This document shows positions 1 to 64,000 of a stretch of DNA of 64,000 nucleotides, in pieces; the stretch's first letter is position 1; every line of letters begins with the position of its first letter. Below the pieces are notes generated by a model. The model was not told the DNA's origin and did not search any database. It saw nothing but the letters and a program-made list of their open reading frames with translations. The translations under genes and the position numbers were made by a program. Origin of the DNA: a bacterium (GTDB lineage Bacteria > UBA8248); the NCBI GenBank assembly GCA_965261085.1, contig OZ253442.1, positions 256,001-320,000 of the forward strand, written 5' to 3'.

Positions 1-1025
1 GTCGTAACGCCCATATGGTTTACAGTGGCGGAACACCCACTACTATCGGTACAATCGAAAGTGCCCTTCGCTCCATCGAATTTACCCCTATGCTTACCCT
101 CGTCAGTTGTCGTAGTACTGTTGTCCGTGCGGAATGATTCTTCTCGCGTCTCACCTTCACGAGCGGCGGGGATGCCGAGGTCTATCTTACCCTTCATGGC
201 ATCCACCACCTCCATTGTCTGGAAATCTTCTCTGGAGGTGGCTGGATCATCAATCAAGGTTAAAGGATGAACCACGCCGAAAGGCGTGGTTGTCGGGGCC
301 TCGATGTTAGTATACGCACCGATGATCTCCGTATCCTTGCCAATGGTCCTCGTATGCTTGCCATCCATCATCTTGAATTTTTGGTCGGATTTTCCGAGGT
401 TGGCCGGGTCCATTACCTCAATCATAGGACCGTCTTTATACGTGATTTTGAGGTTATACATGGTAGTAACGGCGGTTTCATCGTAAGCCCCGCCACCATC
501 AAACGGCCTGATATCTACGGCGGTTGCCCCACCGGCCTCGGCCATCATAGCCTTAGCTTTCGTCTCGGCCATTTTTGTAGCAGCTTTCCTCATTTCAACT
601 TCACGCATTTTCTCGTCAACCATGTTCTGCGCAGTCCGCACCATGCCAGCGTACTTCACAGCATCATCTCGTGCCGCTTCCGCCATCATCTGATATTTCT
701 TAGCGTCTGCCGTATTATCCGCTGCCTGAGCCATATCGCTGTACATCTTTGCATCTGCCGCCGCATCAACCGCTCGCGTATGAGAAGGCACGTCTGCATC
801 CGTCATGCTGACAACACCACTCACCGCAGCCATAGCAGCCGCATAAGCATCCATTGCAGCTTTTTTGGCGTCCGCAATCGAAGTGTCCGGCATCGTCATG
901 GATGTATCGTCTTTCGATGTATCGTCTTTCATAACTGATCCACCACCGCCTCCACCACATCCAGCAATGCCGAATGCCGCGATTAGAACGAGGGCCATTG
1001 AAAGAGTTTTGAATCTTTGCATCAT
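1..1025 (-). CDS. Met/Ala-rich surface lipoprotein, N-terminal part (continues past left edge); possibly TbpB-like beta-barrel surface lipoprotein
   Basis: Not in the ORF track because it has no stop in the window. Read manually: ATG at 1025 after AAGGAGGA, MMQRFKTLSMALVLIAAFGIAG-CGGGGGGS (lipobox), Ala/Met-rich helical region, then beta-rich region ending ...GKFDGAKGTFDCTDSSGCS; open to position 1. Confidence 0.8.
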   Translation of the reverse strand, partial: MMQRFKTLSMALVLIAAFGIAGCGGGGGGSVMKDDTSKDDTSMTMPDTSIADAKKAAMDAYAAAMAAVSGVVSMTDADVPSHTRAVDAAADAKMYSDMAQAADNTADAKKYQMMAEAARDDAVKYAGMVRTAQNMVDEKMREVEMRKAATKMAETKAKAMMAEAGGATAVDIRPFDGGGAYDETAVTTMYNLKITYKDGPMIEVMDPANLGKSDQKFKMMDGKHTRTIGKDTEIIGAYTNIEAPTTTPFGVVHPLTLIDDPATSREDFQTMEVVDAMKGKIDLGIPAAREGETREESFRTDNSTTTTDEGKHRGKFDGAKGTFDCTDSSGCSATVNHMGVT

Positions 1026-1544
1026 ACTTCCTCCTTGAGAGTTTACTGCGTGAATTTCCGATGTTAACTGCATGTTTGTTTTATAGATAACCTGCCCCTC
1101 CTTGAGCGATTTTACTTCTCTGCATATTGGTTAGCTTCGATTGTCCGCCATGAACAAATCAATGTCAACCTGAAAAAATTTGACTTATCATTCATTGGCA
1201 ATCAACCCTTTAGCCGGGTCGGTTGCCAAACGCATCTCACATAAAGTGGAGTCCCCGCATATTCTCACTCCGGGAAGGAATGATCTTGTATTCAGCAAGC
1301 GGCCCGGTTCTCCAGACCGAGCAACTTTTTTTGGCAAATTAATACTACTAAAAAACTCCTTTGTTGACAACTTGATCTTTCAAAAGCATTCGGAGATAGG
1401 TTCCTCGATATCCAGACTACGCACCACTTTTATTCAGTAACCACTTTCTATGCAATCAACCCTTCGGGCTGAACATTACGCAATTAACTCCTTATATTTA
1501 AGCCGCTTTTGACTCATTCCATTAGCGATAGGTTTAGTATATTT

Positions 1545-1632
1545 GGTGGCCCCGGTGCCAGCTAGGTAAGGTGGGAATCTAGGCCGTAATCCGTACGGGA
1601 GTGAACCCCCCCTAAAAATCCCCGGTGCCACC
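1545..1632. ncRNA. candidate structured small RNA / regulatory element
   Basis: Closing stem GGTGGCCCCGG (1545-1555)/CCGGTGCCACC (1622-1632) encloses hairpins CTAGGT..ATCTAG and CCGTA..TACGG; GC-rich island in AT-rich intergenic DNA; no family recognised. Confidence 0.3.
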
Positions 1633-2229
1633 TTCTTTATTTATACAAAAAGTTCTGGAATTTTGCATAGTTAAGTTTATAATTCCCCAAATTTATAAAA
1701 GAAGTTGTAAAATGAATGGTTGATACATTGTGAAAGAACATCCGGGTCACGAATTGGCAATGTAAAGGCGTTATAAATGAGGCCGAAGAGCGGGACATTT
1801 CGTCGAACCGTCTCGTGTTAGAATGTGCGGCGCTCTAGAGGAAGATACATACCCTCCGGAGGCATTCTGTCCACCAGAGCTGGGTAAAACTCGTTCACCA
1901 GCTTTCTCCCACCTCGGGGGCCGAGGACGATGGTTCTCGACCGTTAACAGAAACGAGGAAACTCTATGAAGCAGGTGTTACGCTCCAGCGGATTGTTTTG
2001 CGTGAATGGAAGCGTGCGACGGGACGGGGTGCGAGGGTGTCGGAATCAGATATCCCGGGAATGATGAGGGGTAGGCGCAGACATGTCGAGCCGTGTATGC
2101 ATGTTGATCAAATCCGGTTACGAAACAATTACACAACCCGGCAGGACGTCATCAGGAGGACAGGGGGAGACGGAAATCCTTGTCAATAAACAGACGCAGG
2201 ACTCCCAAGAGCGTGGAAATTTTCCAGAA

Positions 2230-2691
2230 CTACGAACGTGTCAGTGATGATTGAATGCGATAGAAGTCCTGGACGACACTCGATACGTCGATTCTTTCCG
2301 ACCGCAGAGCACCGTGAGCGATCTGGTTACGAACATTATAATGCTGCATCGCCCGTTTCCAGTACTCCGTGCCCTTTTCGAGGACAAGCGTCAATCGGTC
2401 CTCCAAACTTAGACCTGATAGCCTTCGGTCTTCCGGGTTGTATAGCGACCACGCCCGACGGTAGTTCCAGTCTCCGTGCTCCTGCCCGCGGCGAATTGCC
2501 TGTCGGCATGCCTCCTCGATTTCCGCCTCGAGTTGCCCCCAGGCCAACACGAAGTACGCCTGATCGTTGATTCGCTGCTTTAGCGCGATCCGCTCGTCAC
2601 GCTCGGCGGCCACGCCTGCCACATCCCGTTGGCTTTCCAGAAAATTGTCTATTTGCTCATAGACTGCGGCGATGGCCTCAAGGTCCTTCAC
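2230..2691 (-). CDS. HEPN-domain protein (putative RNase toxin)
   Basis: 153 aa, helical, with upstream Glu motif (WGQLEAEIE) and R-x4-H motif RNQIAHG near the C-terminus. Confidence 0.7.
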   Translation of the reverse strand: MKDLEAIAAVYEQIDNFLESQRDVAGVAAERDERIALKQRINDQAYFVLAWGQLEAEIEEACRQAIRRGQEHGDWNYRRAWSLYNPEDRRLSGLSLEDRLTLVLEKGTEYWKRAMQHYNVRNQIAHGALRSERIDVSSVVQDFYRIQSSLTRS

Positions 2692-3134
2692 GACAGCGCC
2701 TGCTTGAGCCAGCTTTCCGTCAGGTCGACCCGGTCGAGCCGCTGCTCGGCGTTCGCAACCTGCCAGTCCGGCGTTTCAAAACTGCCGGCCACGTCAACGA
2801 TGAGGTAGTGACTGCTCCCAAACTTCATGTCAATCCGGCCATTCGCGCCGATGATCCAAAGTCCGCGCGGTTCGAGTCGCGCACTGTTTCCCGAACCGTT
2901 GACGAGCAGGAGCGTTGGAATCTGCCTTGCCGCCACATTGAACCTGCGCATCATTTCTTCGTGCATGCACACCGTCTCTCCCTCTTGCGCGGTCCAGCCG
3001 TCCGGCAGCCACTCGCCAATTTTGGTGTAGAGGTTCTCCACGCGCTCTTCCCAGTCGTTGACCCGCCGATTGATATGCCGGGCGTCGACTTTTTCGTCGG
3101 TCACGTCATCAAGAACGTTCTTCATCTCACTCAC
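2688..3134 (-). CDS. hypothetical protein, translationally coupled to the HEPN gene
   Basis: 148-aa ORF, GAGAGG RBS, 4-bp overlap with the downstream gene; motif LEPRGLWIIGANGRIDM. Confidence 0.75.
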   Translation of the reverse strand: MSEMKNVLDDVTDEKVDARHINRRVNDWEERVENLYTKIGEWLPDGWTAQEGETVCMHEEMMRRFNVAARQIPTLLLVNGSGNSARLEPRGLWIIGANGRIDMKFGSSHYLIVDVAGSFETPDWQVANAEQRLDRVDLTESWLKQALS

Positions 3135-3704
3135 CTCTCGGGGAAGACAACGGACAACCTGAGATTATCCAGCCAATCCAGGATTCCGTGTGTCACGGAA
3201 GGGCACACCCGCAAGCTTGCAAATTGAGTCTTCACCTCCTGCCACCACATGCTACAATGATCGCAACGACCTGCACAACGCCAAGGGAGTGTCCTTCGCC
3301 AAGACCCACACTCGTTTCCTCCTCCGCTCCCGGGATATGGCCTGGGCGTCAAGCATTGCCATAGCCCTCGACTCAAGAGGGCCGGACTTGGGCGCGAAAT
3401 CAGCCGTAACATCGAAGTTGTGCCGCAAATGCCAGCAATAAACAGCGAAACAGGAGCTTGAATAGTCCAATCGGTCGAGCTCTGCGGACGATAATGCGTG
3501 AACTTGAAACCCGGAGTCGCGCGGCGCAGGCAAACAAGATTACGGGCCCGTGAAAAAATCATTGAAATTCCGGCCCGTTTTTGCCTAGTTTCTAAAATGA
3601 TTATCAAGGCCCGTCATGTTCACGAGATTCCTCCAGCCATTTCCTTTCATTCATCGCTTAAGTACCCTGCCGCAATATCTGACAACAGTTTGCAGTTTTC
3701 AGTA

Positions 3705-4571
3705 TCAGTACGGCATTCTCTGGTCTCTGCGGCGTAGTTGATATTTTTCGTCGTTGGCAAGATCGGCGAATGGCCGAGATGATCTACCCGATATGTAGTT
3801 AATTGTATGCTCAACAGCTAGGGTGATATCCGTCAGAACGTCGTCAACCGACCCGGCCAAATCGGATGGTCGACCATCGTCTTGTTCAAAACGAAAGCAG
3901 ACATCTATTTCGAAATCAGTGTTACAAAGCCTTGGTGGAAGTTCACCTTTTTTTATAGTCTCATCCTGACGGACACGATAATCGTCTGTAAGACCACCTA
4001 GTTTGGGTTCAATCGAAACTAAATGTCTGTGTTTATCCACATTACAAAGGTATGCTAAATGACTAAACTCAAATGGATTGGCGTTGAGATCGTAGGAACC
4101 ATACTCACCTACGTGAGCGACAAACCCCTGGTTCAATAAAATTTTGGCCTTTTCCTGTTCACCGACTCCTTTAAGCGCTTTGTTGTCTATATATTCACGT
4201 CCTTTCTTCACGTATTCAGAACCTTTTTCTGAATAGATTACTTTGTGGATAACTTTGTCTATCTCCCAAACGATGGGGAATGCGTTTTGTTTGGTCGGAT
4301 TTCCACCGTTTTCACAAACGAGTTTATAAACCAAATGATCAAGCGACGATCTGAGATGATAAGCTATCTCTCCTATCAAGATGGACCATTTTATCGAAGG
4401 CGCATCGAATTTATCCGTAAGTTTGGGACTCCAGGACTTCTCTCCAGTTTGCATTACCTGTACTTTGCCACGCTGAGTTTCGGCAAATGCCTGAATGTCG
4501 GCGCGTAGAGCATCTAATGTGCGACGCGCTGCGTCGAGTTTCGCTTGTATGCCTTCATCATTGGTCGTCAT
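3705..4571 (-). CDS. hypothetical protein, possible divergent HEPN-like family
   Basis: 288 aa, lower GC than the nuo region; motifs HLRSSLDHL...FPI...LCNVDKHRHL. Confidence 0.65.
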   Translation of the reverse strand: MTTNDEGIQAKLDAARRTLDALRADIQAFAETQRGKVQVMQTGEKSWSPKLTDKFDAPSIKWSILIGEIAYHLRSSLDHLVYKLVCENGGNPTKQNAFPIVWEIDKVIHKVIYSEKGSEYVKKGREYIDNKALKGVGEQEKAKILLNQGFVAHVGEYGSYDLNANPFEFSHLAYLCNVDKHRHLVSIEPKLGGLTDDYRVRQDETIKKGELPPRLCNTDFEIDVCFRFEQDDGRPSDLAGSVDDVLTDITLAVEHTINYISGRSSRPFADLANDEKYQLRRRDQRMPY

Positions 4572-4833
4572 TGATCACGCCTTCTTCTCTGCAGCTTTAG
4601 ATTGGATAAGCGGGGCATAGCCCAAATCAAGCTGGCACTAGCGTCAACGGACTTTGGCATTTGTATGTAATACCCTTTGAAATTAGGGAATTCCCAGTCA
4701 TTTTGCATATTAATAAAAATGTCCTATGGAATCGTGAAGATTGAGCAAGAAAATCACAGCCACTCTTCAACTAGCTCAGCGTCGGTATGATCACTGTTCA
4801 TCTCCCGCTTTTTTTATTCCCCGTCGATGCCTG

Positions 4834-6078
4834 CTAAGAAGCCCTATCGTGCAGGGCAATCCATTCCTCAGCCTCTTTCTCTGTATATGTCCCGGTATGG
4901 GCCCCCATACCTTCCCACGGCTTGCAACAAGGCGGCTTGTCGACATGCGGCTGTAGCATCATGCGCAACATCTGCACATCCCCACAATAGGATACACCCG
5001 CATCAGGACAATCATTTCTCAAATCGGACAATCCCTTGGCAAGATAATCCACGTATTCTTTACTTAACCCACCACTCAATATAACCTCGGAAAAATCGGT
5101 TTCCTTCCCGATAGCCTCCTTGATGCGCTCTGGATAAGACATTTCAACATCCCATATAGAATTTCCGGTTCCTTGCATATGCACCTTGGCAAAGAGAGTC
5201 CCCTGCATTCCGGTCCTGTAAAAATAAGCCCCTTGCATTTGCGTCTCTGATAGGTGAGCGCATTGCATCCGTGTTCCCAGCAGATAAGCGCCTTGCATCT
5301 GTGTTCTCGCCATCGTAGAACTTTGCAAGCAGGATCTTCTGAGATCAATTCCTTGCATCTGTGCTCCATTGAGATTGGAACCTTGGAGATATGAATCTCC
5401 AAGATAAGTCGCTCGCATATGCGTACCAGCCAGATTGGCCCCTGCAAGGTGTGCTCCCCCTAGATCCGCTCCATTCAGCCAACTCCCCTGCAAGTTGATG
5501 TGAAGAGCTTTGAAGACTTCATGCTCCTGCACGAAAAGCAGAGTCAGCAAACTTTGAATTTCCTCTGAGGGTTTCGACTTGTACTGTTCCCGATACTCGT
5601 CTTCGCCCGTCGTGCGGCGTATATAGGCGCAGAGGATATCCAGAACGGTTTGACGAAGGTCTTTGGTATCTTGCGCCAGATGGAAGAGTTCATAGGCCCC
5701 GCCAAGACGCACGGATTCCGAATCGTGCCCCAGATGCTCGATGGCGTTTCTCAGGCGCTCCTGCCGCAACCCCTTCTCGGTGTTCTGGTTGGCTTTTGCT
5801 TGCTCCGCAGTAGCTCCGGCCTGCGCATTCGCAGCATCCTCCATCGCTTTGGCGCGTTTGTAAGATAGTACGGCCTGGATGGCGAGCAGGATGCCGCCCA
5901 TAGCAACGCCCAGAAAGTTCAGAATTCTGAACTTGTCGGATATTCCAAAGAGCCTGAAGGCCCACACCGGTTTTACAGTGAACATGACGCCAGCAAAAGC
6001 GGACAGCAAGGAAGTAAGCAAAACAATCAGCAAAACTATCAGAACATTTGAGGATTTCAGCCCGTTCAGCATCAGCAT
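4834..6078 (-). CDS. membrane-anchored pentapeptide repeat protein
   Basis: Two N-terminal hydrophobic segments; ERLRNAIEHLG...VRLGGAYEL..LA...ILCAYIR block; A(D/N/Q)(L/M)xG pentapeptide run. Confidence 0.85.
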   Translation of the reverse strand: MLMLNGLKSSNVLIVLLIVLLTSLLSAFAGVMFTVKPVWAFRLFGISDKFRILNFLGVAMGGILLAIQAVLSYKRAKAMEDAANAQAGATAEQAKANQNTEKGLRQERLRNAIEHLGHDSESVRLGGAYELFHLAQDTKDLRQTVLDILCAYIRRTTGEDEYREQYKSKPSEEIQSLLTLLFVQEHEVFKALHINLQGSWLNGADLGGAHLAGANLAGTHMRATYLGDSYLQGSNLNGAQMQGIDLRRSCLQSSTMARTQMQGAYLLGTRMQCAHLSETQMQGAYFYRTGMQGTLFAKVHMQGTGNSIWDVEMSYPERIKEAIGKETDFSEVILSGGLSKEYVDYLAKGLSDLRNDCPDAGVSYCGDVQMLRMMLQPHVDKPPCCKPWEGMGAHTGTYTEKEAEEWIALHDRAS

Positions 6079-6163
6079 CGGTATCTCTTCGTCTCATTTT
6101 CATCCGGTCGGGAAAACACAGTCAAAAACACTCTTTGAGAAAGAGTCAAGCGGTTTCCGCACT

Positions 6164-6349
6164 TCAAGACTTGTCGGTATCCAAGTATGTGCGCCGGAGC
6201 TCAGACAAGACATCGGCCTGCAGGTCGTTGAAACACTTCAAATCCATCATACCGGGCGCGTCTGGATGGGCGAACGTATTCCGGTAATCCCGATGCCTTT
6301 GATTGAAACTCTGACCAACCTTAATGTAATTTCTTCTGCGTCTCAACAA
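6164..6349 (-). pseudogene. fragment of a HEPN-motif gene
   Basis: Short ORF containing RDYRNTFAHP (R-N-x3-H); no convincing N-terminus. Confidence 0.35.
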
Positions 6350-6596
6350 TTAACCTAGAGATACGAACGACGATCCTCGAGTACATCCAAGGCGCTACAG
6401 CCCGAACCGCTACGGCTCTATCTCAGGCACCTTGGTCCCAAAGATTTTAAACGGGCTGTGGCGGTAGCTAGACCGCTGGCGACGGATCAGACGCTATCAT
6501 GGTGCGCGGAGCGGTGGCTGCTGAACCAAGACTGTGGATCGCTGGTGACTGGCCGTGCTCAAGCCGTTGTTAGCCAGGTTTGGGAGGACTCTCCGA

Positions 6597-6775
6597 CAAA
6601 CCCGCGCCGAGATGCGCGGGGGTTTGATTCTCCTCGTTTCCGTTTTGATTACACTCTGCGAAAGGCGAACCCCGAGCGAGATTACGAATATTCAACATAT
6701 TCCAATGAAATCAACGGGATAATGAGATTTCATTACTGTTGAAAATCCCTAACTGTTCTGAAGACGGACGACGCG
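6597..6775 (+). repeat. dispersed ~150-bp element, copy 1
   Basis: Core CGTTTCCGTTTTGATTAC at 6635; IHF-like AATCAACGGGATA 6709-6721; TGAAAA 105 nt after core start. Confidence 0.7.
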
Positions 6776-6980
6776 GTGGATCGGTCCAGATTACGTTCAT
6801 AAAAAAGATGGATAGGTGGCTCCCGGGCAAGATACACAACAGGAGTCTGGCGACCCCTCTTCTGTTACAATACATATTAATGGCTTTAACCAGCAGAAGG
6901 TGTTGAGTTAATTCAAGGCATTAAACTAGGGAATTCCGATTCTTCATGTATACATTTGAAGATTAACCCGAAGAGAGAAT

Positions 6981-9900
6981 ATGACTCAAGTTGGTGGCCC
7001 AGCCGCGATCAATGGCTTTCTCTATCAGATAATTCACCATATTAGCTGGCTGTCCAACGTTACCTTGAAGGGTAAATTGGACGGTCAGGTAGTTGATGAC
7101 GCATGTTTGGTGCTGGAGCCTCGCAGTGGCGGCGATGCCCGTGCGGAGGCATCAGGCATTTATATTGTAGAGCAATACAAGACCCGTGCAGACGGCACGT
7201 GGTCTCTCTCCGACATGGAAGCTGTCCTGTGCGACCTCCAAAAGGCAATACCGCCATCGTTTCCGGCGAATGCCCGTTACCGTTTCGTAACTGACGGCCG
7301 ATCCGGCAGATTAGATACCTTCAAGGCGTTCCTTGCCGATGTGAAGGCGGCTGACGGTCCGGATGACCTTGATAATGACGAAAAGAAAAATTTTAGCACT
7401 GACATTGTTGCGACCAACCGCGAGTTTTTCGACCGCATCAACAACGCAACAAGGCACGGTATTCCCCAATCGACCGCCGAGGAGCGCGTTGCCACCTTCC
7501 ATCTATTGTCACGTTTTGAAATGGAATTTTCCGTCAGTGGCAACACCCATGCGGCAGCAATTGAGAGGCTCTTGCGGTGTTACGCGCCCGATCTCGGGGA
7601 TGAACGTGGGATTCGGGAGCGTCTGGTCGGCGTACTGTTTGAAAAGCTGGGCAAGGGTGAAACACGGCTCGATGCTTCTGCCATAGATGCCATATTCCGG
7701 GTTGTCGGCCTCAACCCGGACCGGCTGCATAGGTTGGCGATTTTGCCTGAGACCATGAGTGAATTGACTTGCCGCCGTCTTGCCGGACTTAAGTACCAGC
7801 TCGATCGAGACGTACGAGGTGCTCCCGAATGGCCGGCGGGAAAACCTGTATTGCTCATTGCGGGAGAAAGTGGCGTTGGCAAGACTTGGCAGTTGGGACG
7901 ATTGCTGGAAGCGCTGGGAAAGCAGCGTAATTTCGTCACCTTGGTGCGTACAGCCCAAACTCGTGAAGACTTGCTGACCCAAGCTTCACGAGATTTTTGG
8001 CAACTAGGCCTCGGCGAAACATCCGAAAAGTCGCTCCTTGCCGTGTCGCTTTTTCTCCGTGAGCTGCAGCCACATCAGTCGACACCTGGGCTGGTCGTCG
8101 CACTCGACGACGTTCAGGACATCGATCTCGCCAGGGATCTTGTCCGCCAGGATTGGGCTGACCGGGGCATTCGCCTGGTATTGACCGTTCCGACCACAGT
8201 GGCACAGGCGCTTGCTGTAACCGACAGCGATGTAGTTTGCGAATATATTGTTGGTGATTTTTCGATCCAAGAACTTGATTCACTCTTGAAAAGGACCGGT
8301 CGGCGATGGGCCAATCTTCCGTCAGATCTGAAGATGCTTCTGCGCAGGCCTATTCTTGCCGGTCTCTTCCTTGAACTCCCATATAGTTCAGTGCAGAGCG
8401 CTCCGCGCAGCGAATATGAGATATTCGATCGGTTTTGGCAGAGGATCTCAGCCAAGGGCAGGCACGGAGACGAAGGAGTCGTGACGGCCCTCGCCGCTCA
8501 TGTTCTCGCAGGGAAGCCCTATCCTCTTTTGCGGCCGGAGTGGTCCGAGATTGGCCTAACCGAGGATGAAACCGTTGTGCGACTCGAAGCCACTGGCTGG
8601 TTTCGAAGCACGAAGAGTGGCGAGGTAGTGTTCGCGCATGACCGTCTCCTAAATTGGGCGGTTGCAAAGTCGTTGGTACAACAATTCGACCGCGGGGAAC
8701 TGTCGGTCGACGATCTCGGGGAGATTCTCGCGGACCAACGCGGAAATCAAGCTCAACGCGCACGGAGCCGGCTCGACTATGTTCCCATGGATGTGCTGTG
8801 GTTGCTTGCGGAAGACGAACAGAACTCCCGGATGCTCAGCCGGCTTATCGCGCGAATGGAGGACAGAAGCGAATACGGGAGCTACGGTGAGACGCTGTAT
8901 GTTCATCTCCTGCCAACTCTCGGTCAGCGCGTGGTGCCGATTCTCTTAGAGCGACTGGATGAAATCACCATGGGCTCGGACGGAGACTACCGGCTCGGGT
9001 TCATCGGTAAGGCTTTTACCTCCCTCGTGCAGCAGGAAAATTGCGAGTTGAAGGAAGCCATCGATTCTCTGTTGAGCGATTCTTCCCATGACTTGCAGAA
9101 TGTCGCTTTAAAAATGCTTACGGCAGTGCCCAGTACAGAACATCTTGACCGTGTTTGGGAACTCCACCAGCAGCGTCTTTACGAATTGGAAGAGAAAAAA
9201 GATGTCTCAAGGCATAGCGACTATCAAACCAGTTTTGCAGCTCTACTCGCCGGAATTGCGCTGGCCCCCCGTTGGCTCAAAGATCGTATCCTTGCGGCCG
9301 ACGCGAAAAAGGAAAGTGTATCCGAATTCGGATTCTTGCTGAATGCACTGGAACACCCAGATGCACCTTCTATTTGGAAGGAGGCAGGGCATGCATTGAT
9401 GACCAAAGTTTCAGTCAACAAGCCGCGTTGCTTGCTGTATTGCATCGCGCGCTTTGCAGATAGAGATAATCTGGATTTTGTGAACCGCCACCTGTCAAGC
9501 TCCGAAGATTTCGCTAGCAGCGCAGCTCTCACAGCCCTATCGATCCTTGACCCTACAGCAGCCATCGACCGGCCCGTCGAGGTTGGGGATGCAGATCTTT
9601 ATTTTTTTCGCAATCATTGGCTTCCGATTCTGCTGCGCGCCCAACCGGAACTGACCCGCCGACGTATTCTTGAGCTCGCCGAAACGGATCCCCCAAAACT
9701 CCGATTAATAGTGGACCTTTTCTGGGAGCGGCCAGACGAGGTGGACTGTACTATGCTTCGTTTTATATTGCGCACATTGGAAAATGACTTTCGTACGCAT
9801 CCTCAAGGAGCACTTAGAGGAGATCAACTCTGGCTCTACCATCCGCTGGACTTCCTTGGGCGCATTACCCGCCTGGAGCTATTGACCATTCTCGAAGCCG

Positions 9901-11519
9901 AAGCGGGCGGGGAATTGGAAAACATGATCGTAGCCGCTGCGTGCAATCGCTTACATACAAACAGCAATACCCGCGACACCATTCTCGAAAATGCACGCCG
10001 TGTCCTTATTCTCATGGGTGGCGATGGCATCGCAGACCTGATCAAACGCGAGTTGGAGTCCGAGCATTTTGGGGTTCGCCATGGTGGTTTGAATTGGGCC
10101 GCCGTACGTGTTGACGACGGTATCGTGGATCGGCTTACGGTATTAGCGTCCCAACCAGTGCCGCAAGATGCTGACGAAAATATGAAGTCTCGCTTTTATC
10201 AGGAGTTCTGCCAGTCGATGACCGCACTCGCTTCGTTGGGCGCCGATACGGCTTTGGTCGAAACACTGAATAACAGTGGTTTGGTAATGGTATCGCCCGA
10301 TCTTGCCCAGCTTCGAGCTCACCGAGGTCCGATGCCAAAAGCCCTCACGAACCAGACGCTTCAAACACTTCAAAATGTAAAATCATCTGAGGATTTGCTG
10401 CTAACCGCACTGGTAATTGCTTGGTTAAGTGGTGATGCGGATCTGATCCTACCGGTGCGCTCTGTCTTGGAGAAAGCGGACAAGGAGGGGCGAGTCGCCG
10501 CAAATGCCTGCATCACGCTTCAAGCGCTTGGTGATACCTCGGATGATTTCGCACAGCTTGCTTATTCCCTGCTTTACACTGCAAGGAATTCAGAGTGGGG
10601 TCTGCAAGCACTAATCCGTATGGGAAACCAGGGGGCAAACCTACTGGTGAACTATTTGAAGAGTAGGACCCCTCTGAAGCGAAACAATCTTGACGATCTG
10701 ATAATTCGTGTTTTGTATGACAATCCTGCGACTAGAAAGCTAAGTATCGATACAGCTGTTGAACGTTGTCGCCGGGGACAGGTATTGCGCGACTGCCCCT
10801 ATGACATTGCTGCCGAAGGGGGTGACGCTGCGTTGAGGGAACAAATTCTCGACAAGGCGTTTGCCTCTCGTTCTTTCTCTATAATGCAGCCGCTTCGTGC
10901 CATTGAGGGTTTGGCGAAGTTCGATGTTACGCGAGCTGTCGAGGCGATCGAGCTTGCGTTCCAATTCCACTCAAAAGTTGAGCGGGAGCTATGTAAGCTG
11001 CTCGTACGAATCGCGCCGGAGTCCGCGGCAAGGCGGCTAGTCGATGCTGCAGTCCCTATCGAACGGAAATCCTTTCGCCCAGCCGTGGGTAGGGCATTGC
11101 GATGTCTCGATTCGGGTGTTGTTTCGCGTCTATTGGTTGAGCGAATGAATGGCTTGTTGTCTGAACGCAAGATAGCCGCGGAACTTGCCAGTTGGCTGCC
11201 TACATCAGCGATATCGGATGCAGTCGGCAGGCTCGCCGATCATGATAGTGCCAACGAGGTCAGGCACGCTGCGCTCGCAGCGCTTGAGTGCCATCGACGG
11301 GAAATCAATGTCGCCGCCCTTCTAGCGGCCTTCCCAATGGCAACTCCGGACCGACGGTGGAGTTTGTTGATTGCGATCCTGGAAGCTGGCGACCCGTATC
11401 TGCTCACTGACTATGAAGATCCACTCTGGTTGGGGAACATACTTACGGAGGACTTACCGGCCGTGTACGAACATCACGCGAACGGTGTATTGCTGCAACG
11501 CAAGAAAAAGGAAGACTGA
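6981..11519 (+). CDS. Avs/AVAST-like STAND NTPase with N-terminal PD-(D/E)xK nuclease and C-terminal HEAT-like repeats
   Basis: GGPAAINGFLYQ...EPRSGGD...EQYKT nuclease signature; Walker A GESGVGKT; Walker B VVALDD; FAHDRL winged-helix motif; long helical C-terminus (D..NEVRHAALAAL). Confidence 0.75.
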   Translation: MTQVGGPAAINGFLYQIIHHISWLSNVTLKGKLDGQVVDDACLVLEPRSGGDARAEASGIYIVEQYKTRADGTWSLSDMEAVLCDLQKAIPPSFPANARYRFVTDGRSGRLDTFKAFLADVKAADGPDDLDNDEKKNFSTDIVATNREFFDRINNATRHGIPQSTAEERVATFHLLSRFEMEFSVSGNTHAAAIERLLRCYAPDLGDERGIRERLVGVLFEKLGKGETRLDASAIDAIFRVVGLNPDRLHRLAILPETMSELTCRRLAGLKYQLDRDVRGAPEWPAGKPVLLIAGESGVGKTWQLGRLLEALGKQRNFVTLVRTAQTREDLLTQASRDFWQLGLGETSEKSLLAVSLFLRELQPHQSTPGLVVALDDVQDIDLARDLVRQDWADRGIRLVLTVPTTVAQALAVTDSDVVCEYIVGDFSIQELDSLLKRTGRRWANLPSDLKMLLRRPILAGLFLELPYSSVQSAPRSEYEIFDRFWQRISAKGRHGDEGVVTALAAHVLAGKPYPLLRPEWSEIGLTEDETVVRLEATGWFRSTKSGEVVFAHDRLLNWAVAKSLVQQFDRGELSVDDLGEILADQRGNQAQRARSRLDYVPMDVLWLLAEDEQNSRMLSRLIARMEDRSEYGSYGETLYVHLLPTLGQRVVPILLERLDEITMGSDGDYRLGFIGKAFTSLVQQENCELKEAIDSLLSDSSHDLQNVALKMLTAVPSTEHLDRVWELHQQRLYELEEKKDVSRHSDYQTSFAALLAGIALAPRWLKDRILAADAKKESVSEFGFLLNALEHPDAPSIWKEAGHALMTKVSVNKPRCLLYCIARFADRDNLDFVNRHLSSSEDFASSAALTALSILDPTAAIDRPVEVGDADLYFFRNHWLPILLRAQPELTRRRILELAETDPPKLRLIVDLFWERPDEVDCTMLRFILRTLENDFRTHPQGALRGDQLWLYHPLDFLGRITRLELLTILEAEAGGELENMIVAAACNRLHTNSNTRDTILENARRVLILMGGDGIADLIKRELESEHFGVRHGGLNWAAVRVDDGIVDRLTVLASQPVPQDADENMKSRFYQEFCQSMTALASLGADTALVETLNNSGLVMVSPDLAQLRAHRGPMPKALTNQTLQTLQNVKSSEDLLLTALVIAWLSGDADLILPVRSVLEKADKEGRVAANACITLQALGDTSDDFAQLAYSLLYTARNSEWGLQALIRMGNQGANLLVNYLKSRTPLKRNNLDDLIIRVLYDNPATRKLSIDTAVERCRRGQVLRDCPYDIAAEGGDAALREQILDKAFASRSFSIMQPLRAIEGLAKFDVTRAVEAIELAFQFHSKVERELCKLLVRIAPESAARRLVDAAVPIERKSFRPAVGRALRCLDSGVVSRLLVERMNGLLSERKIAAELASWLPTSAISDAVGRLADHDSANEVRHAALAALECHRREINVAALLAAFPMATPDRRWSLLIAILEAGDPYLLTDYEDPLWLGNILTEDLPAVYEHHANGVLLQRKKKED

Positions 11520-11759
11520 AGAGTGGTTTTCCCTCTCTATTGAAGGGCTTCGATAAGCCGGGTCTGCTTAGCAATGGGGTGTCCCGCACGTACATCGGGA
11601 GCGAGACGTGCATAGCCGGAAATACGATGGTTCTATTTCCGGTAGAAGAAATGAACTTAAGGCGAGCGAACTTCCAATGCGACTCGGAATCCTGCGCGCG
11701 TGATAAGGTAATTAAGAGATAATTGAGTATCTGTTTGGTAGCGCCGGATGAAAATTTGA

Positions 11760-11935
11760 CACAAACTCGCTAGTAAGCGCAGGAGTTGTAATTCGTCCGC
11801 TTCCGATTTGATTACGTATTGCAGATAATCAAATCCCCAACCAAGCTCGAAAAAATAAATATCTGCAACAGTTTCAATTAACTACGCAAATTTCACGCCT
11901 GTTGAAAATCCCCCACTGTCTGAAAACGGGCGATA
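11760..11935 (+). repeat. dispersed ~150-bp element, copy 2
   Basis: Core CGCTTCCGATTTGATTAC at 11798; CTGTTGAAAATCCC shared with copy 1, with TGA again at +105. Confidence 0.65.
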
Positions 11936-12047
11936 AAAAGCTTGTGCAGATTCTTTTCGTCTGCTATTTTCCTGCCGGCTACACACTTGCCAGAGGACGT
12001 TTTTGATTTTCTTGATGCCCGAGAGGGCCCACGAGGGAGACATTGCG

Positions 12048-13073
12048 ATGAGACAGTACTTGTCCACCATAGTATGCGCGATTGTTGTCTTGGTATTGAC
12101 CGCAAGCGCCGCGTTCGCCGCAAGCGCGACGCTGGAGACGGTGAAAAAGCGCGGCAATCTCATTTGCGGCGTCAACACCGGCCTCACGGGTTTCTCCTCG
12201 CCCGACGACAAGGGCGTCTGGAGAGGTTTCGACGTCGATTACTGCCGCGCCGTCAGCGCAGCGGTTTTCGGCAATCCCGACAAGGTGACCTACAAGCCGC
12301 TGACCGGCAAGACGCGCTTCCCGGCGCTTCAATCGGGTGAGATCGACGTTCTCTCCCGCAACACGACGTGGACCTTCAAACGCGACGTGAACCTGGGCTT
12401 CGAGTTCGTCGGCGTGATGTATTACGACGGGCAGGGCTTCATCACCCGCAAGTCCCTCGGCCTCAAGAGCGCCAAGGAGCTCGACGGCTCTTCGGTCTGC
12501 ATTCAGACGGGCACCACGACCGAACTCAATCTGGCCGACTATTTCCGCAGCAACAAGATGAAGTTCAAATCGGTCGTCGTCGAGGACGCGGCCGAGGCGC
12601 GCCAGAACTACGCCGCCAACCGCTGCGACGCCTACACGACGGACCGCTCCGGCCTCGCGGCCCAGCGCTCCGTGCTCAAGAACCCGGACGCGCACGTGGT
12701 CCTGCCCGAAATCATCTCGAAGGAGCCCCTCGGCCCCGTCGTGCGCCACGGCGACAACGTATGGGGCGACATCGCCCGCTGGGTGCGCAACGCGCTCATC
12801 GTCGCCGAGGAACTCGGCCTCACTTCCAAGAACGTCGACGCCATGAAGAAATCGAACAACCCCGAGATCAAGCGCTTTCTCGGTCAGGAAGGCGACTTGG
12901 GCAGCATGCTCGGTCTCTCGAAGGACTGGGCCTACAACGTCATCAAGGGCGTGGGCAACTACTCCGAGATCTACGAGCGCCACATCGGCCCCAAGACGGC
13001 CATCGGCCTCGCGCGCGGCTACAACAACCTGTGGACGAACGGCGGAATTCTCTACTCGCCTCCGTTCCGCTAG
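12048..13073 (+). CDS. aapJ: general L-amino acid ABC transporter substrate-binding protein (AapJ/BztA family)
   Basis: Signal peptide; GFDVDYCRAV, LQSGEIDVL.RNTTWT, YYDGQGF, ISKEPLGP, VGNYSEIYER, GGILYSPPFR; start moved to ATG 12048 after GAGGGAG. Confidence 0.92.
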   Translation: MRQYLSTIVCAIVVLVLTASAAFAASATLETVKKRGNLICGVNTGLTGFSSPDDKGVWRGFDVDYCRAVSAAVFGNPDKVTYKPLTGKTRFPALQSGEIDVLSRNTTWTFKRDVNLGFEFVGVMYYDGQGFITRKSLGLKSAKELDGSSVCIQTGTTTELNLADYFRSNKMKFKSVVVEDAAEARQNYAANRCDAYTTDRSGLAAQRSVLKNPDAHVVLPEIISKEPLGPVVRHGDNVWGDIARWVRNALIVAEELGLTSKNVDAMKKSNNPEIKRFLGQEGDLGSMLGLSKDWAYNVIKGVGNYSEIYERHIGPKTAIGLARGYNNLWTNGGILYSPPFR

Positions 13074-13100
13074 GCTGCTTCTGCAACCGGTAACATGAAC

Positions 13101-13138
13101 CCGCTCCGGCCTCGGGGATTTCCCCGGGGCCGGAGTGG
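13101..13138 (+). terminator. GC-rich hairpin after aapJ, probable terminator
   Basis: CCGCTCCGGCCTCGGGGA-TT-TCCCCGGGGCCGGAGTGG, ~28 nt after the stop; weak U tract. Confidence 0.5.
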
Positions 13139-13302
13139 CGCGTTTGCAATGAGTGGAGCGGTCGTATAATAGCGACGCGTGTAAAAACATTCAGGCGTCG
13201 AGTGAGATCGCCGCCAAAGGCAGTTGTTGATATTGCGCGGCGTAGCCGGTTTGGACCCATGCTTTTCTGACCGCCATCACCCCACGGTTGAATGGTTACC
13301 GA

Positions 13303-13455
13303 CAAAGACCCGCCGGGATACTCGGGAGTTTGAATTTCCTCGTTTCCGTTTTGATTACATTTTGTAGAAGGCGGAACCCAAATGGGAATGGGAACAATAC
13401 ATGTTTCCCAATGATGTCAACAGGATAACGGGATATCGTCGCCGCTAAAAACACT
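13303..13455 (+). repeat. dispersed ~150-bp element, copy 3
   Basis: TCCTCGTTTCCGTTTTGATTACA identical to copy 1; TAAAAA at +105. Confidence 0.7.
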
Positions 13456-13599
13456 CCTCCGTCTCTATGCGGGCGGAAGGCATTGATGTTGGATCCACCG
13501 GAAGGACCCCCCGCGGTCGTTCACGACGCCATAGGCCGGAGCGGATCAGTGTACAATCTCAGACCCGCCGCGTTCTCTGACCAGTACCCATTCACCCCT

Positions 13600-13720
13600 C
13601 ACGTGGCCGCTCCCCCAGTTGGAGCCTACCCTGATCGAGAGGCCACGTTCCTTCTCGCCGTGAAAGAAGGCGAATGAGGCGTTCACGTCCCATTCCTCAT
13701 AGTCGCTCTCCTCGTGTCGT
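13600..13720 (-). pseudogene. relic of an outer-membrane beta-barrel C-terminal domain
   Basis: Translates HEESDYEEWDVNASFAFFHGEKERGLSIRVGSNWGS, homologous to the fragment at 17470-17850. Confidence 0.55.
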
Positions 13721-13816
13721 GGGGCGCTTCGCAAAGCACCACTGCGGGTTATTCCCGACCGGGAAGGGTAGGGCGATCCCTCCCAAGGACCGCATTTGTA
13801 CAACTTCGCGCCCCGC

Positions 13817-16800
13817 CTAGAAACTCCACCCGAAAGTGACCCGGCCCGAATACTGCGCGTCGCCCGAACTGAGGCCGCCCACCGAGACTTCCGCTCCCAC
13901 CGAGAAGCGTCCCTTGCGATACGTCCCGCCCAAACCCAGCAGGAGACCCGTCCTGGCCGACTCGGAAGAAAGCCTCTTTCCCGAAACGTCTACATTCGTC
14001 TCCGCCCCGCCGAGGGTTTGTTCAAGGTCCACCGAGCCGCGAAGGGAGAACGCGCCGCCCCGCCAGTTCCGGGCCTGCGCCGTCTCGACCGCCACCCCCA
14101 GAGCGCCCGTGAAGCGGACGGCGTCGCCCACCGATACGCGCGAGTCCACCGCGTCGGTGAAGTCGCCGACGTCGACTTCAGTGCGCGTCAACCGCACCCG
14201 GGGTGTCAGGTACATTTTTCCGCCCGGCTTCGTCCGCCTGCCTGCCTCGAACTCCAGGGTATGGGCGCGCGCCTCGACGCCCGTCACCAGACGGCCCAGT
14301 TCGTTCGACGAGAGGTCCGCGGCGTAGCTCGCGATGGAGAAGCGCCCATGCGCGTAGTATTCGTTCTCACCGCTCAGGGAGACGCCGAAGGCCAGGCCGA
14401 ACCCGTCAGCCTCGATCTTCCCGCCGCCCGTCGGCGCGGCGACGTTCGCCGAACCCTTCACGTGGCGCACGGAGACCGAACCCGTGGCGTTCTCCCCGAG
14501 GGAGACGTCCAGACCCGCCTCCGCCGAGAAGCGGCTGAAATTGAATTGCGCGCCCACGCTCGCGCGTTCCGGCTCGTAAGACCCTCTGCCGCCCAAGAGT
14601 TTGACCCACACGGGCGAACCGGGCGAGGAGACGCGCTTCCCGAAGAGTCCCCCTCCGTTCAGGCGGAGCAGGAAGCCGGGCAGGGCCTCGTACACAGCCG
14701 CGCGCGGCGCGTATTCCTCCATCATCGCGGGCGGCGGAGCCATGCAGTCCGGGGGCGTGCCGATTTGTCCTTCCGGACAGGTGGGCGGTGGTGGCGGTGG
14801 TGGCGGTGGTGGCGGTGGTGGCGGTGGTGGCGGTGGTGGCGGTGGTGGCGGTGGTGGCGGTGGTGGCGGTGGTGGCGGTGGTGGCGGCTTCCTGCGTTCG
14901 TTAAAGTCTTGCGCCGAGAAATCCCGGTCCGCCACGACGTCCGCAGCCGGGTCACTCACGACCCAGTTCGCCGTGTCCGTCATGCGATCCGTCACGGTGA
15001 CGCCATCGGCTCGCATCCGGACGTTCCACGCCCCGTTCGAAGCTTTTCGCCCCGTCACGCCCATCTCGGCGTCGTGGAGCTTCACGTTGTTGACGTAGAT
15101 GGTCGTCCCGCCCCCGTCGTTGATGATCCAGTCGTCCCCGATCGCCTGCGACACCCGCCGGCCGCCGAGGTTCATGTCGACCCGGAGTTTGGGCTTGATG
15201 GGCGGATCGTTGGCGGGGTCCGCCCCCGGGGTGTCGCCCGTCGCGAGAATCGCGATCCCGGACTCCGAATTGATGCTTCCCCGTGGTCCGATGACCACCC
15301 GGCCGCCGCCCGCGAGAAACACGCCCTCCGCAGCGCTCCTCACGGCGCCGTTCACAGTGACGGTCTGCCTGCGGTAGTCGTCTATTCCGATAGCGGCGAC
15401 GCGAGCCAACGCGCCGGAACTGAGGGCGCCCACCCGGACCCCCTGCGCGCCCGCTCCGTTCACATCGATACTGCCCCCGGCGTCGATCGAGATGCTGCTG
15501 GTGGGCTGCGCCGTGTCGTAGTGATAGGCCACGATGCCGTGGGCGTTAGCGCCCGTCGTGGTGATGGTGTGGCCGCCGCCCGTGTCGATCGAAATGTCGT
15601 CTCCGTTCCCAGCCTCCAGGTCCCCCCGGATACCGTAGGAATTCGCTCCCCGCGTCTCGATGGAACCGCCCTGGACATCGATGTCGATGCTTCCCCCTTC
15701 TTCGACGGGGCCGTCTGCCAAAGACGTATTGTAATGCCTAGCGAAGATGCCATGGGAAAGGGTGAGTCCAGACTCATTCACTGCCGTGCTTTCCGTCACA
15801 ATGGTTGTATTGCTGGCGGCGATGACGATGTCGCCGGAGTCTTCATGAAAGCCATAGATGCCACCGGATGTCAGGCCTTTTGTCGTGATGCTCCCGCCCT
15901 GAACGTTGATGGTGAGGTTGCCGTCGCCTCTATGAATGCCATAGACGCCGTGGGAGTAAGTGCCTGGTAAGCTGTCAGAATAGATAGCTGTGCCTTTCGT
16001 CATGATGGTGCTGTCCCGAATGTCGATGATGATGTCACCGACTATATCCCCTGTGATATATCCTAAAACGGCGTAGGATTGCGTGCTATTCGTGGTGATG
16101 GTTGTATCCCGCACATCGATGTGAATGTCGCCGTTTCCCTCATCTTGCCAGCCAGTTATGCCGATGCTTCCCTGCCCGCCCGACGTTTCGATAACGAGAT
16201 TGTCAGCGTAGATGTTCACATTGCCGTTTCTTGGAAAACCTCCCGGCTCCCGTTTAGCAAAGATTGCGTAGGCAAAATCACCTCGAGTACGAACAGCCAA
16301 GTCTCTGGCGTCAATGAAAATATCGCCCTCGCTTTGGTGCAAAGCGCTGATGCCCCAACCACTGAGGTTCGTTATGATGGTTCCATGTTGAACATCGATT
16401 TGAATCTTGCCGGAGCTGACCTTGTCTTCAGAGTTTCTTCGGTGCCAGGCCAAGATACCATGGGCGCTGTTGCCCTCCGTGGTAATTTCCACATTGGTTG
16501 CCGTGATGGAGGTGTTGTTGACGGCGTCTTCCGGGAAATCCCGTTCCGTCGGTTCAATGACTCCTGTGATGCCGTGGGCGCCCTTGGCCGCGGTGGTGAT
16601 TCGGACGTTTGAAGCAACGATGTCGATGTCGCCGAAACCTTCGTGCCCGCCATAGATGCCATAGGTATGTGATGGATAATCGGAGAGGTCTTCATAAGTG
16701 CCAGTCGTATTGATGCTCCCGTCTCCAAAGTAGATGTCGATATCGCCGTCGCCTTCATGAAAGGCGATTACACCGCGGGCTCCCTGGCTCGCTGTTATGA

Positions 16801-17344
16801 TGTCGGTGAAATTAACGTCGATGTCGATCTTGCCCGTGCTCGTATGATGGCCGTAGACGCCGTGGGCGCCCTCGCCCGCCGTATCGATGGTACTGTTGAT
16901 GGCTTGATCGTTCGCATCAACTCCGGAGAGGACGTCGATATCGATGGAACCCGTGCCTTCATGCTTCCCGTGGACGCCGTATTCCATCGGTTCCGTCGTA
17001 TCGATGTCGACGCCTTCAGCGTCGATGTCGATGTCGCTGTCGCTGGTGGAAGTGGCGTCCTCGGTGCACTCGATTCTCTCTCCGATTGCGGGCGTGTTAC
17101 TGCACACGGCGGTCGTCTGGGCCTGCGCGTTTCCCCCCCAAAGGGCGAGCGCGAGGAGCAGGGCGAGAGTGGCGATCGACGCCCACGGGCCCGGTTTCGC
17201 CAGGACGAAGTAGGAATCCACAGCTTCACGCAACTTGTCGTAACTTCTCTGCGCACCGGATGCGGCCGATGATTCCCATGGGATAGCCGAACCACGCCTG
17301 CTGCGTGAAACCCCGAAGGTCTTCTTTCTGCTTTCGCTCATCAT
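13817..17344 (-). CDS. type V autotransporter / adhesin with beta-helix passenger, 35-Pro linker and C-terminal beta-barrel
   Basis: Likely start ATG 17344 after GAAAGGA; extended signal ending ...LWGGNAQA; repeats I.T.G..AHGI.A.H.G.G.I.I; barrel ends YSGRVTFGWSF (terminal Phe). Confidence 0.88.
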   Translation of the reverse strand: MMSESRKKTFGVSRSRRGSAIPWESSAASGAQRSYDKLREAVDSYFVLAKPGPWASIATLALLLALALWGGNAQAQTTAVCSNTPAIGERIECTEDATSTSDSDIDIDAEGVDIDTTEPMEYGVHGKHEGTGSIDIDVLSGVDANDQAINSTIDTAGEGAHGVYGHHTSTGKIDIDVNFTDIITASQGARGVIAFHEGDGDIDIYFGDGSINTTGTYEDLSDYPSHTYGIYGGHEGFGDIDIVASNVRITTAAKGAHGITGVIEPTERDFPEDAVNNTSITATNVEITTEGNSAHGILAWHRRNSEDKVSSGKIQIDVQHGTIITNLSGWGISALHQSEGDIFIDARDLAVRTRGDFAYAIFAKREPGGFPRNGNVNIYADNLVIETSGGQGSIGITGWQDEGNGDIHIDVRDTTITTNSTQSYAVLGYITGDIVGDIIIDIRDSTIMTKGTAIYSDSLPGTYSHGVYGIHRGDGNLTINVQGGSITTKGLTSGGIYGFHEDSGDIVIAASNTTIVTESTAVNESGLTLSHGIFARHYNTSLADGPVEEGGSIDIDVQGGSIETRGANSYGIRGDLEAGNGDDISIDTGGGHTITTTGANAHGIVAYHYDTAQPTSSISIDAGGSIDVNGAGAQGVRVGALSSGALARVAAIGIDDYRRQTVTVNGAVRSAAEGVFLAGGGRVVIGPRGSINSESGIAILATGDTPGADPANDPPIKPKLRVDMNLGGRRVSQAIGDDWIINDGGGTTIYVNNVKLHDAEMGVTGRKASNGAWNVRMRADGVTVTDRMTDTANWVVSDPAADVVADRDFSAQDFNERRKPPPPPPPPPPPPPPPPPPPPPPPPPPPPPPPPPPPTCPEGQIGTPPDCMAPPPAMMEEYAPRAAVYEALPGFLLRLNGGGLFGKRVSSPGSPVWVKLLGGRGSYEPERASVGAQFNFSRFSAEAGLDVSLGENATGSVSVRHVKGSANVAAPTGGGKIEADGFGLAFGVSLSGENEYYAHGRFSIASYAADLSSNELGRLVTGVEARAHTLEFEAGRRTKPGGKMYLTPRVRLTRTEVDVGDFTDAVDSRVSVGDAVRFTGALGVAVETAQARNWRGGAFSLRGSVDLEQTLGGAETNVDVSGKRLSSESARTGLLLGLGGTYRKGRFSVGAEVSVGGLSSGDAQYSGRVTFGWSF
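14784..14888. repeat. 9-bp tandem repeat (GGCGGTGGT)x11 encoding polyproline
   Basis: 11 perfect units 14784-14882; 35 consecutive Pro codons at 14887-14783 on the minus strand. Confidence 0.95.
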
Positions 17345-17416
17345 TGAGATCCTTTCTCGCCAAAACGCAAAAATAGTAAATAGCTGAATTCCGTATATCG
17401 CTAAGTTGGTTCCCTG

Positions 17417-17465
17417 GCGAAAATCCGCTATCGTCTTGTAGCTCGGCGACGCACCCTGGCACAGC
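17417..17465. repeat. 49-bp exact copy of an internal segment of the IS1182 transposase gene (19318-19366)
   Basis: GCGAAAATCCGCTATCGTCTTGTAGCTCGGCGACGCACCCTGGCACAGC at both places, same orientation. Confidence 0.9.
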
Positions 17466-17469
17466 AGGC

Positions 17470-17850
17470 CGCGCCTGACGTCGAAGTTGGCGTCGGGCTC
17501 GAAGCTTCCCGTGGAGAACCCGCCCAGGCGCTGCGTCCACACGCGCTCGGCACCTCCCGAGGCGGCCCCCTAGGCGGAGCCCATACGCACCGAGAGGCCC
17601 GGTCCGCCCGAGCCGGGTGCGAAGCGTACCGAACCGCTCACGCCCCATTCCTCGTAATCGCTCTCAGTGTACGCAATAAGCCCGCGCGCGCTCAACTCCA
17701 TCGTGAGGGCGCCCGCCGCGTAGGTGAGCGAGCCGCCCACTTCGAGGCCCTCTCCCGCCTCCGCGTCGCCCCCGTCGTAGCGAACGCCCACCTCGACGGT
17801 GGGCATGAGTACGCCGCTATCCCCTACCCGCAAGCTGCGCGAGCCCTCGC
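17470..17850 (-). pseudogene. relic of an outer-membrane beta-barrel domain of a large surface protein
   Basis: PTVEVGVRYDGGDAEAGEGLEVGG...ESDYEEWGVSGSVRFAPG..GLSVRMGSA*GAASGGAERVW; internal TAG, no N-terminus. Confidence 0.6.
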
Positions 17851-17990
17851 GCACCAGTTCGCTCAACTCGTCCCGATAGGCTGGATTCGTAAAGGGAATC
17901 GTCGTATCTTTGTGTATGGTGGTGCATCTCCTATGTGCTGAATGACCGGGCTTCTGACAACCCTATTTCAGCAGGAATGCGCGCCGCCTA

Positions 17991-19811
17991 CTGAGACTGT
18001 GAAAGTATCGACCCTCGTAGTCTCCAGAACGGGGCTCGCTTACGCTTGCAGCCGGCAGGCCGATGGCCGGACACTGTCATCAACCAGGGGAGCAACAACA
18101 CCGCAGAACCGGGAGAGAATCGCCTCGGCGGCCGAGCAGTTCGGGGTCGCGGTCAAGTCTTCGGGGAATCGGGGTCAAGTTCACACGCCAATTGTCCCCA
18201 ACCGCTGTTTTTGCAGACAATACTCCGCAAATGCAGCTTCGCCCAACACATTCATTACCTGCTTGAAGTTGTAACCCAGCGTCATCAGGCTGAATTCGCC
18301 GCGGCACTTGCCGAGTCCGCGCATCAGAAAATGCTCCATCCCCGCCCAGCGCCTGAGTGTACCGAACGGATGCTCGACGAGTTCGCGTCGCCCGCGCATC
18401 AACGGCGCATCGGCGCTCATCTTCCTGCGATGCCGGTCCACCACGTCCTCATGCTCCCAGCGCTGTATCCTGCGCGTCGATCTCGACTTCGCCAGGCATC
18501 GACCCGACAACGAACAATCCCGACAAACAGCCGCCGTCCCGCGATAAATGAAATACAACTTGCCCTTGTTGATTGCCGAGCCGCCTCTTGCCAGCCGCTC
18601 TCCGGCCGGACAGACATACGTGTCATCCTGCGCATCGTAACGGAAATCATCGGCGCCGAATCGCCCGTCCCTGCCCTTGCGGACCGCATGGTCCGGTATC
18701 GAAACATACGCCTCCATGCCCTTCTCTTCGCAACTCTTCAACCCGGCACCGTTGAAATAGCCCGAATCCGCCAGACCCACCAGGCCTTTGCTGCCCATGG
18801 CTTCGCGGGACTTCGTCATCATCGGCTCCAACTGAGCGGAGTCATTGCCGTCCTGCACCACATCCTCCGCGACAATCAGCTTGTGCCTGTCGTCCACCGC
18901 GATTTGACAGTTGTATCCGCCCACCATCTTGCCCTTCTTTATCAGCAACCGCGCATCGTCATCGACCTCGGATACCTGACCCTCTCCGCTCTCCAGCAAG
19001 CGCTTTTGCAATGCCTTCTTCTTTTGTTGCCTCTCGACCAGGGCCTCGAGCTTCGACGCCAGTTCCGGATCCTCCGAACCGTCCGCATACTCTTCCGCAT
19101 CCGCCTCGTCCATCTGCCGGTGATACGCCGCAATCTGCTCGTCCAGACGCTTCAGGTATCTTTCCAGGGATACCCTGGTATGGAAGCTGTCCGGATTCGC
19201 ATCGGCCTTCAGATAAGTCCCGTCAATCGCCACCCGGGTGCCGCCCAGAAGTGAGAGTTCGCGGCACAAGAGTACGAACTCCCGGTTGACCGCCCGAAGA
19301 GCAGCCGCATTGTTCTTGCGAAAATCCGCTATCGTCTTGTAGCTCGGCGACGCACCCTGGCACAGCCAGATCACTTCCAGATTGCGCTGCGTCTCGGCTT
19401 CGAGCCGACGCGAACTCCGTACCCGGTGCTGGTAGCCGTACAGATACAGCTTCAGCAGCAGCGCCGGGTCGAACGCCGGCTGACCGGCGCCGCAGTTCGC
19501 TTCGGCATGCTCGAATCCCAGCGCCTGCAGATCCAGCGTGCCGACGAACGCCTCGATCGCGCGCACCGCATTGTGCTCGGACACGTAGTCGTCCAGACAC
19601 GGCGGAAGTAGCATCATCTGGCTTCGGGACTGCACCTCCTGATAACGTCTCTCGGACATGGTGGTGATCCTTTATCTGGTTGTCTCACTCGCTGATAATG
19701 ATAGCATCTACAGACAATCCGGCCTTCATTCGCCATCGTCTCTCACCTGACTCGTTGAATATCCCCTCATCGAGTCGCTCGACGCTCGTGGGAATACTTT
19801 CACAGTCTCAG
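17991..19811 (-). mobile_element. IS1182-family insertion sequence
   Basis: Perfect inverted repeat CTGAGACTGTGAAAGTAT (17991-18008 / 19794-19811) around the transposase; exact ends uncertain by a few bp. Confidence 0.85.
18181..19659 (-). CDS. IS1182-family DDE transposase
   Basis: GQPAFDP.LLLKLYLYGY, SSRRLE, P.YKTIADFRK, IDGT, ADSGY, CPAG, VEHPFGTL motifs. Confidence 0.93.
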   Translation of the reverse strand: MSERRYQEVQSRSQMMLLPPCLDDYVSEHNAVRAIEAFVGTLDLQALGFEHAEANCGAGQPAFDPALLLKLYLYGYQHRVRSSRRLEAETQRNLEVIWLCQGASPSYKTIADFRKNNAAALRAVNREFVLLCRELSLLGGTRVAIDGTYLKADANPDSFHTRVSLERYLKRLDEQIAAYHRQMDEADAEEYADGSEDPELASKLEALVERQQKKKALQKRLLESGEGQVSEVDDDARLLIKKGKMVGGYNCQIAVDDRHKLIVAEDVVQDGNDSAQLEPMMTKSREAMGSKGLVGLADSGYFNGAGLKSCEEKGMEAYVSIPDHAVRKGRDGRFGADDFRYDAQDDTYVCPAGERLARGGSAINKGKLYFIYRGTAAVCRDCSLSGRCLAKSRSTRRIQRWEHEDVVDRHRRKMSADAPLMRGRRELVEHPFGTLRRWAGMEHFLMRGLGKCRGEFSLMTLGYNFKQVMNVLGEAAFAEYCLQKQRLGTIGV

Positions 19812-20101
19812 ATCGCCTCTGCATCCGAGGCGTCGTTTTTCTGACGTTTAACGTACGCCTTCACATATCGCGGTGGCATGATCTTCACCTCATGGCCGAT
19901 TTCGCCAATCTCGCGGCCCCAATAGTGCGCGTTCCCGCATGCCTCCATCGCGACCCGGCACTGCGGCTGCGATTCTAGAAAACCCAACACCTTCCCCCGC
20001 GTCAGCTTCTTGCGGAACGCGACCGACCCGTCAGGGTTCGCACCGTGAAGTTGAAAACCGTGTTTCGCCAAGTCGATGCCGATGATGTGGACCTGTTTCA
20101 T
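19808..20101 (-). pseudogene. truncated IS110-family transposase (N-terminal DEDD domain only)
   Basis: IIGIDLAK...AMEAC...KND..DAEAI; cut at the IS1182 end; the rest is not seen on the other side. Confidence 0.85.
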
Positions 20102-20310
20102 CTCGCTCCTCCCGCAGGGCGGCAGACCATGTCAACACGCCCAGTTTGATGGCGCCGGGAGGGGCGCAGAAATGCCCCCTCCTACCCGGCCACAAATTTT
20201 GTAAGCATTCGGTCGAGGGGTGATGGTGTCCGCGTAGCTCATTCCGGATAATCGAAGAGATTCCCGTAAGGTGCTGGTAACATCTTCCGGCATGTGGTAA
20301 TCATGTCGGC

Positions 20311-22629
20311 ATGAAGATTTGCACGGAAGCTGTCGAGACGGAGCCGGCGTTGGTCGAGAGGCCGGATGAGCCATGGCCTCATCCCCCCGAGTTGTTCACA
20401 ACCGGAGAGGCGTACTGGCGTTCGCTGTACGAGCGCGAGCGTGCGCGCGCGGAGGCGGCGGAAGCGCGCTGCGAGGAGTTGCGGTGGAAGGAGGTGGATA
20501 CGCGCACGCGGGCGGGTTCGCTGAAGTGGTATCTCGACAACTGCCGGAGGAAGCTTGCCGCGAGCGTCGGGAAGTTGAAGGAAGTCCGCCGCGCGGCGAA
20601 GAAGGACATCCTGGCGCTCGAGGCGGAAGTGGCTCGACAGGAGAAGCTTCTTCGCAAAGCCGGTGTCGAGCCGGGCAAGCGCAGCCCGCTCGCGTCGCTG
20701 CGCAAAGAGGTGGCCCGGTTGCGCAAGGCTCTCTCGGGCGCGTTGCCTCCGGGGGAGGCCGCGCGGCTGCGCAGAGTCGTGGAGAAGCGGGAGAATACGA
20801 TCGAGTCTCTGCGCAAGGAGATTGAGGGGCGGGAGGAGGCGCTCGCCCGGCTGAAGAATCGGCTGGCCTGGGAGAAGCTGGAGACGAAGTCTCAGAAGAA
20901 GACGGTCCAGTGGCGTGACGAGGAGGTCATCCGGCTCTGCGGGAAGTTGCGGGAATTGCGTGACGATTTGCGGGTCTCCCTCAGGGCCGCGGACGTCGCG
21001 AAGGAACGGCTGAAGGAGCGGTTGTTGCGCGCGAAGGAGGCGTTGCGCTCGAGGTCGCCGTCTCGTTCGGACGCGGAACTTCGCAAGGCCCTGGGGAGGT
21101 CGCGGCGTCAGAAGACGGCGCTCAGGTCCCTCTCCAGGGAGAACGGGCGGTTGTGCCGTGCGCTTCGCAAGTCGGAGACCCACAGGGCGCGGCTGGAGGC
21201 CGAGCTCGCGAAGCTTCGCGCCACCGGAGCGGTGCTGGCGAGAAGGCTGTTCGGGCGCGGGAGCGAACGACAGGAGAGGCCACGCTCGGAGCGCAGGCGC
21301 GGCGGGCAGCCCGGCGCCCAAGGCCATGGCCGCACCCCGCGGCCCGCGCTCGGGGAGAGGACCGAAGTTCGCAACCCGCCGGCCAGCGCGCGCGTCTGCG
21401 CCGGTTGCGGGCAGCCCTACGTGGCGAACGGCGCACGCATGTCGAGCATCGTCGAGATCGAAGTCTCGGCCTACAGGCGGGTCATACGCCGTCCGAGGTG
21501 GCGCCGGGTGTGCGCGTGCGCGTCGTCTCCCATGGAAGTGTCGGCGCCGCCTGCGCCGCGCCTGTTTGCGGGCACGTCTTACGGGACGAGCGTCTGGGCG
21601 CGCCTGCTGTTCGAGCGCTACGCCTGCTTCCGCCCACTCAACCGGGTCGCCGCGTGGCTCTCCGACCAGGGACTTCCGGTCTCCGCGGGCACGCTGGGCG
21701 ACAGCACACACCGCTTCACGCCGCTGTTCGAGCCGCTGGCCCGGGCGATCCTCGCCCGCCAGAACGAGGCGGCGGTGCGCCATGGGGACGAGACGACGTG
21801 GCGCGTACAGTCGCTTCGCGAGCAAGGACGCTCGAGCCGCGCCTGGCTGTGGGCCTCGGTAAGCACAGACTCCGTCTACTTCCACGTCGACCCCTCGAGG
21901 AGCGCCGATGTCGCGATGAAGCTGTTCGGCGCGGCCGGCCCCCATACAGTCATCGTCTGCGACCGCTACAGCGCCTACAAGAAGCTGGCGCGCGAACTCG
22001 ACGGCGCCGTGAGTCTTGGCTTCTGCTGGAGCCACGTTCGGCGCGATTATATCCACTGCGCCGCCGGCGATGCGCGGCTGACGTCGTGGTGTGAGAGATG
22101 GATCGGGCGGATTGCGCTGCTCTACCGCCTGAACGAGGCGCGCCTGGCCCGTTACGACTCAGGCTTCGAACGCCAGGACGCGGCGTTCGAAGCGGCGCAG
22201 GCCGCGCTCAAGAAGGCGCTCGATAGCCTGTTCGCGCAGGCCCGACGGGAACTGTCGGCCCTGCCGGCGCAGGTGCGCGAGGGCAAGGCGCTTCGCTCAC
22301 TGCTGAACCACCGCGAAGGGCTGAGCGTCTTCGTCGAGCGCCCCTCGGTGCCAATGGATAATAACGCCGTCGAGCGCGCGCTTAGGGGACCGGTGATCGG
22401 GAGGCGGCTCTCGTTCGGCTCCGTGAGTGAGGCCGGCGCCAGGTTCTCGGCGATGATGTACTCGGTCCTCGGCACCCTCGCGTCGAACGGCATCGACCCG
22501 CTCCGCTGGCTGGAGGCATGGCTCACGGCCTGCGCGGAGAACGGCGACCGGGCGCCCGGGGACCTCTCCGCGTGGCTGCCCTGGTCGATGAATGAGGAGC
22601 GCAGGCGCGCCCTCATGGCGCCGGGATGA
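20311..22629 (+). CDS. IS66-family transposase (TnpC) with long N-terminal coiled coil
   Basis: LFGRGSE, GGQPG..GHGR, CxxC zinc finger, HGDETTW, CDRYSAY, CWSHVRR, DNNAVERALR motifs. Confidence 0.92.
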   Translation: MKICTEAVETEPALVERPDEPWPHPPELFTTGEAYWRSLYERERARAEAAEARCEELRWKEVDTRTRAGSLKWYLDNCRRKLAASVGKLKEVRRAAKKDILALEAEVARQEKLLRKAGVEPGKRSPLASLRKEVARLRKALSGALPPGEAARLRRVVEKRENTIESLRKEIEGREEALARLKNRLAWEKLETKSQKKTVQWRDEEVIRLCGKLRELRDDLRVSLRAADVAKERLKERLLRAKEALRSRSPSRSDAELRKALGRSRRQKTALRSLSRENGRLCRALRKSETHRARLEAELAKLRATGAVLARRLFGRGSERQERPRSERRRGGQPGAQGHGRTPRPALGERTEVRNPPASARVCAGCGQPYVANGARMSSIVEIEVSAYRRVIRRPRWRRVCACASSPMEVSAPPAPRLFAGTSYGTSVWARLLFERYACFRPLNRVAAWLSDQGLPVSAGTLGDSTHRFTPLFEPLARAILARQNEAAVRHGDETTWRVQSLREQGRSSRAWLWASVSTDSVYFHVDPSRSADVAMKLFGAAGPHTVIVCDRYSAYKKLARELDGAVSLGFCWSHVRRDYIHCAAGDARLTSWCERWIGRIALLYRLNEARLARYDSGFERQDAAFEAAQAALKKALDSLFAQARRELSALPAQVREGKALRSLLNHREGLSVFVERPSVPMDNNAVERALRGPVIGRRLSFGSVSEAGARFSAMMYSVLGTLASNGIDPLRWLEAWLTACAENGDRAPGDLSAWLPWSMNEERRRALMAPG

Positions 22630-22633
22630 CGCC

Positions 22634-23506
22634 GTGACCGAGTGCCGCTACTACGGGCGCGACTTCACGACGGAAGAGATGGCGCTGCTGCGCGCGCTGA
22701 TCGCAGGCTCTCCTGCGCTCAACCGCCATGCGCTCTCGAAGGAGTTCTGCCGCCGCATCGGCTGGTACAAGCCCGACGGCGGACTCAAGGACATGATGGC
22801 ACGGGTGACCATGCTCGCCATGGACAAGGACGGCCTGATCACGCTCCCCCCGCCGATGCGGCCACGCCACGCGGCTCGGCCAATCGTCTTCGGACCCGAC
22901 ACCGAAGCGCCTCTCATCCCGTCGCCGACCACCCTCGATGAGGTCCGCCCCATCGGGATGCGCATCGTCGTGCGCGGAACCCGCGAGGGCCAGCTCTGGA
23001 ACGAGTTCGTCGCCCGCTACCACTACCTCGGTTACAAGACCCTCGTCGGCGCACAGATGCGCTACGCCGTCCACGACCGCGACGGCAGGCCCCTCGCCAT
23101 GCTCGGCTTCTCCACCGCCGCGTGGAAGCTCGCCCCGCGCGACAGCTTCATCGGCTGGACGCCCAAGCTGCGTGAGAAGAACCTCCCCTTCGTGGTCGAC
23201 AACCCGAGGTTCCTCATCCTGCCATGGATCAAAATCCCCAACCTCGGCTCGCACCTCCTCGCCATCATCCGCAGGCGCCTGCCCGGGGACTGGACCGAAC
23301 GCTATGGCGTCACCCCCGTGCTCGTCGAGACCTTCGTCGAAACGCCCCGCTACACCGGAGCCGTCTACAGGGCATCGGGATGGATTCCCGTTGGAACCAC
23401 CCAGGGACGAGGGCGCTACGACAGGGACAGACGCTACGACAAGCCCAAAAAGGACGTCTGGCTAAGGCCGCTCCGCAGCAACTGGAAGCAAGTCCTCAGC
23501 CGCTGA
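22634..23506 (+). CDS. DUF4338-family (Druantia DruA-related) protein
   Basis: GTG start 22634; LWNEFVARYHYLGY, GAQMRY, RDSFIGW, RFLILPW, PNLGSHLL, ETFVE...G.VYRASGW..VG.TQGRGR motifs. Confidence 0.85.
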   Translation: MTECRYYGRDFTTEEMALLRALIAGSPALNRHALSKEFCRRIGWYKPDGGLKDMMARVTMLAMDKDGLITLPPPMRPRHAARPIVFGPDTEAPLIPSPTTLDEVRPIGMRIVVRGTREGQLWNEFVARYHYLGYKTLVGAQMRYAVHDRDGRPLAMLGFSTAAWKLAPRDSFIGWTPKLREKNLPFVVDNPRFLILPWIKIPNLGSHLLAIIRRRLPGDWTERYGVTPVLVETFVETPRYTGAVYRASGWIPVGTTQGRGRYDRDRRYDKPKKDVWLRPLRSNWKQVLSR

Positions 23507-23550
23507 AACAAACCCCATCACCCCTCGACCGAATGTGTATGGACGCGCCC

Positions 23551-23806
23551 CAAAATGCAAGCTTTTTCTTCGGACAGTTCGGCGCAATGTGGTCAGGCGC
23601 AGTCGTGTATTCGGCCTCTAGATTGCGGCGTTTCCCTCTTGCCACGGGCCCGTATGGAGATGCGCGGATCGGGTCCGAATCGCTTACGCGAGCTTGAAAG
23701 CTCTCCATTCAGGTCCTGGTTTTCCCGATCCCGTCTCATTGACCGTATGCCCCTTACCTGTCCTCCGACCTGCTCACATTCCCGGCATTATCCGCTCGCC
23801 TGCCGC
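23551..23806 (-). ncRNA. putative seekRNA/bridge-type guide RNA region of the IS1111 element
   Basis: Position 3' of tnp as in IS1111 elements; contains GTAAGCGATTCGG (23687-23675), matching target GTAAGC|ATTCGG with one extra base. Confidence 0.6.
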
Positions 23807-24832
23807 TCAGGCGGCCGGCACCGGCTCCTTGTAGACCTCTTTTTTCGTCATCAGCGCCCAGGCGATGCGCGCCATCCTGTTGGCCAGCGCCACCGCGACC
23901 AGCATACGCGGCTTTCGCGCCAGCATCCGGGCCAGCCATGAGCCCGGCGGAGCGCCGCGCCGGACCGCCCAGCGCACCACCGTCATCGCGCCTATGATCA
24001 ACAACCGCCTGACGTCGCGCTGGCCCATCTTCGATATCCTGCCCAGCCGGGGCTTGCCACCGGTGGAGTGCTGCCGCGGGACGAGCCCGAGCCAGGCGGA
24101 GAAGTCGCGACCGCGCCGGAAGCTTTCCATCGGCGGCGCGAAGGCCTGGATCGCCATCGCCCCGATCGCCCCGATCCCCGGTATGCTCATCAGGCGCCTC
24201 GCCTCCTCGTCTTGGCGCGCACTCGCGAGAAGTTGCCTCTCCAACTCCCCGATCTTCGCATTGAGGCCGGCGATCTGATCGAGCAGAACCCCGCCCAGAT
24301 CGCGGACCGCCTCGGGCAGGCCCAAGCCCGGATCTGCAACGGCCGACGCCAGCCGCGCGACATGGGCGGGACCCTGGGGAGCAACGACGCCGAACTCCGC
24401 CAGATGGCCGCGCAGCGCGTTGATCGTCTGGGTGCGCTGTCGCACCAGCAAATCGCGCGTGCGGAACAGCATCCCTCGGGCCTGCTGCTCTTCAGTCTTC
24501 ACGGCCACGAAGTGCATGGTCGGGCGAGAGGCCGACTCGCAGATCGCCTCCGCATCAGCCTCGTCGTTCTTGTGGCGCTTGACGAAGGGTTTCACGTAGA
24601 TCGGCGGGATAAGCTTCACCTCATGGCCGAGCTTGCCGATCTCACGCCCCCAGTAGTGCGCGCTCGCACATGCCTCCATCGCCACCAGGCACCGCGGCTG
24701 CGAAGCCAGAAAGCCCAACACCTTCGCCCTGGTAAGCTTCTTCCGGAACGCGACCGATCCGTCCGGGCGCGTGCCGTGGAGTTGAAAGCTCTGTTTTGCC
24801 AGATCGATGCCGATGATGTGAACCTGTTCCAT
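23807..24832 (-). CDS. IS110-family recombinase/transposase
   Basis: Start ATG 24832; IGIDLAK, MEAC, KND..DAEAI, SIPGIG, WLGLVPRQHSTGGK..LGRISKMG. Confidence 0.95.
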   Translation of the reverse strand: MEQVHIIGIDLAKQSFQLHGTRPDGSVAFRKKLTRAKVLGFLASQPRCLVAMEACASAHYWGREIGKLGHEVKLIPPIYVKPFVKRHKNDEADAEAICESASRPTMHFVAVKTEEQQARGMLFRTRDLLVRQRTQTINALRGHLAEFGVVAPQGPAHVARLASAVADPGLGLPEAVRDLGGVLLDQIAGLNAKIGELERQLLASARQDEEARRLMSIPGIGAIGAMAIQAFAPPMESFRRGRDFSAWLGLVPRQHSTGGKPRLGRISKMGQRDVRRLLIIGAMTVVRWAVRRGAPPGSWLARMLARKPRMLVAVALANRMARIAWALMTKKEVYKEPVPAA

Positions 24833-24924
24833 GGATTCCCCTCCTGCAGGGCGGTAACGACACCACCTCACCACAGTGTGATGCCTTCGGGAGGGCGCGT
24901 CCATCCCATCGCTTACCAAATTTT

Positions 24925-25080
24925 CGGACACATATACACCAGGATGCGCAGAGGTTTTAATGAATCCGCTTTCGGTTTGATTACGGCCTGCGGCAGGAGA
25001 ATTCCAACAGGTATGGACAGGTCTAATATCTGACATAATATCAATAGGTTATATGGATTCTGCCGACGATGAAAAAGGCC
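24925..25080 (+). repeat. dispersed ~150-bp element, copy 4
   Basis: Core CGCTTTCGGTTTGATTAC at 24967; perfect IHF consensus TATCAATAGGTTA 25039-25051; TGAAAA at +103. Confidence 0.6.
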
Positions 25081-25398
25081 CGAAACATCCAATGCACCTG
25101 ATTTATCGAAAAACCCCGTGAATTTATCGATATTTATCGTATTTTTCAGAAATTATTATTTGCATAAAATGGCGTTTCATCACTTCCGAACGAGCCCAGC
25201 CATCTTGTTCCACTTCGAACCGAAAAGCATCCCCGCTTCGTCGTCGCCTCACGCTTGGTAGTAACGATCATCCTCTTCACTCCACCTCGGAGTCACCCGG
25301 AATCAGAACCGGCGAAAGCGCCGCTTCGGGTGAGCGCGCCATTCCAGATTCCAGGATTTCACGCTCACGGCAAATGCGGTGTAGAACCCGACCAAGCA

Positions 25399-25586
25399 GG
25401 GCTGTTGAAAAAGTCCTGATTTCGTGCTTTGGCGAATGGTACCAACCGGGCAAGGGTTCCGTAGGGACAGGCCCCCGTGCCTGTCCGAGGTCGCTACGAG
25501 GCGGTGCGGCTTTGTTCGTCATTCCGGCGAAAGCCGGAATGACGGCGGTGGTCAATTCCGAGCGAGGAGGGGTTTTTCCAACTACC
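25399..25586. repeat. MITE-like unit with IS1182-like ends enclosing two REP-like hairpins
   Basis: GGGCTGTTGAAAAAGTCC left end; GTAG-GGACAGGC..GCCTGTCC hairpin; CGTCATTCCGGC-GAAA-GCCGGAATGACG hairpin; degenerate right end GGGGTTTTTCCAACTACC. Confidence 0.5.
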
Positions 25587-25701
25587 ACGGGGAGCGAGCG
25601 TTTGCCGACCGATGAAAGAGGGTCAGCGAAAATTGGGTCGTGGATTTAGGCTTAGAAAAAAAGGCTACGAGAAATTCAGGAATGCCGAGGTGCCTGCCCG
25701 T

Positions 25702-25816
25702 ATGAAAGTGGCGGAGAGGGTCGACCTGTGACTGATCAGACAGGACTAAGCAGGTCAGCAGCAGAAGGCGTGGTCGATGCCGCGTTCAAGACGGTTGGCG
25801 AGGCCCTTGCAAACGA
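25702..25816 (+). pseudogene. fragment of an HU/IHF-family DNA-binding protein gene
   Basis: DQTGLSRSAAEGVVDAAFKTVGEALAN resembles HU helices 1-2; beta-arm missing. Confidence 0.55.
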
Positions 25817-25913
25817 TCAGTCGCTTTTGGTCAAGCCGGGTTCGAAAGGTACAATAGTCAACCCCATGTGTGTGGGATGGGGTGCGTCCACGCCTTACAA
25901 AGAGATTGCCAGA

Positions 25914-27412
25914 ATGGAAATCGAACAAAAACACGCAGTCAAATTGGAAATACCCAAAATAGAAAAATCAAATTTATCGCGTGCCGTCGATTACTACCGG
26001 AAAATATCTTACCATCGAGGGTTGGTTCTCGAGGGAATAAGGCTCTGTGCGATGAGGAATCGCGGATTTTGGCACGGAATATACGAAGAGCTATTACAGG
26101 AGAAACGGAGACCGGTTAAACGAGAAGTGGTCGAGGAGCGCATACGCAATATCCAGAAAGAAAGAGGTGAGGCGGCGTATCAGCAGGTTTTACGGGAGTA
26201 CAACAACCAACGGATCGAAGCAGGTCTAGATCCGGCAAAGGATGGAGGTCCCTTCTGGGTTGCACATGAGGTGAAGTCATCCATGGAGCAGAGATTGGTA
26301 GTGCCAATAACGTTTTTCAGCTGGGAAATATACATGTGTCTATTGTACGTAGAAATTGAAGCGTACAGATCGCATACGCAAGGATTCCAGAGTTAGGAAA
26401 TAAGGGGATAGACAAGTTTTTCAGGAAGAATCGGCGTATTTTAGGTGCATTGAAAGAATACAGGGATAAAGTGCTTCACCCGCAGGCAAAGGTAAGTGAG
26501 GAACAAGTAGCCGACCGGTTCTTCGATTTGTTGGAGAACACCAGCAACAACGAAATAGATTTGGTTTTTACAATACAACGGATGATTGATTGTCACATCC
26601 AAGGCGTGGGGTTGGGAATCATCCAGAGTATGGACGCAGAACTGGTTGAACTCTTAGATATACTCAAGTCGGGACAAAGACTTCCCATGAAAGGACATGA
26701 TAAGTTCGAGGTATGGATGGACCAAATTGGGTATATTACACCAAACACAAATCTGATGACGCCGGAACAGTTCGGGGGCACCACGAGGGAGGGTCAGGCG
26801 CCAAATCTCTCAATGACAAATGTGGTAGGGCTAGTTTCAAGAATGATGGAACACCGAACCAAGCGAGATGGGCCTACTGGGCAGGGACTAGAACTACCTG
26901 GAGACACCGGTTACGGACGGATGCTAATGAGGGCTTTCATTCTCATGTCCGAAGGAATGGGGCTCGTGGACACGGCGAAGTTACTAGGGTCGGAAGATCC
27001 AAGAACTTTACCGTTGTCAGAGATATGGAAGACCGTGAAAGAGGGGGCCGAACCAGAAACTCGACAGGAAGTGCAAAACCTGATGGCATTGGAACGCGTA
27101 GCGATCGCAATGATTCATGAACCGATACGGACCTACCACAAGATGGTGAAAAGGCACAGGGTTCGAGTGCCAGAGTGGATGGCACAGTCCATTCCGACGG
27201 AGAAAACATATCAGAAGCTGCGCGACTTCAGGAACGTAGTTTTTCACGTAAAGGTCGAGAAACACAGTCCGGACAAGCTTGAATGGGGATGGATACAACA
27301 CACGGCAAAGCACCCAACAATCGACATAATTCACGCCTTGCTCACGTTTTACGGATTTGGGAATGGGTTTGAGGAACTACGTGCGCGGGCGCGAGATAAC
27401 CGCGGGGTGTAA
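25914..27412 (+). pseudogene. frameshifted ~500-aa protein with two HEPN-like R-x4-H motifs
   Basis: ATG 25914; the frame of ORF 26450..27412 is open upstream past the first stop (…ARIPELGNKGIDKFFRKNRRILGALKEYRDKVLHP); motifs RDKVLH and RNVVFH. Confidence 0.55.
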
Positions 27413-27993
27413 GCGGTTTGCGGGGTCGAACCGGAATGCGCGGAGGTCGACGTATAGGCGGTTCGCGACCGCGGCGACCCGCTGGACGATCTGGCTTATT
27501 TCCGAGGCTGGGAGAAGGGGATGGAAGCGGTGGCAGAGTTGTGGCGTGTGCGGCCATGATCACCGACCAAGAGAAAAAATCGTCCGGGCAGCGAAAAAAG
27601 AGGGCGGCGGCGTCATCATCAACCCCCTGTTCAGTGACATGACCTCCAATGTGATGTGAGTCGCCTTCGTCAAGCGCTACGGCCTGGGCAGCGGCTTTAA
27701 GCTCCGCATCGTCAGAAAGGGAACTGGCTAGACCGTCGCGAATGCCGCTGCGCCGGCAGCACGTATTGCTGCGGGATTTTAAGCCGCGCGAATATGCAAT
27801 GGCGAGCCCGCGCGGGATATGGACAGGCGGTACGTCTGTAATGTTCGGACTTGAGACGCGACTTCCGTGCCGAAGCCGAGGAAGGTGGCCCGCATCTAAG
27901 GACAAACGCTTCAAACCCGCAAAGGAACTCTTCCCTCCTCGGTCAGTAAGAGCGAGAGGCCGGCGTAACTGCTTTATATGTCGTGTGTGGTTT

Positions 27994-29496
27994 CTAAATG
28001 AACCCGGCGACGGTGCCCTTCGCCGCGTCGAGGAAGCTGCCCGGGAAGATGCCCAGCAGCAGGGTCGCCACCACCAGCACCACCAGCGCGAAAAACAGAG
28101 AAGGCGCGCTCGAAAGACTCATCACCTCCTGGCTCTCTCCCCTGTTCTCCATAAACATCACCATCATGATGCGGCCGTAGTAGTACATCGAAACCGCGCT
28201 CATGAGAAGCCCGATCGCGGCGAGCCAGTAATACTCGTTTTGCACCGCCGCGGCGAACAGGTAGAGCTTGCCGACGAAGCCGGCCGTCGGCGGAATGCCG
28301 CCGAGAGATAGCAGGAACACCACGAAGGCCATCCCCGCCCAGGGGTGCGCCTGCCCGATTCCCCTCCAGTCCTCGATGTTGTCACCCCGGTAGCCCTCCC
28401 GGCACACGAGAACCAACATGCCGAAGGCTCCCAGGTTCGTGAACAGATAAGCAAGCAGATAAAACACCACCGCGCTGATGCCGATGGAAGTAAACGTCAC
28501 CTTGCCGTCCACAATGCTCATGGTGGCCACCACGCCCATCAGCACGTAGCCCGCGTGTCCGATGCTCGAGTACGCCAGCATCCTCTTGAGGCTCGTCTGG
28601 GCGATGGCCGCCACGTTCCCCCACACCATCGTGAACGCCGTGAGCGCCCACAGCAAGGTGTTCCACCTATCGGCCATGGCAGGGAGCGCCACGAAGAATA
28701 TCCGCATCAAGGCGGCCACGGTCGCGAATTTGACGGCCACGGACATGAAGCCCGTAATCGGGGTCGGAGCGCCCGTATAGGCGTCGGGCAGCCACATGTG
28801 AAAAGGCGCCATCGCCAGCTTGAATCCAAAACCCGCGACCAGGAGAATCAGGCCGAAAATCATCAACGGGTTCTGCGCGATGGCCGCGCCCCCGGAACCT
28901 GCGAACGCCGCCGCTATTCCGGGAATCGAGGTCGTTCCGGTGAATCCGTACGTCAGGGCCATGCCGTAGAGGAGAACGCCGGAGGCGAAAGCGCCCATGA
29001 GGAAATACTTGAGGCCCGCCTCCCGGCTCAAGGGGTCGTGCCGCATGAACGCCACGAGCACGTAGATGCTGATGCTCATGGTCTCGAGACCCAGATAGAC
29101 CGTTATCAAATCGTTGCCCGATGCCATCACGAGCATCCCGAACACCGAGAAGAGCAGCATGGCGTACAATTCGCCGAAGTTGATCTTCTCCACCTTGGCG
29201 TATTGAAGCAGCATCAGAATGGAAATGGCCGTGCAGAGAAGCACGCACACCTTGACGAACACGCTCAAATTGTCGACCACGTAAAAGCCGCTGAACGTCG
29301 TTCTCGAACCCTCGCCCCATTGCCCGAAGGCGACGAGCCCCAAAATCACGACCCCCACGAACGCCACGACGCCCACGCGCGATTTGTTCTCGATCGACAC
29401 GAACAGGTCGAGGATGAGAACCGCACAGACGAGTACGGCCAGTCCTATCTCGGGAGCCGCCAGGGATAAGGCGATATCGGGAATCACCACTTGCAT
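27994..29496 (-). CDS. nuoN: NADH-quinone oxidoreductase subunit N (operon 2)
   Basis: EAGLKYFLMGA, FKLAMAPFHMWLPDAY.GAP, KRMLAYSSIGHAGY, GIPPTAGFVGK. Confidence 0.95.
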   Translation of the reverse strand: MQVVIPDIALSLAAPEIGLAVLVCAVLILDLFVSIENKSRVGVVAFVGVVILGLVAFGQWGEGSRTTFSGFYVVDNLSVFVKVCVLLCTAISILMLLQYAKVEKINFGELYAMLLFSVFGMLVMASGNDLITVYLGLETMSISIYVLVAFMRHDPLSREAGLKYFLMGAFASGVLLYGMALTYGFTGTTSIPGIAAAFAGSGGAAIAQNPLMIFGLILLVAGFGFKLAMAPFHMWLPDAYTGAPTPITGFMSVAVKFATVAALMRIFFVALPAMADRWNTLLWALTAFTMVWGNVAAIAQTSLKRMLAYSSIGHAGYVLMGVVATMSIVDGKVTFTSIGISAVVFYLLAYLFTNLGAFGMLVLVCREGYRGDNIEDWRGIGQAHPWAGMAFVVFLLSLGGIPPTAGFVGKLYLFAAAVQNEYYWLAAIGLLMSAVSMYYYGRIMMVMFMENRGESQEVMSLSSAPSLFFALVVLVVATLLLGIFPGSFLDAAKGTVAGFI

Positions 29497-29530
29497 CAGA
29501 AAGACTCCATCAAATCAAGCGAAATCTCGT

Positions 29531-31081
29531 TTATTTTCTCTTGAGCTTCGTCATTTTACCGACCACGGCTTTTTGCGGAACTGCCGCCACGTTCACCATC
29601 TTCACGACTTTCTTCACGCTCGCCTCCATCCTTCCGAGGAACGGCTTGGGATACAGGCCAATCCAGAACATCAGGACGATCAGCGGCAGAAGGTAGAGAA
29701 CTTCGCGCGCGTTGCAGTCGGTGAGTTTCTCGTTCTTGGGATTATCCAGATTTCCGAAGAAAACCCGCTGGAACAGCCAGAGCATGTACGCTGCTCCCAG
29801 GACGATGCCCACCACGGCGAACGCGGCGTATACATAGCTCTTCTTGAACGCGCCGATGAGAATAAGAAACTCGCCCACGAACCCGTTCAGCCCCGGTAGC
29901 CCGATGCTGCTCAGCATCGTGATGGCGAAGAACACCGTGTAGACAGGCACGACTTTCGAGAGGCCGCCATATTCCGAGATGAGACGCGTATGGCGCCTTT
30001 CGTAAACGATGCCCACCAGAAGGAACAAGGCGCCCGTGCTGATTCCGTGGTTGATCATCTGAAGCTGCCCGCCGAGCACGCCCTGCTCGTTCAGAGCGAA
30101 CACGCCGAGCATCACGAAGCCCAGGTGACTCACGGAAGAATAGGCCACCAGTTTCTTCATGTCAGTCTGCGCCATGGCCACCAGCGCCCCGTAGATGATG
30201 CCGATAATGGAGAGAAGCATCATGAAGGGCACGAAAACATGACTCGCCTGGGGCAGCAGGGGCAGGGCGAAGCGCACGAATCCGTAGGTTCCCATTTTCA
30301 ACAGGATACCCGCCAGAATCACGCTGCCCGCCGTGGGGGCTTCCACGTGCGCGTCCGGCAGCCAGGTGTGAAAGGGGAACATGGGAACCTTGATGGCGAA
30401 GCCGATGAAGAACGCCAGGAATATCCATATCTGGAGCGAAAGCGGTATCTTCGGCCCCACGGCGTACAACTCGACCAGATTGAACGTGAGGGTTCCGGTT
30501 CCCATTTTGAAGTTGGCGAAGTAGAACGCCAGAATCCCCAACAGCATCAACACGCTGCCGAACAGCGTATAGAGGAAAAACTTGATCGCCGCGTAGAGTT
30601 TCCTCGGCCCGCCCCACACGCCGATGAGGAAATACATCGGCACCAGGGTGATTTCGAAGAACACGTAGAAGAGGAAAATATCGAGCGCGACGAAGGTGCC
30701 CAGCATACCGGTCGCCAGCAAAAGGAGACAGACGTAGTATTCTTTTTCACGCTCCTCGATGGAGGTGAACGAGCACAAGACCCCCACGATCATCGTCAGC
30801 GTCGTGAGCAGTACGAGCAGTACGCTGATTCCGTCGATGCCGACGAAATAGCTCACGCCGATGGTGGGTATCCAACTCACCTTCTCCACGAACTGAAATC
30901 CGGCTTCGGCTTTATCGAAACGGAACCACAGGGGAAGTGAAATCAGGAAGTCCAAGACCGCCACCGCCGTGGCGAAACCCTTGATGGCTTTCGTCTGCTC
31001 TTTTTTCATGAAGAGCATGATAATCACCGCACCCGCCGCGGGCAGGAAGGTGATCAGCGTAAGAAGCGGCATGTTACTCAT
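29531..31081 (-). CDS. nuoM: NADH-quinone oxidoreductase subunit M (operon 2)
   Basis: GIDGISVLL, KFFLYT, IKVPMFPFHTWLPDAHVEAPT, AYSSVSHLG, GLPGLNGFVGE. Confidence 0.95.
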   Translation of the reverse strand: MSNMPLLTLITFLPAAGAVIIMLFMKKEQTKAIKGFATAVAVLDFLISLPLWFRFDKAEAGFQFVEKVSWIPTIGVSYFVGIDGISVLLVLLTTLTMIVGVLCSFTSIEEREKEYYVCLLLLATGMLGTFVALDIFLFYVFFEITLVPMYFLIGVWGGPRKLYAAIKFFLYTLFGSVLMLLGILAFYFANFKMGTGTLTFNLVELYAVGPKIPLSLQIWIFLAFFIGFAIKVPMFPFHTWLPDAHVEAPTAGSVILAGILLKMGTYGFVRFALPLLPQASHVFVPFMMLLSIIGIIYGALVAMAQTDMKKLVAYSSVSHLGFVMLGVFALNEQGVLGGQLQMINHGISTGALFLLVGIVYERRHTRLISEYGGLSKVVPVYTVFFAITMLSSIGLPGLNGFVGEFLILIGAFKKSYVYAAFAVVGIVLGAAYMLWLFQRVFFGNLDNPKNEKLTDCNAREVLYLLPLIVLMFWIGLYPKPFLGRMEASVKKVVKMVNVAAVPQKAVVGKMTKLKRK

Positions 31082-31104
31082 AGTTCCTCCAAAACCTCAT
31101 CGCA

Positions 31105-33129
31105 TCAGCGGAAAAGGTACGCGCTCAGCATCACGAAGATGCCCAACAGCATCACGAAAAGATAATTCTGAACCATTCCGGACTGCATATATTTGAATAC
31201 CTGGGAGATAAAGCGGATGAAGCTCGCCGTGCCGTTCACCGCGCCGTCAACCGTCCGTAGGTCGAAAATCCCGGAAAGACGGCTCGTCACGACGGTGATG
31301 AGCGAACTGCCGTTCACCGCGCCGTCCACCACCTTCGCATCGAAGGTCCACAAGCCGCGCATGAGCTTGTAAGTCGGCTCGACGATGCAGGCCTGATAAA
31401 TCTCGTCGATATAGTATTTGCCCAGGAGCAGATAATATATGCCCGGCATGCGTCTGTATAAGCGCCTCGGCGCTTCGGTGTCCTTCACGTACATAAGCCA
31501 CGCGAGGGCGATGCCGCCCAGGGAGATGGCGATGGCCAGGATGATCAGGTACACCGCCGCGGGCCCACTGTGGCCGCCGCCATCGGTCGCGGCGTTCATC
31601 AGGCGCACCCCCTGGTCCATGGCGTGGCCGCCGGCCGGCATCTTCGCCAGCGAGGGCGCCAAGAAGCGGTGTATCCAGCCGCCCTCGGGCGGGAAACCGG
31701 GAATGACGCCGCCAATCACGCTCAGGACCGCCAGGATGACGAGCGGAACCGTCATCGTGGGGGGAGATTCGTGAATGTGCTCGCGGGCGTGATGATCGAC
31801 GCGCATCTCGCCGTGGAACGTCATGAAGATGAGCCGGAACATGTAGAAGGCCGTCATGAAGGCCGCAACGCAGCCCATGACCCAGACCGTGTAGTGCCCC
31901 GTGAAGAAAGCGTTCGCCAGAATCTCGTCCTTGCTCCAGAAACCCGCCAGCGGCGGCACGCCCGCGATGGCGATGGCGCCTATCAGGAACGTCCAGTACG
32001 TCACGGGCATCTTGTCTTTCAAGCCGCCCATGTAGCGCATGTCCTGTTGCTGTTCCTCGGGCGCATGGTGAAGCGCGTGGATCACGCTGCCGCTTCCCAA
32101 AAAGAGCAGACCCTTGAAGAAGGCATGGGTCATCAGATGGAAGATGGCGGCCGTGAAGGCGCCCACGCCCAGCGCCATGAACATGAAGCCGAGCTGGCTC
32201 ACCGTGCTGTAGGCGAGTACGCGCTTGATGTCGTTTTGCACCAGTCCGATGCTCGCGGCGAAAAGACCCGTGAGCGCGCCGACGATGGCGATGACGCTCA
32301 GCGCGTCCGGCCCCATGACGTAGATGGGACTCGTGCGCGCGACCATATAAACGCCCGCCGTCACCATGGTGGCGGCATGGATGAGAGCGCTCACCGGCGT
32401 CGGTCCTTCCATGGCGTCGGGCAGCCAGACGTAGAGCGGAATCTGCGCGCTCTTGCCGGCAGCTCCGACGAACAGCAGAAGGCCGACGGCCGTGGCCGCC
32501 GCCGCGCTCATCTCGGGAGCCGCCTTGAAGACTTCCGAATAGGTGAGGCTGCCGGTCACCGTCCAGATGAGGAACATGCCGAGCAGAAAACCCGCATCGC
32601 CGATCCGGTTGACGATGAACGCCTTCTTGCCGGCGTCGGATGCGGATTTCTTCTCGTACCAGAACCCGATGAGCAGATAGCTGCACAGGCCCACGCCCTC
32701 CCAGCCGACGAACATGACGAGATAGTTGTCCCCCAGCACCAGGAGGAACATCGAGAGCATGAAAAGGTTGAGATAGGCGAAAAAGCGCGGATAGCCCGGA
32801 TCTTCGTGCATGTAGCCCACGGCGTAGACGTGCACCAGAAAACCCACGCCCGCCACCACCAGCAGCATGATGGTGCTCAAGGGATCGATCAGGAAGCTCA
32901 TCGACACGCTGAGGCTGCCCGCCTCCACCCACGTCCACAGCGGAATGGTGTGGCTGCCGCCCGCGCCGAAGATCATCTCAGAAGCTATGCCCAGCACGAC
33001 GAGAAGGGACAAGCCCGCCATGACGGACGCGAGGGGGCCCGCCTTCTCGCCCACGTGCCTTCCGAACAACCCGTTGATCAGAACCCCGATCACCGGGAAA
33101 ACGGGAATGAGCCAAGCCAGTTCGATCAT
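31105..33129 (-). CDS. nuoL: NADH-quinone oxidoreductase subunit L (operon 2)
   Basis: GWEGVGLCSYLLIGFW, GKSAQIPLYVWLPDAMEGPTPVSALIHAATMV, C-terminal lateral helix. Confidence 0.95.
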   Translation of the reverse strand: MIELAWLIPVFPVIGVLINGLFGRHVGEKAGPLASVMAGLSLLVVLGIASEMIFGAGGSHTIPLWTWVEAGSLSVSMSFLIDPLSTIMLLVVAGVGFLVHVYAVGYMHEDPGYPRFFAYLNLFMLSMFLLVLGDNYLVMFVGWEGVGLCSYLLIGFWYEKKSASDAGKKAFIVNRIGDAGFLLGMFLIWTVTGSLTYSEVFKAAPEMSAAAATAVGLLLFVGAAGKSAQIPLYVWLPDAMEGPTPVSALIHAATMVTAGVYMVARTSPIYVMGPDALSVIAIVGALTGLFAASIGLVQNDIKRVLAYSTVSQLGFMFMALGVGAFTAAIFHLMTHAFFKGLLFLGSGSVIHALHHAPEEQQQDMRYMGGLKDKMPVTYWTFLIGAIAIAGVPPLAGFWSKDEILANAFFTGHYTVWVMGCVAAFMTAFYMFRLIFMTFHGEMRVDHHAREHIHESPPTMTVPLVILAVLSVIGGVIPGFPPEGGWIHRFLAPSLAKMPAGGHAMDQGVRLMNAATDGGGHSGPAAVYLIILAIAISLGGIALAWLMYVKDTEAPRRLYRRMPGIYYLLLGKYYIDEIYQACIVEPTYKLMRGLWTFDAKVVDGAVNGSSLITVVTSRLSGIFDLRTVDGAVNGTASFIRFISQVFKYMQSGMVQNYLFVMLLGIFVMLSAYLFR

Positions 33130-33136
33130 GATTCCC

Positions 33137-33439
33137 CTACCACTTCAAAAGGTTGACTTCGTCCACGTTGACCATCGTGCGGTCGCGGTTCAGGGCGATG
33201 AGAATCGCAAGTCCCACGGCCGCCTCGCACGCCGCCACGGTGATGACGAAAATGGCGAACACCTGGCCCGTCATATCCGCCCAGTGGCGCGAGAAGCCCA
33301 CGAAGGTCACGTTCACGGCATTGAGCATCAATTCGATGGACAACAAGATGATGATGGCGTTTCGGCGCATCAGCACGCCCGCCGCGCCGATGAGGAACAA
33401 AATGGCGCCCAGAGCGAGATAATGAGTCATCTGTATCAT
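33137..33439 (-). CDS. nuoK: NADH-quinone oxidoreductase subunit K (operon 2)
   Basis: [31 protein letters not shown]. Confidence 0.95.
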
Positions 33440-33458
33440 AACGGGTTCTTTCTCCCCT

Positions 33459-33968
33459 CTATCGGTCTATCGTGCGTTTCGCGAGGACGATGGCGCCGAT
33501 CATCGCGGCCAGCAGGAGGATGGAGGCCACCTCGAAGGGGAACAGGAATTTCGTGTACAAGACCGCGCCCAGGGCCTCGACGTTGCCCGGCGTGGCTCCT
33601 ATGGACCACCCCCATTGCCTGGGCGTCGCGAACTCCACATCCCCCATCACGGCCCATATTTCCAGACCCAGCAAAACGGCCGCCACGAGCACCATGATTC
33701 CCTGGCGGTGCCACTGCCGCATCCGGACGGCCACTTCCACGTTCATCAGCATGATCGAGAACAGGTACAGCACCATGATGCCGCCCGCGTAGAGCAGAAT
33801 CTGCACCGCCGCCAGAAACTCCGCCCCGGCCAGCACGAAGATGCCCGAGAGGAAGAAAAACGTCAGCACCAGCAACAAGGCCGCGTGAATCACGTTCGCG
33901 CGCGTGATCATCAGCAAAGAGGTGATAATCATCCCGCCACCGAACAAATAAAAGAAATATAGCTCCAC
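33459..33968 (-). CDS. nuoJ: NADH-quinone oxidoreductase subunit J (operon 2)
   Basis: [43 protein letters not shown]. Confidence 0.95.
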
Positions 33969-33987
33969 CCTGCGTCTCTCCCGCGAT

Positions 33988-34959
33988 TTACAAGAACAGG
34001 TACTTCAGGAATCCGGTCAGGAAAATGTTGAACATCACGAGCGGGAACATGAACTTCCAGCCCACGCGCATCAGCTGATCGTAGCGGTAGCGCGGCAGCG
34101 TCGCCCGCAGCCATATGAACACGAATATCATCACGGCGAGCTTGAGGACATACCAGACGAATCCGGGAAGCGGAATGAAGTCCGGCCCCTGCCATCCGCC
34201 GAAGAACAGCGTGACGCCCACCGTCGAGACGACCACGATGTTGGCGTATTCCGCCAGGAAAAAGAACGCGAACTTCATCCCGCTGTATTCGGTATGAAAG
34301 CCCGCCACGAGTTCCGTTTCCGCCTCGGGCAAATCGAAAGGCACGCGGTTCGTCTCCGCAAGCGCTGCGATGAAGAAGACCATGAACGCTATGGGCTGAT
34401 AGAACACGAACCACACGTCGCTCTGGGCGTGCACGATCCCCTGCATATTGAGCGTGCCTGCGAGCATCAGCGGCCCGATGACGGAGAAACCCAGGAAAAT
34501 CTCGTAGCTCAGCATCTGCGCCGCGCTCCTGAGCGCGCCCAGAAGCGAGTATTTGCTGTTCGAGGCCCATCCCGCCATCACGATGCCGAACACGCCGAGC
34601 GAGCTGATCGCCAGGATGAAGAACAGCCCGATGTTCACCTGCGTGATATAGAACGTCGCGCTGAAGGGCAGCACCGAGTAGACGACGAAGGCGGGCACCA
34701 GCACCATGATGGGCGCCAGTACGAACACGATCCGGTCCGCCTTGTCGGGGATGATGTCTTCTTTCAGGAACAGCTTCAGCCCGTCCGCTATCGGCTGGAG
34801 AAGGCCGTGCCAGCCCACGCGCATCGGCCCGAGGCGCATCTGCGCGTGCGCGATCACCTTTCTCTCGGTATACGTCAGATACGCCGCCACGAGCTGAACC
34901 ACGTTCAGCACGATGAATATCTTTATCGCGGCGACCGCGACTTCAAGTGCCATGTCCAA
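33988..34959 (-). CDS. nuoH: NADH-quinone oxidoreductase subunit H (operon 2)
   Basis: ERK...[53 protein letters not shown]; alternative start ATG 34953. Confidence 0.95.
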
Positions 34960-34971
34960 CGAAACTACTCC

Positions 34972-36111
34972 TTACCGATCACACTCGCCCAACACGATGT
35001 CGATGCTTCCGATGATGGCCACCACGTCTGCGACCAACTGCCCGATGCACAGCTTCTTCAGCCCGCCCAGGTTGATGAATGAGGGCGGCCGAATGCGCAC
35101 GCGATAGGGCGTCGTCGTCCCATCGCTCACGATGTAAAAACCGAACTCGCCCTTGGGATTTTCAATGCTGTGGTAGATCTCGCCCTCGGGGGGCTTGATG
35201 GTGCGCGGCGTCTTGCAGCTCACCGGCCCGCCGGGAAGCTGCTTGAGGCACTGCTGGATGATGCGGGTGCTCTGGCGCATCTCCTCGACGCGCACCAGAT
35301 ACCGATCATAGATATCGCCGTTCTCACCGACGGGCACGATGAAATCGAGATAGGGATACGCCGCGTAGGGCTTGGCGCGCCTCAAGTCCCAACGCACGCC
35401 GCTGCCCCGGATGATCGGGCCCGTCAATCCTAAGTCCAGCGCGTCCTCGGCGGAGATGACGCCCACGTCGCGCGTCCTCTGCAGCCAGATGCGGTTGTTG
35501 GTGAGCAGCGTCTCGTAGTCGTCGATGCGGCTCGGGAAGATGTCGATGAACTCCTGCGTGAGTTGCAGGAACTTATCCGGCACGTCCTCGTGCAGACCCC
35601 CGAGACGGAAGGCGTTCACCGTCAGGCGGCCGCCGAACGCCGTCTCGAAGAGATCGAGCACCATCTCACGCTCCCTGAAGCACCACAGGAAAACCGTCAT
35701 CGCCCCGATGTCCAGGGCGTGCGTGGCGAGCCAGAGCAGGTGGCTGGCGATGCGCGAGAGTTCCCCCACCATCGAGCGGATGTACTGCGCCCGCATGGGG
35801 ATCTCCCAGTCGAAGAATTTCTCCACCGCCGTGACCCACGCCAGATTGTTCGAGGGAGCCGCGATGTAGTCGAGGCGATCCGTATACGGGATGAACATCG
35901 TGTAGGTGATGTTCTCGCCAATCTTCTCCGTGCCGCGGTGCAGGTAGCCGATATCGCAGTCGAGATCGTTCACCGTCTCGCCGTCGAGCTTCAGGATGAC
36001 CCGGAGCACACCGTGCGTGCTCGGGTGCTGGGGACCCATGTTGATAACGAGTTCTTCTGTCCCGTGCAGGATGCTCTGCTCGATGCGAGACGTATTCGCT
36101 ACGCCGACCAT
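34972..36111 (-). CDS. nuoD: NADH-quinone oxidoreductase subunit D (operon 2, short form)
   Basis: NMGPQHPSTHGVLR, GYLHRG.EK, DRLDY, ends SIDIVLGECDR; no NiFe CxxC motifs. Confidence 0.95.
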   Translation of the reverse strand: MVGVANTSRIEQSILHGTEELVINMGPQHPSTHGVLRVILKLDGETVNDLDCDIGYLHRGTEKIGENITYTMFIPYTDRLDYIAAPSNNLAWVTAVEKFFDWEIPMRAQYIRSMVGELSRIASHLLWLATHALDIGAMTVFLWCFREREMVLDLFETAFGGRLTVNAFRLGGLHEDVPDKFLQLTQEFIDIFPSRIDDYETLLTNNRIWLQRTRDVGVISAEDALDLGLTGPIIRGSGVRWDLRRAKPYAAYPYLDFIVPVGENGDIYDRYLVRVEEMRQSTRIIQQCLKQLPGGPVSCKTPRTIKPPEGEIYHSIENPKGEFGFYIVSDGTTTPYRVRIRPPSFINLGGLKKLCIGQLVADVVAIIGSIDIVLGECDR

Positions 36112-36138
36112 ACCCTTATTCCTTCAAAATACGCTGCC

Positions 36139-36729
36139 CTAATCACCGATTTCCTTGCGCTTCGGCTTGGTGTAAATCCGCTCTCCCCTGCCCTCGAGCG
36201 GGTAGTCCTTTCTCATCGGATGGCTGCCCCAGTTATCGGGCAGGAGTATCCGCCGCAAATCCGGATGATCCTGAAACTCGATGCCGAACAAATCGTACAC
36301 CTCACGCTCCATCCAGTTCGCGCTGCTCCATATTCCCGAAACCGTTGGCACGGACTGACCATCCTTGATCCGCACCTTCAGGCGAAGCCTGCGGTTATGC
36401 TCGATGCTATAGAGGTGATACAGCACCTCCAGAGGATTTTCGGCCTCCGGGTAGTGCACCGCGGTCTGGTCGGTGAGGAGTTCGAAATGCGAATCTCCGT
36501 GGTCGCGCAGATGGGTGGCCACGCCGAGGAGGGAATCGAGTCCTATCACGAACGTCGCCTCGTCCTCCTCGTCCCGATAGGCGCTTTGCTCCAGGACGGC
36601 GCCCGGAAACTTCGATTCCACCAGTTCTTTCAAATCCTCACCGGGCGCGGTCTTCACCTCTTCGGGGGATTCATCGGAATCCGGCGCGCCATTTGCCTGT
36701 TCGCTGTTTTCCACCACTTCGTCCGGCAT
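36139..36729 (-). CDS. nuoC: NADH-quinone oxidoreductase subunit C (operon 2)
   Basis: ANWMEREVYDLFGIEF..HPDLRRIL, HPMRKDYP. Confidence 0.95.
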   Translation of the reverse strand: MPDEVVENSEQANGAPDSDESPEEVKTAPGEDLKELVESKFPGAVLEQSAYRDEEDEATFVIGLDSLLGVATHLRDHGDSHFELLTDQTAVHYPEAENPLEVLYHLYSIEHNRRLRLKVRIKDGQSVPTVSGIWSSANWMEREVYDLFGIEFQDHPDLRRILLPDNWGSHPMRKDYPLEGRGERIYTKPKRKEIGD

Positions 36730-36757
36730 CTTCTTCCCTTAGTCCGCCGTATGGCTT

Positions 36758-37234
36758 TTACCTGCGGATGTATTTTTCCTGTTCAATCTTTTTCTGAAGC
36801 TGCATGACGCCCCACATCAAGGACTCGGGCCTGGGCGGGCAACCCGGAACGTAGACGTCCACCGGGATGATTTCATCCACTCCCTGCATCACCGCATAGT
36901 TCGCATACGGGCCGCCGCAGGTGGCGCAGTTGCCCATCGCGATCACCCAGCGTGGCTCGGGCATCTGATCGTAGACCTTGCGAATCGCATCCCCCATCTT
37001 GTGGGTGACGGTGCCCGCCACGATGATCACGTCGGACTGCCTCGGCGTGGCCCGGAAGATGACGCCGAAACGATCAAAATCGTAACGCGCCGCACCTGAG
37101 GCCATCATCTCGATGGCGCAGCACGCCAGACCGAAGGTCATCGGCCAAAGCGCGCTTTTCCTCGCCCAGGCGACCAGGCTGTCGACTTTCGACGTGATGA
37201 AATTGTCGCTGAATTTACCCTCGACTATGCCCAC
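36758..37234 (-). CDS. nuoB: NADH-quinone oxidoreductase subunit B (operon 2)
   Basis: [36 protein letters not shown]; likely GTG start 37234 overlapping the nuoA end. Confidence 0.95.
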
Positions 37235-37617
37235 TCCAACGCTCCTTTTTTCCAAGCGTAGAAATAACCCACCAACAAGATGGCGATGAACAGCATCATC
37301 TCGATAAATCCGAACAATCCGAGGGCGTCGAATCGCACCGCCCAGGGGAAGAGGAACAAGGCTTCCACGTCGAAAAGCAGGAACAGTATGCCCAGTAAAT
37401 AAAAACGGATGGAGAAGCGCTCATGCGCCTCCATCAGGGGGGGCATGCCGCACTCGTAAGGTGAGTTCTTCTCGGGATCCGGCAAGTTGGGGCGGATAGC
37501 CAGCGCGACAATCAGTACGCTCGCGGCGAATGCGAACGCCATGAGCGTGAACAAAAATATGGGGATATAGGGATTGATGACCTCATAATCCCTGAAAAAA
37601 GCGCCTACAACCTCCAT
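37225..37617 (-). CDS. nuoA: NADH-quinone oxidoreductase subunit A (operon 2)
   Basis: [31 protein letters not shown]; start uncertain. Confidence 0.92.
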
Positions 37618-37796
37618 CGCATCCATGCGTGGCCCCCACAAAAACACAACTAGCCAGGGGTGATGAAAAATGCACCGCCCTCATCGCTGCCGCGAGGCGG
37701 ACATTTCCCTCGAATACCCCTGGAACAAAAACCTGAAACCGAATAAACCGCCATGACTTATATCATGGCGACAGCCCAAAAACCAACCCCTGGGGG

Positions 37797-39275
37797 TCAA
37801 TTAAAAAAGACCGTGGAGCGATGCGCGAAATCGAGCACCGAGGAGGGGAAAATCCCCAGTTGCAGGGTGCTAGCGACAGCGAGCGTCAGCGCCGCAAGCG
37901 CATAGGACCAACCCGGATGCGGGCCGCGCCTCGTGGCTCCGCCTTCGGGTTCGCGCATATACATCACCACGACGAGCCTCAGATAATAGTACACGGCCAC
38001 CACGCTGTTGAGCACCGCGATGACGGTCAGCCAGACATATCCACCCTTCAGGGCCGCGCTGAAAACATGGAATTTCGCCACGAAACCCCCGGTGGGCGGC
38101 AGGCCGGCGAGCGACACCATGAATATGGCCATCGCCGCCGCCAGCCCGGGCCGGAAGGAGGCCAGACCCGCGAGATTATCCAGTTGCGTGCCGCCGTCCT
38201 CGCGCATGTTCGAGATGAGGACGAGCACGCAGAAAGCGCCCATGTTCATGAAAACGTAGACGAGCATGTAGTACAGGAATCCGCTCGTGGCCAACTCCGG
38301 GCTCGAGCGCGAGACCACGAGCGCGACCATCAGATAGCCCGCATGAGCGATGCTCGAATAGGCGAGCATCCGCTTCACGCTGGATTGCCAGATGGCGACG
38401 AGGTTCGCCAGGCTCATCGTGAGAACGGCCATCACCCACAAGACCGAATCGAAACTCCCGCCGGCGTCGCCCGCCGAGAGAAAAACCCGGAAAAACGCGG
38501 CGAATGCCGCCGCCTTCGGACCCACGGACATGAACGCCGTCACCGCGGTGGGCGCTCCCTCGTATACGTCCGGCGTCCACATGTAGAACGGCGCGGCGGC
38601 CACCTTGAAGCCCAGACCCACCACCATGAAGCCCAGACCTATCAGGAAGACTGCTCCTCGCGAGGCGGGATTCTCGTGAAGCCGCGTCGCTATTTCGATT
38701 AAATCGACCGAGCCGGTGGCCCCATAGACGAGCGCCATGCCGTAGAGCAGAAAGCCAGAGGCGAACGAGCCGAGCAGAAAGTATTTCAAGGACGCCTCGT
38801 TACCCTCCGGACGGGCGCGCAAATAACCCGCCAGGACGTAGAGCGACAAGGAGAAAACCTCGAGACCCACGAAGATCATCAGCAGGTTTCGCGTCGCCGC
38901 CATGAGCATCATGCCGGAGGTGGCGAAGAGGATGAGGCCGAAATACTCACCCGCCGGGGTATCGTCCAACTCCCGCTGCGCCGCGGCGATGAGCACCGAG
39001 AAAATGCTCGCGAACAAGATGACGACGTATAAGAACTGTGTGAACCCATCGAAGAGATACATGCCGCCGAACGATGCGGCCAGACCGGGTAGAGCCCGCG
39101 TACCAAGCGTCACGCCCAGAGCGGCGGCCAGTGTCGCCAGCGTGATGGCGATGATGGCGGAGCGCTCGCCTCTAGAGAAAAAAGCATCCCACATCAGCAC
39201 CAGCACCGCACCACCCACCGGCAGAATCACCGGCAGCAGATATCCCCAATGGATCGTAGGATGAACGATATCCAA
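37797..39275 (-). CDS. nuoN: NADH-quinone oxidoreductase subunit N (operon 1)
   Basis: EASLKYFLLGS, FKVAAAPFYMWTPDVYEGAP, KRMLAYSSIAHAGY. Confidence 0.95.
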   Translation of the reverse strand: MDIVHPTIHWGYLLPVILPVGGAVLVLMWDAFFSRGERSAIIAITLATLAAALGVTLGTRALPGLAASFGGMYLFDGFTQFLYVVILFASIFSVLIAAAQRELDDTPAGEYFGLILFATSGMMLMAATRNLLMIFVGLEVFSLSLYVLAGYLRARPEGNEASLKYFLLGSFASGFLLYGMALVYGATGSVDLIEIATRLHENPASRGAVFLIGLGFMVVGLGFKVAAAPFYMWTPDVYEGAPTAVTAFMSVGPKAAAFAAFFRVFLSAGDAGGSFDSVLWVMAVLTMSLANLVAIWQSSVKRMLAYSSIAHAGYLMVALVVSRSSPELATSGFLYYMLVYVFMNMGAFCVLVLISNMREDGGTQLDNLAGLASFRPGLAAAMAIFMVSLAGLPPTGGFVAKFHVFSAALKGGYVWLTVIAVLNSVVAVYYYLRLVVVMYMREPEGGATRRGPHPGWSYALAALTLAVASTLQLGIFPSSVLDFAHRSTVFFN

Positions 39276-39277
39276 AG

Positions 39278-40834
39278 TTATTTCACCTCAACTCTTTGAA
39301 CATGAGCGATCACGCTCTTTTGTATTTTCCGCTCAGGCGCGGCTTCGACGCGCAGCACCCGCCGGTTCACCTGCGAGAGCCAGGCCTTGGCCGAGGGCTC
39401 GATGCGGTTGAATAATGGTTTGGGATAAAGCCCGATCCAGAACATGAGGGCCACCATGGGCAGCATGACGAGCCACTCACGCCTGTTCATGTCGGAAAGC
39501 CCCAGGTTCGCCCGCACGTTCACCTCGCCGAACAAAACGCGCTGGAGCATCCAGAGCATATAGACCGCCGAGAGAACCACGCCTAGGGCCGCGAATACGG
39601 CGAACCAGACGTTGCGCTCGAACGCGCCCAGCAGAATCGTGAACTCGCCCACGAAACCGTTCAGTCCCGGAAGGCCGATGCTGCTCAGCGCCGTGATGAT
39701 GAAAAACGTCGAAAACACGGGCATCACCCGAATGAGGCCGCCGAATTCCTCGATAAGCCTCGTGTGCCTCCTCGAATAGATGAAGCCCACGATCAGGAAG
39801 AGCGCCCCGCTGCTGATGCCGTGGTTCACCATCTGCAAAACGCTTCCCGAGGCGCCCAGAAGGTTGAAGGAGAACAGCCCCAGCATCACGAAGCCCAGGT
39901 GACTCACCGAGGAGTAGGCCACGAGTTTTTTTACGTCGGTCTGCACCATGGCCATGAGCGCGCCGTAGATGATCCCCACCAGCGCCAGGCATATGATGAG
40001 AAACGCGAACTCGCGCGCCGCCGTCGGGAACAGCGGCATCGCCAGCCTCATGAAGCCGTATGTGCCCATCTTGAGAAGGACGCCGGCGAGGATGACGCTT
40101 CCCGCCGTGGGCGCTTCCACGTGGGCGTCGGGCAGCCAGGTGTGAAACGGGAAAATCGGCACCTTGATGGCGAAGGATATGGCGAACGCGGCGAACAGCC
40201 ACGGCTGAAGGGCGACGTCCACCGGTTCGCGGAGATGGTCCAGGATGTCGAACGTGCCGACCCCGCTCGCGAAATACAGCCAGATGATCGCCACGAGCAT
40301 CAGCACGCTTCCGGCCATGGTGTAGAGGAAGAACTTCACGGCCGCGTAAATCCGGCGGTCTCCGCCCCAGACCCCGATGATGAGGTACATCGGAATCAGC
40401 ATTCCTTCCCAGAAGACGTAGAACAAGAAGAAATCGAGCGCGAAGAACACGCCGAGCATCCCCGTCTCCAGAAACAGCAGGGACATATAGTAAAGCCGCG
40501 TCTTTTTCCGCACGTCATCGAAGGAGAAGAGAATCGCGATGGGCGTCAGAATGGTGGTCAGCATCACGAGCAGGAGGCTGATGCCGTCCACGCCCACTTT
40601 GTATGCAATCCCGAATCTCGGGATCCACTCGGCTTGCTCGACGAACTGCATGCCCGCGAACCCGGGCCTGAAGCCCACGTACATCACCACCGAGAGGGCG
40701 AACGTGGCCAGGGACACCGCCAACGCGAACGCGCGAACGCCTCCGCTTCCCTTGCGGGCGCCCTCGCGCGCGAAGAGAAGCAGCAGACCCCCGAGCATGG
40801 GCAAAAACAAAATCGAGGTGATTATTCCAGGCAC
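39278..40834 (-). CDS. nuoM: NADH-quinone oxidoreductase subunit M (operon 1)
   Basis: GVDGISLLL, IKVPIFPFHTWLPDAHVEAPT, GLPGLNGFVGE. Confidence 0.95.
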   Translation of the reverse strand: MPGIITSILFLPMLGGLLLLFAREGARKGSGGVRAFALAVSLATFALSVVMYVGFRPGFAGMQFVEQAEWIPRFGIAYKVGVDGISLLLVMLTTILTPIAILFSFDDVRKKTRLYYMSLLFLETGMLGVFFALDFFLFYVFWEGMLIPMYLIIGVWGGDRRIYAAVKFFLYTMAGSVLMLVAIIWLYFASGVGTFDILDHLREPVDVALQPWLFAAFAISFAIKVPIFPFHTWLPDAHVEAPTAGSVILAGVLLKMGTYGFMRLAMPLFPTAAREFAFLIICLALVGIIYGALMAMVQTDVKKLVAYSSVSHLGFVMLGLFSFNLLGASGSVLQMVNHGISSGALFLIVGFIYSRRHTRLIEEFGGLIRVMPVFSTFFIITALSSIGLPGLNGFVGEFTILLGAFERNVWFAVFAALGVVLSAVYMLWMLQRVLFGEVNVRANLGLSDMNRREWLVMLPMVALMFWIGLYPKPLFNRIEPSAKAWLSQVNRRVLRVEAAPERKIQKSVIAHVQRVEVK

Positions 40835-40870
40835 TCGCCCCTCACGCTCCTCAAAGAATCGAAAAAATCA

Positions 40871-42775
40871 TCAGCTCGCCGTGAGATACAGCAAAATCAC
40901 CAGCGCGCCGACCAGCATCGAAACGGCGTAGCTCTTCACATAGCCCGTCTGGAGATGCCTCAGGACGCCGCCCAGGGATCGCACGAAAAAGCCCGCCCCG
41001 TTCACGGCCGCGTCCACCAGGCCGTCCTCGAACACTCTCCAGCACCAAATCGACGCCCGCTTCACCGGTTGAACGATCAAGGCGTCGTATATCTCATCCA
41101 CGTAATACTTGTTCAACAAAAGACGGTGGATACCCGGCCAGAGCTCCGCGTAGGCGCTGCCGCCGTCGTTTTTCAAGACATACAAATTGTAAGCCGCGTA
41201 AATGCCGATGAAGGCGATGGCGAGCGAGAACACCATCATCAGAATCTCGAACACCACCTCATGATGCGCCTCCACGTGGCCGCCGAAAACAGGAGCGAGG
41301 AAATCTCCGAAAACGTTCGCTCCCGCGATGAGGGGAATCCCCACCCAGCCGCCGACGATAGAGAGCGCCGCCAGCGCCTGGAGCGGAAGCGTCATGTTGG
41401 TGGGAGACTCATGGACTTTCTGCTGCTCCGCGAGGCTCAGCTTACATGCGCCGAAGAAAACCCGGAACAGGAGCCGGAACATGTAAAACGCGGTCATCAG
41501 CGCGCCGGCCGCACCGGCGAGCCACAGGAGAATGCCGCCGCGCTCGGCCGTCATGGCGGCGTAGAGAATCGCGTCCTTGCTGAAAAAACCCGCGAAGGGA
41601 AATACGCCTGCAATGGCCAGTGCGCCGATAAGGAAGGTGTTGCTCGTTCGCGGGAGCGCCGCGTGGAGTCCGCCCATCTTGCGAATGTCCTGCTCGCCGT
41701 CCAAGGCATGAATCACGCTTCCCGCGCCCAGGAACAAAAGCGCCTTGAAGAACGCATGGGTCATCAGGTGAAAAATCGCCGCGGAGAACGCCCCCACGCC
41801 GCATGCCAGAAACATATAGCCCAGTTGGCTCACCGTGCTGTAGGCGAGCACCTTCTTGATGTCGGTCTGAACCAGGGCGATGGACGCCGCCATCAACAGC
41901 GTGAGCGCTCCGATGACGGCCACGACCAGCATCGCCGTGGAAGAGAGTTCGAAGAGCGCCTGCGTTCGCGCCACCATGTAGACGCCCGCCGTCACCATGG
42001 TGGCCGCGTGAATCAGGGCGCTGACCGGGGTGGGGCCTTCCATCGCGTCGGGCAGCCAGACGTAAAGGGGAATCTGCGCGCTCTTGCCCGTCGCGCCCCC
42101 GAAGAGCAGCAGGCAGATAATCGTCGCCGCCGCGCTCTCGGGACCGAGCAACTGCGGGGCCTTTGCGAACACCACCGAGAAATCCAGCGAGCCGACGACG
42201 CTGTAGATGTAAAAAAGCGCTATCAGGAAGCAGAAATCACCCACCCGGTTCACGATGAAGGCCTTTTTGCCGGCCTCGGCCGCCGCCTTGCGCTCGTACC
42301 AGAAACCGATGAGCAGATAACTGCAAAGCCCCACCGCCTCCCAGCCCACGAACATGACCACGAAGTTATCGCCCAAGACGAGCGTGAGCATGGAGAGCGA
42401 GAAGAGGTTCAGATAGATGAAATAGCGCACCACGCCGCGATCGCCGTACATGTAGCCCATCGAGTAGAGGTGGATCAGCGTCCCGACGCCGGTGACGACG
42501 AGCGCCATGACGGCCGAGAGCGGATCCAGCGCGAAGCCCGCGTTGACCTCGAGAGCGCCGATGGGGATCCACTCGAACAAGACGACGCGGATGAGCCGCC
42601 CCTTCTCGGGCATCCCCAGAAGGCGGAGCCAGCTCAGGAGCGACGCCGCGAACGCGAGCGCCATCGCCAGCGTCGCGGTCCAGCCGGCGAATTTCTCCCC
42701 GCGCTTCCAGCCGAAGAGGAAGTTCACCAGCACGCCGATGAGGGGGAACGCCAATATGAGTGTCAGACTATCCAT
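40871..42775 (-). CDS. nuoL: NADH-quinone oxidoreductase subunit L (operon 1)
   Basis: GKSAQIPLYVWLPDAMEGPTPVSALIHAATMV, HLMTHAFFKALLFL, LQTGYV. Confidence 0.95.
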   Translation of the reverse strand: MDSLTLILAFPLIGVLVNFLFGWKRGEKFAGWTATLAMALAFAASLLSWLRLLGMPEKGRLIRVVLFEWIPIGALEVNAGFALDPLSAVMALVVTGVGTLIHLYSMGYMYGDRGVVRYFIYLNLFSLSMLTLVLGDNFVVMFVGWEAVGLCSYLLIGFWYERKAAAEAGKKAFIVNRVGDFCFLIALFYIYSVVGSLDFSVVFAKAPQLLGPESAAATIICLLLFGGATGKSAQIPLYVWLPDAMEGPTPVSALIHAATMVTAGVYMVARTQALFELSSTAMLVVAVIGALTLLMAASIALVQTDIKKVLAYSTVSQLGYMFLACGVGAFSAAIFHLMTHAFFKALLFLGAGSVIHALDGEQDIRKMGGLHAALPRTSNTFLIGALAIAGVFPFAGFFSKDAILYAAMTAERGGILLWLAGAAGALMTAFYMFRLLFRVFFGACKLSLAEQQKVHESPTNMTLPLQALAALSIVGGWVGIPLIAGANVFGDFLAPVFGGHVEAHHEVVFEILMMVFSLAIAFIGIYAAYNLYVLKNDGGSAYAELWPGIHRLLLNKYYVDEIYDALIVQPVKRASIWCWRVFEDGLVDAAVNGAGFFVRSLGGVLRHLQTGYVKSYAVSMLVGALVILLYLTAS

Positions 42776-42787
42776 GATTCCTTGCTC

Positions 42788-43090
42788 TTATAGCTTCAGT
42801 AAATTGATTTCGTCTAAGTCGGTGGATTCGCGGTTGCGGTAGATCAGCACCACGATGGCCAGCCCGATAGCCGCTTCCGCAGCGGCCACCGCCATCACGA
42901 AAAACACGATCATCTGCCCCGCCATCGAATCCAGGAAGCGGCCATACGCCACGAACGCCAGATTCGCACCGTTCATCATCAACTCGATGCACAAGATGAC
43001 GACGATGGCGTTTCTGCGCACCACGACCCCGACGATCCCCAGGGAGAAGAGGATCGCGCTCAAAATCAGGTAATGCTCGAGTGGCGCCAC
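42788..43090 (-). CDS. nuoK: NADH-quinone oxidoreductase subunit K (operon 1)
   Basis: RRNAIVVILCIELMMN, VAAAEAAIGLAI. Confidence 0.95.
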   Translation of the reverse strand: MAPLEHYLILSAILFSLGIVGVVVRRNAIVVILCIELMMNGANLAFVAYGRFLDSMAGQMIVFFVMAVAAAEAAIGLAIVVLIYRNRESTDLDEINLLKL

Positions 43091-43102
43091 GTCCCACCCC
43101 TC

Positions 43103-43621
43103 CTAGCGGCTTCGCCTGCTCGCCAGTACCACGGCGCCGACGATTCCCACGAACAACAAAACGCCCATGGCCTGAAACGGCAGGACGTAATCCGTCAACA
43201 AGAGATTTCCGATCACCTGCGTGTTGCCCAGTTCGCTCACCCGCTCGAGCGGAAAGCTCCCCTTCTTGCCCGTCATGAGGGAGGTGGAGAGGAATACCTT
43301 GAGCAGCACGCTGAAAACGGCGAGCCCCGCAATAGCGCCCAGCATCTTCTGACCGGGCAGGCGCAACTCTCTTTTCTCCTCCCGGCCCAGGTTGATCAGC
43401 ATCACCACGAACAGGAAGAGCATCATGATCGCGCTGGCGTAGATGATCACCTGAACGATGGCGACGAACTGCGCGTGAAGCGAGAGGTACAACCCGGCCA
43501 GACCCAGAAAGGTCAGTATCAGGGCGAGCACGCTGTAGAGCGGGCTGGGAAACGCGACGACTGCTATCGCGCCCACCGTCGTCACCACCGCCAGGAAATA
43601 AAAAAACAAGGAACTGGCCAC
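43103..43621 (-). CDS. nuoJ: NADH-quinone oxidoreductase subunit J (operon 1)
   Basis: AQFVAIVQVIIYASAIMMLFLFVVML, YVLPFQ; position between nuoI and nuoK. Confidence 0.93.
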   Translation of the reverse strand: MASSLFFYFLAVVTTVGAIAVVAFPSPLYSVLALILTFLGLAGLYLSLHAQFVAIVQVIIYASAIMMLFLFVVMLINLGREEKRELRLPGQKMLGAIAGLAVFSVLLKVFLSTSLMTGKKGSFPLERVSELGNTQVIGNLLLTDYVLPFQAMGVLLFVGIVGAVVLASRRSR

Positions 43622-43666
43622 TACCGCCCATCCTCCAGCGGGCGAGCGCCCGCCTGAAATCGAACC

Positions 43667-44146
43667 TTATACATACGTCAGCAGGTTTTTCTCGTCATAG
43701 CGGGCATGAAGCTCCGGATAATCCTCGGTTCGCTTCACGAGCAAATCGCCCTTCTCGTAGAGGAACTTGCCCCGATCGTCCTCACAGAATTCATATTCGT
43801 TGCCCAGTACGACAGCGCCGACCGGGCAGGCCTCCTCGCAGTATCCGCAAAAAATGCAGCGAAGCTCGTTGATCTCGTAAATGCTGGCGTAGCGCTCGCC
43901 CTTCGAGGTGGGCGCGGAGGGGTCGTTCTCCTCCGATTCCACGTAGATGCAGTCCACGGGACACGCCGCGGAGCAGAGCTTACACCCCACGCAGCGCTCC
44001 AGGCCGTCCTCCCAGCGCAGCAGCTTGTGGAGGCCGCGGTAGCCCACGGGCATCTCCTCTTTGACCTCGGGGTATTGCACGGTCACGCGGCTTTTGAAGG
44101 AATGCCTGAGAGTCAGCCACAATCCCCTGCAAATCTCGCCTAACAT
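43667..44146 (-). CDS. nuoI: NADH-quinone oxidoreductase subunit I (operon 1)
   Basis: TVQYPE; two CxxCxxCxxxCP motifs (CVGCKLCSAACP, CIFCGYCEEACP). Confidence 0.95.
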   Translation of the reverse strand: MLGEICRGLWLTLRHSFKSRVTVQYPEVKEEMPVGYRGLHKLLRWEDGLERCVGCKLCSAACPVDCIYVESEENDPSAPTSKGERYASIYEINELRCIFCGYCEEACPVGAVVLGNEYEFCEDDRGKFLYEKGDLLVKRTEDYPELHARYDEKNLLTYV

Positions 44147-44174
44147 AAAACCTCCCCCCCTTTCGAGCGGCCCG

Positions 44175-45155
44175 CTAGCCCATAAAAACGACGGCGCCGG
44201 CCGTGAGCATCACGTTCAGGATGGAGAGGGGCAGTAGCACCTTCCATCCGAAACCCATCAGTTGGTCATAGCGCAGGCGCGGCGTGGAGGCGCGCAGCCA
44301 CATGAAGAAGAACATGAACGCCAGCACCTTGATCAGGAACCAGACGACGGGCGGCAGCAACGGCCCGCGCCATCCGCCGAGGAAAAAAGTCGCTCCCACC
44401 GCCGAGAGCGTAATCATGCTGCAGTACTCGGCGATGGAGTAAACCGCAAAAAGCATGCTGCTGTACTCGGTATGAAATCCGCCAGTGAGCTCGCTCTCGG
44501 CCTCGGGCAAATCAAACGGCGCCCGGTTCGTCTCCGCCAACATGCAGATGACGAAGATCAAAAAGCCCAGGGGTTGCAGGATAATATAGGGCAACTCGGC
44601 CTGACCCCCGACGATTCCCTTGAGGCTCAGGGTGCCCGAGAGCATGACCACGCCCAGAAGCGACAAGCCGAGCGAGAGTTCGTAGCTGATCAACTGGGCG
44701 GCGGAGCGAAGCCCGCCGATGAGCGGATACTTGCTGTTCGACGCCCATGCGCCGAGCACGATGCCGTACACCCCGATGCCCCCCATGGCGAAGATGTACA
44801 GGATGCCGACGTTGACGTCGGCCAGCACCAGATCCACCTTCTGGCCGAACACCGTCACCGAATCACCGAAGGGCACCACGGCGAAGGCGGCCAGCGCCGG
44901 AATGAGCGTGATGGCCGGCGCGAGAACGTAAATCACCTTGTCCGCCTGGGTGGGAATGATGGTTTCCTTGAACATGAGCTTGATCCCGTCGGCGATGGGC
45001 TGTAAAAGCCCCGCCGGACCCACGCGGTTGGGCCCCACGCGCACCTGTATGAGCGCGAACACGCGCCGCTCCATCCAGGTCATGTAGGCGGCGAGCAGCA
45101 AAAGCCCGCTGAAGCCCACGAGCACTTTCCCGATAATAATGAGCAACGAAATCAT
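44175..45155 (-). CDS. nuoH: NADH-quinone oxidoreductase subunit H (operon 1)
   Basis: [46 protein letters not shown]. Confidence 0.95.
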
Positions 45156-47753
45156 CTAAACGCCCACCTCTTGGGGTTTCTCCGCTTTACGGGCCTGAAT
45201 CTCAACTCCCTGGCGGCCCGGCTCACCGCCGGTGTTCAGCGCCGAGGCCCCATGCGCGCGCAAATAACCCTCCGGCGCGAAGGCGACGCCCACGGGCGCA
45301 TTCTTATCCACGTGTACGGGAAGCCGAACAACCTCGCCGCCCACTTCGAATTCCACGAGTTCGCCGTCCATAACGCCCAGATTCTCCGCGTCGCTCGGCG
45401 AGATGGCGAGGGCGGCGCCGGGCATGTCGGCCAGATGATAGGCCGAGGCCGCATAGGCTCCCGAGAGCCACAAGACGGGCGTCAACAGCATCCTGAGTCC
45501 CGGCTCTTGCGTTTCTTTCTCGGGAATCTGCGTGATCTGATAGGCGCGCTGCCCCTCTCTTCTCAGATGCAGACCCACATCGGGAATACGGCCGAAGGCG
45601 TCCGCGTAATCACCGACGAGCGAGCGCGCCTGAATCCGAATCTTGTCCAGCGAGTTCGCCCGTAAGGGCCGCTCCATCGCTTTTGCGATATCGGCGAAGG
45701 CCCGCCAGGCTTCTGGCGCCATCTTGTCGATCATCGGCTTGAGCGCGCGAGGGAGCGACTGCGCCCTGCGCTCTAAGTTCGTGACGCTGCCTGTTTCCTC
45801 ATACAACGTGGGCGCGGGAATCACCACATCTGCGTACTGCGCGCTGGCGTTTAAGTGAGACGTCTGCAGGACGATGAAATCGGCCTTTTCCAGCGCCTCT
45901 CTCACCCGCGCTCCGTCTGGATACTCCGCCACCGGGTCGCAGCCCAGAATATAAAGGCCTTTGAGTTCACCGCTCATGAGTCCACCCAGTATGCCGCTCG
46001 TGTTTCTGCCTGCTTGCGCGGCGGGCGGCTTGCCCCACGCCTCCTCGCAGGCGGCGCGCACACCCTCATCCGACAAGTCGCCGCCGGGCAGGCTCTCTGG
46101 GTGCAGGCCCATGTCCACCGCGCCCTGTAAGTTCGGCGCGCCGGTGGCGAAGAGCATGTTGGCGCGGAGCAACAGTCCCAAATTGATCGCCTCCGAAACG
46201 GCGACCTTCCCCGTCTCCCCCGGGCCGGAGAGTATGCTCACGCCGCCATCAGCCACCAGAATCGCCCGGGCGGCGGCCATGAGGTCCTCGGGCGCCACGT
46301 CCGCCTCTTCACACAGGCGGTTCAAGTCCAAGGAATCGAGGAGCGCGGCGTATTCTTCCGCGTTCGCTCCTTCGGGTCTCGCGCCGCCGTCCACGAGGTA
46401 TGTCGCCAGCGCCCGCAGCGTGCGCGAAATGCCCCCCAGCACCGGCACCAGATGATGCACCCTGCCCTGAACGCGCAAATCGATGCGCCTTTGGTTCACG
46501 TTGATGATGACCGCGCCCGCCCGGTGCGCTTTTCTGATCTGAAGCGCGAGTATGGGATGCTGCGTGAAGGGGTCGCTGCCCACGATGACGACGGCCTTCG
46601 AGCGGCCCAACTCCTCGATGGAACCCACGCCGCCCACGCCGCCAAAGGCGGCGCGCTGTAAGTCCGTCTGTACGATGTCACGCGTGTGAATCCGGCTGTC
46701 GAGGTGGTTGGTTCCCAGAACCGAGCGCATGAAGGCGCCGAACTGATACGCGGTCTCGTTCGTGGAAGAGGCCCCGCCCAGCCCGGCGATAGCGCCGCCG
46801 CCCGCTTGCTCTATGAGAGCACCGAAGTCTCTCGCCGCCTCTCCGATAGCTTCCGCCCAGCCGACGGGCGTCAGTTCACCGTCTTTTCTGATCATCGGCT
46901 GTGTGATTCGCCCTTCTCCGTGCGCCCCGCTCCAGCCGTAGCGCGCGACGTCGCAAATCCAGGTGTCGTTGATTTTTTCGTTCTCAGCCGCCGTCACGCG
47001 CTTGATCTCGCCGTCTTTCGTCCAGACGCCCTGGCGGCAGCCCACGCTGCAAAGCGTGCAGGGGCCTTGGGTTTCCTGCATCTCCCACACGCGCGCGGTG
47101 AAGCGATATTTGTTGTCCGTAAGCGCGCCGACGGGACAGATGTCGATGACGTTGCCCGAGACGACGCTCGTCACGGGCAGGTCCTCATAGACGCCCACCT
47201 CGGTGAGATCGCCCCGCTGCGCCCAGCCGAATTCCGCCCCGCCGTCGATCTCCTCGGTGAAGCGGATACACCGGGTGCAGTGCACGCAGCGGTTCATCTC
47301 GGGCTTGATGAAGGCGCTGATCTCCTTGCTTGGATAAATGCGCCTGAACTCATGCGTCCTGCTGATCGCCTTGCCGTAGGCCATGGTCTGATCCTGCAAG
47401 GGACATTCACCGCCCTGATCGCACACCGGACAATCGAGCGGGTGGTTTTTCAGCAAAAACTCAAAGACCCCCTCCTGCGCTTCGATAACGCGCGGGGTCA
47501 CGGAACTGACTACCATGCCCTCGGCCGCCGGCGTGGCGCAGGAGGCCTGTAGTTTCGGTATCGGCCTGCCGTTGCCCGCGTCGAGCACTTCCACGAGACA
47601 GGCCCTACACTGACCCACGATGGAGAGATTCTTGTGATAGCAAAAATTCGGAACGTGCGCGCCAACGCGCAGCGCAGCCTCCAGGACGGGCAGACCCTTG
47701 TCCATCGTGATGCTCTGATCGTTGAATACGAAGGTTACTTGCTCATTCGACAT
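45156..47753 (-). CDS. nuoG: NADH-quinone oxidoreductase subunit G (operon 1)
   Basis: FCYH...CRACLVE, HPLDCPVCDQGGEC, CVHCTRC...CPVGAL, additional CxxCxxxC...CD (N7-type), molybdopterin-fold C-terminus. Confidence 0.95.
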   Translation of the reverse strand: MSNEQVTFVFNDQSITMDKGLPVLEAALRVGAHVPNFCYHKNLSIVGQCRACLVEVLDAGNGRPIPKLQASCATPAAEGMVVSSVTPRVIEAQEGVFEFLLKNHPLDCPVCDQGGECPLQDQTMAYGKAISRTHEFRRIYPSKEISAFIKPEMNRCVHCTRCIRFTEEIDGGAEFGWAQRGDLTEVGVYEDLPVTSVVSGNVIDICPVGALTDNKYRFTARVWEMQETQGPCTLCSVGCRQGVWTKDGEIKRVTAAENEKINDTWICDVARYGWSGAHGEGRITQPMIRKDGELTPVGWAEAIGEAARDFGALIEQAGGGAIAGLGGASSTNETAYQFGAFMRSVLGTNHLDSRIHTRDIVQTDLQRAAFGGVGGVGSIEELGRSKAVVIVGSDPFTQHPILALQIRKAHRAGAVIINVNQRRIDLRVQGRVHHLVPVLGGISRTLRALATYLVDGGARPEGANAEEYAALLDSLDLNRLCEEADVAPEDLMAAARAILVADGGVSILSGPGETGKVAVSEAINLGLLLRANMLFATGAPNLQGAVDMGLHPESLPGGDLSDEGVRAACEEAWGKPPAAQAGRNTSGILGGLMSGELKGLYILGCDPVAEYPDGARVREALEKADFIVLQTSHLNASAQYADVVIPAPTLYEETGSVTNLERRAQSLPRALKPMIDKMAPEAWRAFADIAKAMERPLRANSLDKIRIQARSLVGDYADAFGRIPDVGLHLRREGQRAYQITQIPEKETQEPGLRMLLTPVLWLSGAYAASAYHLADMPGAALAISPSDAENLGVMDGELVEFEVGGEVVRLPVHVDKNAPVGVAFAPEGYLRAHGASALNTGGEPGRQGVEIQARKAEKPQEVGV

Positions 47754-47770
47754 CTATCGCCTCTTCCCCA

Positions 47771-49075
47771 TCACGTCGCGGCGGGATACGGGCTGTCCAG
47801 CGGACAGCGGCCCAGAGAGATGTGCGCTTCAAATTCATCGTGAAATTTCGTCAAAAACGCGCCGAACATCATGGCGCACGCATCCGAGAGCACACAGATG
47901 GTGTTGCCGCGCATGTTGGGGTCTATCGACGCGAGCGTCTCCAAATCGTCGGGTACTCCCGCGCCCCTCTCCATCCGGGCGAGAATCTCGGATACCCAGC
48001 CGGTTCCCTCCCGGCAGACCGAGCATTGTCCGCAGGATTCGTGCTCGAAAAAGGCGGCGAGCCTGCCGGCGGCCTGCACCATGCACGTTGTCTCGTCCAT
48101 GACGATGACCCCGCCGCTGCCGCCCATGCTGCCCGCCCGGGCGAGGGAGTCGAAATCCATCGTCACCTTGTCTTCATATACTTCCTTCGCGGTGAGGGCG
48201 GGCGCGCTCGCGCCGCCGGGAATCACCGCTTTCAAGGCCGCGCCGTTTCGCATGCCGCCGCAGTGTTCGTGAATCATCTCCTCGCACGTCAGGCCGAGCG
48301 GCAACTCATAAAGGCCCGGTTTCTCTACGTGGCCCGAGACGCAGTACATGCGGGTGCCCGAGTTTTTCTCATCGATTCCGATGCCTGCGAACCACTCCGC
48401 CCCCTTGTTCACGATGTGGGGGAGATTGGCGAGCGTTTCCACGTTGTTGATGACCGTGGGCCGCGCATACAGACCGACGACCGCCGGAAACGGCGGCTTG
48501 AGGCGCGGATGCCCGCGCTTGCCCTCGAGCGATTCCAAAAGCCCGGTTTCCTCGCCGCAGATGTAGGCCCCCGCTCCGCGGTGGGTGTAGATATCGCACG
48601 AAAAACCACTGCCCATGATGTTCCGGCCGACGTAGCCCTTCTCATAGGCTTCGGCCAGAGCCTTTTCCACCGCGCGCCAGGGGGCGACGAATTCGCCGCG
48701 AATGTAAATGTAGGCCTTTTCGATTCCCACCGCGTAGCAGGCGATGAGGATGCCCTCGATGAGTTGATGCGGGTCGCGCAGCATGAGCTCTCGATCCTTG
48801 AACGTGCCGGGCTCTCCCTCGTCCGCGTTGACGGCCAGGTATTTCGGCCCGTCCACCTGGGGCACGAAACTCCACTTGAGCCCGCAAGGAAACCCGGCGC
48901 CGCCTCGCCCGCGCAGGCCCGAGGACTTCACGAGTTCGATGACGTCTGCGGGTTCGACACCGCCCAGAAGGCGTCTTATCGCCTCATAGCCGCCCGAGGC
49001 CTCATAGCCCGCGATATGCGGCGCATCGGGATTATCGAACCGGCCCGTCACGATTTTTTCTAAAACCAACGCCAT
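47771..49075 (-). CDS. nuoF: NADH-quinone oxidoreductase subunit F (operon 1)
   Basis: GLRGRGGAGFP, NADEGEPGTFKDR, GAGAYICGEET, ESCGQC..CREG. Confidence 0.96.
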   Translation of the reverse strand: MALVLEKIVTGRFDNPDAPHIAGYEASGGYEAIRRLLGGVEPADVIELVKSSGLRGRGGAGFPCGLKWSFVPQVDGPKYLAVNADEGEPGTFKDRELMLRDPHQLIEGILIACYAVGIEKAYIYIRGEFVAPWRAVEKALAEAYEKGYVGRNIMGSGFSCDIYTHRGAGAYICGEETGLLESLEGKRGHPRLKPPFPAVVGLYARPTVINNVETLANLPHIVNKGAEWFAGIGIDEKNSGTRMYCVSGHVEKPGLYELPLGLTCEEMIHEHCGGMRNGAALKAVIPGGASAPALTAKEVYEDKVTMDFDSLARAGSMGGSGGVIVMDETTCMVQAAGRLAAFFEHESCGQCSVCREGTGWVSEILARMERGAGVPDDLETLASIDPNMRGNTICVLSDACAMMFGAFLTKFHDEFEAHISLGRCPLDSPYPAAT

Positions 49076-49085
49076 CTTCAGACCC

Positions 49086-49685
49086 TCAGCCTTGGCCTTC
49101 GCCGTCTGTTTCTTCAGCCCCGGCCAGTGCGGGCGACGCCACCTCGTCCGCCCCGATGGGCGAGACGGACTCGCCTTTTTCCAGCGCGCTCAAGATATCG
49201 TTCATGATCTCGGGCGTGACGCACTCGAAATAATCTTCGTTTATCTGCACGCACGGAGCGCCGCCGCAAGCGCCCAGGCATTCGACCGCCTCGACCGAGA
49301 ATTTCCCGTCCTCGCGCGTGTGTCCGGCCCGGCAATCCAGGCGGTTTTCAATCTCGCGCAACAGCCTGCCTGCTCCCATGAGGGCGCACGAGAGGTTGTT
49401 GCACACCTGAACGTGGTACTCCCCGATGGGCTGGGTCTTGAGCATGGTGTAAAAGCTCACCACGCCCCACACTTCCATGGGAGAAACCTCGAAAATCTCG
49501 GCCACGTGCTGCATCACCGCGCTGGTGATGAAGCCCGCCTGCTTCTGGGCCAACTGGAGCGCGGGGATGAGCGCCGAGCGCTTCACCGGATACTTGGCGA
49601 TGACGCGCTCGAGTTCCGCGCGGTTCTCGGGCGAGAACTCGAAGCGTTCTTCCTGCTCGGAATGGGGAAACCGTATCAACGCCAA
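49086..49685 (-). CDS. nuoE: NADH-quinone oxidoreductase subunit E (operon 1)
   Basis: VVSFYTM, VCNNLSC, ECLGACGGAP 2Fe-2S motifs. Confidence 0.95.
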   Translation of the reverse strand: MALIRFPHSEQEERFEFSPENRAELERVIAKYPVKRSALIPALQLAQKQAGFITSAVMQHVAEIFEVSPMEVWGVVSFYTMLKTQPIGEYHVQVCNNLSCALMGAGRLLREIENRLDCRAGHTREDGKFSVEAVECLGACGGAPCVQINEDYFECVTPEIMNDILSALEKGESVSPIGADEVASPALAGAEETDGEGQG

Positions 49686-49709
49686 AACGAGGCCATCCTC
49701 TATTTCACT

Positions 49710-50933
49710 CTAACGATCTATCTCGCCCAACACGATGTCGATGCTGCCGATGGCGGCCACGACGTCGCCCATCAGCCCGCCCCGGGTGATCTCGGAGAGC
49801 GTATGGAGATTCGCGAAACTCGGCGCGCGCACTTTTACCTTATAAGGACTCGGGCTGCCATCGCTGATGATGTAATAACCAAGCTCCCCCCGGGGGGATT
49901 CGATGGCCTGGTACACCTCGCCCTCGGGCACGCTGTAGCCTTCGGTGAATATCTTGAAATGATGGATCAACGCCTCCATGTCGTGGGCCAACTGCTCCTT
50001 GGGCGGCGGCACCACCTTGGCGTTGTCCGCCATGAGGGGACCCTCGGGCATTCCCTCGAGCGCCTGCATGGCGATGCGCCGCGATTGGCGCATCTCGGCG
50101 ATCCGCACCAGATACCTGTCCAGAATGTCGCCCCGCTCTCCCACGGGAACCTCGAAGTCGAACTCCTCATACCCCGAGTAGGGCTCGTTCTTGCGGATGT
50201 CGTAGGGCACGCCGCAGGCCCGGAGCAACGGCCCCGTGATGCCGAGGTCATAAGCCTGCTCGACCGTCATGGCGCAAACGCCCTGCGCGCGGCGTCTGTA
50301 GATGGGGTTGTTGGTGAGTAGTTCCTCATACTCGTCCACGCGATCGGAGAAGGGTTCCAGAAAATCCCGGCAATCCTCATAAAACGTCGGGTAGGGTTCG
50401 CGCGCGACGCCGCCTACCCGGAAATAGCTCGTCATCATGCGGACGCCGGAGACTTTCTCGAAAACCTTGAGAAGTTGCTCGCGTTCTCTAAAGCAATACA
50501 AAAAGACCGTCATCGCGCCCAGATCGAGCGCGTGGGTGCCGAGCCAGACCAGATGGCTGTTCAGGCGCGTCATCTCCGCGAGCAGCACGCGCAGATACCT
50601 GCACCGGCGGGGAACCTCCATATCCAGGAGTTTCTCCACGGCCAGAACGAAGCCCAGATTGTTCGACATCGGCGCCAGATAGTCCATGCGGTCGGTCATG
50701 GGGAGGGCCTTGTTGTAGGTTTTCTCCTCCATGCTCTTCTCGATGCCGGTATGCAGGTAGCCGATGATGGGCTTGCACGAGAGCACCGTCTCGCCGTCTA
50801 GTTCGAGCACCACGCGCAGAACCCCGTGGGTGCTCGGGTGCTGCGGCCCCATGTTGAGCGTCATCGTCTCGGTCTGTATCGGACCGAGCATGTCGCTGTC
50901 GAGTGGGTCTGCGCGCTGCGCTTGCGTGGCCAT
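49710..50933 (-). CDS. nuoD: NADH-quinone oxidoreductase subunit D (operon 1)
   Basis: NMGPQHPSTHGVLR, DRMDY, PPPK...MEALIHHFK, SIDIVLGEIDR. Confidence 0.96.
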   Translation of the reverse strand: MATQAQRADPLDSDMLGPIQTETMTLNMGPQHPSTHGVLRVVLELDGETVLSCKPIIGYLHTGIEKSMEEKTYNKALPMTDRMDYLAPMSNNLGFVLAVEKLLDMEVPRRCRYLRVLLAEMTRLNSHLVWLGTHALDLGAMTVFLYCFREREQLLKVFEKVSGVRMMTSYFRVGGVAREPYPTFYEDCRDFLEPFSDRVDEYEELLTNNPIYRRRAQGVCAMTVEQAYDLGITGPLLRACGVPYDIRKNEPYSGYEEFDFEVPVGERGDILDRYLVRIAEMRQSRRIAMQALEGMPEGPLMADNAKVVPPPKEQLAHDMEALIHHFKIFTEGYSVPEGEVYQAIESPRGELGYYIISDGSPSPYKVKVRAPSFANLHTLSEITRGGLMGDVVAAIGSIDIVLGEIDR

Positions 50934-50951
50934 CGAAGGCTCCCGTGATCC

Positions 50952-51518
50952 TTATTCCGCCGCCTTGGGCTTGCCCGCGGGCGTATCCCTGAAGGTGAAC
51001 GCCACCGGCTCGGATGAGATGTCGAAATCCTTGCGGTGGGGATAGCCCTCGAAGCCCTCAGGCGTGAGGATGCGCTCGAGTTCGGGGTGTCCCTCGAAAT
51101 TGATCCCCAAAAGGTCGTACGCCTCGCACTCATGGAGCCTCGCGCCGGGCCATATCCCGCAGATGCTGGGCATCGTCGGCTCGAGATCGTCCGCGCAGGG
51201 GGCTTCTATGCGCAGACGCCGCGACTTTTCGGGATTCAGCAGCGAATACGTCACCTTGAACCGGTAGGAAACCGGCAACTCCAGACAATCCACCCCGCAG
51301 ACGAAGCTCAGGAACTTGTACCCTCTCTCATCGCGCAAGAATCGCACCGCATCGAGCAAGGCGCCCGGCGCGACCTGGGTGGATATCTGGCCGCGATGCT
51401 CGCCCGCCCCGAGAAAGCCGCCCCCGATCTTCGCCTGCAACAAAACGAGGTCGGGGTTTTTTCTTTCGATCGGCTCCTCGGTCGGCTCTTCGACCTCCCC
51501 CTGCTCCTCTTCATTCAA
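50952..51518 (-). CDS. nuoC: NADH-quinone oxidoreductase subunit C (operon 1)
   Basis: E.EAYDLLGINFEGHPELERIL, P.RKDF. Confidence 0.93.
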   Translation of the reverse strand: MNEEEQGEVEEPTEEPIERKNPDLVLLQAKIGGGFLGAGEHRGQISTQVAPGALLDAVRFLRDERGYKFLSFVCGVDCLELPVSYRFKVTYSLLNPEKSRRLRIEAPCADDLEPTMPSICGIWPGARLHECEAYDLLGINFEGHPELERILTPEGFEGYPHRKDFDISSEPVAFTFRDTPAGKPKAAE

Positions 51519-51629
51519 CGGCTCAACCCCTCATTTTCCAAAGGCTTACATCCACTTCACGAACAAGCTCTCACCCCGCATTTGCGTCGACTTTCTACTC
51601 ACATGGCGTGGGGAACTTTCGCACATCAT

Positions 51630-52127
51630 CTAAAGCGAGGTGATGCTGGAATCCTCTCGGTAGAGCGTTTCATCCGCTATCTTCGCCTGGAGCTTCATGA
51701 TCCCGTCGATGAGCGTTTCGGGACGGGGCGGACAGCCCGGCACGTAAATGTCGACGGGCACCACCTCGTCCACGCCCTGCACGAGCGCGTAGTTGTTGAA
51801 TATCCCGCCCGTAGACGCGCACGCGCCCATGGAAATCACCCATTTCGGCTCGGGCATCTGATCGTATATCTGCCGGAGCACGGGCGCCATCTTGCGCGAC
51901 ACCCTGCCCGCCACGATCATCAAATCCGCCTGGCGCGGTGATGCGCGGAACACCTCGGCGCCGAAGCGCGATATGTCGTATTTCGCCGCCGAGGTCGACA
52001 TCATCTCGATGGCGCAGCAAGCCAGCCCGAAAAGCGCGGGCCACAGGCTGTTCTTACGCGCCCATTTGATGACGTCGGTCGCGCGGCCCAGTACCACCTG
52101 GCCTTCTAATTGTTGTTCTAGTCCCAT
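51630..52127 (-). CDS. nuoB: NADH-quinone oxidoreductase subunit B (operon 1)
   Basis: Start ATG 52127; [34 protein letters not shown]. Confidence 0.96.
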
Positions 52128-52474
52128 TCGAGCGCTCCCCTGCGCCACTCGTATATCAGACTGGCCACCAGCAAAGCCATGAAAGGCAGAATCGCGAGAA
52201 ACCCGTATACGCCCAAACTCCTCAAGTTCACCGCCCACGGGTACAAAAAGATGGTCTCCACGTCGAAGACGATGAACAAAATCGCCACCAGAAAGAATTT
52301 CACGCTGAAGCGCCCGCGCGCGTTCGTTTGGGGCACGATGCCGCACTCATAGGCGGAGTCTTTCTCCACCGTGGACTTGCGCCTTCCCAACAGGAACGTC
52401 ATGCCGAGGTTCATGATGGCGAACGCCACCGCCAGGGCTATCAAAATCAATATGGGCAAATACTCTTCCGGCAT
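52118..52474 (-). CDS. nuoA: NADH-quinone oxidoreductase subunit A (operon 1)
   Basis: [32 protein letters not shown]. Confidence 0.95.
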
Positions 52475-52801
52475 TTCCCGCCCCCACGGCGCTCAGAAGC
52501 GCACTTTTTCCTTATGTCGAATAGGTCGTCGAATCGAGCGCATCTTACGGCTGGCATCCCGTGGTGTCAACAATTCGCCGCCCGGATGCGCCATAAACCG
52601 AAACCCGGCCCGACTTCACCGGACATGTATTCCACATCGCCCCCTCCACTTGGAAATTTTGGTGTTTTTCCTCCCTTGAAAATAGGGTATCTTGAACCTG
52701 TAGCACCTTCGCCTCATCCGCCGCCTATCGCTGTGGAAGGTGGGGCGTCCGGACGAAAACCCGAGGCATCACTCTCGCGTGCGCGCAGGAGGGTTTCAGC
52801 C

Positions 52802-53932
52802 ATGAACAAACAAAATCCACCAACCCGGGCGCGCCTCGACGCCCTGCTGCATGATTTCGAGGCTCTGGCGCAGCGGCAGGTAGGCTACCCCTGCAACCAG
52901 AATTTCGATTTTTCGGATTTGCTGCCCTTTCTGGAATACAGCCTCAACAACGTGGGCGATCCCTTTCACGACAGCAATTTCCGCAGCAACACCCATGAGA
53001 TTGAGCGTGAGGTCATCGCCCGGTTCGCCTCTTTGATGCACCTGGAACAGGATCAGACCTGGGGCTACGTCACCTCCGGCGGAACCGAAGGCAACATGTA
53101 CGGCCTCTATATGGGTCGCGAACTGTTCCCGAGCGGCATGGTGTATTTCTCGCAGGATACGCACTACAGCGTTCTCAAGATCCTGCGCGTACTGAACGTG
53201 CGCAACATCATGATCAAGAGCAGCGAGAACGGAGAGATCGACTACGAGGACCTCCACGAGACGATACGCATCCACCGCGATGCGCCGGTCATCTTCATGG
53301 CGAACATCGGCTCCACGATGAAAGGCGCCGTGGACGACGTGAGCAAGGTGCGCGGCATCCTGGACGACCTGGCGGTCACGAACGCCTACATTCACGCGGA
53401 CGCAGCCCTGAGCGGCATGATTCTGCCCTTCGTCGAGGAGCCCCAGCCCTATGGCTTCGACGCGGGCTTCGACAGCGTCTCCATCAGCGGGCACAAGCTC
53501 ATCGGCTGCCCGCTGCCCTGCGGCGTCGTACTGACAAGGCGCGATTACGTGGCGCGCATCGCGCGCTCGATAGAATACGTGGGCGTACTCGACACCACAC
53601 TGCCCGGCTCACGCAGCGGGCTGACGCCGCTCATGCTGTGGTACGCCTTCGAGCGCTATGGCCTTGACGGTTTTCGAGAACTCGTGGCGGAGATGCTGGC
53701 GGTCGCAGAGTATGCGGTCGAGCGTTTCAACGAACGCGGCGTTCCCGCATGGCGTCACAAGAACTCGGTGACGGTCGTCTTCCCGAGACCCCCGAGCGAG
53801 GTCTTGCGCAAGTGGCAAATCGCCCCGCTGGGAGACATCGCCCACATCATCACCATGCCGCACGTCACGCGCGAGATGATTAACGAGTTCGTCGATGACT
53901 GCGTGAAACTACAACACAGGCAAACGGCCTGA
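52802..53932 (+). CDS. hdc: PLP-dependent histidine decarboxylase (group II; HDC/serine decarboxylase clade)
   Basis: Start ATG 52802; GYP.N..FD, NNVGDPF, WGYVTSGGTEGNMYG, DTHYS, HADAALSG, PLP lysine motif SISGHKLIGCPLPCG. Confidence 0.8.
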   Translation: MNKQNPPTRARLDALLHDFEALAQRQVGYPCNQNFDFSDLLPFLEYSLNNVGDPFHDSNFRSNTHEIEREVIARFASLMHLEQDQTWGYVTSGGTEGNMYGLYMGRELFPSGMVYFSQDTHYSVLKILRVLNVRNIMIKSSENGEIDYEDLHETIRIHRDAPVIFMANIGSTMKGAVDDVSKVRGILDDLAVTNAYIHADAALSGMILPFVEEPQPYGFDAGFDSVSISGHKLIGCPLPCGVVLTRRDYVARIARSIEYVGVLDTTLPGSRSGLTPLMLWYAFERYGLDGFRELVAEMLAVAEYAVERFNERGVPAWRHKNSVTVVFPRPPSEVLRKWQIAPLGDIAHIITMPHVTREMINEFVDDCVKLQHRQTA

Positions 53933-53944
53933 GGAGGAATTTCG

Positions 53945-54337
53945 ATGAATCGAATCATCATCACGGTGCGGGACGAGGTCGGCGTCATTGCGGATATCAG
54001 CAAGGCGCTGGCCGATGAGTCCATCAACATAGAAGCCTTGAACACCGAGGTCGCAGGCGAGAAGGGCGTCGTCATCCTGACCACGGATGAGTCCGACCGC
54101 GCCCTGCACGTACTCAAGAACGCGGGCTTCCGGGCAATCAGCGATGAGGCGATGATCATCAGGCTGCGCGACGAACCAGGGGCTCTCGCCAAAGTGGCGG
54201 AGAAATTCAAGCAGGCCGGGGTTAACATCCAGAGCATGCACATACTGAACCGTCATGCCGGCTACGCGAACGTCGCCCTGACCGCGGATAATGACGCGAA
54301 GGCAAAGATGCTGCTCGAGGACGAAGACGTGCTTTGA
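53945..54337 (+). CDS. tandem ACT-domain protein
   Basis: GAGGAG RBS 12 nt after the hdc stop; two ACT motifs (RDEVGVIADISKALA..INIE; RDEPGALAKVAEKF..AGVNI). Confidence 0.85.
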   Translation: MNRIIITVRDEVGVIADISKALADESINIEALNTEVAGEKGVVILTTDESDRALHVLKNAGFRAISDEAMIIRLRDEPGALAKVAEKFKQAGVNIQSMHILNRHAGYANVALTADNDAKAKMLLEDEDVL

Positions 54338-54417
54338 AGAGGGAATGCGCGCAAGAGAAATACCAAAGCGCGGCCTCTAAAATCACTCCCCCCTTGAGGG
54401 TCAATTCTGACCGAAGA

Positions 54418-55939
54418 GGGGTTGTTGAATAACCCGGTTTCGGGAGCGGGCGGTATGGAGGGTCACGCGGCGGCGGACAGGAAGCCCGCGCAGCTTGCGA
54501 GGCCGCGATGGACGCACAGAGGCTCTTCCCGGGCCGACCAGGCCCTCCAGAGGGCGAATAACCTTGCAGCAAGTGCGGCGGAGAGCCGCTTGAGGTTGAT
54601 CGCCGCCGCCGTCAGGTAGGACTGTATCTTCATGTTCTCAAGACCGCGCCGCACCGCGCGCGCAAGCCCGTGCCAGGTCTTCGCCTCGCCGTGGTAGCCC
54701 TCCGAGCGCCACATATGACGCCGGTACATCCGCCGCTCCTCCTCCCTCCATCGCGCATGGCGCCGGCGCGCGCGCAACAGCGCCGGATACGCATGCGGAA
54801 CCAACACCACCTTGCTCGACCACGCCTTCGGCAGGCAATCCTCGCGAAGCGCGCAGCCCGCGCAATCACGGGTCTTCGAACGATAATAACGCCCCCCCTT
54901 TGCGGGCCGACGGGGGCTCAGTATCTTGCCGCGCGGACACTTCACGATGTCGTGCCGCGCGTCGTAGCGGAACAGGCGCAACGGAACACGGCTCTGCGAG
55001 GGTTCCCTCTTCGCCGGAATGAGCGCGGCCACACCCCGGCGCTCCAGGGCCGCGTAGACCTTCGAGTAGGCGTAGCCAGAGTCCGCCGTCACCATCGCGG
55101 GCGCGCGCCCCGATACCTCGCATACCGCTTCCACCTGCGATTCGAGCACCTCACGCTCGTTCACCGTACCCTCCGTCACCGATACGTCGAGCACCACCCC
55201 GCGCGTGTCGTCCACCACAGCGTGCTGCTTGTAGCTCGGCTCGAATCCCCCGCCCGTTCTCGCCAGCCGCGCGTCCGGGTCCGTCCGGCTCACCTTCCCG
55301 GAACCCCCGCCACGGCGGCCTCCTCCACCCTTCTTCCCGGCCTCCTCCTCGACGGGGTTCTCCGCTATCACCTCGTCCACGTGACGCTCCACCAGACTCT
55401 CCCAACTCACGTCCGCGCGGATCAATGAGGCGTCCACGTGCACGACTTCGGCCTTGGCCACCTTCGCATCCAGGCACGCACGGACCGTGCGGCGGAATAT
55501 CTCCCGGAACCGGGCCTCCCCCCAGCGCTGCCGTATCCGCGTCAGGCTCGAATGATCCGGCAGCCGATCCTCCAGCCCGTAACCGATGAACCACCGGATC
55601 GCGATGTTCACCTGCGCCTCGCGCATCAACCGACGGTCGTGCACGAACCCCAGCAGAAGGCCCGCCAACATCAACCGAACCGCCACTTCGGGGTCGATCC
55701 CAGGACGGCCGTTGTCCGCGCAATAACAATCCGCCACTTCCTCGCGCAGCCAACTCAGGTCCAGAACGCGGTTCACGCGGGCCAATATGTGATCCTCGGG
55801 AATCAACCTCTCCAGCGAACCGGTGATGAACAAATCCATCTGGGCGCGGTTCTTGCGTCCCAACATCGCGGATATTCCCTTCTCGGGCGCGTAATATCCA
55901 TACATCCAAGCATAGAGTCAGGGGTTTTTCAACAACCCC
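54418..55939 (-). mobile_element. IS1182-family insertion sequence (second, distinct element)
   Basis: 17/18 inverted repeat GGGGTTGTTGAATAACCC / GGGTTTTTCAACAACCCC; direct repeat GAAGA at 54413-54417 and 55940-55944. Confidence 0.85.
54463..55866 (-). CDS. IS1182-family DDE transposase
   Basis: GRPGIDPE, PDHSSLTRIR.R, VDASLI.A, S.TDPDA, ADSGY, CP.GK, EAKTWHGL.RA..RG. Confidence 0.92.
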   Translation of the reverse strand: MLGRKNRAQMDLFITGSLERLIPEDHILARVNRVLDLSWLREEVADCYCADNGRPGIDPEVAVRLMLAGLLLGFVHDRRLMREAQVNIAIRWFIGYGLEDRLPDHSSLTRIRQRWGEARFREIFRRTVRACLDAKVAKAEVVHVDASLIRADVSWESLVERHVDEVIAENPVEEEAGKKGGGGRRGGGSGKVSRTDPDARLARTGGGFEPSYKQHAVVDDTRGVVLDVSVTEGTVNEREVLESQVEAVCEVSGRAPAMVTADSGYAYSKVYAALERRGVAALIPAKREPSQSRVPLRLFRYDARHDIVKCPRGKILSPRRPAKGGRYYRSKTRDCAGCALREDCLPKAWSSKVVLVPHAYPALLRARRRHARWREEERRMYRRHMWRSEGYHGEAKTWHGLARAVRRGLENMKIQSYLTAAAINLKRLSAALAARLFALWRAWSAREEPLCVHRGLASCAGFLSAAA

Positions 55940-56156
55940 GAAGAGGGAAGGATTGTCGCAGAAGCCGAACCTCTGGTGAAGGCTGATGCGGTGGGGGTAC
56001 GGTTCCAAAACAAAAGCTCCCCCCACCGGTTCGTTTACGGGCTTATGCCCTTACCTCACCGACTCCCCCTCAAGGGGGGAGTGGTTCCCCTCACTTATCA
56101 ATCGTCATCGACCTCAACGGGAAGTGATATTGAATGTGTATCTTCTCGAAGAAGTT

Positions 56157-57026
56157 TCACCCGCCCAGGATCAGCAAAATGATTCCCGCCAGAATCACCA
56201 TTCCCCCCAGGAGCGTTTCGCGAACGCGCTCGCGCTCCTTGAAGAAGACGTAGCCGATGCCGATGGCCAGGAGAATCTCGACCTGCTTCACCGATTCCAC
56301 ATAGGAGATGAGCGTGAGGCGAAAGGCCTCCGCCTGGGCGAGGCTCGCGATGAAGGCGAACAACCCCAGGGAAATGAAGCCCTTCCAGAGTTTGGGGGCG
56401 TCCTTGAAGTGCTCGGCGGATTTCCACAAGGTCAGCGGCAACACAACGACCGTCGCCGCCGCATAGGTGGCGAACGTGCCGAAAGCCGCGTCTGAGAGCA
56501 CTGCCGCCTGCTTGAAGGTAATAACCGAGGGCGCGTACAGCAGCGAGGCGAGCACGGTGTAGCGCATCCCCTTGTCGGTGAAGAGCGCGCGAACAGGCTC
56601 GAACCAGCCGATTCGCGCACGCGAGACGTTCAGTCCGTAGACGCCCGCCAGGGTGACGAAGATGCCCACAAGCCCCCAGGCCGAGGGCGCCTCGCCCAGC
56701 GTGATGAAAGCGAGCACCACCAGCCAGATGGTCGCGAGCTTCCACAGCGAGGTCACCACGCCCATCGAGCCGTACAAGAGCGCTTTCGAAAGCGAGAGCG
56801 TGGCCATGGTCTGCAGGAAGCCGAACAGGATGCAAATCCACCAGAAGCCGGGCTGTATCTCGGGCACGCCCTTCATCCACACCGCCACGGCCGCGAAGGG
56901 GAGCAGGAACGCGAATCGCCCCAACACGTTGATGTACTCATCGAGCTTGTGGCCGATGGATTTCATCGCCGCGTTTCTGAGCACCTGCGCGAGAGCTGCG
57001 ATAACGGCAAGCGTTACCCAGTCCAT
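56157..57026 (-). CDS. EamA/DMT-family transporter
   Basis: 289 aa, ~10 TM segments in two repeats, LGE and FFKE loop motifs. Confidence 0.85.
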   Translation of the reverse strand: MDWVTLAVIAALAQVLRNAAMKSIGHKLDEYINVLGRFAFLLPFAAVAVWMKGVPEIQPGFWWICILFGFLQTMATLSLSKALLYGSMGVVTSLWKLATIWLVVLAFITLGEAPSAWGLVGIFVTLAGVYGLNVSRARIGWFEPVRALFTDKGMRYTVLASLLYAPSVITFKQAAVLSDAAFGTFATYAAATVVVLPLTLWKSAEHFKDAPKLWKGFISLGLFAFIASLAQAEAFRLTLISYVESVKQVEILLAIGIGYVFFKERERVRETLLGGMVILAGIILLILGG

Positions 57027-57239
57027 TCCATACTCCTCTACCCATTCGCCATACGATGAAAACCAGGGCCTTTTCTACGCGCACAATAGGCCTAAGTCCA
57101 ACGGCGACGGTGTTTCACGGGGCTTGCGCCAAAACGCCGTCTTAAGCCAAGCCGAAAACCCCTCCCCCGTCTGACACGGCCGCGCGCGGTATGCTAATCT
57201 GGCGATGGTTATCCGTTTCCCTGCAAGGAGCCTCGCGCC

Positions 57240-58268
57240 ATGATACGCGACGACGTATTCGTCTTTGACAACGTGGTGCATATGTACGATTACTCGGATG
57301 AGAACCTCATCTCCGAGAAGAGCGAATACGACCGCCACTACCACGTGAGCAAGGTGCTGCGCAGAAGACAAACCGCGCCCACGGACGTATACGCGGGGTG
57401 GGACCCGGTGGAAGGCTTCAAGCGCCGCTGGAGCGTCGAGGACATGGGCCGCCTCGTGTTCGAGGATTCGGGCACCGATATGGCGATGGCCCAGGCCGTA
57501 CCCCTGTTCGACCTCTACAAGGACGGCTTCGCGCCCGTGAAGGCGCAGTATGCCTTCTCGCAGGCGTATCCTGAGCGTTGCCTGTTCTGCGGGGCCGTGG
57601 ACCCCATGTACCCGAGCGTGGCCGCCGCCTGTGAGGAGATGGAGCGCCAGGTGAAGGAGTGGGGGGCGAAATCCATGAAAATCTACAACGCCCACGTGGA
57701 CGGGAAATCCTGGGCGTGCGACGACCCCGAAATCGCCTACCCTCTCTACGAAAAAGGGCGTGAACTGGGCATTAAAGTCTTTCAGTTCCACAAGGGAAAT
57801 CCGATAACGCGGGCTAGGCTGCGCGACCTCTCACCGCTCGACATCGAGGGCGCGGCTCTTGATTTTCCGGATCTGCTCTTCGGCATCCATCATCTGGCGG
57901 TGCCCTATTTCGAAGAAGTGGTCTGGATGGCGAACCGCTACGAGAATGTCTTTCTCGTACTCTCGGGTATCGGCCACACGCCCATGATCGCGCCCAGAAC
58001 CTTCACCGAATGGATGGGCCGGCTCCTGCGCGACGTGGGCTCCGAGAGAGTTCTCTGGGGTTCCGAGATGGCGCTCCTGGGAAACGCGAGGCCCGTCCTC
58101 GAATGGATATGGGAGATGGAAATCCCCGAATCCATGCAGGATGACTACGGCTATCCGCAAATTACCGAAGAGGACAAGCGCAATATCCTGGGCTTGAACC
58201 AGGCGCGTATCTTCGGCGTGGACGTGGAGGCCAAGAAACGAGAGCTCTGGAACGGAGCATCGCGATGA
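57240..58268 (+). CDS. amidohydrolase_2-family metal-dependent hydrolase/decarboxylase
   Basis: D.VVH, K.Y, FHKG, DFPDL.F.IHH, RVLWGSE, KRNILGLN.ARIFG. Confidence 0.85.
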   Translation: MIRDDVFVFDNVVHMYDYSDENLISEKSEYDRHYHVSKVLRRRQTAPTDVYAGWDPVEGFKRRWSVEDMGRLVFEDSGTDMAMAQAVPLFDLYKDGFAPVKAQYAFSQAYPERCLFCGAVDPMYPSVAAACEEMERQVKEWGAKSMKIYNAHVDGKSWACDDPEIAYPLYEKGRELGIKVFQFHKGNPITRARLRDLSPLDIEGAALDFPDLLFGIHHLAVPYFEEVVWMANRYENVFLVLSGIGHTPMIAPRTFTEWMGRLLRDVGSERVLWGSEMALLGNARPVLEWIWEMEIPESMQDDYGYPQITEEDKRNILGLNQARIFGVDVEAKKRELWNGASR

Positions 58269-58603
58269 ACGAGCACGACGCCCTCATCACCGACGTCGAG
58301 GACATCATCGAGACGCAGATTCGCCCGCTCCTTAAGATTCACGGCGGCGGCATCACGCTCGAGCGCGTGAGCGAAAAAGGGGAAGTAGCACTCCGCTTCG
58401 AGGGCGCGTGCCGGGGCTGCATGCTCAAGAGCGTCACCTACGCGCTGGGCGTGCGGCAAAAGCTCATGCAGCACCCGGGAGTAACGGACGTTTCCGTCGA
58501 GGGCGTTCGCATCTCCGATCACGCCATCAAGCGGGTGGAGAAATTCTACTCCGGCTATTCGTTTTGGGTGGGAGATCCGCTCAAAAACCATCCCTCATCT
58601 TGA
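58265..58603 (+). CDS. NifU C-terminal (Nfu) domain protein
   Basis: IRPLLKIHGGGI, F.GACRGC; 4-bp overlap with the amidohydrolase gene. Confidence 0.85.
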   Translation: MNEHDALITDVEDIIETQIRPLLKIHGGGITLERVSEKGEVALRFEGACRGCMLKSVTYALGVRQKLMQHPGVTDVSVEGVRISDHAIKRVEKFYSGYSFWVGDPLKNHPSS

Positions 58604-58620
58604 TCGCCTCGCGCTACCAG

Positions 58621-59889
58621 ATGAGCAAAGTACTGCGCCTGTGGTACGGCTGGGTGATCCTCCTCAGTGTCTTCATCATCCTGACGGTAGTCATCGGCAT
58701 CAGAAATTCTATCGGCATCTTCTTTAAGGACATCTCCGGCGAGTTCGGCTGGAACCGCGCGCAGACGGCCGCCGCCTTCACCATGGGCATGCTCGGCCAG
58801 GCTGTGGTGGCCCCCCTCGCGGGCTGGGTGCTCGAGCGCTTCAACATGCGCTGGGTGATCGGCGCGGGTATTTTCGTGAACGGAGCGGCGCTCATCATCG
58901 GTGCCTACATCGGCGCGCTCTGGCATTTCTACGCCATGTATTTTCTGCTCTCGGTAGGCTTCGCCTTCACGGCCAACCTGCCGCAGGTGCAACTGCTCTC
59001 GAACTGGTTCGTCGTGAAGCGCGGATTGGCCATGGGCTTCTCGCACGCCGCCCAGGGCTTCGCGCCCATCGTGAACATTTTCACCCCGTTGCTCATCATG
59101 AGCCTCGGCTGGCGGGGGAGCTATCTCGCGCTGGCGGGAATCGTGCTCCTTCTGCTGCTGCCCTTCGCCGTGACGCTGTTGCGCGACCACCCCAGAGAGA
59201 AACGAACCGCTCCCGACGCGCCCTTTCTCACGTCCGAGGAGTTCTCCCGCGCCCGCGTCAGAAGCGCCGTCATCATTCCAGCGGGCAAGGAAAAAGAAGC
59301 CTTCTCATTCTCTTTTTTCTTCACCCGCAGGTTCATGCTGATCGGAGGTATTTACGGCAGCATCGCGTATATCTTCACCGCCGTATTGGTGCATTTGATC
59401 CCCCACGCGACGGACCAGGGCTTCTCCCCCTCGGGGGGCGCCGCGCTCTTCGCCCTGTATGGAGCGGCCCTCGTCGTGGGAAACGGGTTGAGCGCGGTAT
59501 CGGATCGCATCGGGAGGCTCCCCACCTTCATGGTGGGGGTGGTGTGCGGCGTGGCCGCGTGTTATCTCCTGGCCGCCTTCACGCGCGCATCGCCCGAGTG
59601 GCGAATATACGCGGGCGCCATGGGGGTAGGTTTCGCTCTCGGTTTCGTCCGGCCCACGGCGTCTTCTCTTTTGGCGGATCATTTCGCGGGGCCGGGCTTC
59701 GGCCTGGTGAACGGATGCGCGATGATGGTCTTCTCCCTCATAGGCGCTTTGGGCCCCCTCGTGACGGGGATGCTTTTTGACGCGAACGGAAACTACTACG
59801 CGGGCTTTCTCCTCGTGGGCGGCATGTTCGCCTCGGGCGCGGTTTTCGTCGTAAGCCTCTCGCGCATGCCGCCAGAAGAGCGCGGCTAG
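58621..59889 (+). CDS. MFS transporter
   Basis: Start ATG 58621; WYGWVIL, SNWFVVKRGLAMG, SDRIGR, 12 TM. Confidence 0.9.
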   Translation: MSKVLRLWYGWVILLSVFIILTVVIGIRNSIGIFFKDISGEFGWNRAQTAAAFTMGMLGQAVVAPLAGWVLERFNMRWVIGAGIFVNGAALIIGAYIGALWHFYAMYFLLSVGFAFTANLPQVQLLSNWFVVKRGLAMGFSHAAQGFAPIVNIFTPLLIMSLGWRGSYLALAGIVLLLLLPFAVTLLRDHPREKRTAPDAPFLTSEEFSRARVRSAVIIPAGKEKEAFSFSFFFTRRFMLIGGIYGSIAYIFTAVLVHLIPHATDQGFSPSGGAALFALYGAALVVGNGLSAVSDRIGRLPTFMVGVVCGVAACYLLAAFTRASPEWRIYAGAMGVGFALGFVRPTASSLLADHFAGPGFGLVNGCAMMVFSLIGALGPLVTGMLFDANGNYYAGFLLVGGMFASGAVFVVSLSRMPPEERG

Positions 59890-59902
59890 CACATTGACTC
59901 CC

Positions 59903-61153
59903 ATGCGAGACGAATCGCGCCTCTGGTACGGTTGGGTGGTTCTGGCCGTGGTCTATCTCGCCATGATCACGCTCATCGCCTTTCGCGCCACCATCGGGCC
60001 CTTCTTCAAGGAAATCTCGGGCGAACTGGGCTGGAGCCGGGGGGCGACGGCTGCTGCTTTTTCCATCGGCATGCTGGCGCAGGCGGTCATCTCGCCGCTG
60101 GCGGGTATTCTCTCCGACCGCTGGAGCATCCGCGCCACGATGTCGGCGGGCGTTCTGGTGTTCGGCCTCTCCTTGCTCATCGGAAGCTGGATCACCTCGC
60201 TGTGGCAGTTTTATCTCATGTACATCGGCCTGTGCGCGGGCTTCGCCGCGGGCACGTGGGTCGCCCAGCTGCCCACGCTGTCGAACTGGTTCGTGAAAAA
60301 AAGAGGGTTCGCCCTAGGCATCGTCAACACGGCGCAGGGCGGCGCTTTCGTCTTGAACATCGCGACCCCCTACCTCATCGCGGCCCTGGGCTGGCGGATG
60401 AGCTACCTGGCGCTGGCGGGGGTGACTCTGCTGATCGTACTCCCCATCTGCATCGTTTTTCACAGAGACCACCCCTCGGATAAAGGCACCATCGCCGATG
60501 CCCCCTTCGTTGGGGACGCGCCGGATGAGCAACCACCGAAACCAGCGCCTTCATCATCCGGCGACACGCAGGTCCCATTATTCAACCTGCCGTTTTTCTT
60601 GTTTCTTGGCTCGTTTCTGCCCATGGCGTACGCCTTTTCGGGCATGCTCGTCCATCTGGTGCCTCACGCCACGGACCAGGGATTCTCGCTCCAGGCCGCG
60701 AGCGTCCTGTTCGCCATATGGGGATTCTGCCAGATGGCGGCGAACCTCATCAGCCCGGTTTCCGACAGGCTGGGCCGGGTGCCGACGTTCATGATCGGCG
60801 TGGCTCTGGGAATCGTCTCCGCCTTCGTTCTGGCCACTTATGAGCAGGGCGACCCTCAAATCCGCTTCTACCTGGGCACGATAACCAACGGCTTCGCCCT
60901 GGGCCTCATGCGGCCCACCGGCTCGGCCATCCTGGCGGATTATTTTGAAGGCCCGGGCTTCGGGCGCGTGAACGGGGTGGTGATGATGGCCTTCGCCCTC
61001 TGGGGTTCGGCGGGGCCATGGGCCACGGGCGCCCTGTTCGACCTGCACGGCTCCTATCTGTGGGGCTTGTCGATGTTCGCCGTCATGTTTTTTCTCTGCG
61101 GCGCCTTCGCGGTGTTGCTCGTGTGGATAAAACGAGAGAGAAAGCAGGAATAA
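59903..61153 (+). CDS. MFS transporter (paralog of the preceding gene)
   Basis: WYGWVVL, LSDRW, SNWFVKKRGFALG, HLVPHATDQGFS, SDRLGR. Confidence 0.9.
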   Translation: MRDESRLWYGWVVLAVVYLAMITLIAFRATIGPFFKEISGELGWSRGATAAAFSIGMLAQAVISPLAGILSDRWSIRATMSAGVLVFGLSLLIGSWITSLWQFYLMYIGLCAGFAAGTWVAQLPTLSNWFVKKRGFALGIVNTAQGGAFVLNIATPYLIAALGWRMSYLALAGVTLLIVLPICIVFHRDHPSDKGTIADAPFVGDAPDEQPPKPAPSSSGDTQVPLFNLPFFLFLGSFLPMAYAFSGMLVHLVPHATDQGFSLQAASVLFAIWGFCQMAANLISPVSDRLGRVPTFMIGVALGIVSAFVLATYEQGDPQIRFYLGTITNGFALGLMRPTGSAILADYFEGPGFGRVNGVVMMAFALWGSAGPWATGALFDLHGSYLWGLSMFAVMFFLCGAFAVLLVWIKRERKQE

Positions 61154-61418
61154 CAAGTCCATCACTTTGTCCGTGGTGCGTTCGAATATGATATCTATCT
61201 GTTTTATTCATTTATTCTTATATTTTCTCATCTCCCGCATCCCCGCCAGGTTAATGCTCAAATACGCACCGGTTCGATGCCGCTCGTATGCGCTTTGATT
61301 GAAGATTTATCCCGGAGGGGGCCATACCCAGAAGAAGCGGGCGCAGGATCACCAAGCCCGCCGGCGGGACGCCCTTTGTTCCGAGGCGCCTCATGGGGTC
61401 CATGACATGAACCACACC

Positions 61419-62447
61419 CTAATTCTGCGACCCCCGGGTTTGCGCTGCGCGTTGTTCCACATAATCTTCCAACGAGAAAGGCGTGCCTGCGTTTTCGGGT
61501 GCGGCGGTCTCAACGCCGGGGAAGTTCGACGCCTCCTCGAACCAGGTCCGTTGCGCGGGCAAGCCCCATCCTCCCTGATGGATACCTGAAACGTCCCATT
61601 CCACCGGCTCTATTTCCATGTCCAGCATTTGATGCGGCGCATCGAGAAGTATTTCGCACCGGTGGCCATCGGGGTCGCGGATGTAGACATACTGGACGTG
61701 CCCCATCGTGTGCCGACCGGGGCCACGTTCCACGGCGTCACCGTAACCCATTTGCCCGGTGATATCACAGGCGCGCATCATATTCTGAAATGAGCGCGTG
61801 ACGTAAGCGAAGTGGTGCATACGCGGCCCCCGACCGGTAAGAAAAACGATATCCCAGGGAATGTCCTTGCGGTAAGAGAAGACCCCCAGTACGTTGTTCC
61901 CTCCTTGCGCCGTCATATAGTCGCTGACCCTGAAACCGAGCCTGCTGTAAAGGTCGAACGCGCTCACAACGTCGGCTGCGTGGAGCTGCATATGATCGAA
62001 GCGCAGACCGCAGGCTCCTTTGTGCGCGTTGTGATCCGAATCGGCGCGATTGACGCGGTCCATGCGGGCGCAGAATTCCAACGGGACCCCGCTGGGGTCG
62101 GAAACCCGGAGCGTCCGGCCTTGATAGGGCGTTTCAACCCAACTTGGCGCGAGGTTCTCGGCAATGAAGAATTGCTCGGCTTTTTCGAGTTCTTCCTCCG
62201 TCAGAACACGGAAGCCGACGGCCTCGCAGACCGGTTCGGCATCGGTGCGCTTGAGCACGAGGCTGTGGTGGCAGGCCTCCTCGATACCGCGAAGGTAGAC
62301 GACATCGCCGTCCTCTTCCGTCACGACCAGGCCATACACTTCCATATAGAAATCCCGGCTGCGCGCGGGATCACGGATGGTGAGAACGGTGTGGCTGATG
62401 CGGGTGATGTTGAACGGTGGGTAGAAGACCGGAGAGGGAATAGGCAT
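61419..62447 (-). CDS. VOC-fold extradiol ring-cleavage dioxygenase (HpaD / catechol 2,3-dioxygenase-like)
   Basis: Start ATG 62447 after AAGGAG; YLRGIEE..HHSL, RFDH, PRMHHFAY, ERGPGRH, Y.RDPDGHR.E, WG...WFEE. Confidence 0.85.
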   Translation of the reverse strand: MPIPSPVFYPPFNITRISHTVLTIRDPARSRDFYMEVYGLVVTEEDGDVVYLRGIEEACHHSLVLKRTDAEPVCEAVGFRVLTEEELEKAEQFFIAENLAPSWVETPYQGRTLRVSDPSGVPLEFCARMDRVNRADSDHNAHKGACGLRFDHMQLHAADVVSAFDLYSRLGFRVSDYMTAQGGNNVLGVFSYRKDIPWDIVFLTGRGPRMHHFAYVTRSFQNMMRACDITGQMGYGDAVERGPGRHTMGHVQYVYIRDPDGHRCEILLDAPHQMLDMEIEPVEWDVSGIHQGGWGLPAQRTWFEEASNFPGVETAAPENAGTPFSLEDYVEQRAAQTRGSQN

Positions 62448-62566
62448 TGTTTGCTCCTTTTCACCAAAGTTGCGCTCTTCATCAGAGGCAGATCCGGCGG
62501 AGTCGGCCGCACGGTGTGCTCTGCGTTTTTCCCGCTGCCGAGGGACATCCGTCAGCAGCTTCATAG

Positions 62567-63226
62567 TCATTCGGGACCCGGGTTTCCCACGAAATGCGAT
62601 ATGGGAGCGACAATGCAGCCTTCGGAAATCGGAATGCACGCGGGCGAGATTTCCTGTTTGATCGCGATACCGCGATCACGCGCTTCATCGATGAACCGGC
62701 CGAGGTGCCGCATGGCGCCGGTGGGAATGTCGTGGAGGACCATGACGCTCCAGTCCTGGCCCTCGCAGTGTTCGAGCGCCGTTTCCACCCAACCGTCCGG
62801 CTGCTCCCAATCGCGCGGGATGCTGTTCCACAGCACCATGGTGAAGCCATCTTCCAGGAGTATGTCCCGCGCCTGCGGGCTGAGCAGATGGTCGCCCAAC
62901 AAGCCGCCATCGCCTTTGGGACGAAACATGCGGCGGTTCGAGCCGACCTCATCGATCAGTGCTTGAGTCCCGCGAATTTCGCGCTCGACGACCTCATCGA
63001 GTGGCTGACGGCCCAACGGTACCGAATGCGACCAGGTGTGGTTCCCGATCCAGTGCCCTGCTGCCAGCACGCTTTGCGCAAGCGGACGACCGTCCGGCAG
63101 CGCCAGCCTCTCGCCAAGCATAAAGAAAGTGGCCAGAACTTCCTTCTCCTCCAGCACGCGGAGAACCTGCGGGGTAACGTCGGCAAACGGGCCGTTGTCG
63201 AAAGTGAGGGTAAGAGATTTCGTCAT
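62567..63226 (-). CDS. polysaccharide deacetylase (CE4/NodB) family protein
   Basis: LTFDNGP, ATFF, GNHTWSH, FRP.G, DW, VLHD; no signal peptide. Confidence 0.85.
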   Translation of the reverse strand: MTKSLTLTFDNGPFADVTPQVLRVLEEKEVLATFFMLGERLALPDGRPLAQSVLAAGHWIGNHTWSHSVPLGRQPLDEVVEREIRGTQALIDEVGSNRRMFRPKGDGGLLGDHLLSPQARDILLEDGFTMVLWNSIPRDWEQPDGWVETALEHCEGQDWSVMVLHDIPTGAMRHLGRFIDEARDRGIAIKQEISPACIPISEGCIVAPISHFVGNPGPE

Positions 63227-63230
63227 GGGC

Positions 63231-63776
63231 TTAGAAAGGCGCTGAAGCACCGGAGGGAAGGTCGAACTCGGCCGCGTTGAGAGTTGCCGCGCCGATGATG
63301 TAATGCCCGATGAGACCCGAAATCTCAATGATGCCAGGAACACCGAACCTTTCCCGCACCGCATGGAACTGCTCGTCGGACACGCGGCGGTCCTCGAGCA
63401 GGGTCTTCACATAGGCGTACACCGCTGCTTCGGTGTCGTCGTCGAAATGCGGGGGGCGTCCGGTGCGGATGGACTCGATTATGTCGCCGCTCAACCCGTT
63501 CCTTCGCGCAATAGGCTCGTGCACGAGCCACTCGTGGTAACAGCGCCAGTCGCGGGCGACAGTCAGGATTATCAACTCTCTGATGTTGCCTGGCAGCGAC
63601 GCCTTGAAACGCAGGTATTCGCCAACCTCCTGGGTGCGGTCTGCAAAATCGGGCTGATGGAGCCACAACCCCATAAGTCCCGAGGCATGGCCGCGTCCAC
63701 CTGCGATCATCCGCTCCGCCACTTCACGCTGACGGGCTGTCATATCTTTTTCGTCGACGCCGTAAAAGCGAGCCAT
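63231..63776 (-). CDS. carboxymuconolactone decarboxylase / AhpD-like protein
   Basis: GEYLRF..SL...RELIIL.VAR.W...HEW..H...A...G; IGHY. Confidence 0.85.
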   Translation of the reverse strand: MARFYGVDEKDMTARQREVAERMIAGGRGHASGLMGLWLHQPDFADRTQEVGEYLRFKASLPGNIRELIILTVARDWRCYHEWLVHEPIARRNGLSGDIIESIRTGRPPHFDDDTEAAVYAYVKTLLEDRRVSDEQFHAVRERFGVPGIIEISGLIGHYIIGAATLNAAEFDLPSGASAPF

Positions 63777-63844
63777 GAACCCCTCCTCACCTGGATTCTG
63801 GAAGGAACGAGACCATGTCGGCGTTCCTTCCCTTGGATTTACCA

Positions 63845-63975
63845 TAGTTTCACGAATCCGCTTTCATTTCGATTACATACTGCAGAAGATAAATTCCGAA
63901 CCAAATTTGGAATAATGAATAATTCATAACAATGCCAATATGATAAAAGGATTTCATGGCTTATGAAAACGGCTT
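63845..63975 (+). repeat. dispersed ~150-bp element, copy 5
   Basis: Core CGCTTTCATTTCGATTAC at 63859; TGAAAA at +105. Confidence 0.6.
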
Positions 63976-64000
63976 GATGTATCTAAAAAGATATGAGGGA

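Follow-up and report, generated by a model that had tools for sequence, protein, structure and literature searches.

An IS1111-family insertion sequence in the terminal repeat of an IS66-family element, with predicted guide blocks matching its target

The locus

The window analysed here, a stretch of 64,000 nucleotides of a bacterial contig (OZ253442.1, positions 256,001 to 320,000), holds an IS66-family element whose right terminal inverted repeat (IR) is split by an IS1111-family insertion sequence, hereafter the insert. The features are the following:

20193–20200, no strand: left 8-bp target-site duplication of the IS66-family element, identical to 24917–24924
20201–20226, plus strand: left terminal IR (26 bp) of the IS66-family element, an intact and unoccupied copy of the IS1111 target
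20311–22629, plus strand: IS66-family transposase, 772 aa, with a long N-terminal extension (PF03050, NF033517)
22592–23506, plus strand: DruA-like (DUF4338) ORF inside the IS66-family element, 304 aa (PF14236, 1.3e-36)
23510–23535, minus strand: the 21 inner bases of the IS66 right IR (23515–23535) with adjacent bases, forming the right flank of the insert
23536–24911, minus strand: IS1111-family insertion sequence, 1376 bp, with boundaries by family convention
23536–23562, minus strand: right end of the insert, with GCTTGCAT (23562–23555), sub-terminal IR (23550–23539) and 3-bp extension (23538–23536)
23807–24835, minus strand: DEDD (IS110/IS1111) transposase, 342 aa (PF01548, PF02371, NF033542)
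24893–24911, minus strand: left end of the insert, with 7-bp extension (24911–24905) and 12-bp sub-terminal IR (24904–24893; partner IR 23550–23539)
24912–24916, minus strand: the 5 terminal bp of the IS66 right IR, severed from the remainder by the insert
24917–24924, no strand: right 8-bp target-site duplication of the IS66-family element, identical to 20193–20200

Terminal IRs of the IS66 family start with GTAA, and its members are flanked by an 8-bp target duplication. The left IR in the window is directly preceded by the 8 bases CAAATTTT, which recur on the other side of the element; such duplications were found at three full-length IS66 copies and one MITE in the genome. The 772-aa transposase was matched by PF03050 (2.2e-56, residues 422–711) and NF033517 (5e-83, residues 333–740), in agreement with an earlier sequence-only reading, which had assigned the host to the IS66 family. 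Canonical IS66 carries the accessory genes tnpA and tnpB. Among the ORFs scanned between the IRs, Pfam families matched the 772-aa transposase and the DruA-like ORF (100% identity in the second IS66 copy of the genome and 91% in the third), and the tnpA/tnpB position, from the left IR to the transposase start, contained no ORF of at least 60 aa. Because tnpA and tnpB were not found there, we regard the host as a non-canonical IS66 member, like the single-ORF subgroups.

The insert cuts the right IR behind its fifth base as counted from the tip, and its boundary is ambiguous by one base, a shared C. IS1111-family elements conventionally have 7-bp left and 3-bp right terminal extensions, as described in PMC11187229, and the insert was placed at 23536–24911 because the ambiguous C was given to the left end according to this convention. 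Deletion of 23535–24910 joins 23515–23534 to 24911–24916, which gives the exact reverse complement of the 26-bp left IR. The earlier claim of a precise insertion into an IS66 repeat was thus borne out, the removal of the insert giving back both a perfect 26-bp repeat and the 8-bp duplication.

The IS1111-type identity, likewise proposed before, was upheld by profile matches of the 342-aa transposase to PF01548 (1.8e-15), PF02371 (5.7e-22) and NF033542 (‘IS110 family RNA-guided transposase’, 5.5e-96), by the 12-bp sub-terminal IRs, which fit the IS1111 range of 11–13 bp, and by a 3' non-coding region (NCR) of 272 nt after the transposase stop vs 75 nt before its start. The size of the transposase fits the IS1111 range (330–350 aa), its C-terminal domain PF02371 is present, and GLVPRQHSTG in the transposase alignment corresponds to the IS1111 C-terminal motif GL-P----S(t)G; its relatives in the PDB are ISCro4 (9t56) and IS621 (8wt6). 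Near the right end, GCTTGCAT is conserved among relatives and is possibly the −35 element of a circle-junction promoter, by analogy with the role described in PMC11187229.

Copies and target sites in the genome

The 4.27-Mb genome carries four copies of the insert with 100% identity, and all four lie in IS66-type IRs, at the same base, in the same orientation and between the same IR halves, without target duplication and with the shared C as the only ambiguity. They are located at both ends of the second IS66 copy, at one end of the window copy and at one end of a 235-bp IS66-derived MITE; at least three separate insertion events had taken place in the two full-length IS66 copies (with different 8-bp duplications), and one in the MITE. 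The uninterrupted 12-mer target was found at two further places, both IS66-type IRs and one of them the left IR of the window element (20201–20226), which brings the target sites in the genome to six, all in IS66-type IRs, four filled and two empty. This arrangement is not due to chance, since the four identical copies share IR halves and orientation and the empty 12-mers occur only in IS66-type IRs, and the specificity put forward in the sequence-only reading holds for every copy in this genome. Of the 23 sequencing runs listed as containing the stretch, none is recorded as RNA. Four runs yielded only short unitigs, which covered both junctions of the insert and included neither a contig skipping the insert nor a circle junction, a result that has no bearing on activity.

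A decayed relative of 90% identity (genome positions 1872201–1873025) has the same guides as the insert, with flanks that do not fit them. This relic was set aside as uninformative about specificity: it has an internal deletion, and it looks rearranged because its right flank begins inside another repeat, the other eight examined copies of which have different upstream sequence.

Guide blocks in the 3' non-coding region

The set of relatives comprised 79 related loci from other genomes and the four own copies; 65 loci with recognisable ends, which stand for 53 separate insertions with 28 types of guide, were used for the alignment of the 3' NCRs. The segments of interest, all on the minus strand, are:

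23663–23735: predicted seekRNA/target-binding loop core, with outer stem, internal loop and central hairpin (consensus fold)
23706–23715: right-flank guide (T block), complementary to the IR top strand just inside the cut and varying with the right flank
23682–23687: left-flank guide GTAAGC (B block), in the same sense as the final 5 bases of the flank together with the shared C, varying with the left flank
23666–23681: conserved scaffold that adjoins the B block on its 3' side, containing ATTCGG and kept in relatives with unrelated targets
23603–23610: donor segment, the last 5 right-end and first 3 left-end bases (circle junction)

The T block matched the reverse complement of its own right flank with a mean longest run of 5.57, vs 2.86 in 2412 cross-pairings, and for the B block the mean anchored match to the left flank was 5.60 vs 0.67 in cross-pairings. 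In this element the T block fits its target imperfectly, with 5 contiguous Watson–Crick pairs, 7 if one G:U is allowed and 9 with a one-base bulge; in the 90% relative of the same genome, the right-flank guide is a perfect 9-mer. The first three scaffold bases (GAT, after GTAAGC) match the element's own left end. The donor segment was identical to the circle junction in 62 of the 65 loci, spanning seven different junction sequences, and a search for another donor guide that would complement the left end revealed none that covaries. The placement of a guide in the NCR, as claimed in the sequence-only reading, is thus supported at the sequence level by blocks that change with the flanks across relatives.

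Predicted RNA fold

In a consensus fold of 26 relatives, 98.2% of cells pair, vs 19–47% when the partners are slid, and the T and B blocks are predicted to lie on the 5' and 3' sides, respectively, of one internal loop. Stem covariation was modest, both partners having changed in 5 of the 24 pairs. The fold of the single sequence was weak (z −1.59) and paired the T block with the scaffold. A scan of 19500–25500 against Rfam at E ≤ 1 matched no family.

Relatives at other sites

Transposases of 75–85% identity occupy many unrelated targets, and both NCR blocks change in step with these. Relatives also supplied independent cases: one (L080) lies inside the left IR of a 2.5-kb IS66 element with its own 8-bp duplication and the domains PF03050, zf-IS66 and LZ, and two more (L032 and L056) were found inside IR-bounded elements of 468 bp and 129 bp with the same type of terminus. 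A search for partner IRs in the right flanks of 47 distinct sites gave credible results only for the own copies and these three loci; a further three matches were discounted for having 6 mismatches of 24.

Among 42 right-flank ORFs of 14 loci with GTAA-type left guides, Pfam detected an IS66 transposase only in L080, the remaining ones being of Mutator, IS1595, IS630-type, Mu or IS21 affiliation or ordinary genes. Few matches were obtained by tblastn of the IS66 and DruA-like proteins of the window against the 79 foreign loci. Relatives whose left guide, GTAACC, is very close to that of the insert (12 sites in one genome) are mostly situated in ordinary DNA without a partner IR, and a GTAA-type guide alone does not, for this reason, imply IS66 targeting.

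As a separate observation, the guide pair of one relative fits the IR of an IS66 copy of 86% identity in this genome, a copy which the resident element leaves untouched. Other guide variants appear to be aimed at the guide-RNA region, the donor segment or the right sub-terminal repeat of cousins.

Interpretation

The segment 23536–24911 is very probably an intact and recently active IS1111-family insertion sequence whose NCR encodes a seekRNA/bridge-type guide programmed for the outermost bases of IS66-type IRs. In the mechanism that we propose, a conserved stem would close an internal loop of the predicted RNA, the 5' side of which (23715–23706) would offer the complement of the IR bases just inside the cut, and the 3' side (23687–23682) the last five bases outside the cut and the shared C, followed by three bases of the element's own left end. 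The downstream segment 23610–23603 would correspond to the junction that the right and left ends form in the excised circle. The RNA-loaded DEDD recombinase would pair the circle junction with the IR, and recombination at the shared C would divide the IR into a 5-bp part on one side of the element and a 21-bp part on the other, with the transposase start always facing outwards.

It is plausible that insertion immobilises the IS66 host: an IS66 copy would be stuck until precise excision if one end were occupied, and certainly if both were, because a split end presumably cannot serve the IS66 transposase. The locus also suggests that elements of this kind may hold back other insertion sequences in their spread. 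The same mechanism could also be read as hitch-hiking, with the IS66 repeat serving as a safe, multi-copy and horizontally travelling landing pad; the relation would then be nearer to commensalism than to immobilisation, because precise excision restores the repeat. The IS66 genes are indeed intact and 100% identical between copies, two cognate sites are still empty, and IS110-type elements are described in PMC11187229 as exiting as a circle with abutted ends. However, one IS66 copy is split at both ends, and the 5 outer bp, with the terminal bases among them, now lie 1.4 kb from the rest of the repeat; we consider this account possible, if rather unlikely.

The sequence-only reading had located the guide in a contiguous 13-mer (23687–23675), which would pair along the full length of the target, one base being looped out. 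This sequence does occur on the minus strand, and both of its halves match the target on one strand, but only the first (GTAAGC, 23687–23682) covaries with the left flank and behaves, together with the GAT after it, as a guide. The rest stays constant in spite of different targets, ATTCGG being part of the scaffold, which is unchanged in the relatives L057 and L052 and in an own-genome relative of 85% identity (all with unrelated right flanks); ATTCGG itself is spelled identically in L057 and L052 and nearly so across the rest of the family. The block that covaries with the right flank is a separate one, about 20 nt upstream in the RNA (23715–23706), and the IS1111 seekRNAs published in PMC11187229 recognise each side of the target on a different strand, all of which makes a single contiguous guide very improbable. 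That the IS66 repeat is recognised by the transposase protein itself, the RNA matches being fortuitous, as the weak single-sequence fold might suggest, is scarcely credible in view of the unrelated targets of closely similar transposases, with NCR blocks changing in step, and of the requirement for a seekRNA demonstrated for four IS1111 members (PMC11187229).

With the RNA-guided reading retained, one may go further and view the clade of IS1111 elements as a network in which RNA-programmed hyperparasites exploit other mobile DNA, with guide variants directed against the termini of different IS66 variants or against cousins. We regard this extension as doubtful; if true, with guides that track and disable their targets, it would represent a natural RNA-guided warfare of transposon against transposon, in which guide and target co-evolve.

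This one genome offers a natural triple, verified at the sequence level, of a predicted guide RNA, filled targets and empty targets, accompanied by dozens of naturally reprogrammed relatives. The set informs on which IS1111 guide positions are programmable and on the tolerance of mismatches, and is useful for the engineering of seekRNA/bridge recombinases.

Comparison with known systems

Partridge and Hall are said to have reported in 2003 that IS4321 and IS5075 target the terminal IRs of Tn21-family transposons. Nearly 900 insertions of these elements at a single logo are described in PMC11187229. Like the insert, they belong to the IS1111 family, possess sub-terminal IRs and occupy one position in one orientation within the terminal IRs of another transposon; unlike it, they have Tn21-family transposons as hosts, in place of an IS66-family insertion sequence and its MITEs, and their guides differ, while the transposase described here is from uncultured environmental bacteria. 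Landing in the end-repeat of another transposon now extends from Tn21-type transposons to the IS66 family; a literature search of titles and abstract openings gave no report of an IS1111/IS110 element targeting IS66 repeats.

As far as described in PMC11187229, ISEc11, ISKpn4, ISPst6 and ISPa11 share with the insert a 3' NCR with a conserved stem, variable guide blocks and natural reprogramming between relatives, as well as an RNA of 70–100 nt in which the complement of the top strand precedes the match to the bottom strand in the 5' to 3' direction and overlaps it in the target. Their targets (a short linear site, attC sites and REP sequences) differ from the IS end targeted here by a predicted RNA.

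The IS621 bridge RNA system (PMC11208160; 8wt6) likewise has a DEDD recombinase (PDB match 2.2e-11), one loop that reads both target strands and a second segment that reads the donor junction. It differs in belonging to the IS110 group, with the RNA in the left end, a reversed order of guides and a very short sub-terminal IR, and in that only one donor-matching segment was identified in the present element. Judged by analogy, the locus is a new example of a known mechanism, its predicted architecture fitting that of the published seekRNA and bridge RNA elements.

Structure of the insert and its IS66 host

The right terminal repeat of the IS66-family element was found to be split by an IS1111-family insert, with matching 8-bp words around the host, as a previous sequence-only reading had described. 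The arrangement is as follows:

20193–20200: 8-bp word just before the left repeat
20201 onwards, 26 bp: left inverted repeat of the IS66 host
Ending at 23534/23535: inner part of the right repeat, 20 (or 21) bases, mirror image of the left repeat
23536–24911, minus strand: IS1111-family insert
24911/24912–24916: outer part of the right repeat, six (or five) bases
24917–24924: second copy of the 8-bp word, identical to that at 20193–20200, after the right repeat

The split point is ambiguous by one C, and the span of the insert was set by the IS1111 terminal-extension convention. With this C assigned to the left end, the insert has terminal extensions of 7 bp and 3 bp, which are defining for the IS1111 family (PMC11187229), and a 12-bp sub-terminal inverted repeat. 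Its 342-aa DEDD transposase, encoded on the minus strand, matches PF01548, PF02371 and NF033542 (‘IS110 family RNA-guided transposase’, 5.5e-96), the closest solved structures being ISCro4 (9t56) and IS621 (8wt6). The stop codon is followed by 272 nt of non-coding DNA. The insertion displaces the five terminal bases of the IS66 repeat 1.4 kb from the remainder, so that this end should be disabled; precise excision would restore the repeat.

The host is non-canonical (20311–23506): its 772-aa IS66-family transposase (PF03050, 2.2e-56; NF033517, 5e-83) has an N-terminal extension of ~330 aa, and the second ORF encodes a DruA-like protein of 304 aa (DUF4338, Druantia-type; PF14236, 1.3e-36). Pfam matching inside the host covered these two ORFs. 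The interval from the left repeat to the start codon of the transposase, the place of tnpA/tnpB, contains no ORF of at least 60 aa. The same gene pair is common to all three IS66 copies of the genome, and DruA-like fragments adjoin IS1111 relatives at three collected loci (L032, L049 and L063).

Copies and target sites in the genome

The genome searched, a single contig of 4.27 Mb, contains the insert in four copies, all 100% identical, and seven more matches that are partial or diverged. All four full copies share five left-flank bases and, to the right, the interior of the repeat; in each the transposase start faces away from the IS66 body. Two of them occupy both ends of a second IS66 copy (100% identical, with its own 8-bp duplication); the remaining two are located in the window and inside a 235-bp IS66-derived MITE, an intact sister of which, also with its own 8-bp duplication, is present at genome positions 3722726–3722960. 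Since the uninterrupted 12-base target word occurs only twice in the genome, in the left repeat in the window and in this sister MITE, there are six target sites in total, all of them IS66-type repeats and four of them filled. The position of the insert at IS66 repeats is not due to chance. All three sites with C for G at the base before the cut are empty, a number too small for a test. The third IS66 copy, at 86% identity, carries another repeat sequence and lacks the insert.

Some 40 bp away from the left repeat of the IS66 lies the 5′ part of a related element of IS1111 type (19806–20163, minus strand; 78% identical, query 16–374, with a 97-aa N-terminal ORF), so the IS66 inserted right next to an earlier relative of the element that invaded it. 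In five or more places, a repeat of 120–195 bp closely borders IS66 copies, IS66-type MITEs or an IS1111 relic on the outside and may represent a preferred landing zone:

Window ~24940–25135
Genome 1871992–1872178
Genome 3699634–3699807
Genome 1192738–1192859
Genome 2516797–2516915

A separate 35–54-bp repeat (window ~25101–25154) has about 80 genome copies. Nested IS66-type MITEs were observed at genome positions 2515049–2515394 and 1192605–1192723; here a 235-bp MITE lies within the final 8 bp of a 115-bp MITE, the other end of which bears, at the corresponding position of the repeat, a 3′ remnant of a 78% IS1111 relative.

Guide blocks and predicted RNA fold

We fetched 79 loci from many uncultured bacteria, drawn from the best 80 of 350 stretches encoding a relative, with transposases 75–85% identical to that of the insert. 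After the four own copies were added, both ends and the non-coding region were recognisable in 65 of the 83 loci (18 were skipped), which represent 28 guide types and 53 distinct insertion events. Across 26 aligned representatives, the mean column identity of the non-coding region is 76%, except for two short blocks, T and B, which track the right and left flanks over the 65 loci, bearing out the earlier expectation that the guide varies with the flanks. In the window element these segments are:

23715–23706, minus strand: T block, right-flank guide
23687–23682, minus strand: B block, left-flank guide
23610–23603, minus strand: the right end's final five bases plus the left end's first three

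The T block, immediately 3′ of the conserved AAAACCAG, reads as the right flank in reverse complement (longest run 5.57 on average vs 2.86 in 2412 cross-pairings, in which a guide was paired with an unrelated flank). The B block, immediately 5′ of the conserved GA(T), corresponds to the left flank, shared base included (anchored match averaging 5.60 vs 0.67 in cross-pairings). The first three scaffold bases after it match the insert's own left end, and B block plus GAT thus spells the left junction, a match that the sequence-only reading had noticed correctly; we take this to be akin to the handshake extension of bridge RNAs. The 13-mer at 23687–23675 proposed in the same reading is present on the minus strand and does not stand as one guide, its ATTCGG being scaffold: the bases after the B block are conserved in relatives with quite different right flanks. 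ATTCGG was also rejected as a right-flank guide, its spelling being identical at two related loci (L057 and L052) and in an 85% relative from the same genome. The segment at 23610–23603 is the donor-reading segment of the predicted RNA, since its match to the end junction is kept at 62 of the 65 loci, among which there are seven different junction sequences.

The T block of the window element is imperfect, with five contiguous Watson–Crick pairs, seven with one G:U, or nine with one U bulged. The same genome contains a decayed relative (90%) with a perfect 9-mer T block, but the flanks of this relative do not fit its own guides; an internal deletion and a right flank beginning within a different repeat led us to treat it as rearranged. 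At another related locus (L059), the hairpin and left-guide module are tandemly duplicated with one base changed, a possible route to new guides.

In the RNAalifold consensus (26 representatives), a single internal loop, closed by an 8-bp stem and with a small hairpin in the middle, has the T block in its 5′ strand and the B block in its 3′ strand. In the five named helices 98.2% of cells pair, vs 19–47% with partners slid by 1–3 columns, and both-side changes occur in 5 of 24 helix pairs; conservation of the predicted fold goes with modest covariation. Folded alone, the sequence of the window element does not outperform its shuffles (z −1.59) and tends to pair the T block with scaffold.

Targets of related elements

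Targeting of IS66 is general in the clade only in part. The IS66-type flanks proposed as a check on homologues were found in all four own copies and at three other loci, many relatives being inserted elsewhere. Among these three, L080 interrupts the left repeat of a canonical IS66 of 2.5 kb, which is flanked by an 8-bp duplication of its own, and L032 and L056 are in elements of 468 bp and 129 bp with repeats of this kind at their ends. The commonest relative occupies twelve sites in one genome (L021–L036) with a single guide pair, its left guide one base different, mostly in ordinary genes, with partial right-flank matches and without a partner repeat. These sites have in common only five left-flank and 2–7 right-flank bases, and low right-side stringency is suggested for this relative. 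Other guide types target a REP-like palindrome. Some guides are aimed at the family's own DNA, namely the non-coding stretch immediately upstream of the seekRNA (L019 and L026, ~3925), the right sub-terminal repeat (L042 and L051) and the donor segment (L052); at L019, L026, L042 and L052 the transposase gene of a further family member directly precedes this site. In one genome (L086, L087, L088 and L090), the flanks of L086 and L087 fit L088-type guides better than their own, from which seekRNA may be used in trans between co-resident elements.

Comparison with known systems

The insert, for which position, orientation, guide covariation and a conserved fold have been established, is a real and well-resolved case of a known mechanism, with the guide assignment now corrected. 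By analogy with the family, the recombinase loaded with the predicted RNA would pair the circle junction with the IS66 repeat, and recombination would occur at the shared C. RNA guidance in IS1111/IS110 was already published in 2024, and for 93% of IS1111 elements a bridge RNA in the right end was predicted by Durrant et al. The layout, with a top-strand complement followed by a bottom-strand match, the two overlapping in the target, is like that of published IS1111 seekRNAs, whereas the guide order in IS110 elements is opposite to that of both (PMC11187229). In the literature searched, judged by titles and abstract starts, no IS66 repeats were reported as an IS1111/IS110 target. Landing in the terminal repeat of another transposon is already known for IS4321/IS5075, where the repeats are Tn21-type, whereas those targeted here are IS66-type.
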